From: a virus
Lineage: Duplodnaviria > Heunggongvirae > Uroviricota > Caudoviricetes
Strand: one strand, 5' to 3'
Virus record (IMG/VR): IMGVR_UViG_2737471828_000009
Coordinates: 1 to 31,064 of that record
Length of the DNA stretch: 31,064 nt
Part shown: one piece after another, positions 1 to 31,064 of the stretch
How positions within the stretch are numbered: the first letter of the stretch is position 1
Layout: the number at the start of each line of letters is the position of its first letter
Program-made: the position numbers and the translations under genes
The notes under the pieces: generated by a model
The model's database searches: none
What the model saw: only the letters and a program-made list of their open reading frames with translations
What the model was told of the DNA's origin: nothing

Positions 1-7910: not shown

Positions 7911-8852
7911 ATGAGCACTAAATTAACCGGCTATGTATGGGATGGTTGCGCTGCATCAGGCATGAAGTTATCCAGCGTGGCAATTATGGCCCGCCTGGCT
8001 GATTTCAGTAATGACGAAGGTGTGTGCTGGCCATCAATTGAAACCATTGCCCGCCAGATTGGCGCGGGGATGAGTACCGTCAGAACGGCTATCGCACGGC
8101 TGGAAGCAGAAGGCTGGTTAACGCGTAAGGCGCGTCGCCAGGGTAACCGCAATGCGTCGAATGTTTATCAGCTTAACGTTGCGAAGCTTCAGGCAGCGGC
8201 ATTTTCTCAACTGTCAGATTCTGACCCGTCAAAATCTGACGCATCAAAATCTGACCCGTCAAAATTTGATGCGTCGAAATCTGGCAAAAAAGCGGGTTTT
8301 CACCCGTCAGAATCTGGCGGGGATCCGTCAGTAAAATCAAAACATGATCCGTCAGATAAAAAACCTTCTCGTCCGGACGCTTCGCAACCGGACACGCAGA
8401 CGGCTGAACAGGATTTTTTAACTCGCCATCCTGATGCGGTTGTATTCAGCCCTAAAAAGCGCCAGTGGGGGACGCAGGATGATTTGACCTGCGCACAGTG
8501 GCTCTGGAAAAAAATCATCGCCCTGTACGAGCAGGCTGCCGAATGTGACGGCGAGGTGGTTCGTCCCAAAGAACCGAACTGGACAGCCTGGGCAAACGAA
8601 ATTCGCCTGATGTGTGTGCAGGATGGTCGTACTCACAAACAAATCTGCGAGATGTACAGCCGCGTCAGCCGCGATCCGTTCTGGTGCCGTAACGTGCTCA
8701 GCCCGTCGAAGCTGCGGGAAAAATGGGATGAGCTTTCCCTGCGCTTATCGCCGTCCGTCAGCACGTACACCGAAAAACGCGAAGACCCGTACTTCAAAGC
8801 CAGTTACGACAACGTGGACTACAGCCAGATCCCGGCAGGATTCAGGGGGTGA
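7911..8852 (+). CDS. Replication initiator (O-like, N-terminal HTH) containing origin iterons
   Basis: N-terminal HTH region (SIETIARQIGAGMSTVRTAIARLEAEGWL), low-complexity linker encoded by iteron repeats, conserved C-terminal domain; located where lambdoid phages place gene O. Confidence 0.75.
   Translation: MSTKLTGYVWDGCAASGMKLSSVAIMARLADFSNDEGVCWPSIETIARQIGAGMSTVRTAIARLEAEGWLTRKARRQGNRNASNVYQLNVAKLQAAAFSQLSDSDPSKSDASKSDPSKFDASKSGKKAGFHPSESGGDPSVKSKHDPSDKKPSRPDASQPDTQTAEQDFLTRHPDAVVFSPKKRQWGTQDDLTCAQWLWKKIIALYEQAAECDGEVVRPKEPNWTAWANEIRLMCVQDGRTHKQICEMYSRVSRDPFWCRNVLSPSKLREKWDELSLRLSPSVSTYTEKREDPYFKASYDNVDYSQIPAGFRG
8212..8365. repeat. Iteron array (putative ori) inside the initiator gene
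   Basis: About six direct repeats with 18-19-bp periodicity and core CCGTCA(A/G)AATCTG (for example GACCCGTCAAAATCTGAC twice), followed by an A-rich stretch. Confidence 0.6.
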
Positions 8853-8854
8853 TC

Positions 8855-9343
8855 ATGAGTCTATTAAATGACGTTCAGAAATTCATTGAAGCCCATCCGG
8901 GGTGTACTTCCGGAGACATTGCAGATGCTTTTGCTGGTTACTCACGGCAGCGCGTTCTGCAGTCAGCAAGCAAGTTACGTCAGAGTGGGCGTGTGGCTCA
9001 CCGTTGTGAAGGGGATACACGCAGACATTTCCCGCGCCTGACTGAGAGAGCGCAGGAGCCGGAACCACAACCAGTTCGTGAAACCAGACCTGTGCGCAAT
9101 TTCTATGTCGGCACTAACGATCCCCAGGTGATTTTGTGCCTGACCCGCCAGGCGGAAGAACTGGAGTCCAGGGGCTTATTTCGTCGTGCTGCAACCGTGT
9201 GGATGGCGGCATTCCGTGAAAGCCACTCCCAGCCAGAACGAAACAATTTTCTGGCGCGTCGTGAGCGGTGCTTACGGAAAAGCAGCAAGCGCGCTGCATC
9301 GGGTGAAGAGTGGTATCTGTCAGGGAATTACGTGGGGGCTTAA
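8855..9343 (+). CDS. Hypothetical protein with winged-helix-like N-terminus
   Basis: ATG at 8855 preceded by GGGGG; 162 aa; sits where a helicase loader (P or DnaC-like) would be expected but does not resemble either. Confidence 0.5.
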   Translation: MSLLNDVQKFIEAHPGCTSGDIADAFAGYSRQRVLQSASKLRQSGRVAHRCEGDTRRHFPRLTERAQEPEPQPVRETRPVRNFYVGTNDPQVILCLTRQAEELESRGLFRRAATVWMAAFRESHSQPERNNFLARRERCLRKSSKRAASGEEWYLSGNYVGA

Positions 9344-9996
9344 TGAGTAATAAATATTGCCAGGCGCTGGTGGAACTGCGGAACAAACCAGCCCATGAAC
9401 TGAAGGACGTGGGCGATCAGTGGCGCACGCCGGACAACATTTTCTGGGGAATTAACACCCTGTTTGGCCCGTTTGTTCTGGATCTGTTCACTGACGGTGA
9501 TAACGCCAAATGTGCTGCGTATTACACGGCGGAAGACAACGCGCTGGCGCATGACTGGTCAGAACGTCTTGCGGAGCTTAAAGGTGCTGCCTTTGGTAAT
9601 CCCCCATACAGCCGCGCCAGTCAGCATGAGGGGCAATACATCACCGGCATGCGTTACATCATGAAGCATGCCAGTGCCATGCGTGATAAGGGCGGGCGCT
9701 ATGTTTTCCTGATCAAAGCTGCCACCAGCGAAGTTTGGTGGCCGGAAGATGCAGACCATATTGCTTTTATTCGCGGGCGTATTGGTTTTGAACTGCCTGC
9801 CTGGTTTATCCCGAAGGATGAGAAGCAGGTGCCGACAGGAGCGTTCTTCGCTGGTGCTATTGCTGTTTTCGACAAGACCTGGAAGGGACCGGCAATCAGC
9901 TACATCGGGCGCGATGAACTTGAGGCATGTGGTGAGGCGTTTCTGGCGCAGGTTCGCCAGCAGGCAGAAAAACTTGTCAGGGAGATGGCGGCATGA
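9343..9996 (+). CDS. dam: Phage Dam-family DNA N6-adenine methyltransferase
   Basis: NPPY catalytic motif (FGNPPYS) and conserved WRTPDNIFW... N-terminus; start ATG overlaps the upstream stop (TAATG), preceded by GGGGG. Confidence 0.8.
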   Translation: MSNKYCQALVELRNKPAHELKDVGDQWRTPDNIFWGINTLFGPFVLDLFTDGDNAKCAAYYTAEDNALAHDWSERLAELKGAAFGNPPYSRASQHEGQYITGMRYIMKHASAMRDKGGRYVFLIKAATSEVWWPEDADHIAFIRGRIGFELPAWFIPKDEKQVPTGAFFAGAIAVFDKTWKGPAISYIGRDELEACGEAFLAQVRQQAEKLVREMAA

Positions 9997-10319
9997 CGAC
10001 GTTAACCCAATGCCAGCAGCAGGTGCTGGATATGCTGATTTCTTACCAGCAAGAGCGTGGCTTTCCGCCAACCAATCAGGAGGTGGCAACCATGCTGGGA
10101 TACCGTTCAGTGAATGCAGCGGTGGAGCATCTTCGCGCACTGGAGAAAAAAGGCGTCATCACGATAAAGCGTGGCGTGGCCCGGGGGATAACGCTTCATA
10201 CCGCGGTGAAGGACGACGACAGCGAGGCGGTCGGGATTATCCGCGCACTGCTTGCCGGTGAGGAAAACGCCAGGCTGCGTGCAGCCCACTGGTTACATGA
10301 GAGGGAACTGAAAGTATGA
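9993..10319 (+). CDS. LexA N-terminal DNA-binding-domain homolog lacking the S24 peptidase domain
   Basis: Residues 1-70 align with the E. coli LexA N-terminal domain as recalled (ours QQQVLDML...GFPPTNQEVATMLGYRSVNAAVEHLRALEKKGVITIKRGVARGI versus LexA QQEVFDLI...[44 protein letters not shown]); only 108 aa, with no Ala-Gly cleavage site or Ser/Lys catalytic domain; overlaps Dam and RusA by 4 nt each. Confidence 0.7.
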   Translation: MTTLTQCQQQVLDMLISYQQERGFPPTNQEVATMLGYRSVNAAVEHLRALEKKGVITIKRGVARGITLHTAVKDDDSEAVGIIRALLAGEENARLRAAHWLHERELKV

Positions 10320-10711
10320 AGCTGATTCTGCCTTTTCCGCCCAGCGTGAACACGTACTGGCGACACCCCAACAAAGGGGCGTTTGCAGGTAAGAGCCTGA
10401 TAAGCGCGGCGGGGCGAAAATTCCAGAGCGCGGCGTGTGCAGCAATAGTTGAGCAGTTACGTCGTCTGCCAAAACCAACGTCGGCACCTGCTTCAGTGGA
10501 GATCGTGTTGTTTCCTCCAGATAACCGGATCCGCGATCTGGACAACTATAACAAGGCGCTGTTTGACGCCCTGACCCACGCTGGTGTGTGGGAAGACGAC
10601 AGTCAGGTGAAAAGAATGCTGGTGGAGTGGGGACCGGTTATCCCGGAGGGGAAGGTCGAGATCACTATCAGTAAGTACGAAAAAGCGAGTTGCAAATTAG
10701 CAACTCGGTAA
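10316..10711 (+). CDS. rusA: RusA-family Holliday junction resolvase
   Basis: 131 aa with characteristic RusA motifs (LPFPPSVNTYWRH ... DLDNYNKALFDALTHAGVWEDDSQV). Confidence 0.85.
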   Translation: MKLILPFPPSVNTYWRHPNKGAFAGKSLISAAGRKFQSAACAAIVEQLRRLPKPTSAPASVEIVLFPPDNRIRDLDNYNKALFDALTHAGVWEDDSQVKRMLVEWGPVIPEGKVEITISKYEKASCKLATR

Positions 10712-10756
10712 CGGAATTGAGCAACACCCTAAATTTGGGTATTACCTCGTTAAAGA

Positions 10757-10776
10757 TACTGTATTTATGAACAGTG
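10757..10776. promoter_or_regulatory. LexA (SOS) box upstream of the KilA-N gene
   Basis: TACTGTATTTATGAACAGTG matches the CTGT-N8-ACAG core of the E. coli LexA box consensus TACTGTATATATATACAGTA; about 100 bp upstream of the ATG at 10874. Confidence 0.6.
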
Positions 10777-10873
10777 TATCCTTGATAACTATTAAAAATC
10801 GCAGTAAGTTCATCCTGCATCAACGAAAAGGGAGTGCAGTCCCGCTCGTGGATAAAAATTTGTGGAGAAACCA

Positions 10874-11689
10874 ATGAATCAGTTGCTTGTAATTGATGGC
10901 GTTTCTGTGCGCCAGTACTTCGAATCTAACTACTGTCTTAACGACCTTCAGAAAGCTGCTCTTCTTGCCGCTGGTGAGAATCGCTCCTCCCGTTCGCTGG
11001 AAGTTCACGAGTTTATGCGTCGTCCTGAAACGAAGGCTCTTGTGGAATTATTGGAAGAAGAAACTACGGGAGATTCCCGTAGTATTCCTGTCATCACCAT
11101 TCAGGGGCGCAATGGTGGGACGTATGTCTGTAAAGAGCTGGTCTATGCATATGCAATGTGGATCAGCCCGGCATTCAGCTTAAAAGTGATACGTACTTTT
11201 GATGCGCTTCATAATTCATCACCAGAAGAAACCACATCCGACAAAATTAAATCCGGGGTCATTCTGCTTGAATCAGCAGCAAAGACTCTAAATCTGTCAA
11301 ACTCCTCGAAACTTGGTGCATACCAGAAATTATCAAAGGTAGCTGGTCTTCCTGAACTTATGCCGATCTATGCCATTGATGCACCTGCTGATGCGCCAGA
11401 TGGTTCAAGCCGCCCTACGCTGTCGCTGAGTGTACTGCTGAAGCAGTATGGTATCCGCCTGACAGCTAATCAGGCATATCACCAGATGGTGAAGCTGGGG
11501 ATCGTCGAGCAGCGCGAACGATACAGCCGTACCGCGATTAACAACATCAAAAAATTCTGGTCGCTGACAGCGAAAGGCTGCATGTTCGGCAAGAACATCA
11601 CCAGTCCCGCAAATCCGCGCGAGACGCAGCCGCATTTCTTCGAATCCCGATTCCCTGAGCTGTTAAAGCTGCTCGATACCGTTCATTGA
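10874..11689 (+). CDS. KilA-N domain protein (putative anti-repressor)
   Basis: N-terminal KilA-N signature (GTYVCKELVYAYAMWISPAFSLKVIRTFDAL); ATG 10874 preceded by GGAGA; sits under a LexA box. Confidence 0.75.
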   Translation: MNQLLVIDGVSVRQYFESNYCLNDLQKAALLAAGENRSSRSLEVHEFMRRPETKALVELLEEETTGDSRSIPVITIQGRNGGTYVCKELVYAYAMWISPAFSLKVIRTFDALHNSSPEETTSDKIKSGVILLESAAKTLNLSNSSKLGAYQKLSKVAGLPELMPIYAIDAPADAPDGSSRPTLSLSVLLKQYGIRLTANQAYHQMVKLGIVEQRERYSRTAINNIKKFWSLTAKGCMFGKNITSPANPRETQPHFFESRFPELLKLLDTVH

Positions 11690-11690
11690 G

Positions 11691-12686
11691 GTGACCGTGA
11701 GAGCACTACTGACCCCTGAAATTGCCCCGCGTATGGGGATCGTATTGTTCAGACCCGGTTCAGAGCTGATGCCCCTGTTTATGCAGGGGCGTGTCCTGCT
11801 GGAGCCTGAGCCGGAACGTTATTCATCTTTCGCCAGTGGTGCCGTACCGGCGGCATCACAACCGCTGGCGGATGATCCTGCCGTTCGGGCCGTGTTCCGC
11901 AATGAGGCAGTGATCCGTCGTGCTGGTGGCGTGGAATGTCTTGAAAGCTGGTTACTTCGTGAAAAAGGCTGCCAGTGGCCTCATTCCGACTGGCACAGCG
12001 AGAACATGACAACAATGCGACACGCGCCGGGCGCAATCCGTCTGTGCTGGCACTGCGATAACCAGCTGCGCGATCAGTTCACGGAACGGCTGGAATCAAT
12101 GGCAACGGATAACTGTGCCCGCTGGGTGTTGTCTGTTGTGCGTCGGGATCTCGGTTTTGATGATAGTCACGTTGTGACAATGCCGGAACTGTGCTGGTGG
12201 CTGATTCGTAATGACCTGGCGGATGTCTTACCGGAAAGTGCAGCCCGTAAGGCACTGAGATTACCAAAGCCTGTTGTGCCGTCTGTCACCCGGGAAAGTG
12301 ACCTTGTGCCTTCGGCTCCTGCCACCAGCATCATCCAGGATAAGGCAAAAAAGGTGCTGGCGCTGAAAGTGGATCCGGAGTCGCCGGAGTCTTTTATGTT
12401 ACGCCCAAAACGTCGCCGCTGGGTTAATGAAAAGTACACGCGCTGGGTTAAGACACAGCCGTGTGCATGTTGTGGAAAGCCTGCTGATGATCCCCACCAC
12501 CTGATAGGCCACGGTCAGGGGGGAATGAGTACAAAAGCGCATGACCTCTTTGTGTTGCCTTTGTGCAGAAAGCATCACGACGAGCTGCATGCGGATACCG
12601 TGGCATTTGAAGAGAAGTATGGCTCCCAGCTGGAGCTGATATTTCGTTTTATCGATCGCGCGCTGGCAATTGGCGTGCTGGCCTGA
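11691..12686 (+). CDS. DUF968 (YdfU-like) protein with C-terminal HNH-like Cys/His motif
   Basis: C-terminal CACCGKPADDPHHLIGHGQGG ... CRKHHDELH motif typical of DUF968 proteins found next to Q in Qin/Rac-type prophages; start codon uncertain (GTG 11691 or 11697). Confidence 0.65.
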   Translation: MTVRALLTPEIAPRMGIVLFRPGSELMPLFMQGRVLLEPEPERYSSFASGAVPAASQPLADDPAVRAVFRNEAVIRRAGGVECLESWLLREKGCQWPHSDWHSENMTTMRHAPGAIRLCWHCDNQLRDQFTERLESMATDNCARWVLSVVRRDLGFDDSHVVTMPELCWWLIRNDLADVLPESAARKALRLPKPVVPSVTRESDLVPSAPATSIIQDKAKKVLALKVDPESPESFMLRPKRRRWVNEKYTRWVKTQPCACCGKPADDPHHLIGHGQGGMSTKAHDLFVLPLCRKHHDELHADTVAFEEKYGSQLELIFRFIDRALAIGVLA

Positions 12687-12704
12687 TTTTTTCGGAGAAA
12701 GGTG

Positions 12705-13067
12705 ATGCGTGATATTCAGATGGTTCTGGATCGTTGGGGAGCATGGGCGGCGAGTGATAGTTCAGGAGTAGATTATTCTCCTATAGCTGCTGGGTTTAAA
12801 GGGCTTCTTCCCTATACAAGCAAAACACGTCAGGCTTGTTCAGATAGTGATGCATTAATTATTGAAGGTTGTCTTGCACGTCTAAAGCAAAAAAGACCTG
12901 ATGAGCATTCGCTTCTTGTGGCCCATTACCTATACGGTATCTCTAAAAGAAAGCTCGCTAAAGCTCGCAAAAAGGATGAGAAAATAATACGCATTGAGAT
13001 ACAGATGGCTGAGGGATTTATAGAAGGTTGTCTAGCTATTCTAAATGTTAGCTTAGATATGGATTAA
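12705..13067 (+). CDS. Q: Late-gene antiterminator Q (QuuD/QuuQ-like small Q family)
   Basis: About 120-aa product in the position of Q, upstream of the lysis genes; family assignment from memory of the K-12 cryptic-prophage Q proteins; ATG 12705 preceded by GGAGA. Confidence 0.65.
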   Translation: MRDIQMVLDRWGAWAASDSSGVDYSPIAAGFKGLLPYTSKTRQACSDSDALIIEGCLARLKQKRPDEHSLLVAHYLYGISKRKLAKARKKDEKIIRIEIQMAEGFIEGCLAILNVSLDMD

Positions 13068-13082
13068 TATCTTGGTTTGGAT

Positions 13083-13106
13083 AAGCAGGTGTGCTTGCAC
13101 CTGCTT
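13083..13106. terminator. Perfect hairpin between convergent Q and membrane-protein genes
   Basis: AAGCAGGTG-tgcttg-CACCTGCTT (9-bp perfect stem) followed on the plus strand by AATATTATAT; likely limits read-through from Q into the antisense of the cargo cassette. Confidence 0.4.
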
Positions 13107-13110
13107 AATA

Positions 13111-13557
13111 TTATATGTGGGGTAATATCCAGTTTATTTTCCTCCAGGTACTTGCAAATGAAACTATTGATACGATCAGGGTCGAGAAACCATATAAGGT
13201 TAGGGCGAAATCAAGTCTTACAGAGGTAATGGTGATTTTTTCATTTATAAACATTGCTATCAGCGGGAAAATACATGCTAATATTAAGGTAACTCCCGTA
13301 GATAACAGGTTATGAATAATTTTAGGTAAAATCTTGTTTTGTTTTAAAGCAAAAATAATTCCATCAGTACTTGAACTTGCAGAACTGAAGATGGAAATAG
13401 CGGCCAATACAAAACCAAACAAAATGCCTGCCACCGTAGATAACACTCCGGCTGTACTTAAGATATCAGAGTGAGCCATAGGCGCTAGGTATTTCCCAAG
13501 CACCCAAGCTAACAGCCCACTGATAACTATGTTAATTAAAACTTTAATAAGCATAAT
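13111..13557 (-). CDS. Small integral membrane protein with four predicted TM helices (RexB-like architecture)
   Basis: About 148-150 aa; four hydrophobic segments (approximately residues 3-23, 34-59, 81-105, 117-137); AT-rich; 14-nt gap after the upstream gene; the start may be the third Met (AAGG at 6 nt spacing). Confidence 0.6.
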   Translation of the reverse strand: MMLIKVLINIVISGLLAWVLGKYLAPMAHSDILSTAGVLSTVAGILFGFVLAAISIFSSASSSTDGIIFALKQNKILPKIIHNLLSTGVTLILACIFPLIAMFINEKITITSVRLDFALTLYGFSTLIVSIVSFASTWRKINWILPHI

Positions 13558-13577
13558 CATCATCCTTAAAAATAAGA

Positions 13578-14510
13578 TCAGATTTCATATTGCTTTAAAT
13601 ACTGACCATGTTCAATTTTAGCACTGATCAAGGCAGTACGCACATCTGTTTCTTTTGCGTAGCCATCTTTTGTGTTAATGTTTTTTTCACTGATCAGAAC
13701 TTGATTGAGAAGACTCCTTGAATGAGTATTTTTAGGTTCAGTGACATTAGCTTTACGTAATAAGTGAGGAACTTTTTCTATTAATTCCTTTATTCCACTT
13801 TTTACTTCATCACTGAGATAACCACGGATTAATTTACGTTGCGATGCTCTACCTCTAAGTGATAGTTTTAAATGCGAACCGCCCATCCCAGCCATCATTT
13901 CAATCATACTTTTGGAAAATGAATTCGAAAGGTCATAATCCGTTGCGCTAAAATTACGTGGAGCGGCGAGTGTAATTTCACAGCTACGTAAAGTGCTTCC
14001 TGTTTCAAGTAGTTCTTTTACACTTTCTTTTTTCCAAATTGCCTCAAACGCTACAGGTTTGTTTTCTTCAGAAAAATTGAATAAAAGAAATGCTAAATCG
14101 GAAACTTTAGGTCCTAAATGATTTTGAGATAAAACAAGAATGTCTTTCTTATAGTAGTAAATAAAATAAGTGCGTTCGACTATATATTTTTTATCATCTA
14201 ACGGAATATTGTGCTCATCCCAATTTTCATCACCAATATAAGGTAAGTGGAAACCATCACGAGAGCATGATAGATAACCAAAATAGAACTCCGCCTGTGC
14301 GTCTTTTTCTAAGAATACAACCTTTAATTTTTTCTTATCAAACTCAGCGGTATAAGAATTTTGCGAAGGTGTAACAATGGTTGTATACATGTTGTCAAAT
14401 GCAAGTTGTGCATTTGATGTAGTTGACTTCGTTCCTGAGGAGCTTTGGAAGAAACCGATACGCATTTTTTTTTGTTTAGTTAGTGGCGCGGAAGTGGCTG
14501 TAGTAGTCAT
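13578..14510 (-). CDS. Soluble 310-aa protein, first gene of the counter-oriented two-gene cassette (candidate abortive-infection sensor, RexA-like architecture)
   Basis: ATG 14510 preceded by AAAGGG at about 8 nt; AT-rich; forms a tight operon with the downstream membrane protein; no catalytic motif recognised. Confidence 0.6.
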   Translation of the reverse strand: MTTTATSAPLTKQKKMRIGFFQSSSGTKSTTSNAQLAFDNMYTTIVTPSQNSYTAEFDKKKLKVVFLEKDAQAEFYFGYLSCSRDGFHLPYIGDENWDEHNIPLDDKKYIVERTYFIYYYKKDILVLSQNHLGPKVSDLAFLLFNFSEENKPVAFEAIWKKESVKELLETGSTLRSCEITLAAPRNFSATDYDLSNSFSKSMIEMMAGMGGSHLKLSLRGRASQRKLIRGYLSDEVKSGIKELIEKVPHLLRKANVTEPKNTHSRSLLNQVLISEKNINTKDGYAKETDVRTALISAKIEHGQYLKQYEI

Positions 14511-14810
14511 TAAAATTACCCTTTATTATCCTTTTGAATCAATGGGTTGTGATTTGTTAATGATCCTGGGTTCGTTGCATATGCATAATCTATCAAAAAA
14601 AACTTACGCGGTCCGCATTTTCTCGTTTACTGTGTTAAGAGTGGTTACTTCGCCACACAGCTTAAACCCGCCGTCGAGCGGTTTTTTTGTACCTGTAAAC
14701 CTGGTGCAGTACAGTAAACACGCTGGTGGTCGTGAATACTGACTTTTTATCTTGCTGGCTTTTTAGACAAGAGTTATTGGTATGTCATGTTAACCAGAAG
14801 GGAAAAAGAC

Positions 14811-15014
14811 ATGCTAAAACAGCAAGATATGACAGAAACCGCCGCCGCAGTCCTTCATTTCTTACCTGCTGACAAGTGGGTAACGCCACGCATGATGACG
14901 AGAACTACCGGAGTAAGCGAAGCCCGGTGCCAGTTAATACTGACTCAGTTAGTTCTGGCGGGTCTGGCGAAGGATAACGGCGGGTACGGGAATAAATTCA
15001 GACGCTGCCAGTAA
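14811..15014 (+). CDS. Small HTH/winged-helix-like protein upstream of the methyltransferase
   Basis: 67 aa from the ATG at 14811 (preceded by AAGGGA); HTH-like segment TRTTGVSEARCQLILTQLVLAG. Confidence 0.45.
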   Translation: MLKQQDMTETAAAVLHFLPADKWVTPRMMTRTTGVSEARCQLILTQLVLAGLAKDNGGYGNKFRRCQ

Positions 15015-15164
15015 TGGCGGTTTCCTGCTGTGAAAATGGGCGGCTGGTGGGTGTTGGTAGCACCTGCCAGCCATTCGCTCATGCTTACTGGTCACAAGCG
15101 AACCACGGCCCACTGCTTTAGCGCAAAAGCAGAGTGAGCCTACCAGAGTTACGCTTACTGATCC

Positions 15165-16226
15165 ATGAAAAATACTGTAAAAATAAACAGTGTTGATTTA
15201 ATCAACGCTGATTGCCTGCATTTTATTCAGTCCCTGCCTGATGATTCCATTGACCTGATTGTTACCGATCCGCCGTACTTCAAGGTGAAACCCAACGGCT
15301 GGGACAATCAGTGGAAAGGGGACGAAGATTACCTTAAGTGGCTGGACCACTGTCTGGCCCAGTTCTGGCGGGTGTTAAAGCCTGCCGGAAGCCTTTACCT
15401 GTTCTGTGGGCATCGCCTGGCATCTGATATTGAGATCATGATGCGTGAACGTTTCAACGTGCTTAACCATATCATCTGGGCGAAGCCGTCCGGACGTTGG
15501 AATGGGTGTAATAAAGAAAGTCTGCGCGCATATTTTCCTGCCACAGAGCGCGTTCTGTTTGCTGAACATTACCAGGGGCCATATCGCGGCAAAAGTGACG
15601 GCTATGCGGCAAAAGAAAGGGAACTCAAACAGCATATAATGGCACCGCTGATATCGTATTTCAGGGATGCTCGTGCCGAACTGGGTATAACGGCAAAACA
15701 AATTGCCGAAGTCACAGGTAAGAAAAATATGGTTTCCCACTGGTTTGGTGCCAGTCAGTGGCAGTTGCCGAATGAGGCTGACTATCGGAAGTTACAGGCA
15801 CTTTTTTCCCGTATAGCGGCAGAGAAGTTTCAGGAACAACAGCTGGAACAACCACACCACCAACTGGTGGCATCTTATGATTCACTGAATCGCAAATATT
15901 CTGAATTGCTGGATGAGTTTAAATCTCTCCGTCGCTATTTCTCCGTATCAGTCTCCGTGCCTTATACCGATGTCTGGATGCATAAACCCGTTCAGTTCTA
16001 CCCGGGCAAACATCCGTGTGAGAAACCGGCGGATATGCTCAGGCAAATAATCAATGCCAGTAGTCGACCTGGCGATCTGGTTGCTGATTTCTTTATGGGA
16101 TCCGGTTCCACAATAAAAGCAGCAATGGCGCTGGGGCGTCGGGCATTAGGTGTTGAGCTTGAGACAGAACGGTTCAATAAGACCATTCAGGAAATCAGTA
16201 TGTTATCAGCAAATACAATTTTGTGA
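15165..16226 (+). CDS. Orphan DNA methyltransferase (beta-class N6-adenine/N4-cytosine type)
   Basis: N-terminal catalytic motif IV DPPY (LIVTDPPYF) and C-terminal AdoMet motif I (FFMGSGST); no restriction endonuclease gene nearby. Confidence 0.8.
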   Translation: MKNTVKINSVDLINADCLHFIQSLPDDSIDLIVTDPPYFKVKPNGWDNQWKGDEDYLKWLDHCLAQFWRVLKPAGSLYLFCGHRLASDIEIMMRERFNVLNHIIWAKPSGRWNGCNKESLRAYFPATERVLFAEHYQGPYRGKSDGYAAKERELKQHIMAPLISYFRDARAELGITAKQIAEVTGKKNMVSHWFGASQWQLPNEADYRKLQALFSRIAAEKFQEQQLEQPHHQLVASYDSLNRKYSELLDEFKSLRRYFSVSVSVPYTDVWMHKPVQFYPGKHPCEKPADMLRQIINASSRPGDLVADFFMGSGSTIKAAMALGRRALGVELETERFNKTIQEISMLSANTIL

Positions 16227-16473
16227 ATTAACTCAATTATTAGTGGGACATCTGTTACGTATAATCCGTAACAACACGGTGCATCCTGCAATGTTGCAGG
16301 GCTGATGTGGTGGTTTGTGCATAAGTTGCAAAGGATTTGCTTCGTTAATTCATCGTTGACGCAAGCGAGCCACGGTTGACCACGCCAAAGGCTCATCGGT
16401 AGAAATCCGACACCGTGTCGCCATAATCACTCACTTGTTGTTTTACCCATGTTTTTTGGATTACCTGTTATTG

Positions 16474-16508
16474 CTGTCAGACGATTGCCATCGTCTGGCA
16501 GTTTTTTT
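16474..16508 (+). terminator. Strong intrinsic terminator just upstream of the holin gene (candidate tR')
   Basis: 11-bp stem CTGTCAGACGA / TCGTCTGGCAG (one G-U pair), 6-nt loop, followed by T7 (16502..16508). Confidence 0.65.
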
Positions 16509-16565
16509 GCGTCATCCCCCCAATTTTCTGAATATAACGCCACCGGATGATTCGGAGGTGAGGTT

Positions 16566-16781
16566 GTGAGTCCAATGGACAAAATTTCAACGGGTATTGC
16601 CTATGGTACTTCTGCAGGCAGTGCCGGCTACTGGTTTTTACAGTGGCTTGATCAGGTCAGCCCGTCACAGTGGGCGGCAATTGGTGTACTGGGAAGTCTG
16701 GCACTGGGCTTTCTGACTTATCTGACGAATCTGTATTTCAAAATCAGAGAAGACAGAAGAAAGGCTGCGAGAGGAGAGTAA
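16566..16781 (+). CDS. S: Class II pinholin, phage 21 S-type
   Basis: 71 aa, [31 protein letters not shown]...[13 protein letters not shown] closely matches phage 21 S as recalled; two in-frame starts (GTG 16566 and ATG 16575) preceded by GGAGG. Confidence 0.85.
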
Positions 16782-16785
16782 TATA

Positions 16786-17130
16786 ATGGCCCAAAACTAT
16801 GAAATGATTGTGAAAGGGATCCGCAATTTTGAGAATAAAGTTACGGTAACTTTAGCATTACAGGACAAAGAACGCTTTGACGGTGAAATTTTTGACCTGG
16901 ACATCTCGCTGGACCGTGTTGAAGGTGCCGCGCTGGAGTTTTATGAGGCAGCAGCCAGAAGGAGCATCAGACAGGTCTTCCTGGATGTTGCTGCCGGGTT
17001 ATGTGGAGGGGATGAGCAGTCGCCGGAAAAGCGCCCCATAATTTTAGAGGCGCAGAGTGTGTGGATAACCTACAAAGGAAAACTGCCGGGAAGAATTACT
17101 GGTTCACTGAAGACTCCGCCGAAATGGTAA
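16786..17130 (+). CDS. Hypothetical protein between holin and endolysin (possibly YdfR/DUF1327-like)
   Basis: 114-aa ORF in the same position as ydfR between holin and lysozyme genes of the K-12 Qin prophage; family assignment from memory only. Confidence 0.45.
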   Translation: MAQNYEMIVKGIRNFENKVTVTLALQDKERFDGEIFDLDISLDRVEGAALEFYEAAARRSIRQVFLDVAAGLCGGDEQSPEKRPIILEAQSVWITYKGKLPGRITGSLKTPPKW

Positions 17131-17473
17131 TTTCACCAGCATATTTTTCCTCCAGTAATACCGCCAGCCACTTGAAAGAATTTTGTTGTTGCTGGGACCA
17201 TTTGGGATTGATTGATTCAAGCTGGAGCTATGCCAGTGTTGGTTGCATTTGTTCCTTGGGAATTGAGAATGCCAGATATGAAAATGCGACAGCAAGGGCA
17301 TTTACATCATCCCGAAGCCTGGAAATGCAGTCGAGCAACTCCTGTAGAGAAATGGTGCTATTGTCCATAAACAATCCTCTCTATTGTATTTAACTATTCC
17401 TTGCCTGATTCAACAGGCCGGGACAGATAAACATATCCAGGGTTCAGAAACCGATAAATCCTAATAAATATCC

Positions 17474-18007
17474 ATGAACGCAAAAATCAGATACGGCCTG
17501 TCGGCTACTGTACTAGTGCTGATTGGTGCAGGCGCGTCTGCTCCTCAAATACTTGACCAGTTTCTGGACGAAAAAGAAGGTAACCACACAACGGCATACC
17601 GTGATGGTTCCGGCATCTGGACCATCTGTCGGGGTGCCACGATGGTGGATGGAAAACCCGTTTTTCCCGGTATGAAACTGTCGAAGGAAAAATGCGACCA
17701 GGTTAACGCCATTGAACGTGATAAGGCGCTGGCATGGGTGGAACGTAATATTAAAGTACCACTGACCGAACCCCAGAAAGCGGGTATCGCGTCATTTTGC
17801 CCCTATAACATTGGCCCCGGTAAGTGTTTCCCGTCGACGTTTTATAAGCGGCTTAATGCAGGTGATCGTAAAGGTGCCTGCGAGGCGATTCGCTGGTGGA
17901 TTAAGGACAGGGGGCACGATTGCCGCATTCGTTCAAATAACTGTTATGGTCAGGTTATTCGTCGTGACCAGGAAAGCGCATTAGCCTGTTGGGGGATAGA
18001 GCAGTGA
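17474..18007 (+). CDS. R: SAR endolysin (T4-lysozyme-type muramidase, phage 21 R-like)
   Basis: N-terminal weakly hydrophobic Gly/Ala-rich signal-anchor-release segment ([15 protein letters not shown]) followed by the catalytic E-x8-D-x5-T triad ([16 protein letters not shown]). Confidence 0.9.
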
Positions 18008-18468
18008 GAAGAGTAATCGCGATTATTTATGCTCTGGTTATCTGCATCATCGTCTGCCTGTCATGGGCTGTTAATCATTACCGTGATAATGCCATTACCT
18101 ATAAAGCCCAGCGCGATAAAAATGCCAGAGAACTGAAGCTGGCAAACTCGACAATTACTGATATGCAGGTGCGCCAGCGTGATGTTGCTGTGCTCGATGC
18201 AAAATACACGAAGGAGTTAGCTGATGCGAAAGCTGAAAATGATGCTCTGCGTGATGATGTTGCCGCTGGTCGTCGTCGGTTGCGCATCAAAGCAGTCTGT
18301 CAGTCAGTGCGTGAAGCCACCACCGCCTCCGGCATGGATAATGCAGTCTCCCCCAGACTGGCAGACGTCGCTGAACGGGATTATTTTACCCTCAGAGAAC
18401 GAGTGATGGTGATGCAGAAACAACTGGAAGGAGCGCAAGAATATATCCGTACTCAATGTCTGAAATAA
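18004..18468 (+). CDS. Rz: Rz i-spanin
   Basis: Near-identical to lambda Rz as recalled ([40 protein letters not shown]...); start refined to the GTG at 18004 (preceded by GGGGGA), overlapping the endolysin stop. Confidence 0.85.
18224..18406 (+). CDS. Rz1: Rz1 o-spanin lipoprotein, embedded in the +1 frame of Rz
   Basis: 60 aa, [24 protein letters not shown]... with lipobox VVGC and a proline-rich region; entirely inside Rz. Confidence 0.85.
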
Positions 18469-18617
18469 GTTCCCGGATACGCTGTATCGACGCTGTGTTT
18501 CCGTATTAACAGAAATAGTTGACTGATGTAGTTGACTTCATGTTCGTTGGTACGGAAATAATCGAAACGATGCACATCGGATTTTACAGTGTACAAGGTG
18601 TGAGGATTTATTTCCCG

Positions 18618-18857
18618 TCATTGTCCATTAGTACGATGGTAAAAGTAACCTGACCGGGTATTTAGTTCTTCAGTATTCCGTTGTGCTGTCTTTATTCTCT
18701 TCTCTGTTGACAGTCTTCGGCGACAGGCTTCAATGACCCATGCAGAAAAATTTCCTGATCCTTTTTCTTCAAGAGCAATATGTATCTGCTCGATCATTCG
18801 GTTTGGAAAGCGGATGTTACGGGTAGTTGTTCTGCTGGTTTTATTTTTTGATGACAT
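18618..18857 (-). CDS. Ribbon-helix-helix-like DNA-binding protein (YlcI/YnfO-like)
   Basis: 79 aa with RNIRFPNRMIEQIHIALEEKGSGNFSAWVIEACRRRL, an RHH-type motif; counter-oriented between the lysis cassette and cos. Confidence 0.5.
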   Translation of the reverse strand: MSSKNKTSRTTTRNIRFPNRMIEQIHIALEEKGSGNFSAWVIEACRRRLSTEKRIKTAQRNTEELNTRSGYFYHRTNGQ

Positions 18858-19064
18858 GATGTTGTCCCGTGTTCAGTGTTGCTGATTTGTATTGTCTGAA
18901 GTTGTTTTTACGTTAAGTTGATGCGGATCAATTAATGCGACACCTGCGCCAAAATTGATTATTTGCCGTGGTTTCATGGTGTACATAGAAGTTGTGATGG
19001 TCTTTATGAACATGATAATTATTATCATTTGAATGGGTCCTTTCCGGTGATCTGGCAGGCTACG

Positions 19065-19076
19065 GGGCGGCGACCT
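19065..19076. other. cosN cohesive-end site (lambda-type)
   Basis: Exact GGGCGGCGACCT, the 12-nt lambda cohesive-end sequence, followed by lambda-like cosB-type sequence (TTTTCACTATTTATGAAAATTTTTCGGG), about 170 bp upstream of Nu1. Confidence 0.75.
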
Positions 19077-19245
19077 CGCGCGTTTTCACTATTTATGAAA
19101 ATTTTTCGGGAAAAAGTAGATCCGTTCTTCTTCTTTTTAACTGATTGATTATCAATAGAATATTAAAAATATAAAAGGATCTGACAAAGGCTGTTTTTGT
19201 CCGAAAACGCCATTTTCAGATCCTTTCTGGTTTCCGGATGAGTGT

Positions 19246-19794
19246 ATGAACGTCAATAAGAAAAAACTGGCCGATATTTTTGGCGTTGATGTCAGGACCA
19301 TCACCGCCTGGCAGAGTCAGGGGTTACCACTAGTTTCTGGTGGAGGGAAAGGGACTGAATCAGTTTTTGATACAACTGCTGCCATTCAGTGGTATGCGCA
19401 GCGCGAAGCTGATATTGAAAACGAAAAACTCCGTAAAGAGGTCGAGGATTTGAGGGCTGCCAGCGAATCAGACCTTCAGCCCGGCACCATTGATTACGAA
19501 CGTTACCGACTGACGAAGGCACAGGCAGATGCACAGGAACTGAAAAATGCCCGCGACAGTGGGCAGGTCATTGATACAGGGTTTTGCCTTTTTGCTCTGG
19601 GAAGACTGGCACAGGAGATCTCTGCCATTCTTGACTCCATTCCATTGTCCATGCAGAGACAGTTTTCGGCACTGACGCCCGCTATGCTTGATTTCCTGAA
19701 AACCGATATAGCAAAGGCGGCAAACCGATGCGCATCAACGGCAGAGAAGTTACCGGAGATGCTGGATGAATACCTCAGAGAAGCAGCTAAATAA
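19246..19794 (+). CDS. Nu1: Terminase small subunit Nu1
   Basis: High similarity to lambda Nu1 as recalled ([34 protein letters not shown] ... [18 protein letters not shown]). Confidence 0.9.
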
Positions 19795-21694
19795 CTTTGC
19801 TGTTGTTTGTGGAGTGGCACTTCGTGGGCTTTTACGCCCACTGCCTGTAACCACCGTTGAATGGGCCGATCAAAATTATTATTTGCCCCCGGAGTCCTCT
19901 TATCTTGCTGGGCGGTGGAAGACGTTGCCATTTCAGGTGGCAATAATGAACTGCATGGGTAATGACCGGATCCGCACGATTAATCTTATAAAATCAGCTC
20001 GAGTCGGTTACACCAAAATGCTGATGGGCGTTATTGGTTACTTTATTGAGCATAAAAACCGTAACAGTCTTCTGTTTCAGCCTACGGATTCTGCCGCTGA
20101 AGATTTTATGAAGTCTCATGTGGAGTCAACATTACGGGATGTTCCCTGTCTGAAAATTCTTTCCCCCTGGCTGGGACGTAAGCACCGGGATAACACGCTG
20201 ACATTAAAAAGATTCACTTCCCGTGTGGGTTTTTGGTGCCTGGGTGGTGCTGCCGCCAAAAACTACCGTGAAAAATCCGTGGATGTGGTCTGCTATGACG
20301 AACTTTCCTCGTTCGAGCCGGATGTTGAAAAAGAGGGCTCGCCAACCCTGCTGGGGGATAAGCGTATTGAGGGCTCTGTATGGCCAAAATCCATTCGCGG
20401 CTCGACGCCTAAAATAAAAGGCTCCTGCCAGATCGAAAAAGCGGCCAACGAGTCGGCGCATTTCATGCGTTTTTATGTGCCCTGCCCGCACTGTGGGGAG
20501 GAGCAGTATCTGAAATTTGGCGATGAGTCCACGCCTTTTGGGCTTAAATGGGAGAAGGACAGTCCCGAAAGTGTTTTCTACCTCTGTGAACATCATGGCT
20601 GCGTGATCCATCAGTCTGAACTGGACCAGAGCAACGGGCGGTGGATTTGTGAAAACACGGGCATGTGGACCCGTGACGGTCTGATGTTTTTCAGCGCTGC
20701 GGGTAATGAAATTCCGCCGCCGCGCTCCATCACGTTCCATATCTGGACGGCGTACAGTCCGTTCACCACCTGGGTACAGATTGTCTATGACTGGCTGGAT
20801 GCACTGAAAGATCCCAACGGCCTGAAAACCTTTGTGAACACCACGCTGGGCGAGACCTGGGAAGAGGCCGTGGGCGAAAAACTCGATCACCAGGTACTGA
20901 TGGATAAGGTTGTGCGTTACACGGCGGCAGTGCCTGCCCGGGTGGTTTATCTGACGGCGGGCATTGACTCGCAGCGAAACCGTTTTGAGATGTATGTCTG
21001 GGGATGGGCTCCGGGAGAGGAAGCCTTTCTGGTGGATAAAATCATCATTATGGGGCGTCCCGATGAGGAAGAGACGCTGTTACGTGTGGATGCGGCGATC
21101 AACAAAAAATACCGCCATGCAGACGGAACCGAAATGACCATTTCCCGTGTCTGCTGGGACATCGGGGGGATCGATGGCGAAATCGTTTATCAGAGGTCAA
21201 AAAAACACGGTGTTTTCCGGGTGCTGCCGGTAAAAGGCGCATCTGTCTATGGCAAGCCGGTGATCACCATGCCAAAAACCCGCAATCAGCGGGGCGTGTA
21301 TCTGTGTGAAGTGGGGACGGACACCGCAAAAGAAATTCTCTATGCCCGTATGAAAGCCGATCCCACGCCTGCGGATGAAGCCACGTCGTATGCCATCCGT
21401 TTTCCTGATGATCCGGAGATTTTTTCGCAGACAGAGGCGCAGCAACTGGTTGCGGAAGAGCTTGTGGAGAAGTGGGAAAAAGGAAAGATGCGTCTGCTGT
21501 GGGATAACAAAAAGCGGCGTAACGAAGCGCTGGACTGCCTGGTGTATGCCTACGCGGCATTACGTGTGTCCGTGCAGCGCTGGCAGCTTGATCTGGCTGT
21601 ACTGGCAAAATCCCGGGAAGAAGAGACGACCCGGCCAACCCTTAAAGAACTGGCAGCGAAGCTGTCCGGAGGAGTGAATGGTTACAGTCGCTGA
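19766..21694 (+). CDS. A: Terminase large subunit A
   Basis: 642 aa; long collinear similarity to lambda gpA as recalled ([33 protein letters not shown] ... [11 protein letters not shown] ... [10 protein letters not shown]); overlaps Nu1 as in lambda. Confidence 0.95.
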
Positions 21695-21884
21695 ACTGCA
21701 GGCGCTGCGTCAGGCGCGCCTTGATTTATTAACCGGTAAACGGGTGGTGTCTGTCCAGAAAGATGGTCGCAGAATTGAATATACGGCGGCTTCTCTGGAT
21801 GAGCTTAACCGGGCGATCAATGATGCGGAGTCGGTACTGGGGACAACCCGACGTCGCCGTCGTCCGCTGGGAGTGAGGTTATGA
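21678..21884 (+). CDS. W: Head-tail joining protein W
   Basis: 68 aa, TGKRVVSVQKDGRRIEYTAASLDEL..., matches lambda gpW as recalled. Confidence 0.85.
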   Translation: MVTVAELQALRQARLDLLTGKRVVSVQKDGRRIEYTAASLDELNRAINDAESVLGTTRRRRRPLGVRL

Positions 21885-23473
21885 AACTAACGCCTGTCCT
21901 GATTGATGTGAACGGCGTTCCGCTTCGTGAGAGTCTCAGCTACAACGGGGGCGGCGCAGGATTTGGCGGGCAAATGGCGGAGTGGTTGCCACCGGCGCAG
22001 AGTGCCGATGCGGCCCTGCTGCCCGCGTTGCGTCTGGGGAATGCCCGGGCAGATGATCTGGTGCGCAATAACGGAATAGCGGCTAATGCGGTGGCCCTGC
22101 ATAAAGATCACATTGTCGGGCATATGTTTCTGATCAGCTACCGTCCGAACTGGCGCTGGCTGGGGATGCGGGAGACTGCAGCAAAAAGCTTTGTCGATGA
22201 GGTGGAGGCGGCCTGGTCGGAATACGCCGAAGGGATGTTTGGCGAGATCGACGTGGAAGGAAAACGCACCTTCACGGAATTTATCCGTGAAGGTGTGGGC
22301 GTTCATGCGTTTAACGGCGAAATATTTGTGCAGCCGGTCTGGGATACGGAAACCACGCAGTTATTCCGTACGCGTTTTAAAGCCGTGAGTCCGAAACGGG
22401 TGGACACGCCAGGACACGGTATGGGGAACCGTTTTCTGCGGGCCGGTGTGGAGGTCGATCGATATGGCCGTGCCGTTGCGTACCACATCTGTGAGGATGA
22501 TTTTCCGTTCTCTGGTAGTGGAGGATGGGAACGGATCCCGCGTGAACTTCCCACCGGGCGTCCGGCCATGCTGCATATTTTCGAGCCGGTGGAGGACGGG
22601 CAGACCCGTGGGGCTAATCAGTTTTACAGCGTCATGGAGCGGCTGAAGATGCTCGATTCCCTGCAGGTAACACAGCTTCAGTCGGCCATTGTGAAGGCCA
22701 TGTATGCAGCCACAATCGAAAGTGAACTTGATACCGAAAAGGCCTTTGAATATATCGCCGGTGCGCCGCAGGGGCAGAAGGATAATCCGCTTATTAATAT
22801 TCTGGAGAAGTTCTCCAACTGGTATGACACGAATCACGTGACGCTGGGCGGTGTCAAAATTCCGCACCTTTTCCCCGGGGATGATCTGAAACTGCAGACC
22901 GCGCAGGATTCAGACAATGGATTTTCTGCGCTTGAACAGGCGCTGCTGCGGTATATCGCCGCCGGTCTTGGCGTTTCCTACGAACAGTTGTCCCGTGACT
23001 ACTCGAAGGTCAGTTACTCAAGTGCCCGCGCCTCCGCCAATGAGTCGTGGCGCTATTTTATGGGGCGGCGAAAATTTATTGCGGCCCGGCTGGCTACGCA
23101 GATGTTTTCCTGCTGGCTGGAAGAGGCACTTCTTCGGGGGATTATTCGTCCGCCACGGGCACGTTTTGATTTTTATCAGGCGCGATCAGCCTGGTCACGG
23201 GCAGAGTGGATTGGTGCCGGAAGAATGGCCATTGACGGGCTCAAGGAAGTCCAGGAATCAGTGATGCGCATTGAGGCCGGACTGAGCACGTATGAGAAAG
23301 AGCTGGCGCTGATGGGCGAGGATTATCAGGACATTTTCCGCCAGCAGGTCAGGGAATCTGCAGAGCGGGAAAAAGCCGGACTCTCACGTCCGGTGTGGAT
23401 AGCGCAGGCGTATCAGCAGCAGATAGCGGAGAGTCGCAGGCCGGAAGAGGAGACAACACCACGTGAGACGTAA
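21881..23473 (+). CDS. B: Portal protein B
   Basis: 530 aa, collinear with lambda gpB as recalled (RGNARADDLVRNNGIAANA ... EPVEDGQTRGANQFYSVMERLKMLD ... GAGRMAIDGLKEVQE). Confidence 0.95.
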   Translation: MKLTPVLIDVNGVPLRESLSYNGGGAGFGGQMAEWLPPAQSADAALLPALRLGNARADDLVRNNGIAANAVALHKDHIVGHMFLISYRPNWRWLGMRETAAKSFVDEVEAAWSEYAEGMFGEIDVEGKRTFTEFIREGVGVHAFNGEIFVQPVWDTETTQLFRTRFKAVSPKRVDTPGHGMGNRFLRAGVEVDRYGRAVAYHICEDDFPFSGSGGWERIPRELPTGRPAMLHIFEPVEDGQTRGANQFYSVMERLKMLDSLQVTQLQSAIVKAMYAATIESELDTEKAFEYIAGAPQGQKDNPLINILEKFSNWYDTNHVTLGGVKIPHLFPGDDLKLQTAQDSDNGFSALEQALLRYIAAGLGVSYEQLSRDYSKVSYSSARASANESWRYFMGRRKFIAARLATQMFSCWLEEALLRGIIRPPRARFDFYQARSAWSRAEWIGAGRMAIDGLKEVQESVMRIEAGLSTYEKELALMGEDYQDIFRQQVRESAEREKAGLSRPVWIAQAYQQQIAESRRPEEETTPRET

Positions 23474-24956
23474 TCTTTCACACATTATTGCAGCAGCATT
23501 CAATGAACCGCTGCTTCTGGAGCCCGCCTATGCGCGGGTTTTCTTTTGCGCGCTCGGGCGCGAGATGGGGGCAGCAAGTCTTTCGGTACCACAACAACAG
23601 GTACAGTTTGATGCTCCCGGAATGCTGGCTGAAACGGACGAGTATATGGCCGGAGGTAAACGACCGGCCCGTGTTTACCGGGTGGTGAACGGTATTGCTG
23701 TACTGCCGGTGACCGGCACGCTGGTGCACCGGCTGGGTGGTATGCGGCCATTTTCCGGAATGACAGGCTATGACGGCATTGTCGTCTGTCTTCAGCAGGC
23801 AATGGCGGATAGCCAGGTGCGGGGCGTACTGCTGGACATTGACAGTCCGGGCGGGCAGGCCGCCGGCGCGTTTGACTGCGCTGACATGATTTACCGCCTC
23901 CGTCAGCAGAAGCCGGTCTGGGCACTGTGCAATGACACGGCCTGTTCTGCAGCCATGCTGCTGGCGTCGGCCTGCTCCCGACGGCTGGTTACCCAGACAT
24001 CCCGTATCGGCTCCATTGGCGTGATGATGAGCCATGTCAGCTATGCCGGTCATCTGGCGCAGGCCGGTGTGGATATCACGCTGATTTACTCAGGGGCGCA
24101 CAAGGTGGATGGCAATCAGTTTGAAGCGTTGCCGGCAGAGGTTCGCCAGGACATGCAGCAGCGGATTGATGCGGCGCGCCGGATGTTTGCCGAAAAAGTG
24201 GCGATGTTTACCGGTCTGTCTGTTGATGCCGTCACGGGAACAGAGGCCGCCGTTTTTGAAGGTCAGTCCGGCATTGAAGCCGGGCTGGCGGATGAATTAA
24301 TCAATGCGTCGGATGCCATCAGTGTGATGGCCACGGCGCTGAACAGTAATGTCAGAGGAGGCACTATGCCGCAATTAACTGCAACGGAAGCCGCCGCGCA
24401 GGAGAACCAGCGAGTGATGGGGATCCTGACATGCCAGGAAGCGAAAGGACGTGAACAGCTTGCCACGATGCTGGCAGGACAACAGGGTATGAGCGTTGAA
24501 CAGGCCCGGGCGATTCTGGCCGCGGCGGCACCGCAGCAGCCGGTGGCATCCACGCAGAGTGAAGCCGATCGCATTATGGCGTGTGAAGAAGCGAACGGTC
24601 GTGAACAACTGGCGGCGATGCCGGAGATGACGGTGGAAAAAGCCCGCCCGATCCTGGCTGCTTCACCGCAGGCGGATGCCGGACCATCACTCCGTGATCA
24701 GATCATGGCACTGGATGAGGCAAAAGGGGCTGAGGCGCAGGCTGAACAGCTGGCTGCCTGCCCGGGCATGACTGTGGAGAGCGCCCGGGCTGTGCTGGCG
24801 GCGGGAGCAGGTAAGGCAGAACCGGTCTCTGCATCCACAACCGCCATGTTTGAACATTTCATGGCGAACCATTCACCGGCAGCGGTACAGGGTGGCGTGC
24901 CACAGACGTCAGCAGACGGTGATGCGGACGTGAAAATGCTCATGGCCATGCCATGA
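23463..24956 (+). CDS. C: Prohead protease/scaffold C (ClpP-like S49 protease domain plus Nu3-like C-terminal scaffold)
   Basis: Similar to lambda gpC as recalled (NEPLLLEPAYARVFFCALG ... GIAVLPVTGTLV ... RTGSIGVMMSH ... ITLIYSGAHKVDGN); GTG start overlaps the portal stop. Confidence 0.9.
   Translation: MRRNLSHIIAAAFNEPLLLEPAYARVFFCALGREMGAASLSVPQQQVQFDAPGMLAETDEYMAGGKRPARVYRVVNGIAVLPVTGTLVHRLGGMRPFSGMTGYDGIVVCLQQAMADSQVRGVLLDIDSPGGQAAGAFDCADMIYRLRQQKPVWALCNDTACSAAMLLASACSRRLVTQTSRIGSIGVMMSHVSYAGHLAQAGVDITLIYSGAHKVDGNQFEALPAEVRQDMQQRIDAARRMFAEKVAMFTGLSVDAVTGTEAAVFEGQSGIEAGLADELINASDAISVMATALNSNVRGGTMPQLTATEAAAQENQRVMGILTCQEAKGREQLATMLAGQQGMSVEQARAILAAAAPQQPVASTQSEADRIMACEEANGREQLAAMPEMTVEKARPILAASPQADAGPSLRDQIMALDEAKGAEAQAEQLAACPGMTVESARAVLAAGAGKAEPVSASTTAMFEHFMANHSPAAVQGGVPQTSADGDADVKMLMAMP
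24366..24956 (+). CDS. Nu3: Nu3-like scaffolding protein, nested in-frame within C
   Basis: Internal ATG at 24366 in the C frame preceded by a strong AGGAGG; arrangement analogous to lambda C/Nu3. Confidence 0.5.
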   Translation: MPQLTATEAAAQENQRVMGILTCQEAKGREQLATMLAGQQGMSVEQARAILAAAAPQQPVASTQSEADRIMACEEANGREQLAAMPEMTVEKARPILAASPQADAGPSLRDQIMALDEAKGAEAQAEQLAACPGMTVESARAVLAAGAGKAEPVSASTTAMFEHFMANHSPAAVQGGVPQTSADGDADVKMLMAMP

Positions 24957-24992
24957 AGTCAGTGCTGACTATCAATAGGAGGTTTTTACAAT

Positions 24993-25340
24993 ATGGTAAC
25001 GAAAACCATCACTGAACAGCGTGCGGAAGTACGTATTTTTGCCGGTAATGATCCGGCTCATACCGCCACAGGCAGCAGCGGGATTTCCTCGGCAACACCG
25101 GCACTGACACCCCTGATGCTGGATGAGGCCACCGGGAAACTGGTGGTCTGGGACGGACAGAAAGCCGGTAGTGCGGTTGGCATACTGGTACTGCCGCTTG
25201 AAGGCACAGAGACGGCGCTGACGTATTACAAGTCGGGGACCTTTGCGACGGAGGCAATCCGCTGGCCTGAAAGTGTGGATGAACACAAAAAGGCCAACGC
25301 CTTTGCCGGCAGTGCCCTGAGTCACGCGGCGCTGCCGTAA
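24993..25340 (+). CDS. D: Head decoration protein D
   Basis: 115 aa; similar to lambda gpD as recalled (DPAHTATG ... TPLMLD ... KLVVWDG ... AVGIL ... YKSGTF). Confidence 0.9.
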   Translation: MVTKTITEQRAEVRIFAGNDPAHTATGSSGISSATPALTPLMLDEATGKLVVWDGQKAGSAVGILVLPLEGTETALTYYKSGTFATEAIRWPESVDEHKKANAFAGSALSHAALP

Positions 25341-25397
25341 CACGTTATCAGGCCACCGCGGTGGCCTGACTGATTTCTGAATGAAAGGAACTGATTT

Positions 25398-26426
25398 ATG
25401 GGATTGTTTACGACCCGCCAGTTACTCGGTTATACCGAACAAAAAGTGAAATTTCGTGCGCTGTTTCTGGAGCTGTTTTTCCGCCGTACGGTGAATTTCC
25501 ATACAGAAGAGGTGATGCTGGACAAAATTACCGGAAAAACGCCGGTGGCGGCCTATGTCTCCCCGGTTGTTGAAGGAAAAGTGCTGCGTCATCGTGGTGG
25601 TGAAACCCGCGTGTTGCGTCCGGGCTACGTCAAGCCGAAACACGAATTTAATTACCAGCAGGCGGTTGAGCGCCTTCCTGGTGAAGATCCGGCTCAACTG
25701 AACGATCCGGCTTACCGCCGTCTGCGTATCATTACCGATAACCTCAAACAGGAAGAGCACGCGATTGTCCAGGTGGAAGAAATGCAGGCGGTAAATGCTG
25801 TGCTGTATGGTAAATACACCATGGAAGGGGAGCAGTTTGATACTGTCGAGGTGGATTTCGGACGCTCTGAAGGAAATAACATTGAGCAGGCCGACGGTAA
25901 AAAATGGTCTGAGCAGGACCGTGATACGTTTGATCCGACGCATGATATTGACCTCTACTGCGATCAGGCCAGCGGTCTTGTGAATATTGCCATCATGGAC
26001 GGTACCGTCTGGCGTCTGCTGAATGGTTTTAAGCTGTTCCGCGAAAAACTGGATACCCGTCGCGGCTCAAATTCACACCTCGAAACGGCAGTGAAAGATC
26101 TGGGTGCGGTAGTGTCCTTTAAAGGGTATTACGGCGATCTGGCCATTGTGGTGGCGAAAACGTCTTATGTGGCAGAGGACGGTACCGAAAAACGCTATCT
26201 GCCGGATGGGACACTGGTACTGGGAAATACGGCGGCAGAAGGTATTCGTTGCTACGGTGCCATTCAGGATGCACAGGCATTGTCTGAAGGTGTGGTGGCC
26301 TCTTCCCGTTACCCGAAACACTGGCTGACAGTGGGTGACCCGGCCCGTGAATTCACCATGACGCAGTCCGCGCCGTTGATGGTGCTGCCGGATCCGGATG
26401 AGTTTGTGGTGGTGCAGGTGAAATAA
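25398..26426 (+). CDS. E: Major capsid protein E
   Basis: 342 aa; strong similarity to lambda gpE as recalled (PGYVKPKHE ... AIVQVEEMQAVNAVLYGKYTMEGE ... DTRRGSNS ... TAVKDLG ... IQDAQA ... TVGDPAREFTMTQSAPLMVLPDPDEFV). Confidence 0.95.
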   Translation: MGLFTTRQLLGYTEQKVKFRALFLELFFRRTVNFHTEEVMLDKITGKTPVAAYVSPVVEGKVLRHRGGETRVLRPGYVKPKHEFNYQQAVERLPGEDPAQLNDPAYRRLRIITDNLKQEEHAIVQVEEMQAVNAVLYGKYTMEGEQFDTVEVDFGRSEGNNIEQADGKKWSEQDRDTFDPTHDIDLYCDQASGLVNIAIMDGTVWRLLNGFKLFREKLDTRRGSNSHLETAVKDLGAVVSFKGYYGDLAIVVAKTSYVAEDGTEKRYLPDGTLVLGNTAAEGIRCYGAIQDAQALSEGVVASSRYPKHWLTVGDPAREFTMTQSAPLMVLPDPDEFVVVQVK

Positions 26427-26434
26427 TCCGTGAG

Positions 26435-26462
26435 CGGGGGCGAAATGTCCCCGTGTCTTTTT
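26435..26462 (+). terminator. Candidate partial intrinsic terminator after the capsid gene
   Basis: GC-rich stem CGGGGG / CCCCG with 7-nt loop followed by TGTCTTTTT. Confidence 0.35.
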
Positions 26463-26477
26463 GCACAGGAGGCTGAG

Positions 26478-26861
26478 ATGGCAACAAAAGAAGAAAATCT
26501 GAATCGTCTTCATGAACTGGCTGGCCTGCTGGGGCGCGAGGCGGATATGTCGGGGAGTGCTGCGGATATTGCTCTACGTGTGTCTGAGTGGGAAGAGGAA
26601 CTTGCTGCTTCCCGGGAGAGCATTATGCACGCTGATGAGAGCGTATCTGAGCAAAATTACACTGACGACGGCAGGCAGTTGAACAACACTGATATTCCGG
26701 ATGATGTTAAAGCTGTCCGGGTGCGCAAGTGCCTGCATGTGATGGGATATTGCCCGGAGACAGGCCGTCCCGTTGAGCTGACGTTCCGGGGTATGCGTGT
26801 TCTGGTGCCATCATCACTGGCGACAGCCATGATACAGCACGGAACGGCTGAGTATGCGTGA
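26478..26861 (+). CDS. FI: DNA packaging protein FI
   Basis: ATG 26478 preceded by AGGAGG; N-terminal similarity to lambda FI as recalled (...L..LAG.LGRE...SGSAADIALRVSEWEEEL); gene order E-FI-FII conserved. Confidence 0.7.
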   Translation: MATKEENLNRLHELAGLLGREADMSGSAADIALRVSEWEEELAASRESIMHADESVSEQNYTDDGRQLNNTDIPDDVKAVRVRKCLHVMGYCPETGRPVELTFRGMRVLVPSSLATAMIQHGTAEYA

Positions 26862-27207
26862 TTTTCAGAATGTCTTTGATGCTGCCCTTTCCGGGGTGGA
26901 CAGTACGATTGTTGAAGTGATGGGCATCAGGGCGCAGTTCACCTCCGGTGCACAGCGTGGCGGCGAGGTTCATGGCGTTTTTGACGATCCGGAGTCGCTG
27001 GGTTTTGCCAGTAATGGGATCCGTATTGAGGGAAGCAACCCGTCATTATTTGTGCTGACGGATACGGTTCGTGCTGTGCGGCGTGGTGACACGCTGACCA
27101 TTAACGGTGAGGTGTTCTGGGTGGATCGTGTTTCTCCGGATGACGGGGGCAGTTGTTATCTCTGGCTCAACCGGGGGCAACCACCTGCTGCCAGCCGTCG
27201 TCGCTGA
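26854..27207 (+). CDS. FII: Head-tail joining protein FII
   Basis: 117 aa, very similar to lambda FII as recalled (GVFDDPE ... SLFVLTDTVRAVRRGDTLTI ... FWVDRVSPDDGGSC). Confidence 0.9.
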   Translation: MRDFQNVFDAALSGVDSTIVEVMGIRAQFTSGAQRGGEVHGVFDDPESLGFASNGIRIEGSNPSLFVLTDTVRAVRRGDTLTINGEVFWVDRVSPDDGGSCYLWLNRGQPPAASRRR

Positions 27208-27218
27208 AAGGGGGATGT

Positions 27219-27794
27219 ATGGCCATAAAAGGTCTTGAGCAGGCCGTTGAAAACCTCAGCCGTATCAGTAAAACGGCGGTATCCGGTGCTGCCGCAATGG
27301 CCATTAACCGCGTGGCCACAACGGCGATTAATCAGTCTTCGTCTCAGGTCGCCCGTGAAACCAGGGTGCCGAGAAAACTGGTTAAAGAGAGAGCCAGACT
27401 GAAACGGGCGACGGTCAGAAATCCAAATGCAAAAATTATCGTTAACCGCGGTGATCTCCCTGTTATTAAGCTGGGGATCAGGATGCTTGGTCATCGCCCG
27501 AACAGCATACTCAAAGCCGGTCAGCATCGTTATCAGCGGGCATTCATCCAGCGACTGAATAATGGGCGCTGGCATGTTATGCAACGTCTGCCAGAAGCCA
27601 GGTATGCGAAGGGCAATGACGATAAGGGAAGGAAAAAGCGTAATCGTCTTCCCATTCAGGTGGTGAAAATTCCGATGGCGGCCCCACTGAAACAGGCTTT
27701 TGATGAGAACGTTAACCGTATCCGACGCGAACGTCTGCCAAAAGAACTGAGCTATGCGCTGAAACAACAACTGAGGATAGTAATAAAGCGATGA
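27219..27794 (+). CDS. Z: Minor tail protein Z
   Basis: Start refined to ATG 27219 (MAIKGLEQAVENLSRISKTAV...), near-identical to the lambda gpZ N-terminus as recalled. Confidence 0.9.
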   Translation: MAIKGLEQAVENLSRISKTAVSGAAAMAINRVATTAINQSSSQVARETRVPRKLVKERARLKRATVRNPNAKIIVNRGDLPVIKLGIRMLGHRPNSILKAGQHRYQRAFIQRLNNGRWHVMQRLPEARYAKGNDDKGRKKRNRLPIQVVKIPMAAPLKQAFDENVNRIRRERLPKELSYALKQQLRIVIKR

Positions 27795-28186
27795 AACATA
27801 CTGAACTCCGTGCAGCCGTACTGGATGCACTGGAAAAACATGACACCGGGGCGACGCTTTTTGATGGTCGCCCCGCTGTTTTTGATGAGGCGGATTTTCC
27901 GGCAGTTGCCGTTTATCTCACCGGCGCTGAATACACGGGCGAAGAGCTGGACAGCGATACCTGGCAGGCTGAGCTGCATATCGAAGTTTTCCTGCCTGCT
28001 CAGGTGCCGGATTCAGAGCTGGATTCGTGGATGGAGTCCCGGATTTATCCGGTGATGAGCGATATCCCGGCACTGTCAGATTTGATCACCAGTATGGTGG
28101 CCAGTGGCTATGACTACCGGCGCGACGATGATGCTGGCCTGTGGAGTTCAGCCGATCTGACTTATGTCATTACCTATGAAATGTGA
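27791..28186 (+). CDS. U: Tail terminator protein U
   Basis: 131 aa, essentially identical to lambda gpU as recalled ([22 protein letters not shown]...). Confidence 0.9.
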
Positions 28187-28193
28187 GGACGAT

Positions 28194-28943
28194 ATGCCTG
28201 TACCAAATCCAGTAATGCCGGTGAAAGGGGCCGGGACCACACTGTGGGTTTATAAGGGGAACGGTGACCCTTATGCAAACCCGCTGTCAGATGATGAGTG
28301 GACGCGTCTGGCAAAAATAAAGGATCTGACCCCCGGCGAGATGACGGCGGAATCCTACGACGATAACTATCTGGATGATGAGGATGCTGACTGGGTATCC
28401 ACCGGGCAGGGGCAGAAATCCGCCGGTGACACCAGTTTTACGCTGGCCTGGAAGCCCGGCGAGAAAGGGCAGCGCGATTTGATCGCCTGGTTTGACAGCA
28501 GTGAGACCCTGGCCTACAAAATCCGTTTCCCGAATGGCACGGTGGATGTGTTCCGTGGCTGGGTGAGCGCCATTGGTAAAGCGGTGACCGCCAAAGAGGT
28601 GATCACCCGTACCGTGAAGATCACCAATATCGGTCGTCCGTCGCTGGCGGAAGATCAGGGGGACATCACACCGGTCACCGGTATTACCGTGACGCCACCA
28701 ACGGGCAATGTGGCAAAAGGTCAGAATATCACCCTGACCGTGGCTGTTCAGCCGGAATGGGCGACGGATAAAACCTTCCGCGCCACGTCGGCGAATCAGA
28801 ATTTTGCGACCATTACCGTGAAAGGGAACACGATCACCGTGAAAGGTGTTGCGGCAGGTAAAGCGCAGATCCCTGTTGTCACCAGCAATGGTGAGTTTGC
28901 GGCGGTGGCGGAGATCACCGTCACGGATGGCGCTGCAGGCTGA
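28194..28943 (+). CDS. V: Major tail protein V (with C-terminal Ig-like domain)
   Basis: Start refined to the ATG at about 28194 ([22 protein letters not shown]...), matching lambda gpV; C-terminal Ig-like region as in lambda. Confidence 0.9.
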
Positions 28944-28958
28944 GGGGGGAGATAAAGC

Positions 28959-29387
28959 ATGTTTCTGAAAACAGAACAATTTGAATATAACGGCGTGTCC
29001 GTCACCCTTTCCGAACTGTCTGCGCTGCAGCGTATTGAGCATCTTGCCCTCCTGAAACGGCGGGCAGAAGAGGCTGAAGCCAGCGGCAACCTGCAGGTGA
29101 GCGTGGAAGACCTTGTCAGAACCGGGGCGTTTCTGGTGGCGATGTCCCTGTGGCATAACCATCCACAGAAAACGCAGTCACCGTCAATGAATGAGGCCGT
29201 GATGAAGATAGAGCAGGAAGTGCTCACCACCTGGCCTGCTGATGCCATTGCCCGGGCGGAAGAAGTGGTGTTGTGCCTGTCCGGGATGATCGAAGCTGTT
29301 CGTCCGGATACTGATATCACCGAAGTGGCGAAAAATAACGTGCTGACTGATGATTTTTCTGCGGGAAAGTCTTCGACGGCGAGCTGA
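28959..29387 (+). CDS. G: Tail assembly chaperone G
   Basis: 142 aa, highly similar to lambda gpG as recalled (MFLKTEQFEYNGVSVTLSELSALQRIEHLAL...); ends ...SAGKSSTAS with the conserved slippery site near its 3' end. Confidence 0.9.
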   Translation: MFLKTEQFEYNGVSVTLSELSALQRIEHLALLKRRAEEAEASGNLQVSVEDLVRTGAFLVAMSLWHNHPQKTQSPSMNEAVMKIEQEVLTTWPADAIARAEEVVLCLSGMIEAVRPDTDITEVAKNNVLTDDFSAGKSSTAS

Positions 29388-29827
29388 ATTTTGCCCTCAG
29401 ACTGGCGCGTGAGATGGGGAGACCCGACTGGCGCGCCATGCTTGCCGGGATGACATCCACCGAATATGCCGACTGGCACCGTTTTTACCGCACGCATTAT
29501 TTTCAGGATACCCAACTGGATATGCATTTTTCCGGGCTGACGTACGCCGTACTCAGCCTGTTTTTTTGCGATCCGGATATGCATCCGGCGGATTTCAGTC
29601 TGCTGGCTCCCCGGCGAGAGGAAGAGCAGACGGAGATGCCGGATGAGGAAGACATGCTGATGCAGAAAGCGGCAGGACTTGCCGGAGGCGTCCGGTTCTG
29701 TGGGGTGGGAGGGGGCGATATTTCACCTTCTGCGGATGTGGTGGATGTCAGCGAAGATGATGTTGAATTAATGATGGCTTCAGCGGGGATTTCCGGAGGT
29801 GTGAGATATGTCCCAGCCGGTTGGTGA
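29369..29827 (+). CDS. T: T portion of the G-T tail assembly fusion protein (expressed by -1 programmed frameshift from G)
   Basis: Slippery heptamer G GGA AAG at 29363..29369 in the G frame; -1 frame continues GKVFDGELNFALRLAREMGRPDWRAMLAGM..., matching the lambda G-T junction as recalled; ORF-track segment 29414..29827 is the downstream part. Confidence 0.7.
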   Translation, partial: VFDGELNFALRLAREMGRPDWRAMLAGMTSTEYADWHRFYRTHYFQDTQLDMHFSGLTYAVLSLFFCDPDMHPADFSLLAPRREEEQTEMPDEEDMLMQKAAGLAGGVRFCGVGGGDISPSADVVDVSEDDVELMMASAGISGGVRYVPAGW

Positions 29828-31064
29828 TCTTGTTATTGACCTGAGTCTGGATGCGGTCCGCTTCGATGAGCAGATGACCCGCGTAAGGCGTCATTTTTCA
29901 GGACTGGAGGCTGACGCCAGAAAAACCGCCAGTGCTGTTGAGCAGGGGCTGAGCCGCCAGGCGCTGGCTGCACAAAAAGCCGGGATTTCCGTCGGGCAGT
30001 ATAAAGCCGCCATGCGTACCCTTCCCGCACAGTTTACGGATATCGCTACCCAGCTTGCCGGTGGTCAGAATCCCTGGCTCATCCTGCTGCAACAGGGAGG
30101 TCAGGTGAAGGACTCCTTCGGCGGGATGATCCCCATGTTCCGGGGGCTTGCCAGTGCGATCAGCATGCCGATGGTCGGTGTCACCTCGCTGGCGGTGGCG
30201 ACCGGTGCGCTGGCGTACGCCTGGTACCAGGGGGATTCCACGCTTTCTGCGTTTAATAAAACCCTGGTTCTTTCCGGTAATCAGTCAGGACTGACGGCAG
30301 AGCGCATGCTGACGCTCTCCAGAGCCGGGCAGGCGGCAGGGCTGACGTTTAACCAGGCGGGTGAGTCACTGGCAGCCCTGGTCAGTGCCGGTGTGCGTGG
30401 TGGTGAACAGTTTGATGCCATTAACCAGAGTGTCGCGCGTTTTGCGTCTGCCTCCGGTGTTGAAGTGGACAAGGTTGCAGAGGCTTTCGGAAAACTGACC
30501 ACCGACCCGACGTCGGGGCTGATTGCGATGGCACGCCAGTTCCGTAACGTGACGGCGGAGCAGATTGCGTATGTTGCTCAGTTGCAGCGTTCCGGCGATG
30601 AGGCCGGGGCATTGCAGGCGGCGAACGAGGCCGCAACGAAAGGGTTTGATGACCAGACCCGCCGCCTGAAAGAGAACATGGGCACGCTGGAGACCTGGGC
30701 AGACAGGACAGCACGGGCATTCAAATCCATGTGGGATTCGGTGCTGGATATTGGTCGCCCGGACACTGCCCGGGAAATGCTGGAGAAAGCAGAAAAGGCT
30801 TTTGATGAGGCGGACAAAAAATGGCAGTGGTATCAGAGCCGGAGCCACCGGCGCGGTAAAACATCCGCATTTCTTGCCAATCTCCGGGGAGCATGGGAGG
30901 ACAGAGCGAATGCGCAACTTGGGCTTTCAGCCGCCACGTTGCAGGCCGATCTTGAAAAGGCCAGAGAGATGGCAGCAAAGGACTGGGCCGAGTCTGAGGC
31001 ATCACGGCTGAAATATACCGAAGAGGCGCAGAAGGCTTATGAACGCCTGCAGACGCCGCTGGAG
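29808..31064 (+). CDS. H: Tail tape measure protein H (5' portion, runs off window end)
   Basis: ATG at about 29808 gives MSQPVGDLVIDLSLDAVRFDEQMTRVRRHF..., closely matching lambda gpH as recalled; frame stays open to the last base (...ERLQTPLE); not in the ORF track because it has no in-window stop. Confidence 0.85.
   Translation, partial: MSQPVGDLVIDLSLDAVRFDEQMTRVRRHFSGLEADARKTASAVEQGLSRQALAAQKAGISVGQYKAAMRTLPAQFTDIATQLAGGQNPWLILLQQGGQVKDSFGGMIPMFRGLASAISMPMVGVTSLAVATGALAYAWYQGDSTLSAFNKTLVLSGNQSGLTAERMLTLSRAGQAAGLTFNQAGESLAALVSAGVRGGEQFDAINQSVARFASASGVEVDKVAEAFGKLTTDPTSGLIAMARQFRNVTAEQIAYVAQLQRSGDEAGALQAANEAATKGFDDQTRRLKENMGTLETWADRTARAFKSMWDSVLDIGRPDTAREMLEKAEKAFDEADKKWQWYQSRSHRRGKTSAFLANLRGAWEDRANAQLGLSAATLQADLEKAREMAAKDWAESEASRLKYTEEAQKAYERLQTPLE

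What the first reader, a model, noticed from the sequence alone, without database searches (positions are those of the whole stretch)
8212..8365. Iteron array (putative replication origin) embedded in the coding sequence of the initiator gene
About six direct repeats of roughly 18-19 bp with core CCGTCA(A/G)AATCTG lie inside the replication initiator gene, where they encode a low-complexity S/D/K/P-rich linker, and are followed by an A-rich stretch. This mirrors lambda ori inside gene O (initiator-binding iterons plus an AT-rich DNA-unwinding element), but with a different repeat sequence, implying a distinct initiator specificity. No recognisable P-like or DnaC-like loader follows; instead there is an unknown 162-aa winged-helix-like protein.
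Basis: seen in the sequence. Interest (0 to 1): 0.45.

Follow-up and report, generated by a model that had tools for sequence, protein, structure and literature searches.

The report
Replication origin inside a prophage initiator gene
A cluster of short palindromic DNA repeats inside the replication-initiator gene of a very common E. coli/Shigella prophage is conserved as DNA rather than as protein, so it is almost certainly the phage's replication origin, built like phage lambda's but with different repeats and no phage-encoded helicase loader.

Summary
The repeats are real and far beyond chance. The period is 15 bp, not 18-19 bp. There are five tandem units (8211-8285), a sixth isolated unit (8304-8318) and two half-sites (8322-8331, 8346-8355). 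Each unit carries the dyad TCAGAwTCTGA. They lie in the linker of a 313-aa initiator (7911-8852) of an SfII/SfIV/CPS-53-type lambdoid prophage.

In 66 relatives from many Enterobacterales genera, third codon positions are 71-83% conserved in the repeat block, against 38-48% in the flanking DNA-binding domain. Codon choice is fixed (Lys AAA 234, AAG 0) while the encoded residues vary. In phage phiP27 a 1-nt deletion puts the sixth unit in another reading frame with the DNA kept.

The N-terminal winged-helix domain and the array are inherited together and recombine with at least three unrelated C-terminal domains. Distant relatives carry different arrays at the same position.

The window's C-terminal domain is homologous to lambda O's P-binding domain (E 7e-26), yet no P, DnaC or DnaB homologue is present. 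The AT-rich unwinding element is weak.

Unexpectedly, the protein ends in SQIPAGFRG, which matches the extreme C-terminus of host DnaT.

Verdict: a new member of a known kind. Origin function is inferred, not shown.

The parts
7911..8852 (+). Replication initiator gene (313 aa), yfdO / SfII-SfIV 'replication protein O' type
   Evidence: ORF. phrog_391 'replication initiation O-like', E 8e-136. 98% nt identity to SfII, SfIV and many E. coli phages.
7977..8120 (+). Winged-helix DNA-binding domain (Pfam HTH_36, aa 23-70): the presumed iteron reader
   Evidence: PF13730, 42.9 bits against a cutoff of 25. Weaker GntR, MarR and DnaD_N matches. MarR-type PDB hits. The recognition helix STVRTAI and the wing RRxGNRNxSN are conserved in all relatives that share the iteron, and differ in relatives with other arrays.
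8211..8285 (.). Five tandem 15-bp iteron units (NNN TCA AAA TCT GAC), each with the dyad TCAGAwTCTGA
   Evidence: Position matrix from 398 units in 68 arrays. Third-codon-position identity 0.71 here against 0.38-0.48 in the N-terminal domain.
8286..8303 (.). Spacer AAAAAAGCGGGTTTTCAC (A6 ... T4). The 3' part GTTTTCAC is highly conserved.
   Evidence: Per-column conservation. Site of the 1-nt deletion in phiP27 that shifts the reading frame.
8304..8318 (.). Isolated sixth iteron unit, CCGTCAGAATCTGGC
   Evidence: Zero-mismatch motif hit. At least 90% conserved at nearly every position in 67 sequences. Read in a different frame in phiP27 (PSESG against LQNLD).
8322..8331 (.). Half-site 1, GATCCGTCAG (contains a GATC)
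   Evidence: Direct repeat D4. At least 90% conserved.
8346..8355 (.). Half-site 2, GATCCGTCAG (contains a GATC)
   Evidence: Direct repeat D4. Mostly conserved.
8332..8364 (.). A-rich, locally least stable segment: candidate but weak DNA-unwinding element
   Evidence: 30-mer dG -35.2 kcal/mol, z = 2.0. 60% AT. Its sequence, not only its composition, is conserved.
8418..8741 (+). C-terminal domain homologous to the C-terminal (P-binding) domain of lambda O
   Evidence: BLASTP against lambda O, E 7e-26, window aa 70-277 against O aa 78-270. A profile built from this type retrieves lambda O. AlphaFold2 model is a helical bundle, pLDDT 77. No convincing PDB fold match.
8823..8849 (+). Extreme C-terminal peptide SQIPAGFRG, which mimics the C-terminal tail of host DnaT (SQIPPGFRG)
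   Evidence: 8/9 identical, both at the very C-terminus. Relatives' tails hit the NCBIfam DnaT model at positions 152-179/179, E 5e-5. Present on 45 of 70 relatives, across three unrelated C-domains.
8855..9343 (+). Downstream neighbour: PerC-family (YfdN-type) putative transcription activator. It is not a helicase loader and is not consistently linked to the initiator.
   Evidence: PF06069 PerC, 34.5 bits against a cutoff of 22.6. phrog_1324. Detected by tblastn in only 16 of 66 related loci.

Best explanation
The array at 8211-8357 is the replication origin of this lambdoid prophage, embedded in the linker-coding part of its own initiator gene.

Proposed mechanism, with the status of each step:
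1. Dimers of the initiator's N-terminal winged-helix domain bind the 11-bp dyads TCAGAwTCTGA in the five tandem units and the sixth unit. The two GATCCGTCAG half-sites flank the A-rich segment (inferred).
2. Because units are 15 bp apart (about 1.4 helical turns), neighbouring dimers sit on roughly opposite faces of the helix. Every second unit is nearly in phase, which fits the 30-bp super-period (inferred).
3. This nucleoprotein complex, helped by rightward transcription through the gene, destabilises the adjacent low-stability segment 8332-8364 (inferred).
4. The lambda-O-like C-terminal domain and the DnaT-like C-terminal tail then recruit the host DnaB-DnaC helicase-loading machinery directly, because the phage encodes no P, DnaC or DnaB of its own (inferred).

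Shown here:
- The repeats exist.
- They are under DNA-level rather than peptide-level selection.
- They are co-inherited and co-vary with the DNA-binding domain.
- The C-terminal domain is homologous to lambda O's.
- No loader gene is present.

Inferred: binding, unwinding, the exact start site, and how the helicase is recruited.
For: 1. Non-random, tightly clustered repeats.

2. DNA-level constraint. In 398 units from 68 distinct arrays:
- The first Ser codon is TCA in 355 of 371 cases (background 16%).
- Lys is AAA 234 times and AAG 0 times (background AAG 38%).
- Glu is GAA 88 times and GAG 0 times.
- The second Ser codon is TCT in 262 of 304 cases (background 9%).
- The encoded residues meanwhile vary: K/E/D/N and S/F/P/H/Y/T.
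- Third-position identity to the window is 0.83 in the unique block and 0.71 in the tandem units, against 0.38-0.48 in the N-terminal domain. Positions 1 and 2 are about equal everywhere.

3. In phiP27 a 1-nt deletion moves the sixth unit into another frame. The DNA is conserved and the peptide is not.

4. The motif occurs 2-10 times in nearly all of about 66 relatives with at least 72% N-terminal identity. It is almost never found elsewhere in the 6.3-kb loci.

5. Modularity:
- mEp460 has the same C-terminal half (97% nt identity from about 8359) but a different N-terminal domain and a different 23-bp array.
- Stx2c phages have a third N-terminal domain and array.
- The window-type N-terminus plus array is joined to three unrelated C-domains.

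6. Distant HTH_36 initiators each carry their own array at nt 280-440 of the gene. Their recognition helices differ accordingly.

7. The position matches ori lambda in gene O, whose annotated iterons lie at O nt 349-433. The C-terminal domain is homologous to lambda O.

8. No P, DnaC or DnaB homologue is found in the window.
Against: - There is no experiment: binding and initiation are not shown.
- The flanking AT-rich element is weak, 60% AT and z = 2.0, whereas lambda's is pronounced.
- The 15-bp spacing puts adjacent sites out of helical phase, unlike lambda's spacing of about two turns. The complex may therefore differ from an O-some.
- The window covers only 31 kb of the prophage, so a loader encoded elsewhere cannot be fully excluded.
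- The same sites could also, or instead, serve autoregulation or copy control.
Confidence: 0.8

Rival explanations
1. The sites are real initiator-binding sites, but they act in autoregulation, copy control or incompatibility (titration, a transcription roadblock inside the gene). Initiation itself starts elsewhere.
For: Iterons in plasmids also act in copy control (established knowledge). The unwinding element next to the array is weak. None of the comparative data distinguish binding for initiation from binding for regulation.
Against: No other repeat array or iteron-like cluster exists in the 31-kb window. The position is equivalent to ori lambda. The array is always coupled to an initiator-type protein. 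The conserved unique block 8295-8357 lies beyond the tandem sites.
Confidence: 0.1
2. The repeats are only a protein-level low-complexity linker that arose by recent slippage. The DNA has no function.
For: The array is always in frame in the window-type relatives and encodes a plausible flexible S/D/K/P linker. Copy number varies from 2 to 10.
Against: Synonymous positions are as conserved as non-synonymous ones across genera, while the amino acids vary. The DNA is kept across a frameshift in phiP27. The control region shows saturated synonymous sites.
Confidence: 0.03
3. The conserved DNA encodes an RNA structure, a cruciform, or a recombination 'boundary sequence' for module exchange. It is not a protein-binding origin.
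For: Both strands fold far better than shuffles, z -5.7 and -5.0. Recombination junctions lie directly 3' of the block. There is a terminator-like hairpin on the minus strand at 8306-8293.
Against: The folding follows trivially from tandem palindromic units. Stem positions are invariant rather than co-varying. The spacer triplets that extend the hairpins in the window are not conserved. The only Rfam match is a spurious miRNA model far below its threshold. The left arm of the terminator-like hairpin is not conserved.
Confidence: 0.04
4. The repeats are bound by a different protein, such as the PerC-like YfdN, the cII-type activator or a host factor, rather than by the initiator.
For: No binding data exist. 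YfdN has an N-terminal winged-helix-like region.
Against: The array co-segregates with the initiator's N-terminal domain, not with its neighbours. By tblastn, YfdN is detected in 16, the upstream 112-aa ORF in 25 and cII in 50 of 66 related loci. mEp460 and the Stx2c phages keep YfdN but carry different arrays. No DnaA box lies within 8000-9500.
Confidence: 0.03

Closest known systems
ori lambda inside gene O of phage lambda (O-some, O-P-DnaB pathway)
   Same: Initiator-binding repeats with internal dyad symmetry lie in the linker-coding middle of the initiator gene, with an A/T-richer segment to their right (PMC7466680). The N-terminal domain plus iterons form the specificity module. The C-terminal domain is homologous, E 7e-26. 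The gene order cI - cro - cII - initiator and rightward transcription through the origin are also shared.
   Different: The N-terminal DNA-binding domain belongs to another family: HTH_36 (PF13730) against Phage_rep_O (PF04492). The iteron sequence and geometry differ: 15-bp period with an 11-bp dyad, against roughly 18-bp sites 20-24 bp apart. The AT-rich element is weak. There is no P gene. A DnaT-like C-terminal tail is present that lambda O lacks.
Other lambdoid replication modules (P22 gene 18/12, phiP27 L17-DnaC-helicase, Rac YdaU-YdaV)
   Same: Same mosaic logic: an initiator carrying its own in-gene array, with exchangeable partner-specific C-termini. phiP27 L17 shares the N-terminal domain (60% identity) and the iteron core.
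   Different: Those modules encode their own helicase or a DnaC-like loader. The window's module has none.
Iteron-type plasmid replicons (pSC101, R6K, RK2, P1, F)
   Same: Tandem direct repeats are bound by a winged-helix Rep or initiator. Copy number of the repeats varies. A role in specificity or incompatibility is likely (established knowledge).
   Different: Plasmid iterons are usually 17-22 bp at a spacing of about two helical turns, lie outside the rep gene, and work with DnaA boxes and a clear AT-rich DUE. Here the period is 15 bp, the array is inside the ORF, and there is no DnaA box within 8000-9500.
E. coli DnaT (primosomal protein I)
   Same: The last nine residues are nearly identical and terminal in both proteins, SQIPAGFRG against SQIPPGFRG. 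This explains the database label 'primosomal protein I' on these phage proteins.
   Different: There is no similarity outside the tail. The window protein gives no NCBIfam DnaT hit at E <= 0.01. A relative's tail scores 23 bits against a cutoff of 201. It is not a DnaT homologue.

Membership tests
Lambdoid 'origin inside the initiator gene' (ori lambda type) | A cluster of repeated sites inside the initiator ORF, between the DNA-binding domain and the C-terminal domain | tested here: met
   Units at codons 101-149 of a 313-codon gene. Lambda iterons lie at the equivalent place.
Lambdoid 'origin inside the initiator gene' (ori lambda type) | Each site has internal two-fold symmetry, so that it can bind an initiator dimer | tested here: met
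   Dyad TCAGAwTCTGA. The position matrix shows complementary conservation of positions 4-8 and 10-14.
Lambdoid 'origin inside the initiator gene' (ori lambda type) | The repeats are selected as DNA and coupled to the initiator's N-terminal domain | tested here: met
   Codon-position and codon-choice tests. Frameshift in phiP27. Module swaps.
Lambdoid 'origin inside the initiator gene' (ori lambda type) | A pronounced AT-rich DNA-unwinding element next to the iterons | tested here: inconclusive
   Only a 30-bp segment with z = 2.0 and 60% AT.
Lambdoid 'origin inside the initiator gene' (ori lambda type) | The initiator binds the repeats and replication starts there | not testable with these tools
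   Needs EMSA or footprinting, ori cloning, or marker-frequency mapping.
Lambda O/P replication module | N-terminal domain of the Phage_rep_O family (PF04492) | tested here: not met
   The window protein hits PF13730 HTH_36, not PF04492. Lambda O hits PF04492. BLASTP aligns only from window aa 70 onward.
Lambda O/P replication module | C-terminal domain homologous to lambda O's C-terminal domain | tested here: met
   E 7e-26 by BLASTP. Profile search.
Lambda O/P replication module | Partner gene P (PF06992) next to the initiator | tested here: not met
   tblastn with lambda P and a P-like protein against the window gives only E > 1. None of the 15 relatives with the lambda-O-like C-domain has a P homologue.
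HTH_36-type phage replication initiators (PF13730; phrog_391) | Winged-helix HTH_36 domain above Pfam's gathering score, and a full-length match to the PHROG family | tested here: met
   42.9 bits against a cutoff of 25. phrog_391, E 8e-136 over residues 1-313.
Plasmid-type iteron replicon | Iterons outside the rep gene at helical-repeat spacing, with DnaA boxes and an AT-rich DUE | tested here: not met
   In-gene array with a 15-bp period. No DnaA box within 8000-9500. Weak DUE.
DnaT (primosomal protein I) | Full-length match to the DnaT family model (three-helix-bundle ssDNA-binding C-terminal domain plus N-terminal domain) | tested here: not met
   No NCBIfam DnaT hit for the window protein. 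Only the last 9 residues match. A relative's tail scores 23 bits against a cutoff of 201.
PerC family (downstream 162-aa protein) | PerC domain above the gathering score | tested here: met
   PF06069, 34.5 bits against 22.6.

The most novel reading that the evidence does not exclude
These 'solo' initiators dispense with a phage helicase loader because their extreme C-terminus copies the flexible C-terminal tail of host DnaT (…SQIPxGFRG-COOH). That tail would be a portable docking peptide for the host helicase-loading machinery: DnaC/DnaB or PriA/PriB. The same tail sits on three unrelated C-terminal domains in this family and on initiators of other enterobacterial phages (SPN1S, Rac YdaU, Gifsy, Stx phages). 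If true, it would assign a function to the DnaT tail, whose partner is not known. It would also reveal a widespread viral mimicry route into the replication-restart primosome.
Probability: 0.3. Interest if true: 0.7.

Novelty: new member of a known kind. Interest (0 to 1): 0.42.

Why it matters
- **Prevalence.** This origin segment is present in 1,950 of 5,426 complete E. coli genomes. It also occurs in prophages of many Enterobacterales genera. In every record inspected the region is annotated only as coding sequence (helix-turn-helix protein, 'replication protein O' or 'primosomal protein').
- **Practical use.** Defining the origin and its specificity module gives a handle for predicting replicon incompatibility between co-resident prophages. 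It would also help in building phage-derived vectors and in interpreting mosaic boundaries.
- **Open question.** The combination of a lambda-O-type C-terminal domain, no P protein and a DnaT-like terminal peptide raises a testable question: how do such 'initiator-only' modules load the host helicase?

Tried and rejected
- **Literature.** Searches for SfII/SfIV/SfV origins, yfdO/CPS-53, 'initiator-solo', the non-lambdoid Stx replication regions, and the literal iteron and tail sequences found no description of these iterons or of the tail.
- **Solved structures.** A PDB sequence search with the whole protein and with a C-domain profile gave only weak MarR-type winged-helix hits.
- **RNA.** Rfam gave only a spurious miRNA hit. 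The strong RNA and DNA folding z-scores are a by-product of tandem palindromes.
- **DnaA boxes.** None lie near the array.
- **A clustering error, corrected.** My first clustering of C-terminal domains wrongly merged three types through shared tails. Searches corrected this.
- **Tail versus loader.** I tested whether the DnaT-like tail is exclusive to loader-less modules. Within this family the three loci with a loader lack it. But Rac YdaU has the tail and is followed by a DnaC-like gene, so exclusivity is rejected.
- **Linked neighbour genes.** The upstream 112-aa ORF, YfdN and the Dam-like methylase are each present in only part of the relatives, so none is an obligatory partner.

Full report
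**1. What the window is.**
The region around the finding is the early-right operon of a lambdoid prophage. It contains:
- a cI-type repressor (6006-6680, minus strand)
- a cII/CP76-type activator (7003-7566)
- an unknown 112-aa ORF (7563-7901)
- a 313-aa initiator (7911-8852)
- a PerC-family protein (8855-9343)
- a Dam-type methyltransferase (9340-9996)
- a LexA-N-terminal-domain-only protein (9993-10319)
- RusA (10316-10711)
- KilA-N/Ant, DUF968 and Q

The initiator-PerC segment is 98% identical to Shigella phages SfII and SfIV and to many E. coli phages. There it is labelled 'replication protein O', 'primosomal protein' or YfdO/YfdN.

**2.
- TRF reports an array at 8220-8283 with period 15 and, better, period 30.
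- CCGTCARAATCTG with up to 2 mismatches hits 8 times in 31 kb. All hits lie within 8211-8320. Chance expectation is 1.5, and 0 of 100 shuffles reach 8.
- Read in register, there are five tandem 15-bp units (8211-8285), an 18-bp spacer, a sixth unit (8304-8318) and two half-sites GATCCGTCAG (8322-8331, 8346-8355).
The core, the count and the coordinates are right.
- Each unit is a variable triplet plus a 12-nt core with the dyad TCAGAwTCTGA.

**3. Is this a protein repeat or a DNA element?**
I fetched 79 loci encoding relatives of the N-terminal 100 residues, one per species, with 100% down to 34% identity.

The motif occurs 2-10 times at the same place in nearly all loci with at least 72% N-terminal identity. 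These span Citrobacter, Enterobacter, Kluyvera, Yersinia, Pantoea, Rahnella, Proteus, Providencia and others. It hardly ever occurs elsewhere in the 6.3-kb loci.

Codon choice in 398 units from 68 distinct arrays:

| Position | Observed | Background |
|---|---|---|
| First Ser | TCA in 355 of 371 | TCA 16% |
| Lys | AAA 234, AAG 0 | AAG 38% |
| Glu | GAA 88, GAG 0 | GAG 44% |
| Second Ser | TCT in 262 of 304 | TCT 9% |

The encoded residues meanwhile change freely: K/E/D/N, and S/F/P/H/Y/T. A single synonymous change would still have passed the 3-mismatch filter, so the absence of AAG and GAG is not a selection artefact.

Codon-position identity to the window:

| Region | Pos 1 | Pos 2 | Pos 3 |
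|---|---|---|---|
| N-terminal domain, codons 1-80 | 0.83 | 0.90 | 0.48 |
| End of the N-terminal domain | - | - | 0.38 |
| Unique block 8295-8345 | 0.89 | 0.90 | 0.83 |
| Tandem units | 0.82 | 0.88 | 0.71 |

So the codon periodicity of protein-level selection disappears in the array.

The clearest single case is phage phiP27. Its initiator, 60% identical in the N-terminal domain, has a 1-nt deletion in the spacer. The conserved TTTT(C/G)ACCC(G/T)TCAGAATCTGG is therefore read as KKTVLTLQNLD instead of KKAGFHPSESG. The DNA is kept and the peptide is not.

**4. Coupling to the initiator's DNA-binding domain.**
- Phage mEp460 shares the C-terminal half of the gene at 97% nt identity, starting at about 8359, directly after the last half-site. 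Its N-terminal domain is unrelated, and it has a different 23-bp, 5.4-copy array at the same position.
- Stx2c phages have a third N-terminal domain (HTH_36, 39% identity) with 21-24-bp repeats. They share only the last 25 codons plus the PerC gene.
- Distant HTH_36 initiators each carry their own array at nt 280-440 of the gene: Thermomonas (18 bp, 5.4 copies), Thorsellia (22 bp, 3.8 copies) and Phlomobacter (23 bp, 3.4 copies).
- The recognition helix and wing are conserved among all proteins that share the 15-bp iteron. They differ where the array differs. The Stx2c and Psychrobacter proteins share both a helix (SKRSV..HI) and a similar GGTAGTGCA-type repeat.
- Conversely, the window-type N-terminus plus array is joined to three unrelated C-terminal domains. 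These are a lambda-O-like domain (15 loci including the window), a TIGR02220 'conserved phage C-terminal domain' (the majority), and the phiP27 type.
- My first clustering wrongly merged these three types. That is corrected here.

**5. Relation to lambda.**
The window protein's residues 70-277 align with lambda O residues 78-270 (E 7e-26). The alignment is strongest over the C-terminal domain, which in lambda binds P (established knowledge).

The N-terminal domains belong to different Pfam families, PF13730 against PF04492. Lambda's annotated iterons lie at the equivalent place in O.

The protein is therefore a chimera: a lambda-O-type C-domain behind a different reader domain with its own iterons.

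**6. The loader question.**
- tblastn with lambda P, a P-like protein, a DnaC-like protein and a DnaB-like helicase finds nothing in the window.
- The early-left operon holds an exonuclease, a Mom-like protein, a phosphatase and unknown ORFs.
- None of the 15 relatives with the lambda-O-like C-domain has a P homologue within 3 kb.
- The gene after the initiator varies: Dam-type methylase, PerC-like, other methylases, KilA/Ant, DUF968. None of the neighbours is constant.
- The module is therefore initiator-only, and host DnaB-DnaC must be recruited in some other way. This last step is an inference.

**7. An unexpected lead on helicase recruitment.**
The protein ends in ...DYSQIPAGFRG. E. coli DnaT ends in ...PDSQIPPGFRG. 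Relatives with the TIGR02220 domain end in ...RERDINAISRPDTSIPPGFRG, which hits the NCBIfam DnaT model at positions 152-179 of 179 (E 5e-5).

Among 70 relatives:
- 45 carry this terminal GFRG tail, on all three unrelated C-domains.
- 18 carry another conserved tail.
- The three loci that have their own loader lack the GFRG tail.

The tail is not exclusive to loader-less modules. Rac YdaU has it and is followed by DnaC-like YdaV. SPN1S has it without a loader gene beside it.

A tblastn of the last 32 residues of DnaT against 50,697 phage records hits 48 records. Where the matched region is annotated, it is nearly always a replication initiator.

According to a review, the DnaT tail is a flexible segment of about 20 residues, and no DnaT-DnaC contact has been documented (PMC5778457). 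In the passages I read, the 2026 preprimosome cryo-EM paper does not discuss it (PMC13377028). No paper in the library contains the motif.

The tail explains the misleading 'primosomal protein I' labels. It also suggests mimicry of a host docking peptide. This is a hypothesis.

**8. Weak points.**
- The unwinding element is not convincing. 8332-8362 is only the second least stable 30-mer between 7000 and 10000 (z = 2.0), at 60% AT. Its sequence is nevertheless conserved.
- The 15-bp spacing puts adjacent dyads about 150 degrees apart on the helix, unlike lambda, so the architecture of the complex may differ.
- No binding or initiation data exist.
- The window lacks part of the prophage.

**9. 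Rivals.**
- A pure protein linker is contradicted by section 3.
- An RNA or cruciform element is unsupported. The strong folding follows from tandem palindromes. Stems show invariance rather than covariation. The spacer bases that lengthen the hairpins are not conserved. Rfam gives nothing real.
- Binding by another protein is unlikely, because the array follows the initiator's N-terminal domain and not any neighbour.
- The rival that remains open is that the sites act mainly in regulation or copy control while initiation occurs elsewhere. No alternative array exists in the window.

**10. Verdict.**
This is a lambda-style origin inside the initiator gene. It is a new member of a known kind, with well-supported DNA-level evidence and a defined specificity module. 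It is very widespread: 1,950 of 5,426 complete E. coli genomes. It is not annotated as an origin in any record I inspected.

The more novel aspects are the initiator-only design with a lambda-O-type C-domain and the DnaT-like terminal peptide.

Noticed in passing
window 8823-8849 (last 9 codons of the initiator); also L005, L086 (Rac ydaU), L087 (SPN1S): The initiator ends in SQIPAGFRG, nearly identical to the extreme C-terminus of host DnaT (SQIPPGFRG). The same terminal tail occurs on three unrelated C-terminal domains in this family and on replication initiators of other enterobacterial phages. The partner of the DnaT tail is not known.
   Followed up: partly
window 8322-8325 and 8346-8349; Dam-type methyltransferase gene 9340-9996: Two GATC sites lie inside the conserved origin block and are conserved in most relatives. 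A phage Dam-type methyltransferase gene lies next to or near the initiator in about half of the related loci (35 of 66). This hints at methylation-dependent control of the origin.
   Followed up: no
whole window: DnaA-box-like sequences (TTATCCACA, up to 1 mismatch) occur 15 times against about 7 expected (0 of 100 shuffles reach 15). Thirteen of the 15 are on the minus strand. None lies within 8000-9500.
   Followed up: no
window 8293-8306, minus strand: A terminator-like hairpin (CGGGTGAAAACCCG followed by CTTTTTTG) lies in the spacer between units 5 and 6. Its left arm is poorly conserved in relatives, so it is probably incidental.
   Followed up: partly
window 9993-10319: A 108-aa ORF consists only of a LexA N-terminal DNA-binding domain (PF01726, E 3e-19) and has no peptidase domain. 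It could compete for LexA boxes. It is conserved in mEp460 and the Stx2c phages.
   Followed up: no
L061 (Providencia) 3324-3480; all related loci: The iteron copy number varies from 2 to 10 among relatives. L061 has 10 units through duplication of a 60-nt block, which indicates slippage or unequal recombination in the array.
   Followed up: partly
L055 and L073 (E. coli chromosomes): These copies of the initiator gene are 99% identical only up to codon 79 and then continue into an unrelated 455-aa reading frame without iterons. They look like prophages broken by rearrangement inside the initiator gene.
   Followed up: no
window 13111-14510 (minus strand) and 15165-16226: Downstream of Q lie two leftward ORFs (150 aa with no family; 310 aa DUF6731) and an N6/N4 DNA methylase. 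These look like moron or defence-type cargo in the late-operon leader.
   Followed up: no
plasmid records CP085522.1 (41.5 kb) and NZ_CP081716.1 (37.7 kb): Phage-sized circular 'plasmid' records from E. coli carry this origin block at 92% identity. They may be excised or episomally replicating forms of such prophages.
   Followed up: no

What the first reader, a model, noticed from the sequence alone, without database searches (positions are those of the whole stretch)
10757..11689. Canonical SOS box positioned to control a KilA-N (anti-repressor-type) gene
TACTGTATTTATGAACAGTG is a near-consensus LexA operator lying about 100 bp upstream of the KilA-N gene, in the intergenic region after RusA. 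This suggests a second, LexA-gated induction route (SOS leads to anti-repressor expression, which inactivates CI) in addition to direct RecA-stimulated cleavage of the S24-type CI, as in phage 186 Tum and Gifsy-type prophages. Together with the adjacent LexA-like truncated protein this forms a potentially self-contained SOS-sensing circuit.
Basis: partly seen in the sequence, partly recalled or inferred. Interest (0 to 1): 0.6.

Follow-up and report, generated by a model that had tools for sequence, protein, structure and literature searches.

The report
SOS-gated internal promoter in a prophage
A strong binding site for the bacterial DNA-damage repressor LexA sits beside a conserved promoter inside a lambda-like prophage, so DNA damage probably switches on a DNA-binding protein, a nuclease-like partner and perhaps the late-gene activator Q; nothing shows that the protein is an anti-repressor.

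Summary
TACTGTATTTATGAACAGTG (10757-10776) is a near-consensus LexA box in the 162-bp rusA/KilA-N spacer, 97 bp before the ATG at 10874. It is one of only two such sites in the window, against about 0.003 expected by chance.

It lies 5 bp upstream of the best promoter-like site in the spacer: TTGATA (10782-87), 17 bp, TAAGTT (10805-10). A covarying leader hairpin follows (10819-10853, loop GUGCAG).

The box/-35/-10/hairpin layout recurs at a fixed register upstream of orthologous KilA-N genes in many Enterobacterales. In Pantoea, Rosenbergiella and Erwinia, LexA-like boxes instead overlap the -35 or -10. LexA-like sites are about 40-fold enriched in this position.

LexA control of this gene family is therefore well supported by comparison, though untested. 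In the window's lineage the box sits upstream of the -35, which is unusual for LexA.

The anti-repressor reading is not supported:
- The protein has only a KilA-N (APSES-like) domain plus a family-less C-terminal domain.
- It is almost always paired with DUF968 (Orf-like plus HNH) and precedes Q.
- The linked CI repressors are all self-cleaving S24 types.

The neighbouring LexA-like protein has no protease domain and cannot sense damage.

The parts
10757..10776 (.). LexA operator (SOS box) TACTGTATTTATGAACAGTG
   Evidence: It matches the consensus at 16 of 20 positions, with both CTGT/ACAG cores intact. My heterology index is 4.8. Chance expectation is about 0.003 per 31 kb. A positionally homologous palindrome occurs in other genera.
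10782..10787 (+). Predicted -35 hexamer TTGATA of the internal promoter (P_kilAN)
   Evidence: It is the top-scoring sigma-70 candidate on either strand of 10690-10880 (score 9.5, next best 6.7). TTGAAA, TTGATA or TTGAAG occurs at the same register in Atlantibacter, Leclercia, Enterobacter, Superficieibacter and Raoultella. The stricter tool scan did not list it.
10805..10810 (+). Predicted -10 hexamer TAAGTT (17-bp spacer); predicted start near 10817
   Evidence: A TAnnnT hexamer lies exactly 24 nt before the TGCAG loop in most of the 15 lineages compared. No transcript data exist.
10819..10853 (+). Conserved leader hairpin: inner stem GGGA 10830-33 / UCCC 10840-43, loop GUGCAG 10834-39, middle stem ACGA 10823-26 / UCGU 10846-49
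   Evidence: Fold. Covariation on 20 distinct sequences: 95% of cells paired against 67% in shuffles (0 of 500), 4 of 5 pairs with compensatory changes, slid controls at or below 52%. No Rfam match.
10864..10867 (+). Shine-Dalgarno GGAG, within the conserved GTGGAGAA
   Evidence: It lies 6 nt before the ATG and is conserved in nearly all loci.
10874..11689 (+). KilA-N domain protein, 271 aa (N-terminal APSES-like domain, helical linker, family-less C-terminal domain)
   Evidence: (phrog_129).
11691..12686 (+). DUF968 / HNH (His-Me finger) protein, translationally coupled to KilA-N; likely start GTG 11697
   Evidence: phrog_96. It follows KilA-N in 44 of 47 loci. Described as an Orf-like domain plus HNH in PMC4118853 and PMC5714182.
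12702..13067 (+). Late antiterminator Q (likely ATG 12705), next gene downstream with no canonical terminator in between
10316..10711 (+). rusA, whose 3' end is a mosaic junction
   Evidence: The inverted repeat 10687-10706 is homologous to an internal piece of the SfII-type KilA-N gene. The out-of-frame remnant ELQISNSVTELSNTLNLGITSLKILYL* ends inside the box. GC falls to 0.45 over 10600-11400.
9993..10319 (+). Phage LexA homologue: DNA-binding domain only, 108 aa, no S24 domain
15173..15192 (.). Second strong LexA box TACTGTAAAAATAAACAGTG, in codons 3-10 of the late-region DNA methyltransferase gene (15165-16226)
   Evidence: It is conserved at synonymous sites in five genera and is present in the O104:H4 prophage.
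6006..6680 (-). CI repressor, self-cleaving S24 type

Best explanation
The rusA/KilA-N spacer carries an internal, LexA-operated promoter in the ninR region of a lambdoid prophage.

Proposed mechanism:
- In an undamaged lysogen, host LexA occupies the box at 10757-10776. The box abuts the upstream edge of the -35 (its centre is about -50 from the predicted start). LexA there would keep the promoter TTGATA-17-TAAGTT off, most likely by blocking the region where the RNA polymerase alpha C-terminal domains and sigma region 4 dock.
- RecA*-driven LexA cleavage frees the promoter.
- The transcript carries a conserved structured leader and a strong ribosome-binding site. It encodes the KilA-N DNA-binding protein and the translationally coupled DUF968 (Orf-like plus HNH) protein. 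With no evident terminator, it probably reads on into Q.

The output is therefore most likely a DNA-transaction module of the lytic or recombination programme, possibly with a head start on late-gene activation. An anti-repressor is less likely.

Shown: the site, its quality and its non-randomness; the conserved box/-35/-10/hairpin layout; recurrence of LexA-like boxes upstream of orthologues; the gene pairing.

Inferred: LexA binding, repression from this position, the transcription start, read-through into Q, and the biological role.
For: Site quality and chance.

The best sigma-70 candidate in the spacer lies 5 bp downstream of the box.

Anchoring 15 lineages on the leader hairpin loop places a 20-bp LexA-like palindrome, a TTGAAA/TTGATA -35 and a TAnnnT -10 at fixed registers in most of them. 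These span Escherichia, Citrobacter, Raoultella, Enterobacter, Superficieibacter, Atlantibacter, Leclercia, Kosakonia and Kluyvera.

In Rosenbergiella and Pantoea the box overlaps the -35 of GTTACA-17-TATATT or TATAGT. In Erwinia it overlaps the -10 of TTGCCA-17-TATATT. The same regulatory link thus appears in classical repressor geometries.

Enrichment: 15 sites with index <=12 in 5,687 bp (-180 to -60 from the ATG) against 21 in 325,700 bp elsewhere in the same 47 loci.

Loci where KilA-N follows rusA by about 20 bp have no box. Where both box and -35 have decayed (C. farmeri, L150) they decayed together.

Several box-bearing loci lack a detectable phage LexA homologue in the 3.5 kb held upstream, so host LexA is the common factor.

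The KilA-N stop and DUF968 start are adjacent, and no canonical terminator lies before Q.
Against: No experimental data of any kind were found.

In the window's lineage the box lies wholly upstream of the -35. This is not the usual LexA position, which overlaps the -35, the -10 or the start site.

The -10 (TAAGTT) matches the consensus at only 3 of 6 positions, and the tool's stricter scan found no promoter in the spacer.

In 8 related lineages the left half-site reads GTG rather than CTG, with indices of 9 to 14. Those versions may bind LexA weakly or bind something else.

The near-identical copies in SfIV, PhiR49_1 and 187 E. coli genomes are too recent to show purifying selection on the box itself.

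A LexA-only gate on Q would look dangerous for a lysogen, which argues for some insulation that I did not find.

My LexA and sigma-70 matrices were built from memory.
Confidence: 0.55

Rival explanations
1. The KilA-N protein is a LexA-gated anti-repressor that binds and inactivates CI, giving a second induction route like 186 Tum or Gifsy GfoA/GfhA.
For: A strong LexA box lies next to the gene's promoter. LexA-controlled anti-repressors are an established kind (cited in PMC8072944). Some database records name relatives or neighbours 'antirepressor'.
Against: There is no homology to any anti-repressor family, and the C-terminal domain matches nothing in Pfam. The fold is of DNA-binding type. 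The gene is obligately paired with an Orf-HNH protein. In SfII-type and Stx phages it is expressed only from PR, after CI is already gone. Every CI found with the module is a self-cleaving S24 repressor.
Confidence: 0.12
2. The boxes are used mainly by the phage's own LexA homologue (9993-10319), an uncleavable DNA-binding domain made from PR. It would re-close or activate these sites after host LexA is destroyed, as GIL01 gp6 acts at the P3 late promoter.
For: The homologue keeps Ser39, Asn41, Ala42/43, Lys53, Gly54 and Arg64 of LexA, and in this phage also Glu45. It sits two genes upstream in a conserved MTase/LexA-DBD/RusA/KilA-N/DUF968/Q cassette. Phages carrying it have strong boxes in different modules: SfII inside cI; SfIV at KilA-N; the window at KilA-N and the MTase; the O104:H4 prophage at all three. 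A box centre near -50 and the conserved GTG half-site would suit a regulator other than LexA. Precedent: PMC6182141.
Against: Boxes occur upstream of KilA-N in loci with no detectable homologue. Positions 44 and 45 of the recognition helix vary across the family. The LexA dimerisation domain is absent. There is no experimental support.
Confidence: 0.13
3. The box is a functionless passenger, brought in with a lower-GC mosaic fragment. KilA-N is expressed only by read-through from PR.
For: The spacer is a recombination junction with a gene remnant whose stop codon lies in the box. All copies of this exact module are nearly identical. The predicted -10 is weak.
Against: A near-consensus site is expected about 0.003 times per 31 kb. 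A positionally homologous palindrome and promoter occur across genera, and LexA-like boxes overlap core promoter elements upstream of orthologues in other lineages. The enrichment is about 40-fold.
Confidence: 0.1

Closest known systems
LexA-repressed anti-repressor promoters of temperate phages (coliphage 186 p95-tum; Salmonella Gifsy-1/3 gfoA/gfhA; N15 antC; P22-like SPC32H ant)
   Same: A host LexA operator sits at a prophage promoter outside the immunity region, so LexA cleavage switches on a phage gene independently of the phage repressor.
   Different: The product here has no similarity to Tum, Ant, GfoA or AntC. The cognate CI is self-cleaving. The promoter lies inside the delayed-early operon just upstream of Q. 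The box is upstream of the -35 rather than over the core promoter. Details of the named systems are from my own knowledge plus the citation in PMC8072944.
Tectivirus GIL01: host LexA (with gp7) at P1, and gp6, a LexA homologue lacking the C-terminal domain, activating late promoter P3 (PMC4551915, PMC6182141)
   Same: A phage uses host LexA boxes and also encodes a LexA DNA-binding-domain-only homologue. Boxes lie near late-gene control.
   Different: GIL01 is a Gram-positive linear plasmid-prophage with no CI. Here there is a lambdoid CI/Cro/Q circuit, and no evidence that the homologue binds the boxes.
KilA-N / APSES DNA-binding domain proteins (P1 KilA; BstA abortive-infection proteins of prophage BTP1)
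   Different: No ANT/KilAC C-terminal domain as in P1 KilA. The only PADLOC hit is a partial one to candidate PDC-S22 over the KilA-N core. The genomic position is ninR, not next to the repressor as for bstA.
Lambda ninR recombination genes (orf/ninB, rap/ninG, rusA) upstream of Q
   Same: The same genomic slot. DUF968 has been described as an Orf-like domain fused to an HNH nuclease (PMC4118853), and RusA is adjacent.
   Different: To my knowledge lambda's ninR genes have no promoter or LexA site of their own. The KilA-N partner and the structured leader are not lambda features.

Membership tests
E. coli-type LexA operator (SOS box) | The 16-bp core CTGT-N8-ACAG within the 20-bp palindrome TACTGT(AT)4ACAGTA | tested here: met
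   Both cores are intact and 16 of 20 positions match the consensus.
E. coli-type LexA operator (SOS box) | Heterology index within the range of validated sites | tested here: met
   Index 4.8 on my matrix; the training sites span 1.1 to 10.2. The matrix was recalled from memory and runs about 1-3 units lower than the published values I remember.
E. coli-type LexA operator (SOS box) | Overlaps or abuts a promoter so that bound LexA blocks initiation | tested here: inconclusive
   The box ends 5 bp before the predicted -35 and its centre is about -50. Orthologous loci in Pantoea, Rosenbergiella and Erwinia have the box over the -35 or -10.
E. coli-type LexA operator (SOS box) | LexA binding and SOS-dependent expression | not testable with these tools
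   This needs EMSA or footprinting and reporters in lexA(Ind-) and lexA(Def) hosts.
LexA-controlled phage anti-repressor (Tum / Ant / GfoA / AntC type) | Product homologous to a characterised anti-repressor family (ANT/KilAC PF03374, AntA/B, P22_AR, Tum/DinI-like) | tested here: not met
   Pfam gives KilA-N only. The C-terminal 156 aa give no hit at E<=10. NCBIfam gives nothing.
LexA-controlled phage anti-repressor (Tum / Ant / GfoA / AntC type) | Cognate immunity repressor cannot self-cleave (true of 186 and the Gifsy phages, not of all members) | tested here: not met
   The CI has Peptidase_S24 with an Ala-Gly site, GDSM Ser and a Lys. Other CI types linked to the module also carry S24.
LexA-controlled phage anti-repressor (Tum / Ant / GfoA / AntC type) | Product binds and inactivates the repressor | not testable with these tools
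   This needs genetics or biochemistry.
KilA-N domain proteins (PF04383) | A KilA-N domain above the Pfam gathering score, with the APSES-like fold | tested here: met
BstA abortive-infection family | Sequence match to the BstA or another defence-protein model, and a location beside the prophage repressor | tested here: inconclusive
   PADLOC gives only a partial hit to PDC-S22 over residues 63-118. I am not certain that the library holds a BstA model. The location is ninR, not next to cI.
Phage LexA homologue lacking the cleavage domain (GIL01 gp6-like), for 9993-10319 | A LexA N-terminal winged-helix domain without the S24 domain | tested here: met
   PF01726, E 2.6e-19. It aligns to E. coli LexA residues 2-86. 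TIGR00498 scores 70 bits, below its cut-off of 111. Length 108 aa.
Phage LexA homologue lacking the cleavage domain (GIL01 gp6-like), for 9993-10319 | Binds LexA-type boxes at a phage promoter and changes its activity | not testable with these tools
   The recognition helix is partly conserved, but positions 44 and 45 vary across the family.

The most novel reading that the evidence does not exclude
LexA is a second, CI-independent lock on late development in this group of lambdoid prophages. One operator gates an internal promoter that reads through KilA-N and DUF968 into Q. Another sits at the head of the late operon, in the methyltransferase start. Relatives have a third inside cI. The phage's own uncleavable LexA DNA-binding domain then re-occupies or exploits these sites once host LexA is gone. 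DNA damage would thus license Q and late genes directly, and in Stx-type relatives genes placed downstream of Q as well.
Probability: 0.15. Interest if true: 0.8.

Novelty: new variant of a known kind. Interest (0 to 1): 0.5.

Why it matters
LexA-gated prophage genes are known, but almost always as anti-repressors or dinI-like genes. Here the operator guards a conserved promoter inside the delayed-early operon, immediately upstream of the late antiterminator.

The module is common. The exact version occurs in 187 of 5,426 complete E. coli genomes, in Shigella phage SfIV, and in a non-Stx prophage of the O104:H4 outbreak strain.

If LexA really controls it, three things follow:
- SOS would reach phage lytic functions by a route that bypasses CI. 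This bears on how antibiotics that trigger SOS affect prophage gene expression.
- It would give a first functional handle on the very widespread KilA-N/DUF968 gene pair.
- It would give a first functional handle on the unexplained phage LexA-domain proteins.

If LexA does not control it, the site is still a clean test case for repression from just upstream of a -35.

Tried and rejected
- The tool's promoter scan found nothing in the spacer. I therefore scored candidates with my own approximate matrices and relied on cross-genus conservation.
- Rfam found no family for the leader or anywhere in the window. There are no tRNAs.
- Literature searches for KilA-N with LexA, SOS or antirepressor, for SfIV, and for lambdoid LexA-domain proteins found nothing on this module.
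- I looked for a terminator that would insulate Q. The hairpin at 12658-12678 is not followed directly by a U-run, and the 12640-12705 stretch containing it folds no better than shuffles.
- The third CTGT-N8-ACAG (5271-5286) lies inside an ORF, has poor flanks and scores above index 11, so I rejected it as chance.
- CRP-like and CI-operator readings of the box region were considered by eye and rejected on half-site match and spacing.
- A 36-codon upstream ORF (10768-10878, with ATGA overlap on the KilA-N start) has no Shine-Dalgarno sequence, and its frame is broken in the one related locus I read (L006). I rejected it by inspection.
- The IMG/VR scan returned mostly identical copies and added little diversity.

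Full report
**1. What is there**

The window is a mosaic lambdoid prophage. Its ninR region most resembles Shigella phages SfIV and SfII and many Stx phages.

On the + strand the gene order is:
- Dam-type methylase (9310-9996).
- A 108-aa protein that is only a LexA DNA-binding domain (9993-10319).
- RusA (10316-10711).
- A 162-bp spacer.
- A 271-aa KilA-N protein (ATG 10874 to 11689).
- DUF968/HNH (11691-12686).
- Q (12702-13067).

CI (6006-6680, minus strand) is a Peptidase_S24 repressor with an Ala-Gly site, GDSM and a Lys.

The 20-mer TACTGTATTTATGAACAGTG is at 10757-10776 and ends 97 bp before the ATG.

**2. Is it more than chance?**

CTGT-N8-ACAG occurs three times against 0.35 expected, and 0 of 100 shuffles reached three.

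Only two 20-mers in the window lie within five mismatches of TACTGTATATATATACAGTA. These are 10757 and 15173, each with four mismatches, against 0.003 expected per random 31 kb.

I built a Lewis-type heterology index from 30 E. coli sites recalled from memory, so it is approximate. It gives 4.8 and 4.7 for these two sites, among my scores for recA, lexA and uvrA. None of 200 random sequences had a site at or below 5. The third core match (5271) scores above 11 and lies inside an ORF.

**3. Origin of the spacer**

Compared with SfII, where KilA-N follows rusA after 19 bp, the window has a replacement. It runs from the last codons of rusA to about codon 80 of KilA-N. GC falls to 0.45 over 10600-11400, against 0.55-0.575 on either side.

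The inverted repeat at 10687-10706 is homologous to an internal piece of the SfII-type KilA-N gene. An out-of-frame remnant, ELQISNSVTELSNTLNLGITSLKILYL*, ends with its stop codon inside the box.

The exact module is nearly identical in SfIV (where box position 20 is A), in PhiR49_1, in 187 of 5,426 complete E. coli genomes, and in about 40 IMG/VR contigs. One of those genomes is O104:H4 HUSEC2011, where the module sits in a non-Stx prophage. These copies are too similar to say anything about selection on the box.

**4. Comparative evidence**

I collected 65 loci encoding relatives of the protein from species-representative genomes. Eleven more came from look-ups of closer relatives in other genera.

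Where rusA and KilA-N are separated by about 85-165 bp, a LexA-like palindrome lies 75-165 bp before the ATG in about 16 lineages. Where the gap is at most about 21 bp (the SfII type, most Proteus loci) there is none.

In 47 gammaproteobacterial loci, sites with index <=12 number 15 in the 5,687 bp between -180 and -60. Elsewhere in the same loci they number 21 in 325,700 bp. That is roughly a 40-fold difference in density. The loci are related, so this is not a formal probability.

Anchoring the sequences on a conserved downstream hairpin loop gives a fixed layout:
- a 20-bp palindrome;
- 4-6 nt;
- TTGAAA, TTGATA or TTGAAG;
- 17 nt;
- TAnnnT;
- 24 nt to the loop.

In the window this is TTGATA 10782-87 and TAAGTT 10805-10. 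It is the best sigma-70 candidate on either strand of the spacer by my scoring (9.5 against 6.7 for the next). It is too weak in the -10 for the tool's stricter scan.

The box centre is then about -50 from the predicted start. This is upstream of the -35, where the alpha C-terminal domains bind, and not the usual LexA position.

Other lineages have the link in classical geometries:
- Rosenbergiella and Pantoea have the box over the -35 of GTTACA-17-TATATT or TATAGT (centre -30.5).
- Erwinia has it over the -10 of TTGCCA-17-TATATT (centre -7.5).

I take the recurrence of the same regulatory link in different arrangements as the strongest argument that LexA control of this gene family is real.

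Two cautions apply. In eight lineages of the window's group the left half-site reads GTG instead of CTG, with indices of 9 to 14. The window's box is the best of its group, not typical of it.

**5. The leader**

Between the predicted start and the ribosome-binding site lies a hairpin whose loop (G/U)UGCAG is invariant (window 10819-10853).

On 20 distinct sequences:
- 95% of cells pair, against 67% in shuffles (0 of 500).
- Four of five pairs show compensatory changes, in 25 cells.
- Sliding the partner gives at most 52%.
- G-U pairs fall on the + strand, which points to the sense RNA.

The hairpin is also present where there is no spacer. In SfII-type phages it lies inside the last codons of rusA. 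It therefore belongs to the KilA-N message and not to the promoter. Proteus, Morganella and Providencia have hairpins with different loops.

Rfam has nothing like it. Its role is unknown.

**6. What the operon encodes**

The C-terminal 156 residues match no Pfam family even at E<=10. NCBIfam gives nothing. PADLOC gives only a partial hit to a candidate family over the KilA-N core.

The gene is followed at once by DUF968 in 44 of 47 gammaproteobacterial loci. DUF968 has been described as an Orf/NinB-like domain fused to an HNH nuclease, and it belongs to the His-Me finger superfamily (PMC4118853, PMC5714182).

The two genes are translationally coupled. No canonical terminator separates them from Q.

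**7. The anti-repressor idea**

Nothing in the protein resembles a known anti-repressor.

In many phages the gene lacks its own promoter and can be expressed only after CI has already been inactivated.

All CI types linked to the module carry a complete S24 domain.

I therefore rate this reading at about 0.12. It is not excluded, because anti-repressors are diverse.

**8. The LexA-like protein**

It aligns to E. coli LexA residues 2-86, including the recognition helix: RSVNAAVEHL against RSPNAAEEHL. It even has LAGE where LexA has its AAGE cleavage site.

It has no protease domain and so cannot sense RecA*.

Across nine phage homologues, Ser39, Asn41, Ala43, Lys53, Gly54 and Arg64 are invariant, but positions 44 and 45 vary.

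It occurs in a conserved cassette whether or not a good box is present. Boxes also occur in loci without it.

There is a suggestive pattern. Phages that carry it have strong boxes in different modules: SfII inside cI; SfIV at KilA-N; the window at KilA-N and the methylase; the O104:H4 prophage at all three. The only characterised analogue I found is GIL01 gp6 (PMC6182141).

**9. Verdict**

LexA control is supported by comparison but unproven, and its geometry in this lineage is atypical. The anti-repressor and 'self-contained circuit' parts are not supported.

I file it as a new variant of a known kind: a LexA-gated prophage promoter, here internal to the delayed-early operon and directly upstream of Q, attached to an uncharacterised but very widespread gene pair.

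Interest is 0.5. The site class appears undescribed in the literature I could search and is directly testable, but the mechanism and the output are still inference.

Noticed in passing
window 15173-15192 (in the DNA methyltransferase gene 15165-16226): A second near-consensus LexA box, TACTGTAAAAATAAACAGTG, occupies codons 3-10 of the late-region methyltransferase. In Kluyvera, Rosenbergiella, Providencia and Lonsdalea the same codons keep ACT, GTA, AAC and AGT at synonymous sites while the sequence just downstream diverges. This suggests selection on the DNA site. A variant, TACTGTAAAAATATCCAGTT, is at the same place in the O104:H4 prophage.
   Followed up: partly
window 10819-10853; also L016, L114 and others inside the rusA 3' end: A hairpin with an invariant (G/U)UGCAG loop and a covarying stem lies 25-50 nt upstream of KilA-N start codons across Enterobacterales. 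It is present with or without the spacer and has no Rfam match.
   Followed up: yes
L161 (SfII) 29167-29186; L163 (E. coli O104:H4 HUSEC2011 prophage) 3839-3858: Near-perfect LexA boxes (TACTGTTTTTATATACAGTA and TACTGTTTTTACATACAGTA) lie inside the coding sequence of the 230-aa HTH-S24 CI repressor, in the inter-domain linker region. The window's CI is of a different type and has none.
   Followed up: partly
window 9993-10319: The LexA DNA-binding-domain-only protein keeps an Ala-Gly motif (LLAGEE) where LexA is cleaved (VAAGEP), followed by a conserved helical tail of about 20 residues. The family recurs upstream of rusA in Citrobacter, Kluyvera, Cedecea, Leclercia and Kosakonia genomes and in unassigned sequencing-run contigs.
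   Followed up: partly
window 10874-12686 and loci L005-L051: KilA-N and DUF968 form a nearly obligate adjacent gene pair (44 of 47 gammaproteobacterial loci), usually directly upstream of a late antiterminator gene (Q family or PF03589).
   Followed up: partly
window 10687-10770: The rusA 3' end is a recombination junction. An inverted repeat is shared with the middle of SfII-type KilA-N genes, and a 27-codon out-of-frame remnant has its stop codon inside the LexA box.
   Followed up: partly
window 13000-14600: A low-GC (0.34-0.36) insert on the opposite strand lies between Q and the late-region terminator. It holds a 150-aa ORF whose function I did not examine (13111-13563) and a DUF6731 protein (13578-14510, phrog_7651). 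It looks like a moron, and no defence-system model matched the DUF6731 protein.
   Followed up: no
window 15015-15164: The roughly 150-nt non-coding stretch upstream of the methyltransferase is conserved across five genera and contains a possible hairpin (CTGCTTT..AAAGCAG). There is no tRNA or Rfam match.
   Followed up: no
window 14660-14692: A clear intrinsic terminator (AAACCCGCCGTCGAGCGGTTTTTTTG) lies downstream of a CATAAT -10-like element at about 14582. It looks like the PR'/tR' late leader of lambdoid phages, displaced from Q by the insert (read by eye).
   Followed up: no

What the first reader, a model, noticed from the sequence alone, without database searches (positions are those of the whole stretch)
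13111..14510. Counter-oriented AT-rich two-gene cassette between Q and the lysis genes: candidate RexA/RexB-like abortive-infection module
Two tightly linked minus-strand genes (14-nt gap) sit in the classic lambdoid cargo hotspot between Q and the holin, opposite to all flanking phage genes and far more AT-rich than the backbone. The first encodes a roughly 310-aa soluble protein with no recognisable catalytic motif; the second a roughly 150-aa protein with four predicted transmembrane helices. Size, gene order and four-helix topology mirror lambda RexA (279 aa) and RexB (144 aa, four TM), where a cytoplasmic sensor activates a membrane ion channel to abort superinfection. The membrane protein also carries an LSxxAGxxxxxxxAA segment reminiscent of RexB as I recall it, though that is weak evidence. 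Kiwa-like, CBASS-like or entirely novel modules are alternatives. Placement behind a perfect hairpin after Q suggests lysogen-expressed cargo that is silenced by antisense late transcription.
Basis: partly seen in the sequence, partly recalled or inferred. Interest (0 to 1): 0.85.

Follow-up and report, generated by a model that had tools for sequence, protein, structure and literature searches.

The report
Distant RexAB-type phage-exclusion gene pair
Two leftward genes inserted just after the Q gene of an E. coli lambda-like prophage are very distant relatives of phage lambda's RexA/RexB exclusion system, missed by standard defence-gene detectors, and most likely make an infected cell shut down so that a second phage cannot multiply.

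Summary
Two minus-strand genes lie at 13578-14510 (A, 310 aa) and 13111-13554 (B, 147 aa from the best start; 150 aa as the longest ORF). They are AT-rich (32-37% GC against 45-58% in the flanks) and converge on Q across a perfect hairpin.

B is a four-helix membrane protein. A broadened B profile aligns with RexB over TM2 and the central loop (P 7e-5; 0 of 300 shuffles).

The A-B pair is conserved from Enterobacterales to Halomonas, Vibrio, Pseudomonas and Zetaproteobacteria. In several of these it sits directly after a CI-like repressor, as rexAB does.

Pfam and PADLOC RexA/RexB models do not detect either window protein.

Function is inferred, not shown. The idea of silencing by antisense late transcription is not supported, because the cassette lies upstream of the probable late-promoter element.

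This is a new member of a known kind. It may be the same family as the recently described Sucellos or P. putida RexAB systems.

The parts
13578..14510 (-). Gene A: 310-aa cytoplasmic protein, Pfam DUF6731, RexA-like fold (the proposed sensor)
13111..13554 (-). Gene B: 147-aa four-TM membrane protein, RexB-like (the proposed pore/effector). The alternative upstream ATG at 13563 gives 150 aa.
   Evidence: ORF. Start chosen from homologue lengths and Shine-Dalgarno spacing. Four TM helices. Broadened profile against the RexB family: hhalign score 33.4, P 6.7e-5, with 0 of 300 shuffles reaching it. phrog_8552.
13082..13107 (.). Perfect 10-bp-stem hairpin between the convergent stop codons of Q and B; probable terminator for convergent transcription
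   Evidence: Each cassette variant, and DLP12 nmpC, has its own unrelated hairpin at the same position.
14511..14560 (-). Short AT-rich leader of gene A: Shine-Dalgarno AAGGG (14523-14519) and a weak sigma-70-like match (-35 ATCACA 14553-14548, -10 GATAAT 14530-14525). Putative own promoter, not verified.
   Evidence: The promoter-like match count in the region is not above shuffled expectation (8 against 6.3 +/- 2.6), so this is a weak inference.
14562..14690 (+). Right boundary (context): conserved noncoding element with a -10-like xxTAAT, the palindrome CGCGGTCCGC and an intrinsic terminator GCCGTCGAGCGG+T7. Probable late promoter and early terminator (PR'/tR' analogue).
   Evidence: Invariant across prophages carrying cassette alleles only 47-62% identical. 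The 48-nt core is identical in L001, L003-L007 and cdtI and has 1 mismatch in K-12 DLP12 between nmpC and essD.
12702..13067 (+). Left boundary (context): antiterminator Q gene (121 aa, PF06530/QuuD type)

Best explanation
The cassette is a highly diverged RexAB-type two-component phage-exclusion (abortive-infection) module carried as counter-oriented cargo between Q and the late promoter of a lambdoid prophage.

Proposed mechanism:
1. In the lysogen the two genes are transcribed leftward as one operon, independently of the phage late operon.
2. A, a cytoplasmic protein with the RexA fold (split globular domain plus a beta-sheet dimerisation domain, probably a DNA-binding dimer), senses a cue made early in infection by another phage. 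The cue may be a phage protein or a DNA-protein replication or recombination intermediate.
3. Activated A acts on B, a four-TM inner-membrane protein with N and C termini and a conserved basic central loop (about residues 59-77; L70 and K71 invariant) facing the cytoplasm.
4. B, as an oligomer, makes the membrane leaky. Membrane potential and ATP fall, growth stops, and the infecting phage cannot complete its cycle.

Shown here: the genes, their conservation as a pair, the RexA-like fold of A, and remote profile-level homology of A to RexA and of B to RexB.

Inferred by analogy with lambda RexAB, P. putida RexABpp and Sucellos: expression in the lysogen, sensing, A-to-B activation, pore formation, and the exclusion phenotype.
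For: **Fold of A.**
- These are the same structural neighbours the RexA structure paper reports for RexA itself (PMC11077077).

**Sequence links.**
- Broad A profile against a 7-member RexA family: score 33.9, P 3.4e-4. The alignment starts at the N-termini (A 17-185 with RexA 2-163) and keeps the GF[FY], L-DDE-L and GPxxSxL motifs in register.
- 0 of 80 block-shuffled controls reach that score (maximum 22.5).
- Broad B profile against the RexB family: score 33.4, P 6.7e-5, over the TM1 end, TM2 and the central loop.
- 0 of 300 shuffles reach that score (maximum 25.4).
- A distant B-family member gives a collinear sub-threshold Pfam RexB hit (E 0.069).

**Architecture.**
- Same gene order, sizes (310/147 aa against 279/144 aa), tight linkage and four-TM topology as rexA-rexB.

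**Pair conservation and context.**
- The pair is conserved in Enterobacterales, a Vibrio tectivirus-like element, Pseudomonas phage AUS531phi, and Halomonas, Neptuniibacter, Amphritea and Mariprofundaceae genomes.
- In AUS531phi and several Halomonas-type loci the pair lies directly downstream of a CI-like or HTH gene, the rexAB position.

**Cargo features.**
- AT-rich, counter-oriented, in a slot that holds nmpC in DLP12.

**Experimental precedent.**
- RexAB-like pairs invisible to the Pfam RexA/RexB models do defend against phages: RexABpp and Sucellos.
Against: - No experiment or expression data exists for this cassette.
- Neither window protein matches the Pfam or PADLOC RexA/RexB models, although lambda's proteins do.
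- The narrow B profile shows nothing against RexB. The significant alignment covers only 64 columns at 64% hhalign probability. The A-RexA probability is only 38%.
- Lambda RexB was not among the top 50 Foldseek matches of the B model in BFVD. PDB fold matches for B are generic helical bundles.
- The DNA-binding residues R219/K221 of RexA cannot be placed confidently in A.
- The cassette is not in the immunity region, and its own promoter is only a weak consensus match.
- Even for lambda, how RexA is triggered and how it activates RexB remain unknown.
Confidence: 0.62

Rival explanations
1. The pair is RexAB-homologous, but its main role is regulating the prophage's own life cycle rather than excluding other phages. 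For example, A might bind DNA to bias the lysis-lysogeny switch, as RexA does independently of RexB, and B might modulate host proteolysis or membrane state at induction.
For: [quoted passage not shown] A shares its fold. The cassette sits beside the Q gene, which controls late expression.
Against: The strict A-B pairing is kept in unrelated mobile elements that have different or no lambda-type switches: Mu-like head regions, an integrase-adjacent slot of a tectivirus-like element, and the Q slot. Divergent alleles (47-62% identity) replace each other at one slot, which is typical of defence cargo under diversifying selection. The same slot holds a porin in DLP12.
Confidence: 0.12
2. Inverted logic as in mycobacteriophage Butters gp30/gp31. 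The cytoplasmic A protein would be the toxic or antiviral effector, and membrane protein B would only sequester it until infection releases it.
For: The Butters Rex-like system works this way according to PMC12894663. A is the more conserved, larger protein with many invariant charged residues.
Against: B's TM2 and central loop are the most strongly conserved segments of the whole module, as expected for an effector pore. In lambda, Sbash, CarolAnn, RexABpp and Sucellos the membrane protein is required for defence. A has no recognisable catalytic domain.
Confidence: 0.1
3. A different two-gene membrane-associated defence system, either Kiwa-like (KwaA/KwaB) or an entirely new type that merely resembles Rex in size and topology.
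For: Kiwa also combines a four-TM protein with a roughly 300-aa cytoplasmic DNA-binding protein (established knowledge). No defence HMM matches the window proteins.
Confidence: 0.04
4. Lysogenic-conversion cargo unrelated to phage defence, such as a membrane function that alters host physiology or virulence.
For: The same slot carries a porin gene in DLP12. bor lies nearby. Function is untested.
Against: Homology of both proteins to an exclusion system. The pair occurs in marine and environmental bacteria and their phages, where host-specific virulence roles are unlikely.
Confidence: 0.06

Closest known systems
Phage lambda RexA/RexB exclusion system (Pfam PF15969/PF15968; PDB 8TWQ for RexA)
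   Same: - Two-gene operon: a cytoplasmic protein of about 280-310 aa followed within 15-23 nt by a four-TM protein of about 145 aa.
- Collinear profile alignments of A with RexA and of B with RexB.
- Prophage-borne.
- Distant relatives of the cassette sit directly after a CI-like repressor.
   Different: - About 12% identity.
- Not detected by the Pfam or PADLOC Rex models.
- In this prophage it lies between Q and the late promoter, not in the immunity region, and is not co-transcribed with the repressor.
- It has its own hairpin terminator.
- A is about 30 aa longer.
- Function and trigger are untested.
P. putida prophage P1 RexABpp (PP_5643/PP_5644; Sci Rep 2026, PMC12894663)
   Same: - Shown to need both genes for defence and to cause RexB-dependent membrane damage.
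- The DUF6731 relative in Pseudomonas phage AUS531phi has the same position downstream of a CI-like repressor.
   Different: Whether RexApp is itself a DUF6731 protein could not be tested, because no sequence was available. The host is different, and so is the slot in the window prophage.
Sucellos (SclA/SclB) of the Vibrio cholerae superintegron (bioRxiv 10.1101/2024.07.02.601686)
   Same: - Two genes described as structurally RexAB-like but not matched by the Pfam Rex domains.
- Both genes are required for defence.
- SclB is predicted to form a membrane pore.
- Reported to occur often in prophages, notably of Salmonella.
- The A/B family also has Vibrio and Salmonella members.
   Different: Identity of the families is untested because the Sucellos sequences were not obtainable here. 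Sucellos is an integron cassette, whereas this module is in a lambdoid Q-slot.
Actinobacteriophage Rex-like systems (Sbash gp30/gp31, CarolAnn gp44/gp43; Butters gp30/gp31)
   Same: - A cytoplasmic protein plus a four-TM protein, expressed from the prophage, with a proposed depolarisation mechanism.
- Second-best Foldseek match of the B model in BFVD is a 165-aa Sbash protein, the length of gp31.
- In Sbash too the pair is not next to the repressor.
   Different: There is no profile similarity between A/B and Sbash gp30/gp31. By sequence the window pair is closer to lambda RexAB than these accepted Rex-like systems are. Butters uses inverted roles.
Cargo slot between Q and the late promoter in DLP12-type lambdoid prophages (nmpC in K-12 DLP12)
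   Same: Counter-oriented, AT-rich cargo bounded on the left by the Q stop codon plus a hairpin, and on the right by the same conserved 48-nt element and terminator.
   Different: The cargo in DLP12 is a porin gene, not a defence pair.

Membership tests
Lambda RexA family (Pfam PF15969, PADLOC PDLC02339) | Significant match to the family HMM | tested here: not met
   There is no RexA hit for A in Pfam or PADLOC, even at E<=1. Lambda RexA scores 327 and 364 bits as a control.
Lambda RexA family (fold level) | RexA fold: split globular domain plus beta-sheet dimerisation domain, with RdgC, IML3 and CHL4 as structural neighbours | tested here: met
   [not shown]
Lambda RexA family (remote homology) | Collinear profile-profile alignment above controls | tested here: met
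   hhalign score 33.9, P 3.4e-4, 152 columns, A 17-185 aligned with RexA 2-163. 0 of 80 block shuffles reach the score (maximum 22.5). The hhalign probability is only 38%.
Lambda RexA family | DNA-binding basic residues equivalent to R219/K221; dimer formation | tested here: inconclusive
   The low-confidence part of the alignment pairs RexA 213-221 with A 251-257 (R252/K253). An LSLRGR motif at A 216-221 resembles RexA ISLRAK but is aligned elsewhere. No multimer or DNA model could be run.
Lambda RexB family (Pfam PF15968, PADLOC PDLC02340) | Significant match to the family HMM | tested here: not met
   There is no RexB hit for B. A distant B-family member (L021) gives a sub-threshold collinear hit, E 0.069.
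Lambda RexB family (remote homology) | Profile-profile alignment above controls; about 145 aa with four TM helices and a conserved cytoplasmic central loop | tested here: met
   The narrow profile gives nothing. The broadened profile gives score 33.4, P 6.7e-5, 64 columns, and 0 of 300 shuffles reach it. Four TM helices are confirmed.
RexAB operon organisation | Sensor gene upstream and membrane gene immediately downstream, on the same strand | tested here: met
   The A stop is at 13578 and the B start at 13554 or 13563. In lambda, rexA is followed after 15 nt by rexB.
RexAB operon organisation | Located in the immunity region downstream of cI and co-transcribed with it | tested here: not met
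   In the window prophage the pair is about 5 kb from the repressor, between Q and the late genes. The feature is met in distant relatives: AUS531phi and L020, L021, L024, L025.
RexAB-type defence (functional class) | Both genes needed for phage exclusion; membrane depolarisation or growth arrest on triggering | not testable with these tools
   This needs plaque assays and membrane-potential measurements.
Sucellos (SclAB) / RexABpp | Sequence membership in the same family | not testable with these tools
   The sequences could not be retrieved. Only primer-derived termini of PP_5643/5644 were available, and they match no held protein.
Pfam DUF6731 (PF20505) | Score above the gathering threshold | tested here: met
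   A scores 43 bits against a cut-off of 27, over residues 12-273. AUS531phi, Halomonas and Parathalassolituus relatives also pass. RefSeq names the protein 'DUF6731 family protein'.
Kiwa (KwaA/KwaB) | KwaA and KwaB (DUF4868) HMM matches; membrane gene first | tested here: not met
   [not shown]
MotA/ExbB/TolQ proton channels | Pfam PF01618 match | tested here: not met
   B gives E 0.12 and 12.5 bits against a cut-off of 22.9. The hit does not recur in nine other B- and RexB-family proteins.

The most novel reading that the evidence does not exclude
DUF6731 plus its four-TM partner may be a large, unrecognised branch of the Rex superfamily. It may well include Sucellos and P. putida RexABpp. 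It travels as a self-contained cargo module among very different mobile elements: the lambdoid Q slot, the CI-adjacent slot, Mu-like head regions, a tectivirus-like element and integron cassettes. The intermediate sequences found here give the first sequence-level bridge to RexB itself. If so, Rex-type exclusion is far more widespread than the five or so described systems. The E. coli allele would then offer a genetically tractable system for the 70-year-old question of what triggers Rex and how the A protein opens the B pore.
Probability: 0.45. Interest if true: 0.65.

Novelty: new member of a known kind. Interest (0 to 1): 0.5.

Why it matters
Rex was the first abortive-infection system described, yet its trigger and gating mechanism are still unknown. 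Only about five Rex-like systems have been studied (PMC12894663).

- This work assigns a Pfam 'domain of unknown function' (DUF6731) and an unnamed membrane-protein family to the Rex type.
- Standard defence annotation (PADLOC, Pfam) misses them.
- It adds an E. coli member, present in about 2% of complete genomes, that can be tested with existing coliphage panels.
- It documents a second cargo (besides the nmpC porin) in the slot between Q and the late promoter.
- The conserved positions across very divergent A and B families point to residues for mutagenesis: B TM2 GxLFGF, central-loop L70/K71, and the A motifs GF[FY] and GPxxSxL.

Tried and rejected
- **Direct HMM scans of A and B.** PADLOC, NCBIfam, Pfam and PHROGs gave only DUF6731 and function-unknown PHROGs. 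The Lart1 and MotA_ExbB hits are far below cut-off and do not recur.
- **PDB sequence searches.** Profiles of A and B found nothing meaningful.
- **Narrow profiles against RexA/RexB.** hhalign against single lambda sequences or the RexB family was insignificant. The motif alone is rejected as evidence.
- **Sbash gp30/gp31 against the A/B and RexA/RexB profiles.** No similarity.
- **Obtaining PP_5643/PP_5644 and SclA/SclB sequences.**
  - Supplements held only primers or genome lists.
  - A 25-mer scan of viral contigs found nothing.
  - Cluster look-ups of intermediate relatives gave Aeromonas and Pseudoalteromonas, not V. cholerae.
  - A plasmid tblastn found 3 irrelevant records.
- **Genome scan with a very diverse alignment.** The narrower scan returned only 11 loci because only one peptide pattern was usable.
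- **A wrong accession recalled from memory for Sbash.** KP027195 is phage Cosmo. It was corrected through an operator sequence.
- **Kiwa, CBASS and a chance-ORF reading.** These were considered and rejected, as set out under the rival explanations.
Full report
**1. Observation**

The window carries two minus-strand ORFs exactly where stated: A at 13578-14510 (310 aa) and B at 13111-13563 (150 aa as the longest ORF).
- Almost all B homologues are 147-149 aa.
- RefSeq annotates the 147-aa form in an identical prophage.
- The AAGGA ribosome-binding site is best spaced for the ATG at 13554.
- B is therefore most likely 147 aa, and the A-B gap 23 nt rather than 14.

GC content drops to 0.32-0.375 over the cassette, against 0.45-0.58 on both sides. 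All neighbouring genes run rightward: KilA-N, DUF968, Q (12702-13067), then a small ORF, a DNA methyltransferase and the essD/rrrD/rzpD lysis genes.

A perfect 10-bp-stem hairpin (13082-13107) lies between the convergent stop codons of Q and B.

The host element is a lambdoid prophage integrated at the Thr-tRNA gene next to proA.

**2. The genes are real and form a conserved pair**

A has 64 homologue clusters (43-99% identity) and B has 97, all in Enterobacterales and on the same contigs.

A 47%-identical allele (P0030) and a 62%-identical allele (phage cdtI orf54/orf53) occupy the same slot in other lambdoid prophages. They have the same counter-orientation and a 147-149-aa partner.

A profile search of 1.84 billion representative proteins finds 193 clusters, nearly all single-domain proteins of 280-320 aa.

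More distant members still carry the partner gene immediately downstream, often overlapping:
- a Vibrio tectivirus-like element, where the pair lies next to the integrase;
- Pseudomonas phage AUS531phi;
- nine complete loci from Halomonas, Vreelandella, Acidiferrobacterales, Mariprofundaceae, Parathalassolituus, Neptuniibacter and Amphritea.

The partners share B's TM2 and central-loop motifs.

This exact allele is in 18 of 5426 complete E. coli genomes. DNA-detectable relatives are in 96 genomes, all chromosomal.

**3. What A is**

Sequence libraries give only Pfam DUF6731 (43 bits against a cut-off of 27) and a function-unknown PHROG. PADLOC and NCBIfam give nothing useful. No paper in the library mentions DUF6731 or the RefSeq accessions.

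The AlphaFold model built from a 37-sequence alignment is confident (pLDDT 83, pTM 0.71).
- The following hits are CHL4, CENP-N, IML3, RdgC and a Corynebacterium NDP-sugar epimerase.
- That is the same set of structural neighbours the RexA structure paper reports for RexA itself (PMC11077077).
- The order of secondary-structure elements fits RexA's split architecture as described in that paper: an N-terminal beta-rich domain, a central four-strand plus helices domain, and C-terminal helices.

At sequence level, the narrow profile against lambda RexA alone was insignificant, but it already aligned GPKVSDLAFLL with GPTTSDLTDFL.
- A broad family profile (Neff 6.6) against a seven-member RexA family collected here gives hhalign score 33.9 and P 3.4e-4.
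- The alignment covers 152 columns from the very N-termini.
- None of 80 block-shuffled RexA alignments exceeds 22.5.

I conclude that A is a remote homologue of RexA.

**4. What B is**

The B model has four long helices plus a short amphipathic helix in the central loop (pLDDT 82).

By the positive-inside rule (my inference from the sequence), the N and C termini and the basic central loop face the cytoplasm. This is the topology proposed for RexB and Sbash gp31 (PMC6426596).

TM2 (AGVLSTVSGILFGFVLAAISIFSS) is the most conserved segment, and L70/K71 in the central loop are invariant.

- With the narrow enterobacterial B profile the similarity is not significant: hhalign probability 0.3, and my profile alignment finds that register at only z 1.3.
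- After adding the partners of distant A-family genes (Neff 4.2), the comparison with a 16-member RexB family rises to score 33.4, P 6.7e-5, probability 64%. It covers the TM1 end, TM2 and the central loop in the same register.
- None of 150 column shuffles (maximum 20.4) or 150 block shuffles (maximum 25.4) reaches that score.
- Independently, one distant B-family protein gives a collinear sub-threshold hit to Pfam RexB (E 0.069).

Fold searches add little.
- PDB matches are generic helical bundles.
- In BFVD the second-best match is a 165-aa protein of mycobacteriophage Sbash, the length of gp31, the RexB-like component of the Sbash 30/31 defence.
- Lambda RexB itself is not in the top 50 BFVD matches.

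B is therefore probably, but less securely, a remote homologue of RexB.

**5. Genomic anatomy and regulation**

To the right of the cassette lies a noncoding element (about 14562-14690) that is invariant among prophages whose cassettes are only 47-62% identical.
- It has a -10-like xxTAAT, a palindrome CGCGGTCCGC, a 48-nt core and an intrinsic terminator.
- The core is identical in all related loci fetched.
- It occurs with one mismatch in K-12 DLP12, between the start of the counter-oriented porin gene nmpC and essD.
- In P0030-type prophages the holin follows this element directly.

The simplest reading (inference) is that this is the Q-dependent late promoter with its early terminator. The cargo slot then lies between Q and that promoter. 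It holds nmpC in DLP12 and the A/B pair here.

Late transcription would therefore not run antisense through the cassette. What converges on it is rightward delayed-early transcription through Q. Every cargo variant carries its own, unrelated hairpin exactly at that collision point.

The cassette's own promoter is uncertain. There is one weak -35/-10 match just upstream of A and a good Shine-Dalgarno sequence.

**6. Mechanism**

The best-supported explanation is a RexAB-type exclusion module.
1. A is a cytoplasmic, probably dimeric and DNA-binding sensor.
2. On infection by another phage, A activates B.
3. B is a membrane pore-former, and its opening collapses membrane potential and stops growth.

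Only the anatomy, conservation, fold and remote homology are shown here. The functional steps are taken from other systems:
- lambda RexAB;
- the experimentally studied P. putida RexABpp, in which both genes are needed, RexA over-expression causes RexB-dependent membrane damage, and RexApp binds DNA (PMC12894663);
- V. cholerae Sucellos, in which both genes are needed and infection triggers cell death.

Rivals are an own-life-cycle regulatory role, Butters-type inverted roles, a Kiwa-like or unrelated system, and non-defence cargo. I weigh these in the rival section, and none fits the data as well.

**7. Comparison with what is known**

The pair works like RexAB and is homologous to it at superfamily level. 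It fails the family-level tests (the Pfam and PADLOC RexA/RexB HMMs), while lambda's proteins pass them.

It also differs from lambda in location: it is not in the immunity region. Distant DUF6731 pairs, however, do sit right after CI-like repressors.

By sequence it is closer to lambda RexAB than the accepted actinophage Rex-like systems are.

Two recently described systems, RexABpp and Sucellos, were likewise identified as RexAB-like only by structure or HHpred. Sucellos is said to be frequent in Salmonella prophages, and the B family has Salmonella members. Whether either is the same family as DUF6731/B could not be tested, because their sequences were not retrievable with these tools.

**8. 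Verdict**
- The regulatory suggestion (antisense silencing) is not supported.
- This is a new member of a known kind of system rather than a new kind.

Interest is moderate. It gives a function-level assignment to DUF6731 and to an unnamed membrane family. It shows a blind spot of current defence finders. It also offers a tractable E. coli Rex-type system. However, RexAB-like pairs of this cryptic sort have already been reported in 2024-2026, and nothing here is experimentally tested.

Noticed in passing
window 14634-14690 (+); L032 (K-12 DLP12) 4724-4771: A 48-nt noncoding core followed by an intrinsic terminator is identical in all related prophages fetched and has 1 mismatch in DLP12 between nmpC and essD. 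It is probably the late-promoter transcript and tR' analogue for QuuD-type Q proteins. It marks the right edge of a cargo slot that holds nmpC in DLP12.
   Followed up: partly
window 13082-13107; L003 about 9413-9449; L011 about 4886-4910; L032 about 1850-1890: Each cargo variant has a different hairpin sequence at the same place between the convergent Q and cargo stop codons. The position is conserved but the sequence is unrelated.
   Followed up: partly
window 14395-14417: A perfect 9-bp inverted repeat, TCAAATGCA-N5-TGCATTTGA, lies inside the 5' coding part of gene A. Its significance is unknown.
   Followed up: no
window 14787-15014 and 15165-16226 (+): A small ORF (67-75 aa) and a DNA methyltransferase lie between the conserved late-promoter-like element and the holin. 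Both are also present in phage cdtI but absent from P0030-type prophages, where the holin follows directly. This looks like a second, co-oriented cargo position.
   Followed up: no
L009 (Vibrio phage 10N.286.54.F4_PE001) 1389-2896: A 14.6-kb tectivirus-like (Vinavirales) integrated element carries the A/B pair directly after its integrase. The module therefore also rides on non-tailed phage elements.
   Followed up: partly
L026-L028 (Parathalassolituus, Neptuniibacter, Amphritea) about 3989-5350: In these genomes the pair is inserted among genes that look like Mu-type head-morphogenesis genes, rather than near a repressor. I judged this from the N-terminal sequences only.
   Followed up: no
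L012 (Sodalis sp. TME1) 3001-3444: A RexB homologue (46% identity to lambda RexB) has no adjacent RexA gene called. This is an orphan RexB.
   Followed up: no
L005 10209-11437: In one P0030-type prophage an IS transposase replaces the DUF968 gene just upstream of Q.
   Followed up: no
protein search output: Several RexB homologues are named 'biopolymer transporter ExbB' by NCBI. Lambda RexB and three homologues show no Pfam MotA_ExbB match even at E<=10, so the name looks like legacy annotation.
   Followed up: yes

Follow-up and report, generated by a model that had tools for sequence, protein, structure and literature searches.

An M.EcoGII-family adenine methyltransferase in a terminator-flanked late-operon module of a lambdoid prophage, preceded by a conserved structured leader

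M.EcoGII is an E. coli prophage enzyme that methylates adenine whatever the surrounding sequence (Murray et al. 2018, PMC5778455). Together with M.EcoGI, it originates from prophages of E. coli O104:H4 C227-11 and is one of what has been called "a very large family" in E. coli prophages; lysogens do not express it, and clones that express it constitutively are sick (PMC5778455). Methylation by M.EcoGII blocked all twelve of the twelve 6-bp restriction enzymes tested, and rA in RNA and in DNA:RNA hybrids is also a substrate (PMC5778455). Nanopore sequencing of DNA modified by M.EcoGII and its variants revealed methylation largely independent of sequence context, and the target-recognition domain of the enzyme is a helical bundle with a helix-turn-helix, spanning residues ~160-237 (PMC11551740). 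Rates on DNA and RNA have been measured for M.EcoGII, Anc291 and SUPREM, all three of which methylate both; for M.EcoGII the RNA rate is ~100-fold lower than the DNA rate (0.12 versus 11.12 x10^-3 uM SAH per uM adenosine per min; Table S3), and ancestral relatives show higher RNA activity. STEC prophages carry homologues for which a lack of specificity is predicted, and growing cells lack a corresponding methylation motif (PMC6602927). M.EcoGII is widely used as a reagent for chromatin footprinting and for writing m6A on DNA and RNA, and its natural role and control have barely been described beyond its prophage location, its silence in lysogens and the harm that it causes when expressed.

In phage Mu, the zinc-finger protein Com, whose gene overlaps mom, binds a hairpin in the mom leader and thereby opens the mom start; the Mom product is an acetamido/carbamoyl adenine adduct, not m6A. 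The controller (C) proteins of restriction-modification (R-M) systems are Xre-type helix-turn-helix proteins that time expression of the endonuclease. Lambdoid prophages also carry Dam-type orphan adenine methyltransferases, including M.EcoGV and M.EcoVT2 of Stx phages, which are thought to protect phage DNA, and late-operon "morons" such as stx, which sit between Q/pR' and the lysis genes. Here, we compare these systems with a methyltransferase locus in a 31,064-nucleotide viral DNA (the window, meaning this whole stretch).

An M.EcoGII orthologue between Q and the lysis genes

The window encodes two methyltransferases of different families, one of them downstream of an antiterminator gene:

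9343..9996, + strand: Dam-family methyltransferase with NPPY at residue 86 (PF05869, E=2e-45)
12702..13067, + strand: antiterminator Q, QuuD type (PF06530, E=4.4e-52)
15165..16226, + strand: M.EcoGII-family beta-class N6-adenine methyltransferase, 353 aa (PF01555; identity to M.EcoGII)

A sequence-only reading of the window had proposed a Dam-family enzyme with an NPPY motif and, in the interval from Q to the lysis genes, another orphan methyltransferase, of the beta class and 353 aa long, with DPPY and FxGSG motifs. Profile searches and motif positions bear out both assignments. The 353-aa protein matches Pfam PF01555 (N6_N4_Mtase) over residues 29-338 (E=7.6e-42, 144.2 bits against a cut-off of 26.7), with TDPPYF at residues 34-39 (DPPY 35-38) and FFMGSGS at residues 309-315 (FMGSG 310-314). 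Motif IV is thus N-terminal and motif I C-terminal, which is the beta-class motif order. Relatives in the PDB are M.RsrI, CcrM, M.MboIIA and 8urk, each aligning in two segments.

Measured against reference sequences taken from an OCR-processed supplement, and thus reading slightly too low, the identity of the window enzyme is 80.2% to M.EcoGII (279 of 348 aligned residues, full length; 75.6% in the target-recognition region, residues 160-237), 88.7% to Anc291, 86.7% to Anc289 and 70.2% to SUPREM. These values would place it between M.EcoGII, Anc291, Anc289 and SUPREM. It shares with M.EcoGII and M.EcoGI a length of ~350 aa, an N-terminal DPPY, a central helical target-recognition region, a C-terminal FxGxG and a prophage location; it differs from M.EcoGII at ~20% of residues, including 24% of the recognition region, and its C-terminal ~14 residues are a mosaic variant. 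An AlphaFold2 (AF2) model built from 20 close homologues was too poor for fold comparison (pLDDT 59.5 overall), and placed helices at residues 147-173, 177-184, 190-194 and 204-223, where pLDDT was 60-80. Judged by its sequence, the 353-aa protein is an M.EcoGII orthologue to which sequence-non-specific N6-adenine activity would carry over, and the 20% divergence, which extends into the target-recognition region, could in principle have restored some specificity. With >3000 homologues in Enterobacterales, the enzyme belongs to a family that is already known and very common. The question raised by the sequence-only reading has in this respect a mostly ordinary outcome: a second methyltransferase of a common family, unrelated to the cassette beside it. 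That reading had overlooked both the family identity of the enzyme and the conserved, structured stretch that separates its gene from the small gene upstream.

The Dam-type enzyme resembles M.EcoGV and M.EcoVT2 as an adenine methyltransferase of lambdoid prophages. These orphans differ from the 353-aa protein in family (PF05869 rather than PF01555), in having GATC-specific relatives and in lying in the early nin region rather than in the late operon. The absence of a partner endonuclease for either methyltransferase, also asserted by the earlier reading, held up: profile searches of the neighbouring genes (PerC, a LexA-like protein, RusA, KilA-N, DUF968/HNHc_6, Q, DUF6731, a 150-aa membrane protein and holin) and PADLOC identified no restriction endonuclease. 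The genes neighbouring the 353-aa methyltransferase vary between loci, and no adjacent cognate endonuclease of the Type II R-M kind was found.

A terminator-flanked module with an optional winged-helix gene

The methyltransferase gene lies in a segment bounded by intrinsic terminators, with a reverse-strand cassette to its left:

13111..14510, - strand: two-gene cargo outside the module, encoding a 150-aa membrane protein and a 310-aa DUF6731 protein (PF20505)
14631..14659, + strand: block TGTGTTAAGAGTGGTTACTTCGCCACACA, common only to loci of the same Q type (alignment)
14664..14690, + strand: intrinsic terminator, a GC stem followed by T7; left edge of the module (terminator scan)
14811..15014, + strand: 67-aa winged-helix protein, phrog_331, function unknown (PHROG E=4.6e-26; AF2; Foldseek)
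15004..15028, + strand: terminator-like hairpin with the stop codon of the winged-helix gene in its loop, then a T-rich run (read from the sequence)
16473..16512, + strand: strong intrinsic terminator, a 13-bp stem followed by T7, between methyltransferase and holin (terminator scan)

The order Q, reverse cargo, winged-helix gene, methyltransferase, holin recurs in four related loci (L003-L006) and in RefSeq annotation. Matches between phages and the module begin at window positions 14633-14666, at or near the left terminator, which is conserved across Q types and is annotated as a terminator in phage Ayreon; Ayreon also has an annotated terminator at the place equivalent to 16473-16512. The left terminator is the probable tR', and Q is presumed to activate the late transcript that carries the module. 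The TGTGTTAAGAGTGGTTACTTCGCCACACA block is kept in L003, L005 and L024, which share a Q family with the window, and is absent from mEp460, which has a different Q; we infer that it belongs to pR', as a candidate piece of the late promoter or of the region transcribed first. The gap between Q and the reverse cargo is only 13 nt long in L005, which leaves no place for pR' in it. No tRNA genes were found in the window.

The module is self-contained, mobile and common. At the DNA level, 1474 of 5426 complete E. coli genomes contain it, as do named phages (mEp460 and cdtI among them) and Stx1a- and Stx2c-converting phages. The DUF6731 cassette (GC 0.34-0.37) is an insertion unrelated to it: only 18 of the 5426 genomes carry the cassette, and in L003-L006 its slot beside the same module is taken by an AAA_15/21 ATPase or a different pair of genes. 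Searches of the cassette found no nuclease domain and no PADLOC defence family, with only noise in NCBIfam. These comparisons contradict the suggestion in the sequence-only reading that methyltransferase and cassette might be functionally linked.

The same reading had noted a 67-aa HTH-like ORF starting at 14787. A small gene of DNA-binding type does precede the methyltransferase, but its coordinate needs correction: the ATG at 14787 gives 75 aa, and 67 aa corresponds to the ATG at 14811. The latter has an SD-like AAGGG ~8 nt upstream, and the 67-aa form is the version annotated in mEp460 and RefSeq and the one common to homologues. The small ORF is best read as 67 aa from 14811.

An AF2 model of the 67-aa protein (pLDDT 86.8) has the layout H1-b-H2-H3-wing, and Foldseek aligns it to IclR winged-helix and Z-alpha domains with TM 0.76-0.82. 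Helix 3, RCQLILTQL, is invariant across homologues, which reach down to ~50% identity and some of which NCBI names "TrmB family"; only two cysteines are conserved. Among Pfam, NCBIfam, PADLOC, PDB sequence-profile and PHROG searches, PHROG 331 was the sole significant match, and neither Pfam nor NCBIfam yielded an Xre/HTH_3 match. The protein is predicted to be a winged helix rather than an Xre-type controller. Its gene stands before the methyltransferase at 54 of 78 genome loci and at 99 of 115 viral loci; the remaining 24 genome loci and 16 viral loci keep the methyltransferase without it. In loci lacking the winged-helix gene, an equivalent hairpin and T-tract stands before the leader (upstream sequences of 80 loci).

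As with C proteins, a small gene of DNA-binding type lies directly upstream of the methyltransferase in the same orientation. In contrast to C proteins, the predicted fold is a winged helix, HTH_3/Xre matches are missing and no endonuclease is present at the window locus. The controller-like role that the earlier reading had entertained is hard to reconcile with these features and with the absence of the gene from 24 of 78 genome loci.

A conserved structured leader before the methyltransferase

Between the hairpin that follows the winged-helix gene and the methyltransferase start lies a conserved non-coding element:

15030..15164, + strand: conserved structured leader, 135 nt (conservation, covariation, MFE z-scores)
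Leader state A: P1, 15037-41 with 15108-12; P2, 15042-53 with 15061-72; P3, 15074-79 with 15097-102; P4, 15114-19 with 15126-31
Leader state B: 15036-41 with 15077-82; 15107-13 with 15134-40
Leader state B, start-region helix: 15090-94 and 15096-100 with 15152-56 and 15159-63

Across loci the leader averages 80% identity to the window, on a par with codon positions 1+2 of the adjoining gene (83%) and far above its third positions (46.5%); the difference from adjacent third positions rejects a neutral spacer. Among 93 distinct leader sequences, 88.6% of cells are paired, compared to 28-51% when the partners are slid. Seventeen pairs change on both sides and 0 of 500 shuffles reach the observed values, with several compensatory changes coming from a single clade (Providencia/Morganella), so that independent events are fewer than the cells counted. 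At one P3 position, for example, CG occurs 36 times, AU 24 times and UA 20 times. MFE z-scores of the leader range from -2.8 to -4.1.

Two mutually exclusive folds are predicted for the leader, and in one of them the region of the translation start is paired. The start-region helix, G(G/A)UCA/AAGC with GCUU/UGAUC, competes with the covarying P3 (UUCGCU:AGCGAA); it is 89-90% paired compared to 19-42% when slid, and shows some compensatory changes. Occlusion of the start region is predicted in the direction expected, though weakly: the unpaired probability is 0.35 for native leaders compared to 0.46 when the upstream sequence is shuffled, and 23.5% of the shuffles are as low. Wobble counts are ambiguous as to which strand folds, with P2 showing 62 G.U against 5 A.C cells, favouring the + strand, and P3 showing 50 C.A against 5 G.U.

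Leader and enzyme are closely coupled. Of 120 viral loci, 117 have the methyltransferase ATG directly after the leader, contig ends truncating two of the other three, and a covariance-model search returned one leader match per locus and none elsewhere in the window. Two loci (L033 and L047) have the enzyme without a recognisable leader. Conservation of the leader is equal in the 24 genome and 16 viral loci that lack the winged-helix gene.

Against Rfam 15 the leader had no match, neither at gathering thresholds, applied to the whole window, nor in a permissive scan of 14560-15260, where 15030-15164 drew no match with E<=10. We set aside a weak STnc130 match (23 bits versus 55), which lies on the minus strand upstream of the winged-helix gene, a chance snoRNA match, and a Trp_leader match in L009 that covers only a terminator hairpin. 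A small ORF within the leader was likewise rejected: ATG 15036 opens 3-43 codons in different frames, and 24 of 57 sequences stop after 7 codons. Three leader 16-mers had no match in the full-text literature, and the M.EcoGII literature that we examined mentions neither the upstream winged-helix gene nor the leader, which appears to be new and undescribed.

A model for late expression and its alternatives

Overall, we consider it probable that this module keeps an M.EcoGII orthologue off in the lysogen, under the leader fold and between insulating terminators, and allows it to be made late, when it would shield progeny DNA from restriction. The module comprises, in order, a terminator, the optional 67-aa winged-helix gene, a hairpin/terminator, the 135-nt leader, the methyltransferase and a terminator; its place is the late operon of a lambdoid prophage, with Q and the probable pR'/tR' before it and holin after it. 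Three features would together hold a harmful enzyme silent in the lysogen: terminators on either side, the lack of a normal Shine-Dalgarno sequence at the start codon, and pairing of the start by the leader fold. Upon induction, Q-modified RNA polymerase would read through the terminators; this Q dependence is inferred from position only, as the promoter was not located. The enzyme would then be made late and methylate adenines of progeny DNA in many sequence contexts, and the packaged genome would resist most adenine-sensitive restriction systems (Types I, II and III) in the next host. Silence in lysogens and harm upon constitutive expression are carried over by analogy with M.EcoGII, and a literature search for expression of M.EcoGII homologues after prophage induction found nothing specific. 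The broad anti-restriction role suggested by the sequence-only reading is the best interpretation of what the enzyme probably does; 80% identity to a non-specific enzyme strengthens it.

Orphan methyltransferases such as Dam and CcrM regulate genes, and a target-recognition region only 75.6% identical to that of M.EcoGII leaves room for a sequence-specific enzyme that exerts epigenetic control over host or phage genes in the lysogen, the alternative put forward in the earlier reading. We judge this unlikely, given that the tested enzymes of the clade (M.EcoGII, Anc291 and SUPREM) methylate DNA and RNA with little context dependence by nanopore, that the family is silent in growing lysogens, and that the gene lies between terminators in a late operon. 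Late in infection, the relevant substrate might instead be host or phage transcripts, as M.EcoGII methylates rA in RNA and DNA:RNA hybrids and its ancestral relatives are more active on RNA; the ~100-fold lower RNA rate of M.EcoGII (0.12 versus 11.12) and the block to all twelve 6-bp restriction enzymes tested make this very unlikely. Least probable, to the point of being barely credible, is that the methyltransferase forms the modification half of an R-M or self/non-self defence system with the DUF6731 and membrane-protein genes as effector. Physical adjacency and the resemblance of the low-GC cassette to defence cargo speak for such a pair, but the cassette is much rarer than the module (18 versus 1474 genomes), is replaced in L003-L006 by the ATPase or the other two-gene set with the same module adjoining, lies on the opposite strand beyond a terminator and the probable pR', and contains neither a nuclease nor a PADLOC family.

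A further alternative concerns the leader itself: the winged-helix protein might act on DNA as a transcription factor for the methyltransferase or its own gene, the 135 nt being mainly operator or promoter DNA rather than RNA. The similarity of its fold to IclR and TrmB DNA-binding domains and an invariant recognition helix, which would fit an invariant target, are compatible with this idea, and the wobble statistics leave the + strand RNA unproven as the folded species. Against it, the 135 nt are just as conserved where the winged-helix gene is missing (24 genome and 16 viral loci), compensatory changes in P2 and P3 keep pairing rather than sequence, and no sigma-70-like promoter is predicted in the leader. 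We therefore regard operator DNA as a rather doubtful explanation, though a less remote one than the preceding three. Returning to a leader that acts as RNA, we tentatively suggest, as a possibility that falls short of being probable, that 15030-15164 represents a class of cis-regulatory leader RNA, so far undescribed and dedicated to methyltransferases of the M.EcoGII type, bistable between P3 and the start helix, with the phrog_331 protein either as its trans-acting partner, Com-like in function with a different fold, or as a binder of m6A-DNA.

The parallel with Mu com-mom is in organization. Each locus would pair a small ORF with a modification enzyme that is encoded just downstream of it, acts broadly on DNA against restriction, does harm and stays silent in lysogens; at the window locus, an RNA helix that could close off the start of the modification gene is predicted. 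Besides the chemistry of the modification, the two differ in the small protein: we found no Com-like zinc-finger activator upstream of the methyltransferase, as the window protein is a predicted winged helix with two conserved cysteines, and its gene ends 150 nt upstream of the methyltransferase and is absent from a quarter of genome loci. For phrog_331, a protein family that is very common in phages and has no assigned function, the locus provides a candidate one.

With stx-type morons the module shares its slot between Q/pR' and the lysis genes and, presumably, expression by Q antitermination. It differs in having its own conserved leader and in carrying cargo that would serve the phage's own DNA rather than host virulence. 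The locus shows the M.EcoGII family travelling as a defined, terminator-insulated and leader-preceded late-operon module of lambdoid phages, Stx phages included, and suggests a testable answer to how a genome-wide adenine methylase may stay off until progeny DNA is made.

Identity of the methyltransferase

The window is a lambdoid prophage in which a small ORF and a 353-aa ORF, both on the forward strand, lie between the antiterminator and holin genes, together with a reverse-strand two-gene cassette.

Genes of the window
9343-9996, Dam-family gene, NPPY at residue 86
11691-12686 (+), DUF968/HNH
12702-13067 (+), antiterminator Q, QuuD-type (PF06530)
13111-14510 (-), 150-aa membrane protein and 310-aa DUF6731 protein (cassette), between Q and holin, GC 0.34-0.37
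14811-15014 (+), 67-aa small ORF
15165-16226 (+), 353-aa ORF
16566-16781 (+), holin, P21-type; a DUF1327 gene, lysozyme and Rz come after

The 353-aa ORF matches PF01555 (E=7.6e-42), carries the motifs DPPY (residues 35-38) and FMGSG (residues 310-314), and aligns in two segments to beta-class structures in the PDB (8urk, M.RsrI, CcrM and M.MboIIA). Domain and PADLOC annotation of the window neighbours found no endonuclease gene adjoining either this gene or the Dam-family gene, which bears out the sequence-only reading that the phage carries two methyltransferases without a neighboring endonuclease. M.EcoGII (reference sequence from Supplementary Table S1 of PMC11551740) is 80.2% identical to the window enzyme over 348 aligned residues, and identity is 88.7% for Anc291, 86.7% for Anc289 and 70.2% for SUPREM (Anc284). 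Judged by these alignments, the window enzyme falls within the clade spanned by M.EcoGII, Anc291 and SUPREM.

M.EcoGII, a prophage enzyme from E. coli O104:H4, methylates adenine whatever the sequence context; it is silent in normal growth, and constitutive clones grow slowly and are unstable (PMC5778455). M.EcoGII, Anc291 and SUPREM all methylate both DNA and RNA, with sequence context mattering little (PMC11551740). The modified motif of the window enzyme is very probably "any A", and we carry over its non-specificity, silence and toxicity by analogy from the M.EcoGII literature.

As a gene, the methyltransferase is an ordinary member of a known and very common family, with more than 3000 homologues at E<=1e-10 across Enterobacterales. 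Of 5426 complete E. coli genomes, 1474 carry DNA of the module, which spans the terminator, small gene, leader and methyltransferase (14660-16226); identity is mostly 95-99%. Phage carriers include mEp460, cdtI, Ayreon and Stx1a- and Stx2c-converting phages. The last ~14 codons (…NKTIQEISMLSANTIL; about 16175-16226) are unlike the common tail (…NQTVKEINELVGK), and DNA similarity to most phages ends at about 16184; together these place a mosaic recombination joint within the gene's 3' end. Further downstream, the DUF1327 (YdfR-like) gene at 16786-17130 is an insert separating holin from lysozyme, an arrangement also found in mEp460.

A structured leader coupled to the methyltransferase

The 135 nt between the small gene and the methyltransferase (15030-15164) form a leader whose sequence variation supports a nested structure of four helices.

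Helices of the leader
P1, UGGGC:GCCCA
P2, 10-12-bp hairpin, compensated variation at 11/12 pairs
P3, UUCGCU:AGCGAA, one position CG 36, AU 24, UA 20, UG 5
P4, GCUUU:AAAGC

Across 93 distinct sequences, this structure is 88.6% paired, versus 28-51% with the partners slid. Seventeen pairs change on both sides, and the observed values were not reached in any of 500 shuffles. Several of the leader's compensatory events are shared by descent within one clade. Counts from MAFFT alone gave a similar outcome, and the Yersinia P3 is a 9-bp helix without mismatch. A second fold, exclusive of the first, is also compatible with the sequence variation. Its AUGGGC:GCUCAU helix is 99% paired with pair-preserving changes only, and G(G/A)UCA and AAGC would pair with the GCUU and UGAUC immediately preceding the AUG. 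The resulting start-region helix is 89-90% paired versus 19-42% when slid, with compensatory changes in the Providencia group and Ewingella. Single-sequence MFE folds adopt the start-pairing state in Salmonella, Providencia and Ewingella and the P3 state in Yersinia; z-scores are -2.9 to -4.1 for these leaders and -2.8 for that of the window. Predicted occlusion of the start region is modestly above that of shuffled leaders, and wobble counts left the folded strand undecided.

The methyltransferase start codon lacks a GGAGG-type Shine-Dalgarno sequence. The UGAUC(C/U) preceding it is conserved, and we take it to be complementary to GGAUCA of the 16S rRNA 3' tail.

The leader is kept from Escherichia to Yersinia, Providencia and Morganella, including loci without the small gene. 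Its mean identity to the window is 80%; in the adjoining gene the corresponding figures are 46.5% for third codon positions and 83% for first and second positions. With our covariance model, each locus yields a single copy, immediately adjoining the methyltransferase ATG in every case, and the 31-kb window yields no further one. An independent pattern scan of viral contigs found 120 leader loci, in 117 of which the methyltransferase starts 46-48 nt past the match; of the other three, two are cut by contig ends. In Xenorhabdus and Photorhabdus (loci L060-L065, L068-L069, L072-L078 and L081-L084 of our comparison set) the leader is shortened to ~90 nt: P2 and the beginning of P3 are kept, and a different hairpin takes the place of the rest. 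Most of these loci carry the winged-helix gene; L081 does not. We rejected a coding role for the leader, as its internal ATG gives ORFs of 3-43 codons in shifting frames. The leader has no match in Rfam 15, and its sequence was not found in the full-text-searchable literature. Taken with its frequent winged-helix companion, this dedicated structured leader seems not to have been described before.

Cargo slot and late-operon signals

The sequence-only reading had raised a functional link between the methyltransferase and the DUF6731 cassette, which our comparisons do not support: of the 5426 E. coli genomes, 18 contain the cassette and 1474 the module, and related loci with the same Q family carry other cargo in the same slot. 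Three of these (L003, L004, L006) encode a 483-aa AAA_15/AAA_21 ATPase and a fourth (L005) another two-gene pair (182+308 aa); the arrangement of small gene, 149-nt spacer and methyltransferase is constant. On this genomic evidence, cassette and module are independent insertions, and the Q-proximal slot (13068-14663 in the window; L003-L006) is a cargo hotspot. Its inserts are reverse-strand, low in GC and different between otherwise collinear prophages. They look like candidate defence genes, and those of the window and L003-L006 match no PADLOC family. A perfect 11-bp hairpin (TAAGCAGGTGT-GCTT-GCACCTGCTTA, 13082-13107) in the 43-nt gap separating the convergent Q and 150-aa cargo genes is probably a bidirectional terminator closing both.

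Q and the reverse cargo are only 13 nt apart in L005, which leaves no room for the late promoter; it must be located past the cargo. Loci of the same Q type share a block, TGTGTTAAGAGTGGTTACTTCGCCACACA (14631-14659), followed by a terminator (14664-14690); mEp460, with a different Q, shares the terminator and the sequence beyond but not the block. We infer that block and terminator are a putative pR' with tR', at which the module would start. The methyltransferase is bracketed by a hairpin with the small-gene stop codon in its loop and by a strong terminator (16473-16512), and would therefore be a Q-dependent late product.

The small winged-helix protein and a model for the module

The small ORF encodes 75 aa if started at ATG 14787 and 67 aa from ATG 14811; the latter is preceded by an SD-like AAGGG and is the form used by homologues, phage records and RefSeq. 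Homologues down to ~50% identity occur in Escherichia, Salmonella, Klebsiella, Kosakonia and Pantoea, and more distant ones in Providencia, Xenorhabdus and Photorhabdus. Two segments are invariant even between homologues only 50% identical overall: the N-terminus MLKQQDMTETA (codons 1-11, 14811-14843) and the third helix RCQLILTQL (codons 39-47, 14925-14951). Three homologues (P0172-P0174) are chimeric, with the N-half of one subtype joined to another's C-half. By sequence, the invariant segments and chimeras suggest either intragenic recombination or nucleotide-level constraint. The untranslated 14745-14810, 5' of the small gene, holds blocks (CTTGCTG … GAGTTAT..GTATGTCA.G … AAGG.AAAAAGACATG) invariant across Escherichia, Kluyvera and Salmonella, and does not match a sigma-70 promoter pattern.

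The small protein belongs to phrog_331, a family of unknown function, and has no significant match in Pfam, NCBIfam, PADLOC or a PDB sequence profile search. Its AlphaFold model, built from the homologue alignment, has a pLDDT of 86.8 and an H1-strand-H2-H3-hairpin layout. Foldseek matches have weak E-values (~3e-3) and are winged-helix domains: IclR N-terminal domains, the ADAR1 Z-alpha domain (TM 0.82), TrmBL2, the SelB mRNA-binding domain and PefI. The protein is not Xre-type and has no endonuclease to control, contrary to the controller-like role first proposed. In profile searches, 54 of 78 usable genome loci and 99 of 115 viral contigs have a homologue immediately 5' of the methyltransferase, making the small gene a frequent but dispensable partner.

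The closest functional parallel of the module is Mu com-mom. Since the small protein has a winged-helix instead of a zinc-finger fold, and many loci dispense with it, a Com-like role is only a hypothesis, drawn by analogy; equally hypothetically, the protein may be a DNA-binding regulator or a binder of m6A-DNA.

The analysis itself shows family membership, gene order and terminators, the conservation and covariation of the leader, and its coupling to the gene; we infer Q-dependent late expression, translational control by the leader, and an anti-restriction benefit. In the lysogen, terminators and an initiation-limiting leader would hold the enzyme off; in the late phase, it would be made from the Q-antiterminated transcript and would methylate progeny DNA broadly, and the phage would be shielded against adenine-sensitive restriction on entering new hosts.

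Across the 31 kb there are 12 copies of the Chi sequence GCTGGTGG, with ~1 expected and none of 100 shuffles reaching 12. Ten copies are on the forward strand (817, 4185, 7213, 9366, 10618, 11922, 12193, 14722, 15043 and 17892) and two on the reverse (9722 and 12322). Of these, one makes up the 5' arm of leader hairpin P2 and one is located 90 nt before the small gene. The excess and the strand bias recur in related loci (347 forward versus 83 reverse in 676 kb). Inside the methyltransferase gene, a palindromic double Chi (CCACCAGCTGGTGG, 15856-15869), overlapping on both strands, covers the PHHQLV codons; about 35 related loci conserve it at +692 to +705, where it encodes an invariant HHQLV.

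Follow-up and report, generated by a model that had tools for sequence, protein, structure and literature searches.

Positions 16350-16508 of the window (the whole 31,064-nucleotide stretch of viral DNA analysed here), which the initial annotation had read as the late promoter region, are very likely the gene body and terminator of an STnc100/PasD-like sRNA carried in a mobile cassette, and the Q-dependent late promoter (pR') very likely lies at 14603-14640. This reading rests on direct results, namely homology, synteny, the change of an upstream element with the Q clade, and RNA covariation.

The window represents a lambdoid prophage. A KilA-N gene and a DUF968 gene precede the Q antiterminator gene (12702..13067, plus strand, 121 aa; full-length match to PF06530, E = 4.4e-52), which converges on a two-gene cargo cassette on the minus strand (13111..14510). 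The hairpin between them (13082..13107) is a possible bidirectional terminator without a clear T-run, and the mEp390 annotation places a bidirectional terminator at the equivalent position. A 276-nt gap separates the minus-strand pair from an HTH-like gene (14787-15014, plus strand), which is followed by an N6/N4 DNA methyltransferase gene (15165-16226, plus strand) and, after a 339-nt gap, by the first late gene, encoding an S21-type class II holin (16566..16781, plus strand; PF04971, E = 1.4e-35) that is 95.8% identical to phage 21 S. The holin gene has a dual start (GTG 16566 and ATG 16575), reading GTG AGT CCA ATG where phage 21 has ATG AAA TCA ATG. A DUF1327 gene and then a lysozyme gene lie 3' of the holin; no tRNA genes were found in the window, unlike phage 21 and 933W, which have them at the equivalent site.

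The window Q matches the Q21 structures 6P18/6JNX weakly but specifically, and PF06530 proteins (among them the Q of 933W) constitute the Q21/Q933W family in the naming of Yin et al. (bioRxiv 10.1101/651190). It belongs to what we call clade A, sharing 78-93% identity with the Q proteins of cdtI, E. coli GXU-23-25-310 (GXU), SfIV and mEp390. Clade B comprises QuuD and Q933W, which are 81% identical to each other and ~50% identical to clade A, and the Q of phage 21 is only 28-32% identical to window-type Q.

The stretch flagged by the initial annotation is part of a discrete 282-nt unit (16227-16508) that is bounded by the methyltransferase stop codon and the last letter of a T-run, and that encloses both TTGAC motifs, the palindrome and the terminator on which that annotation was built. 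A near-mode search of E. coli genomes with 16227-16570 returned a single genome, and the distant mode exposed a family of 122 genomes that carry an 81.6%-identical copy of exactly these 282 nt; BLAST of the same query against the phage collection gave no match in either mode. Relatives of the module were drawn from the E. coli genomes and from IMG/VR. Within it, a predicted sRNA promoter (16237..16265, plus strand) is composed of a -35-like TTATTA (16237-16242), a 17-nt spacer and a perfect -10 TATAAT (16260-16265), the last invariant in all nine sequence variants despite their differing flanks. The predicted transcript (16271..16508, plus strand, ~238 nt), a putative STnc100/PasD-like prophage sRNA by its fold, covariation and a weak Rfam match, would consist of a branched 5' domain, then a U-rich single-stranded stretch, and then the terminator stem (16473-16502) with its T7.

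The predicted RNA folds better than 200 of 200 shuffles (MFE z = -3.5). The RNAalifold consensus holds 58 pairs, with 93.6% of cells paired, and ten of these pairs are changed on both sides, a number reached by none of 500 shuffles and set against one to six in slid controls; as the alignment holds six distinct sequences only, we take the covariation as supportive rather than conclusive of a conserved sRNA fold. The terminator stem itself carries two double compensatory changes (C-G/G-C to U-A) between the window type and the 81.6%-identical (IHE3034-type) E. coli homologues.

The full-length match of the module to Rfam STnc100 (RF02076) reaches 25.9 bits, below the gathering score of 47. PasD2, which is likewise sub-threshold on this model (41.4 bits), is an sRNA of EPEC E2348/69 validated by Northern blotting and RIL-seq, and Hfq-associated expression has been demonstrated for PasD in the same strain (PMC8550237); a recent preprint relates PasD2 to STnc100 (bioRxiv 10.64898/2026.05.13.724894). 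In E. coli IHE3034 a complete STnc100 (114.5 bits) lies ~130 nt 3' of the module copy. BLAST of the module against PasD and against STnc100 detected no similarity, and identity with PasD itself was rejected on this ground and because the seed stretch differs. We therefore treat the module, as judged from its sequence and predicted fold, as a putative third sequence type of the STnc100/PasD group and not as a demonstrated member of RF02076. The lambda pR' leader was also considered as STnc100-like and rejected on test, hence RNAs of the STnc100 type are not simply 6S-like pR' leaders.

Two further relatives of the module were observed. One viral variant (L134 3842-4084) has a hybrid module, with a window-type 5' end, an IHE3034-type 3' end and ~55 nt of an internal arm swapped for unrelated sequence. 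In E. coli CE0026f (L010 5001-5182) the first 190 nt of the module recur at 74% identity, among IS elements and CDI toxin/immunity genes with no obvious prophage around; this copy keeps the TATAAT and has no methyltransferase upstream.

The alternative that fares best, which we nonetheless hold to be unlikely, is that 16227-16508 is a structured 3' UTR and terminator of the methyltransferase operon, perhaps processed into an sRNA but with no promoter of its own. The module does abut the methyltransferase stop codon in the 282-nt E. coli and IHE3034 copies, transcripts arriving from upstream must end at its terminator, and processing of the methyltransferase 3' UTR could equally yield an sRNA. 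Against it, the perfect TATAAT is invariant across the nine variants, including the CE0026f copy that lacks an upstream methyltransferase, and both PasD2 and the STnc100 copy of IHE3034 occupy intergenic positions of their own. We thus infer that an sRNA would be expressed from 16271-16508 by its own promoter.

Less probable still is the proposal of the initial annotation that pR', qut and tR' all reside at 16350-16508, leaving the whole 3.3 kb between Q and its late promoter. The stretch has the superficial look of a promoter, pause element and tR', for it offers TTGACC at 16376, TAGAAA 18 nt further on, a -10-like CATAAT (16422-16427) and a strong terminator. The TTGAC copies (16356-16360 and 16376-16380) are indeed there, as is the palindrome GACACCGTGTC, although the latter sits at 16409-16419, to the right of the 16404-16418 first given. 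As promoter elements, however, the motifs do not rise above chance: TTGAC occurs 40 times in the window, where shuffles predict ~70, and close pairs are found within coding regions too. A consensus promoter scan built no promoter on either copy, and inspection by eye shows no -10 for the first at a spacing of 16-18 nt and nothing but TAGAAA, at 18 nt, for the second. The flagged motifs sit instead in RNA helices that are predicted and show covariation. Homologues do not keep the first TTGAC, the second is altered in one of them together with its predicted pairing partner, and positions 16411-16418 of GACACCGTGTC form the 3' strand of a predicted long-range closing helix with 16275-16282. CATAAT is replaced in homologues (by CTTA--- in the IHE3034 type), and the flagged stretch contains no copy of the palindrome that is specific to the Q clade of the window.

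The distribution of the module also argues against such a role. In IHE3034 it again lies 3' of a methyltransferase, yet the Q of that prophage is an unrelated PF03589 protein of 250 aa. Conversely, the module is absent from cdtI, the phage with the nearest Q and with this very reverse cargo, where just 66 nt lie between methyltransferase and holin, and it is missing from most clade-A contigs. Being found with a PF03589 Q and missing with most clade-A Q proteins, it is not the site of action of the window Q. Furthermore, a homologue of a mapped pR' is present at 14.6 kb.

This homologue belongs to a ~95-nt block (14596-14689) that is kept in five of five aligned genomes (window, cdtI, E. coli GXU-23-25-310, mEp390 and SfIV, compared over the non-coding stretch 3' of the reverse cargo) although their flanks differ. 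Window positions 14633-14693 match 20693-20753 of 933W, where the record annotates pR', qut and a terminator. The Sp5 region is identical to that of 933W, and in Sp5 the pR' start and the 3' end of the short transcript were mapped 257 nt apart by dRNA-seq and Term-seq (PMC7547250). Counting back from the U-tract of the second terminator, we placed the Sp5 start inside an invariant TAAGAG, 6 nt after the -10 TATCAT, a position equivalent to 14638-14640 of the window. Hence, we most likely have at 14603-14640 (plus strand) a Q-dependent late promoter, with a poor -35-like CTTACG (14603-14608) at a 19-nt spacing, a -10 TACTGT (14628-14633) and a start that would fall near A14640, followed by a leader to 14688. 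The leader (14636..14688) contains the invariant TAAGAGTGGTTACTTCGCCAC, a hairpin (14641-14656) and a weak terminator (stem 14668-14681, T7 14682-14688); it is conserved in seven reference phages and prophages, the DLP12 block, one substitution off the exact search pattern, having been recognised by reading the sequence. A single copy of the core motif TAAGAGTGGTTNCNTYGCCAC is found in the window, where chance would give none.

Comparison of 80 IMG/VR contigs that encode a relative of the window Q showed that in 65 the core block follows Q, 57-2783 nt away and in the same orientation; many of the remaining 15 end before the block region. The palindrome GCGGTCCGC is found no more than 45 nt upstream of the core motif (one substitution allowed) in 63 of these 65 loci. 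In the sequence variants listed its offset to the core motif is constant, and the hexamer 3-8 nt 5' of TAAGAG fits the -10 core TAnnnT. In at least nine contigs the gene next to the block, at +141 to +207, encodes a holin. Three unrelated families are represented among these holins (S21-type, mEp390-type and lambda S-type), which indicates that the block travels with Q rather than with the lysis cassette.

In the window the palindrome (ACGCGGTCCGCAT, 14606-14618) overlaps the -35/spacer region. The element at this position varies with the Q clade: clade A has ACGCGGTCCGCA, clade B (QuuD, Q933W) has TTTACG(T/A)(A/T)CGTAAA, and in phage 21 the corresponding position is taken by the published QBE, as would be expected of a Q-binding element. 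We thus consider the palindrome a candidate Q-binding site on account of its position and its change with the clade. A minus-strand terminator call over the same letters (14618-14606; a 5-pair stem with a 3-nt loop) was set aside, a protein-binding palindrome being more likely. As regards pausing, the candidates TAAGAG and TTACTT were assessed and neither fits TAnnnT in all members; TAAGAG, taken up by analogy with TAAGCT of phage 21, was dropped because the Sp5 start falls inside it.

The leader terminator of the window is feeble: its hairpin (14668-14688) folds at -5.7 kcal/mol, a level that shuffled sequences also attain, whereas the values are -12.0 for the SfIV type and -12.6 for 933W, and it is one G-C pair short of SfIV, DLP12 and 933W. 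We observed that the window reads GCGGT here, not GCGGG, a difference that takes the energy from about -12 to -5.7 kcal/mol, and that the weak GCGGT hairpin is found in variants where the HTH-methyltransferase cassette comes next. The GCGG-T7-GTACC junction flanks the cassette in IHE3034 too, so that the terminator T-run may be a recombination joint. The upstream hairpin (14641-14656, GUGGU...GCCAC), which would occupy roughly nucleotides +2 to +17 of the predicted late RNA, is conserved. In one viral variant (GTGA...TCAC) both sides of a pair have changed, from G-C to A-U, and DLP12 forms a G-U pair; the hairpin might have a role in pausing or Q loading.

The position directly after Q is the canonical lambdoid late-promoter site, and a late start there (13070-13110), with the hairpin at 13082-13107 serving as tR' (the outcome that the initial annotation had named against its own reading), can for practical purposes be dismissed, given that only 43 nt, with no promoter-like site and no T-run, separate the Q stop codon from the end of the convergent gene, and that the block which adjoins Q in 933W and in the contig L181 is found at 14.6 kb in the window.

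With pR' most likely at 14603-14640, the distance between Q and its promoter is 1.57 kb in the window and is filled by reverse-strand cargo. Such displacement is typical of this Q clade (64 of 65 loci) and is seen in DLP12 as well; the single contig of the canonical layout, L181, has its block starting 57 nt after the Q stop codon and its slot empty. The Q-to-block interval carries ORFs in the other 64 contigs, the longest frame being on the minus strand in almost all of them, and the cargo, one gene or two, ranges from ~100 to 446 aa in at least ten size classes. Elsewhere the slot contains a PADLOC TIR-TM candidate (mEp390) or the porin gene nmpC (DLP12). In the window it holds a 150-aa gene (13111-13563, minus strand; no Pfam match, phrog_8552) and a 310-aa gene (13578-14510, minus strand; DUF6731, phrog_7651), a cassette of low GC that is also present in phage cdtI. 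PADLOC models gave no match to the pair, which we regard as a candidate uncharacterised lysogen-expressed system; transcription running in from the early operon could conceivably cross this reverse cassette in antisense. The claim of the initial annotation that cargo is inserted between Q and its site of action consequently stands for the reverse cassette and fails for the HTH and methyltransferase genes, which lie downstream of 14603-14688.

These two genes, with or without the sRNA module, make up a mobile cassette, which occurs behind a terminator in IHE3034 (with its PF03589 Q) and after the block in many viral contigs. Their placement had been described as unlike that of Stx-type morons; it is in fact the same, downstream of pR'. 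In 933W/Sp5, tR' is immediately followed by a remnant (~90 nt) of this methyltransferase gene, from its 3' end (L005 1165-1255 = 933W 20964-21054), and a tRNA promoter and tRNA genes sit where the window has its sRNA module.

One element of the initial annotation was borne out: a strong intrinsic terminator stands directly before the holin gene, and the late transcript must read through it. Its stem (16473-16502, plus strand; 13 pairs including one G-U, loop of 4) and T7 (16502-16508) end 57 nt upstream of the holin start (16566), and at -19.9 kcal/mol (z = -5.8) none of 200 shuffles folds equally well. It equals the tR' of phage 21 in strength (-19.8 kcal/mol) and, in a terminator scan, is the only strong plus-strand terminator from pR' to the holin. 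A promoter scan of the interval between terminator and holin (16509-16565) detected no promoter-like site, thus the lysis genes would need Q-modified read-through of 16473-16508. In cdtI, where the sRNA module is absent, a small terminator of its own (-12.3 kcal/mol) lies in the 66 nt before the holin, which fits the idea that a terminator is needed at that position.

We propose the following course of events. Q (12702-13067) would bind the palindrome GCGGTCCGC overlapping the -35/spacer region and load onto RNA polymerase starting near 14640, rendering it termination-resistant. The modified polymerase would then pass the weak leader hairpin (14668-14688), traverse the HTH and methyltransferase genes, override the terminator at 16473-16508 and finally enter the S21-type lysis cassette, while the sRNA gene would fire from its own promoter (TATAAT, 16260-16265). 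The late promoter of Stx phages has been described as constitutive (PMC7547250) and, by analogy, that of the window probably is as well. The stronger first hairpin of 933W is read through in vivo, the mapped 3' end lying ~257-258 nt downstream. Plausibly, with odds that we put at about even, transcription from pR' in the lysogen runs on through the HTH and methyltransferase genes as far as 16473-16508, where it ends. In the lysogen this terminator may then be what effectively shields the holin gene, and the label tR' given to it by the initial annotation may be functionally right even though the terminator belongs to the sRNA gene. A wider scenario we advance only tentatively, as a possibility that we would not call probable: in this Q clade the interval from Q to pR' would serve specifically for the exchange of reverse-oriented cargo that lysogens express, decay of the leader terminator in the window would allow a constitutive pR' transcript to drive HTH and methyltransferase expression in the lysogen, and the sRNA terminator would have been co-opted as the working tR' in front of the holin.

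The consequences are practical rather than conceptual, the current understanding of Q antitermination being unaltered. The annotation of the late start would be corrected for a common class of E. coli prophages with a small Q (120-127 aa), DLP12 included. Cargo upstream of pR' (the reverse cassette) would lie outside Q control, and cargo downstream (HTH, methyltransferase and sRNA) would come under it, like stx in 933W. The STnc100/PasD group of late-region prophage sRNAs would gain its third sequence type. The point of modest interest is the breadth of cargo in the Q-to-pR' slot, which, running from the Q stop codon to the GCGGTCCGC palindrome, is compact, easily spotted and minable for lysogen-expressed defence or conversion genes.

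Among known systems, the predicted sRNA module resembles STnc100 (RF02076) and PasD in its late-region intergenic position between Q and holin, its size (~200-240 nt) and its architecture (a closing helix, ..GGUG/CACC.., a branched 5' domain, a U-rich stretch and a U-tract terminator). It differs from both in sequence (25.9 against the 47 bits of the gathering score, and no BLAST similarity to either), and its single-stranded 'seed' reads CACUCACUUGUUGUUUUACCC where PasD has UGUGAG.

The late promoter finds its closest mapped counterpart in 933W/Sp5 (the StxS transcript), which shares a PF06530 Q, the homologous leader (TAAGAGTGGTTAC..GCCAC) with its small GC hairpin and T-run, a -10 at the same position, a start whose mapped place in Sp5 corresponds to the one predicted here, moron genes downstream of the promoter and, in 933W, a retained 3' remnant of the same methyltransferase gene. 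Unlike the window, 933W has a pR' that overlaps the end of Q with no cargo between them, an upstream palindrome (TTTACGATCGTAAA) matching a different Q clade, and a main 3' end ~257-258 nt downstream, followed by tRNAs and stx.

Phage 21, with whose late region the initial annotation had suggested a comparison, is akin to the window in its Q superfamily, its holin type, a leader of ~50 nt, a Q-specific element between -35 and -10 (a candidate one in the window) and a TAAG motif at the start site. Its QBE is a direct repeat (ATTGAGCA/AATGAGCA), whereas the window element is an inverted repeat, and its strong tR' (-19.8 kcal/mol) directly adjoins Q.

DLP12 of E. coli K-12 (quuD - nmpC - essD, the old qsr' region) parallels the window in layout, with the reverse-oriented cargo nmpC between Q and block and a TAAGAG motif that begins ~170 nt before the holin gene essD; Q-type control of its lysis cassette is reported in work that PMC7918800 cites. 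It departs from the window in its clade B QuuD, its 933W-type palindrome and its other cargo, with neither methyltransferase nor sRNA cassette. The predicted late cassette of the window is of the Q21/Q933W kind, and a displaced promoter with cargo after Q has already been seen in DLP12.
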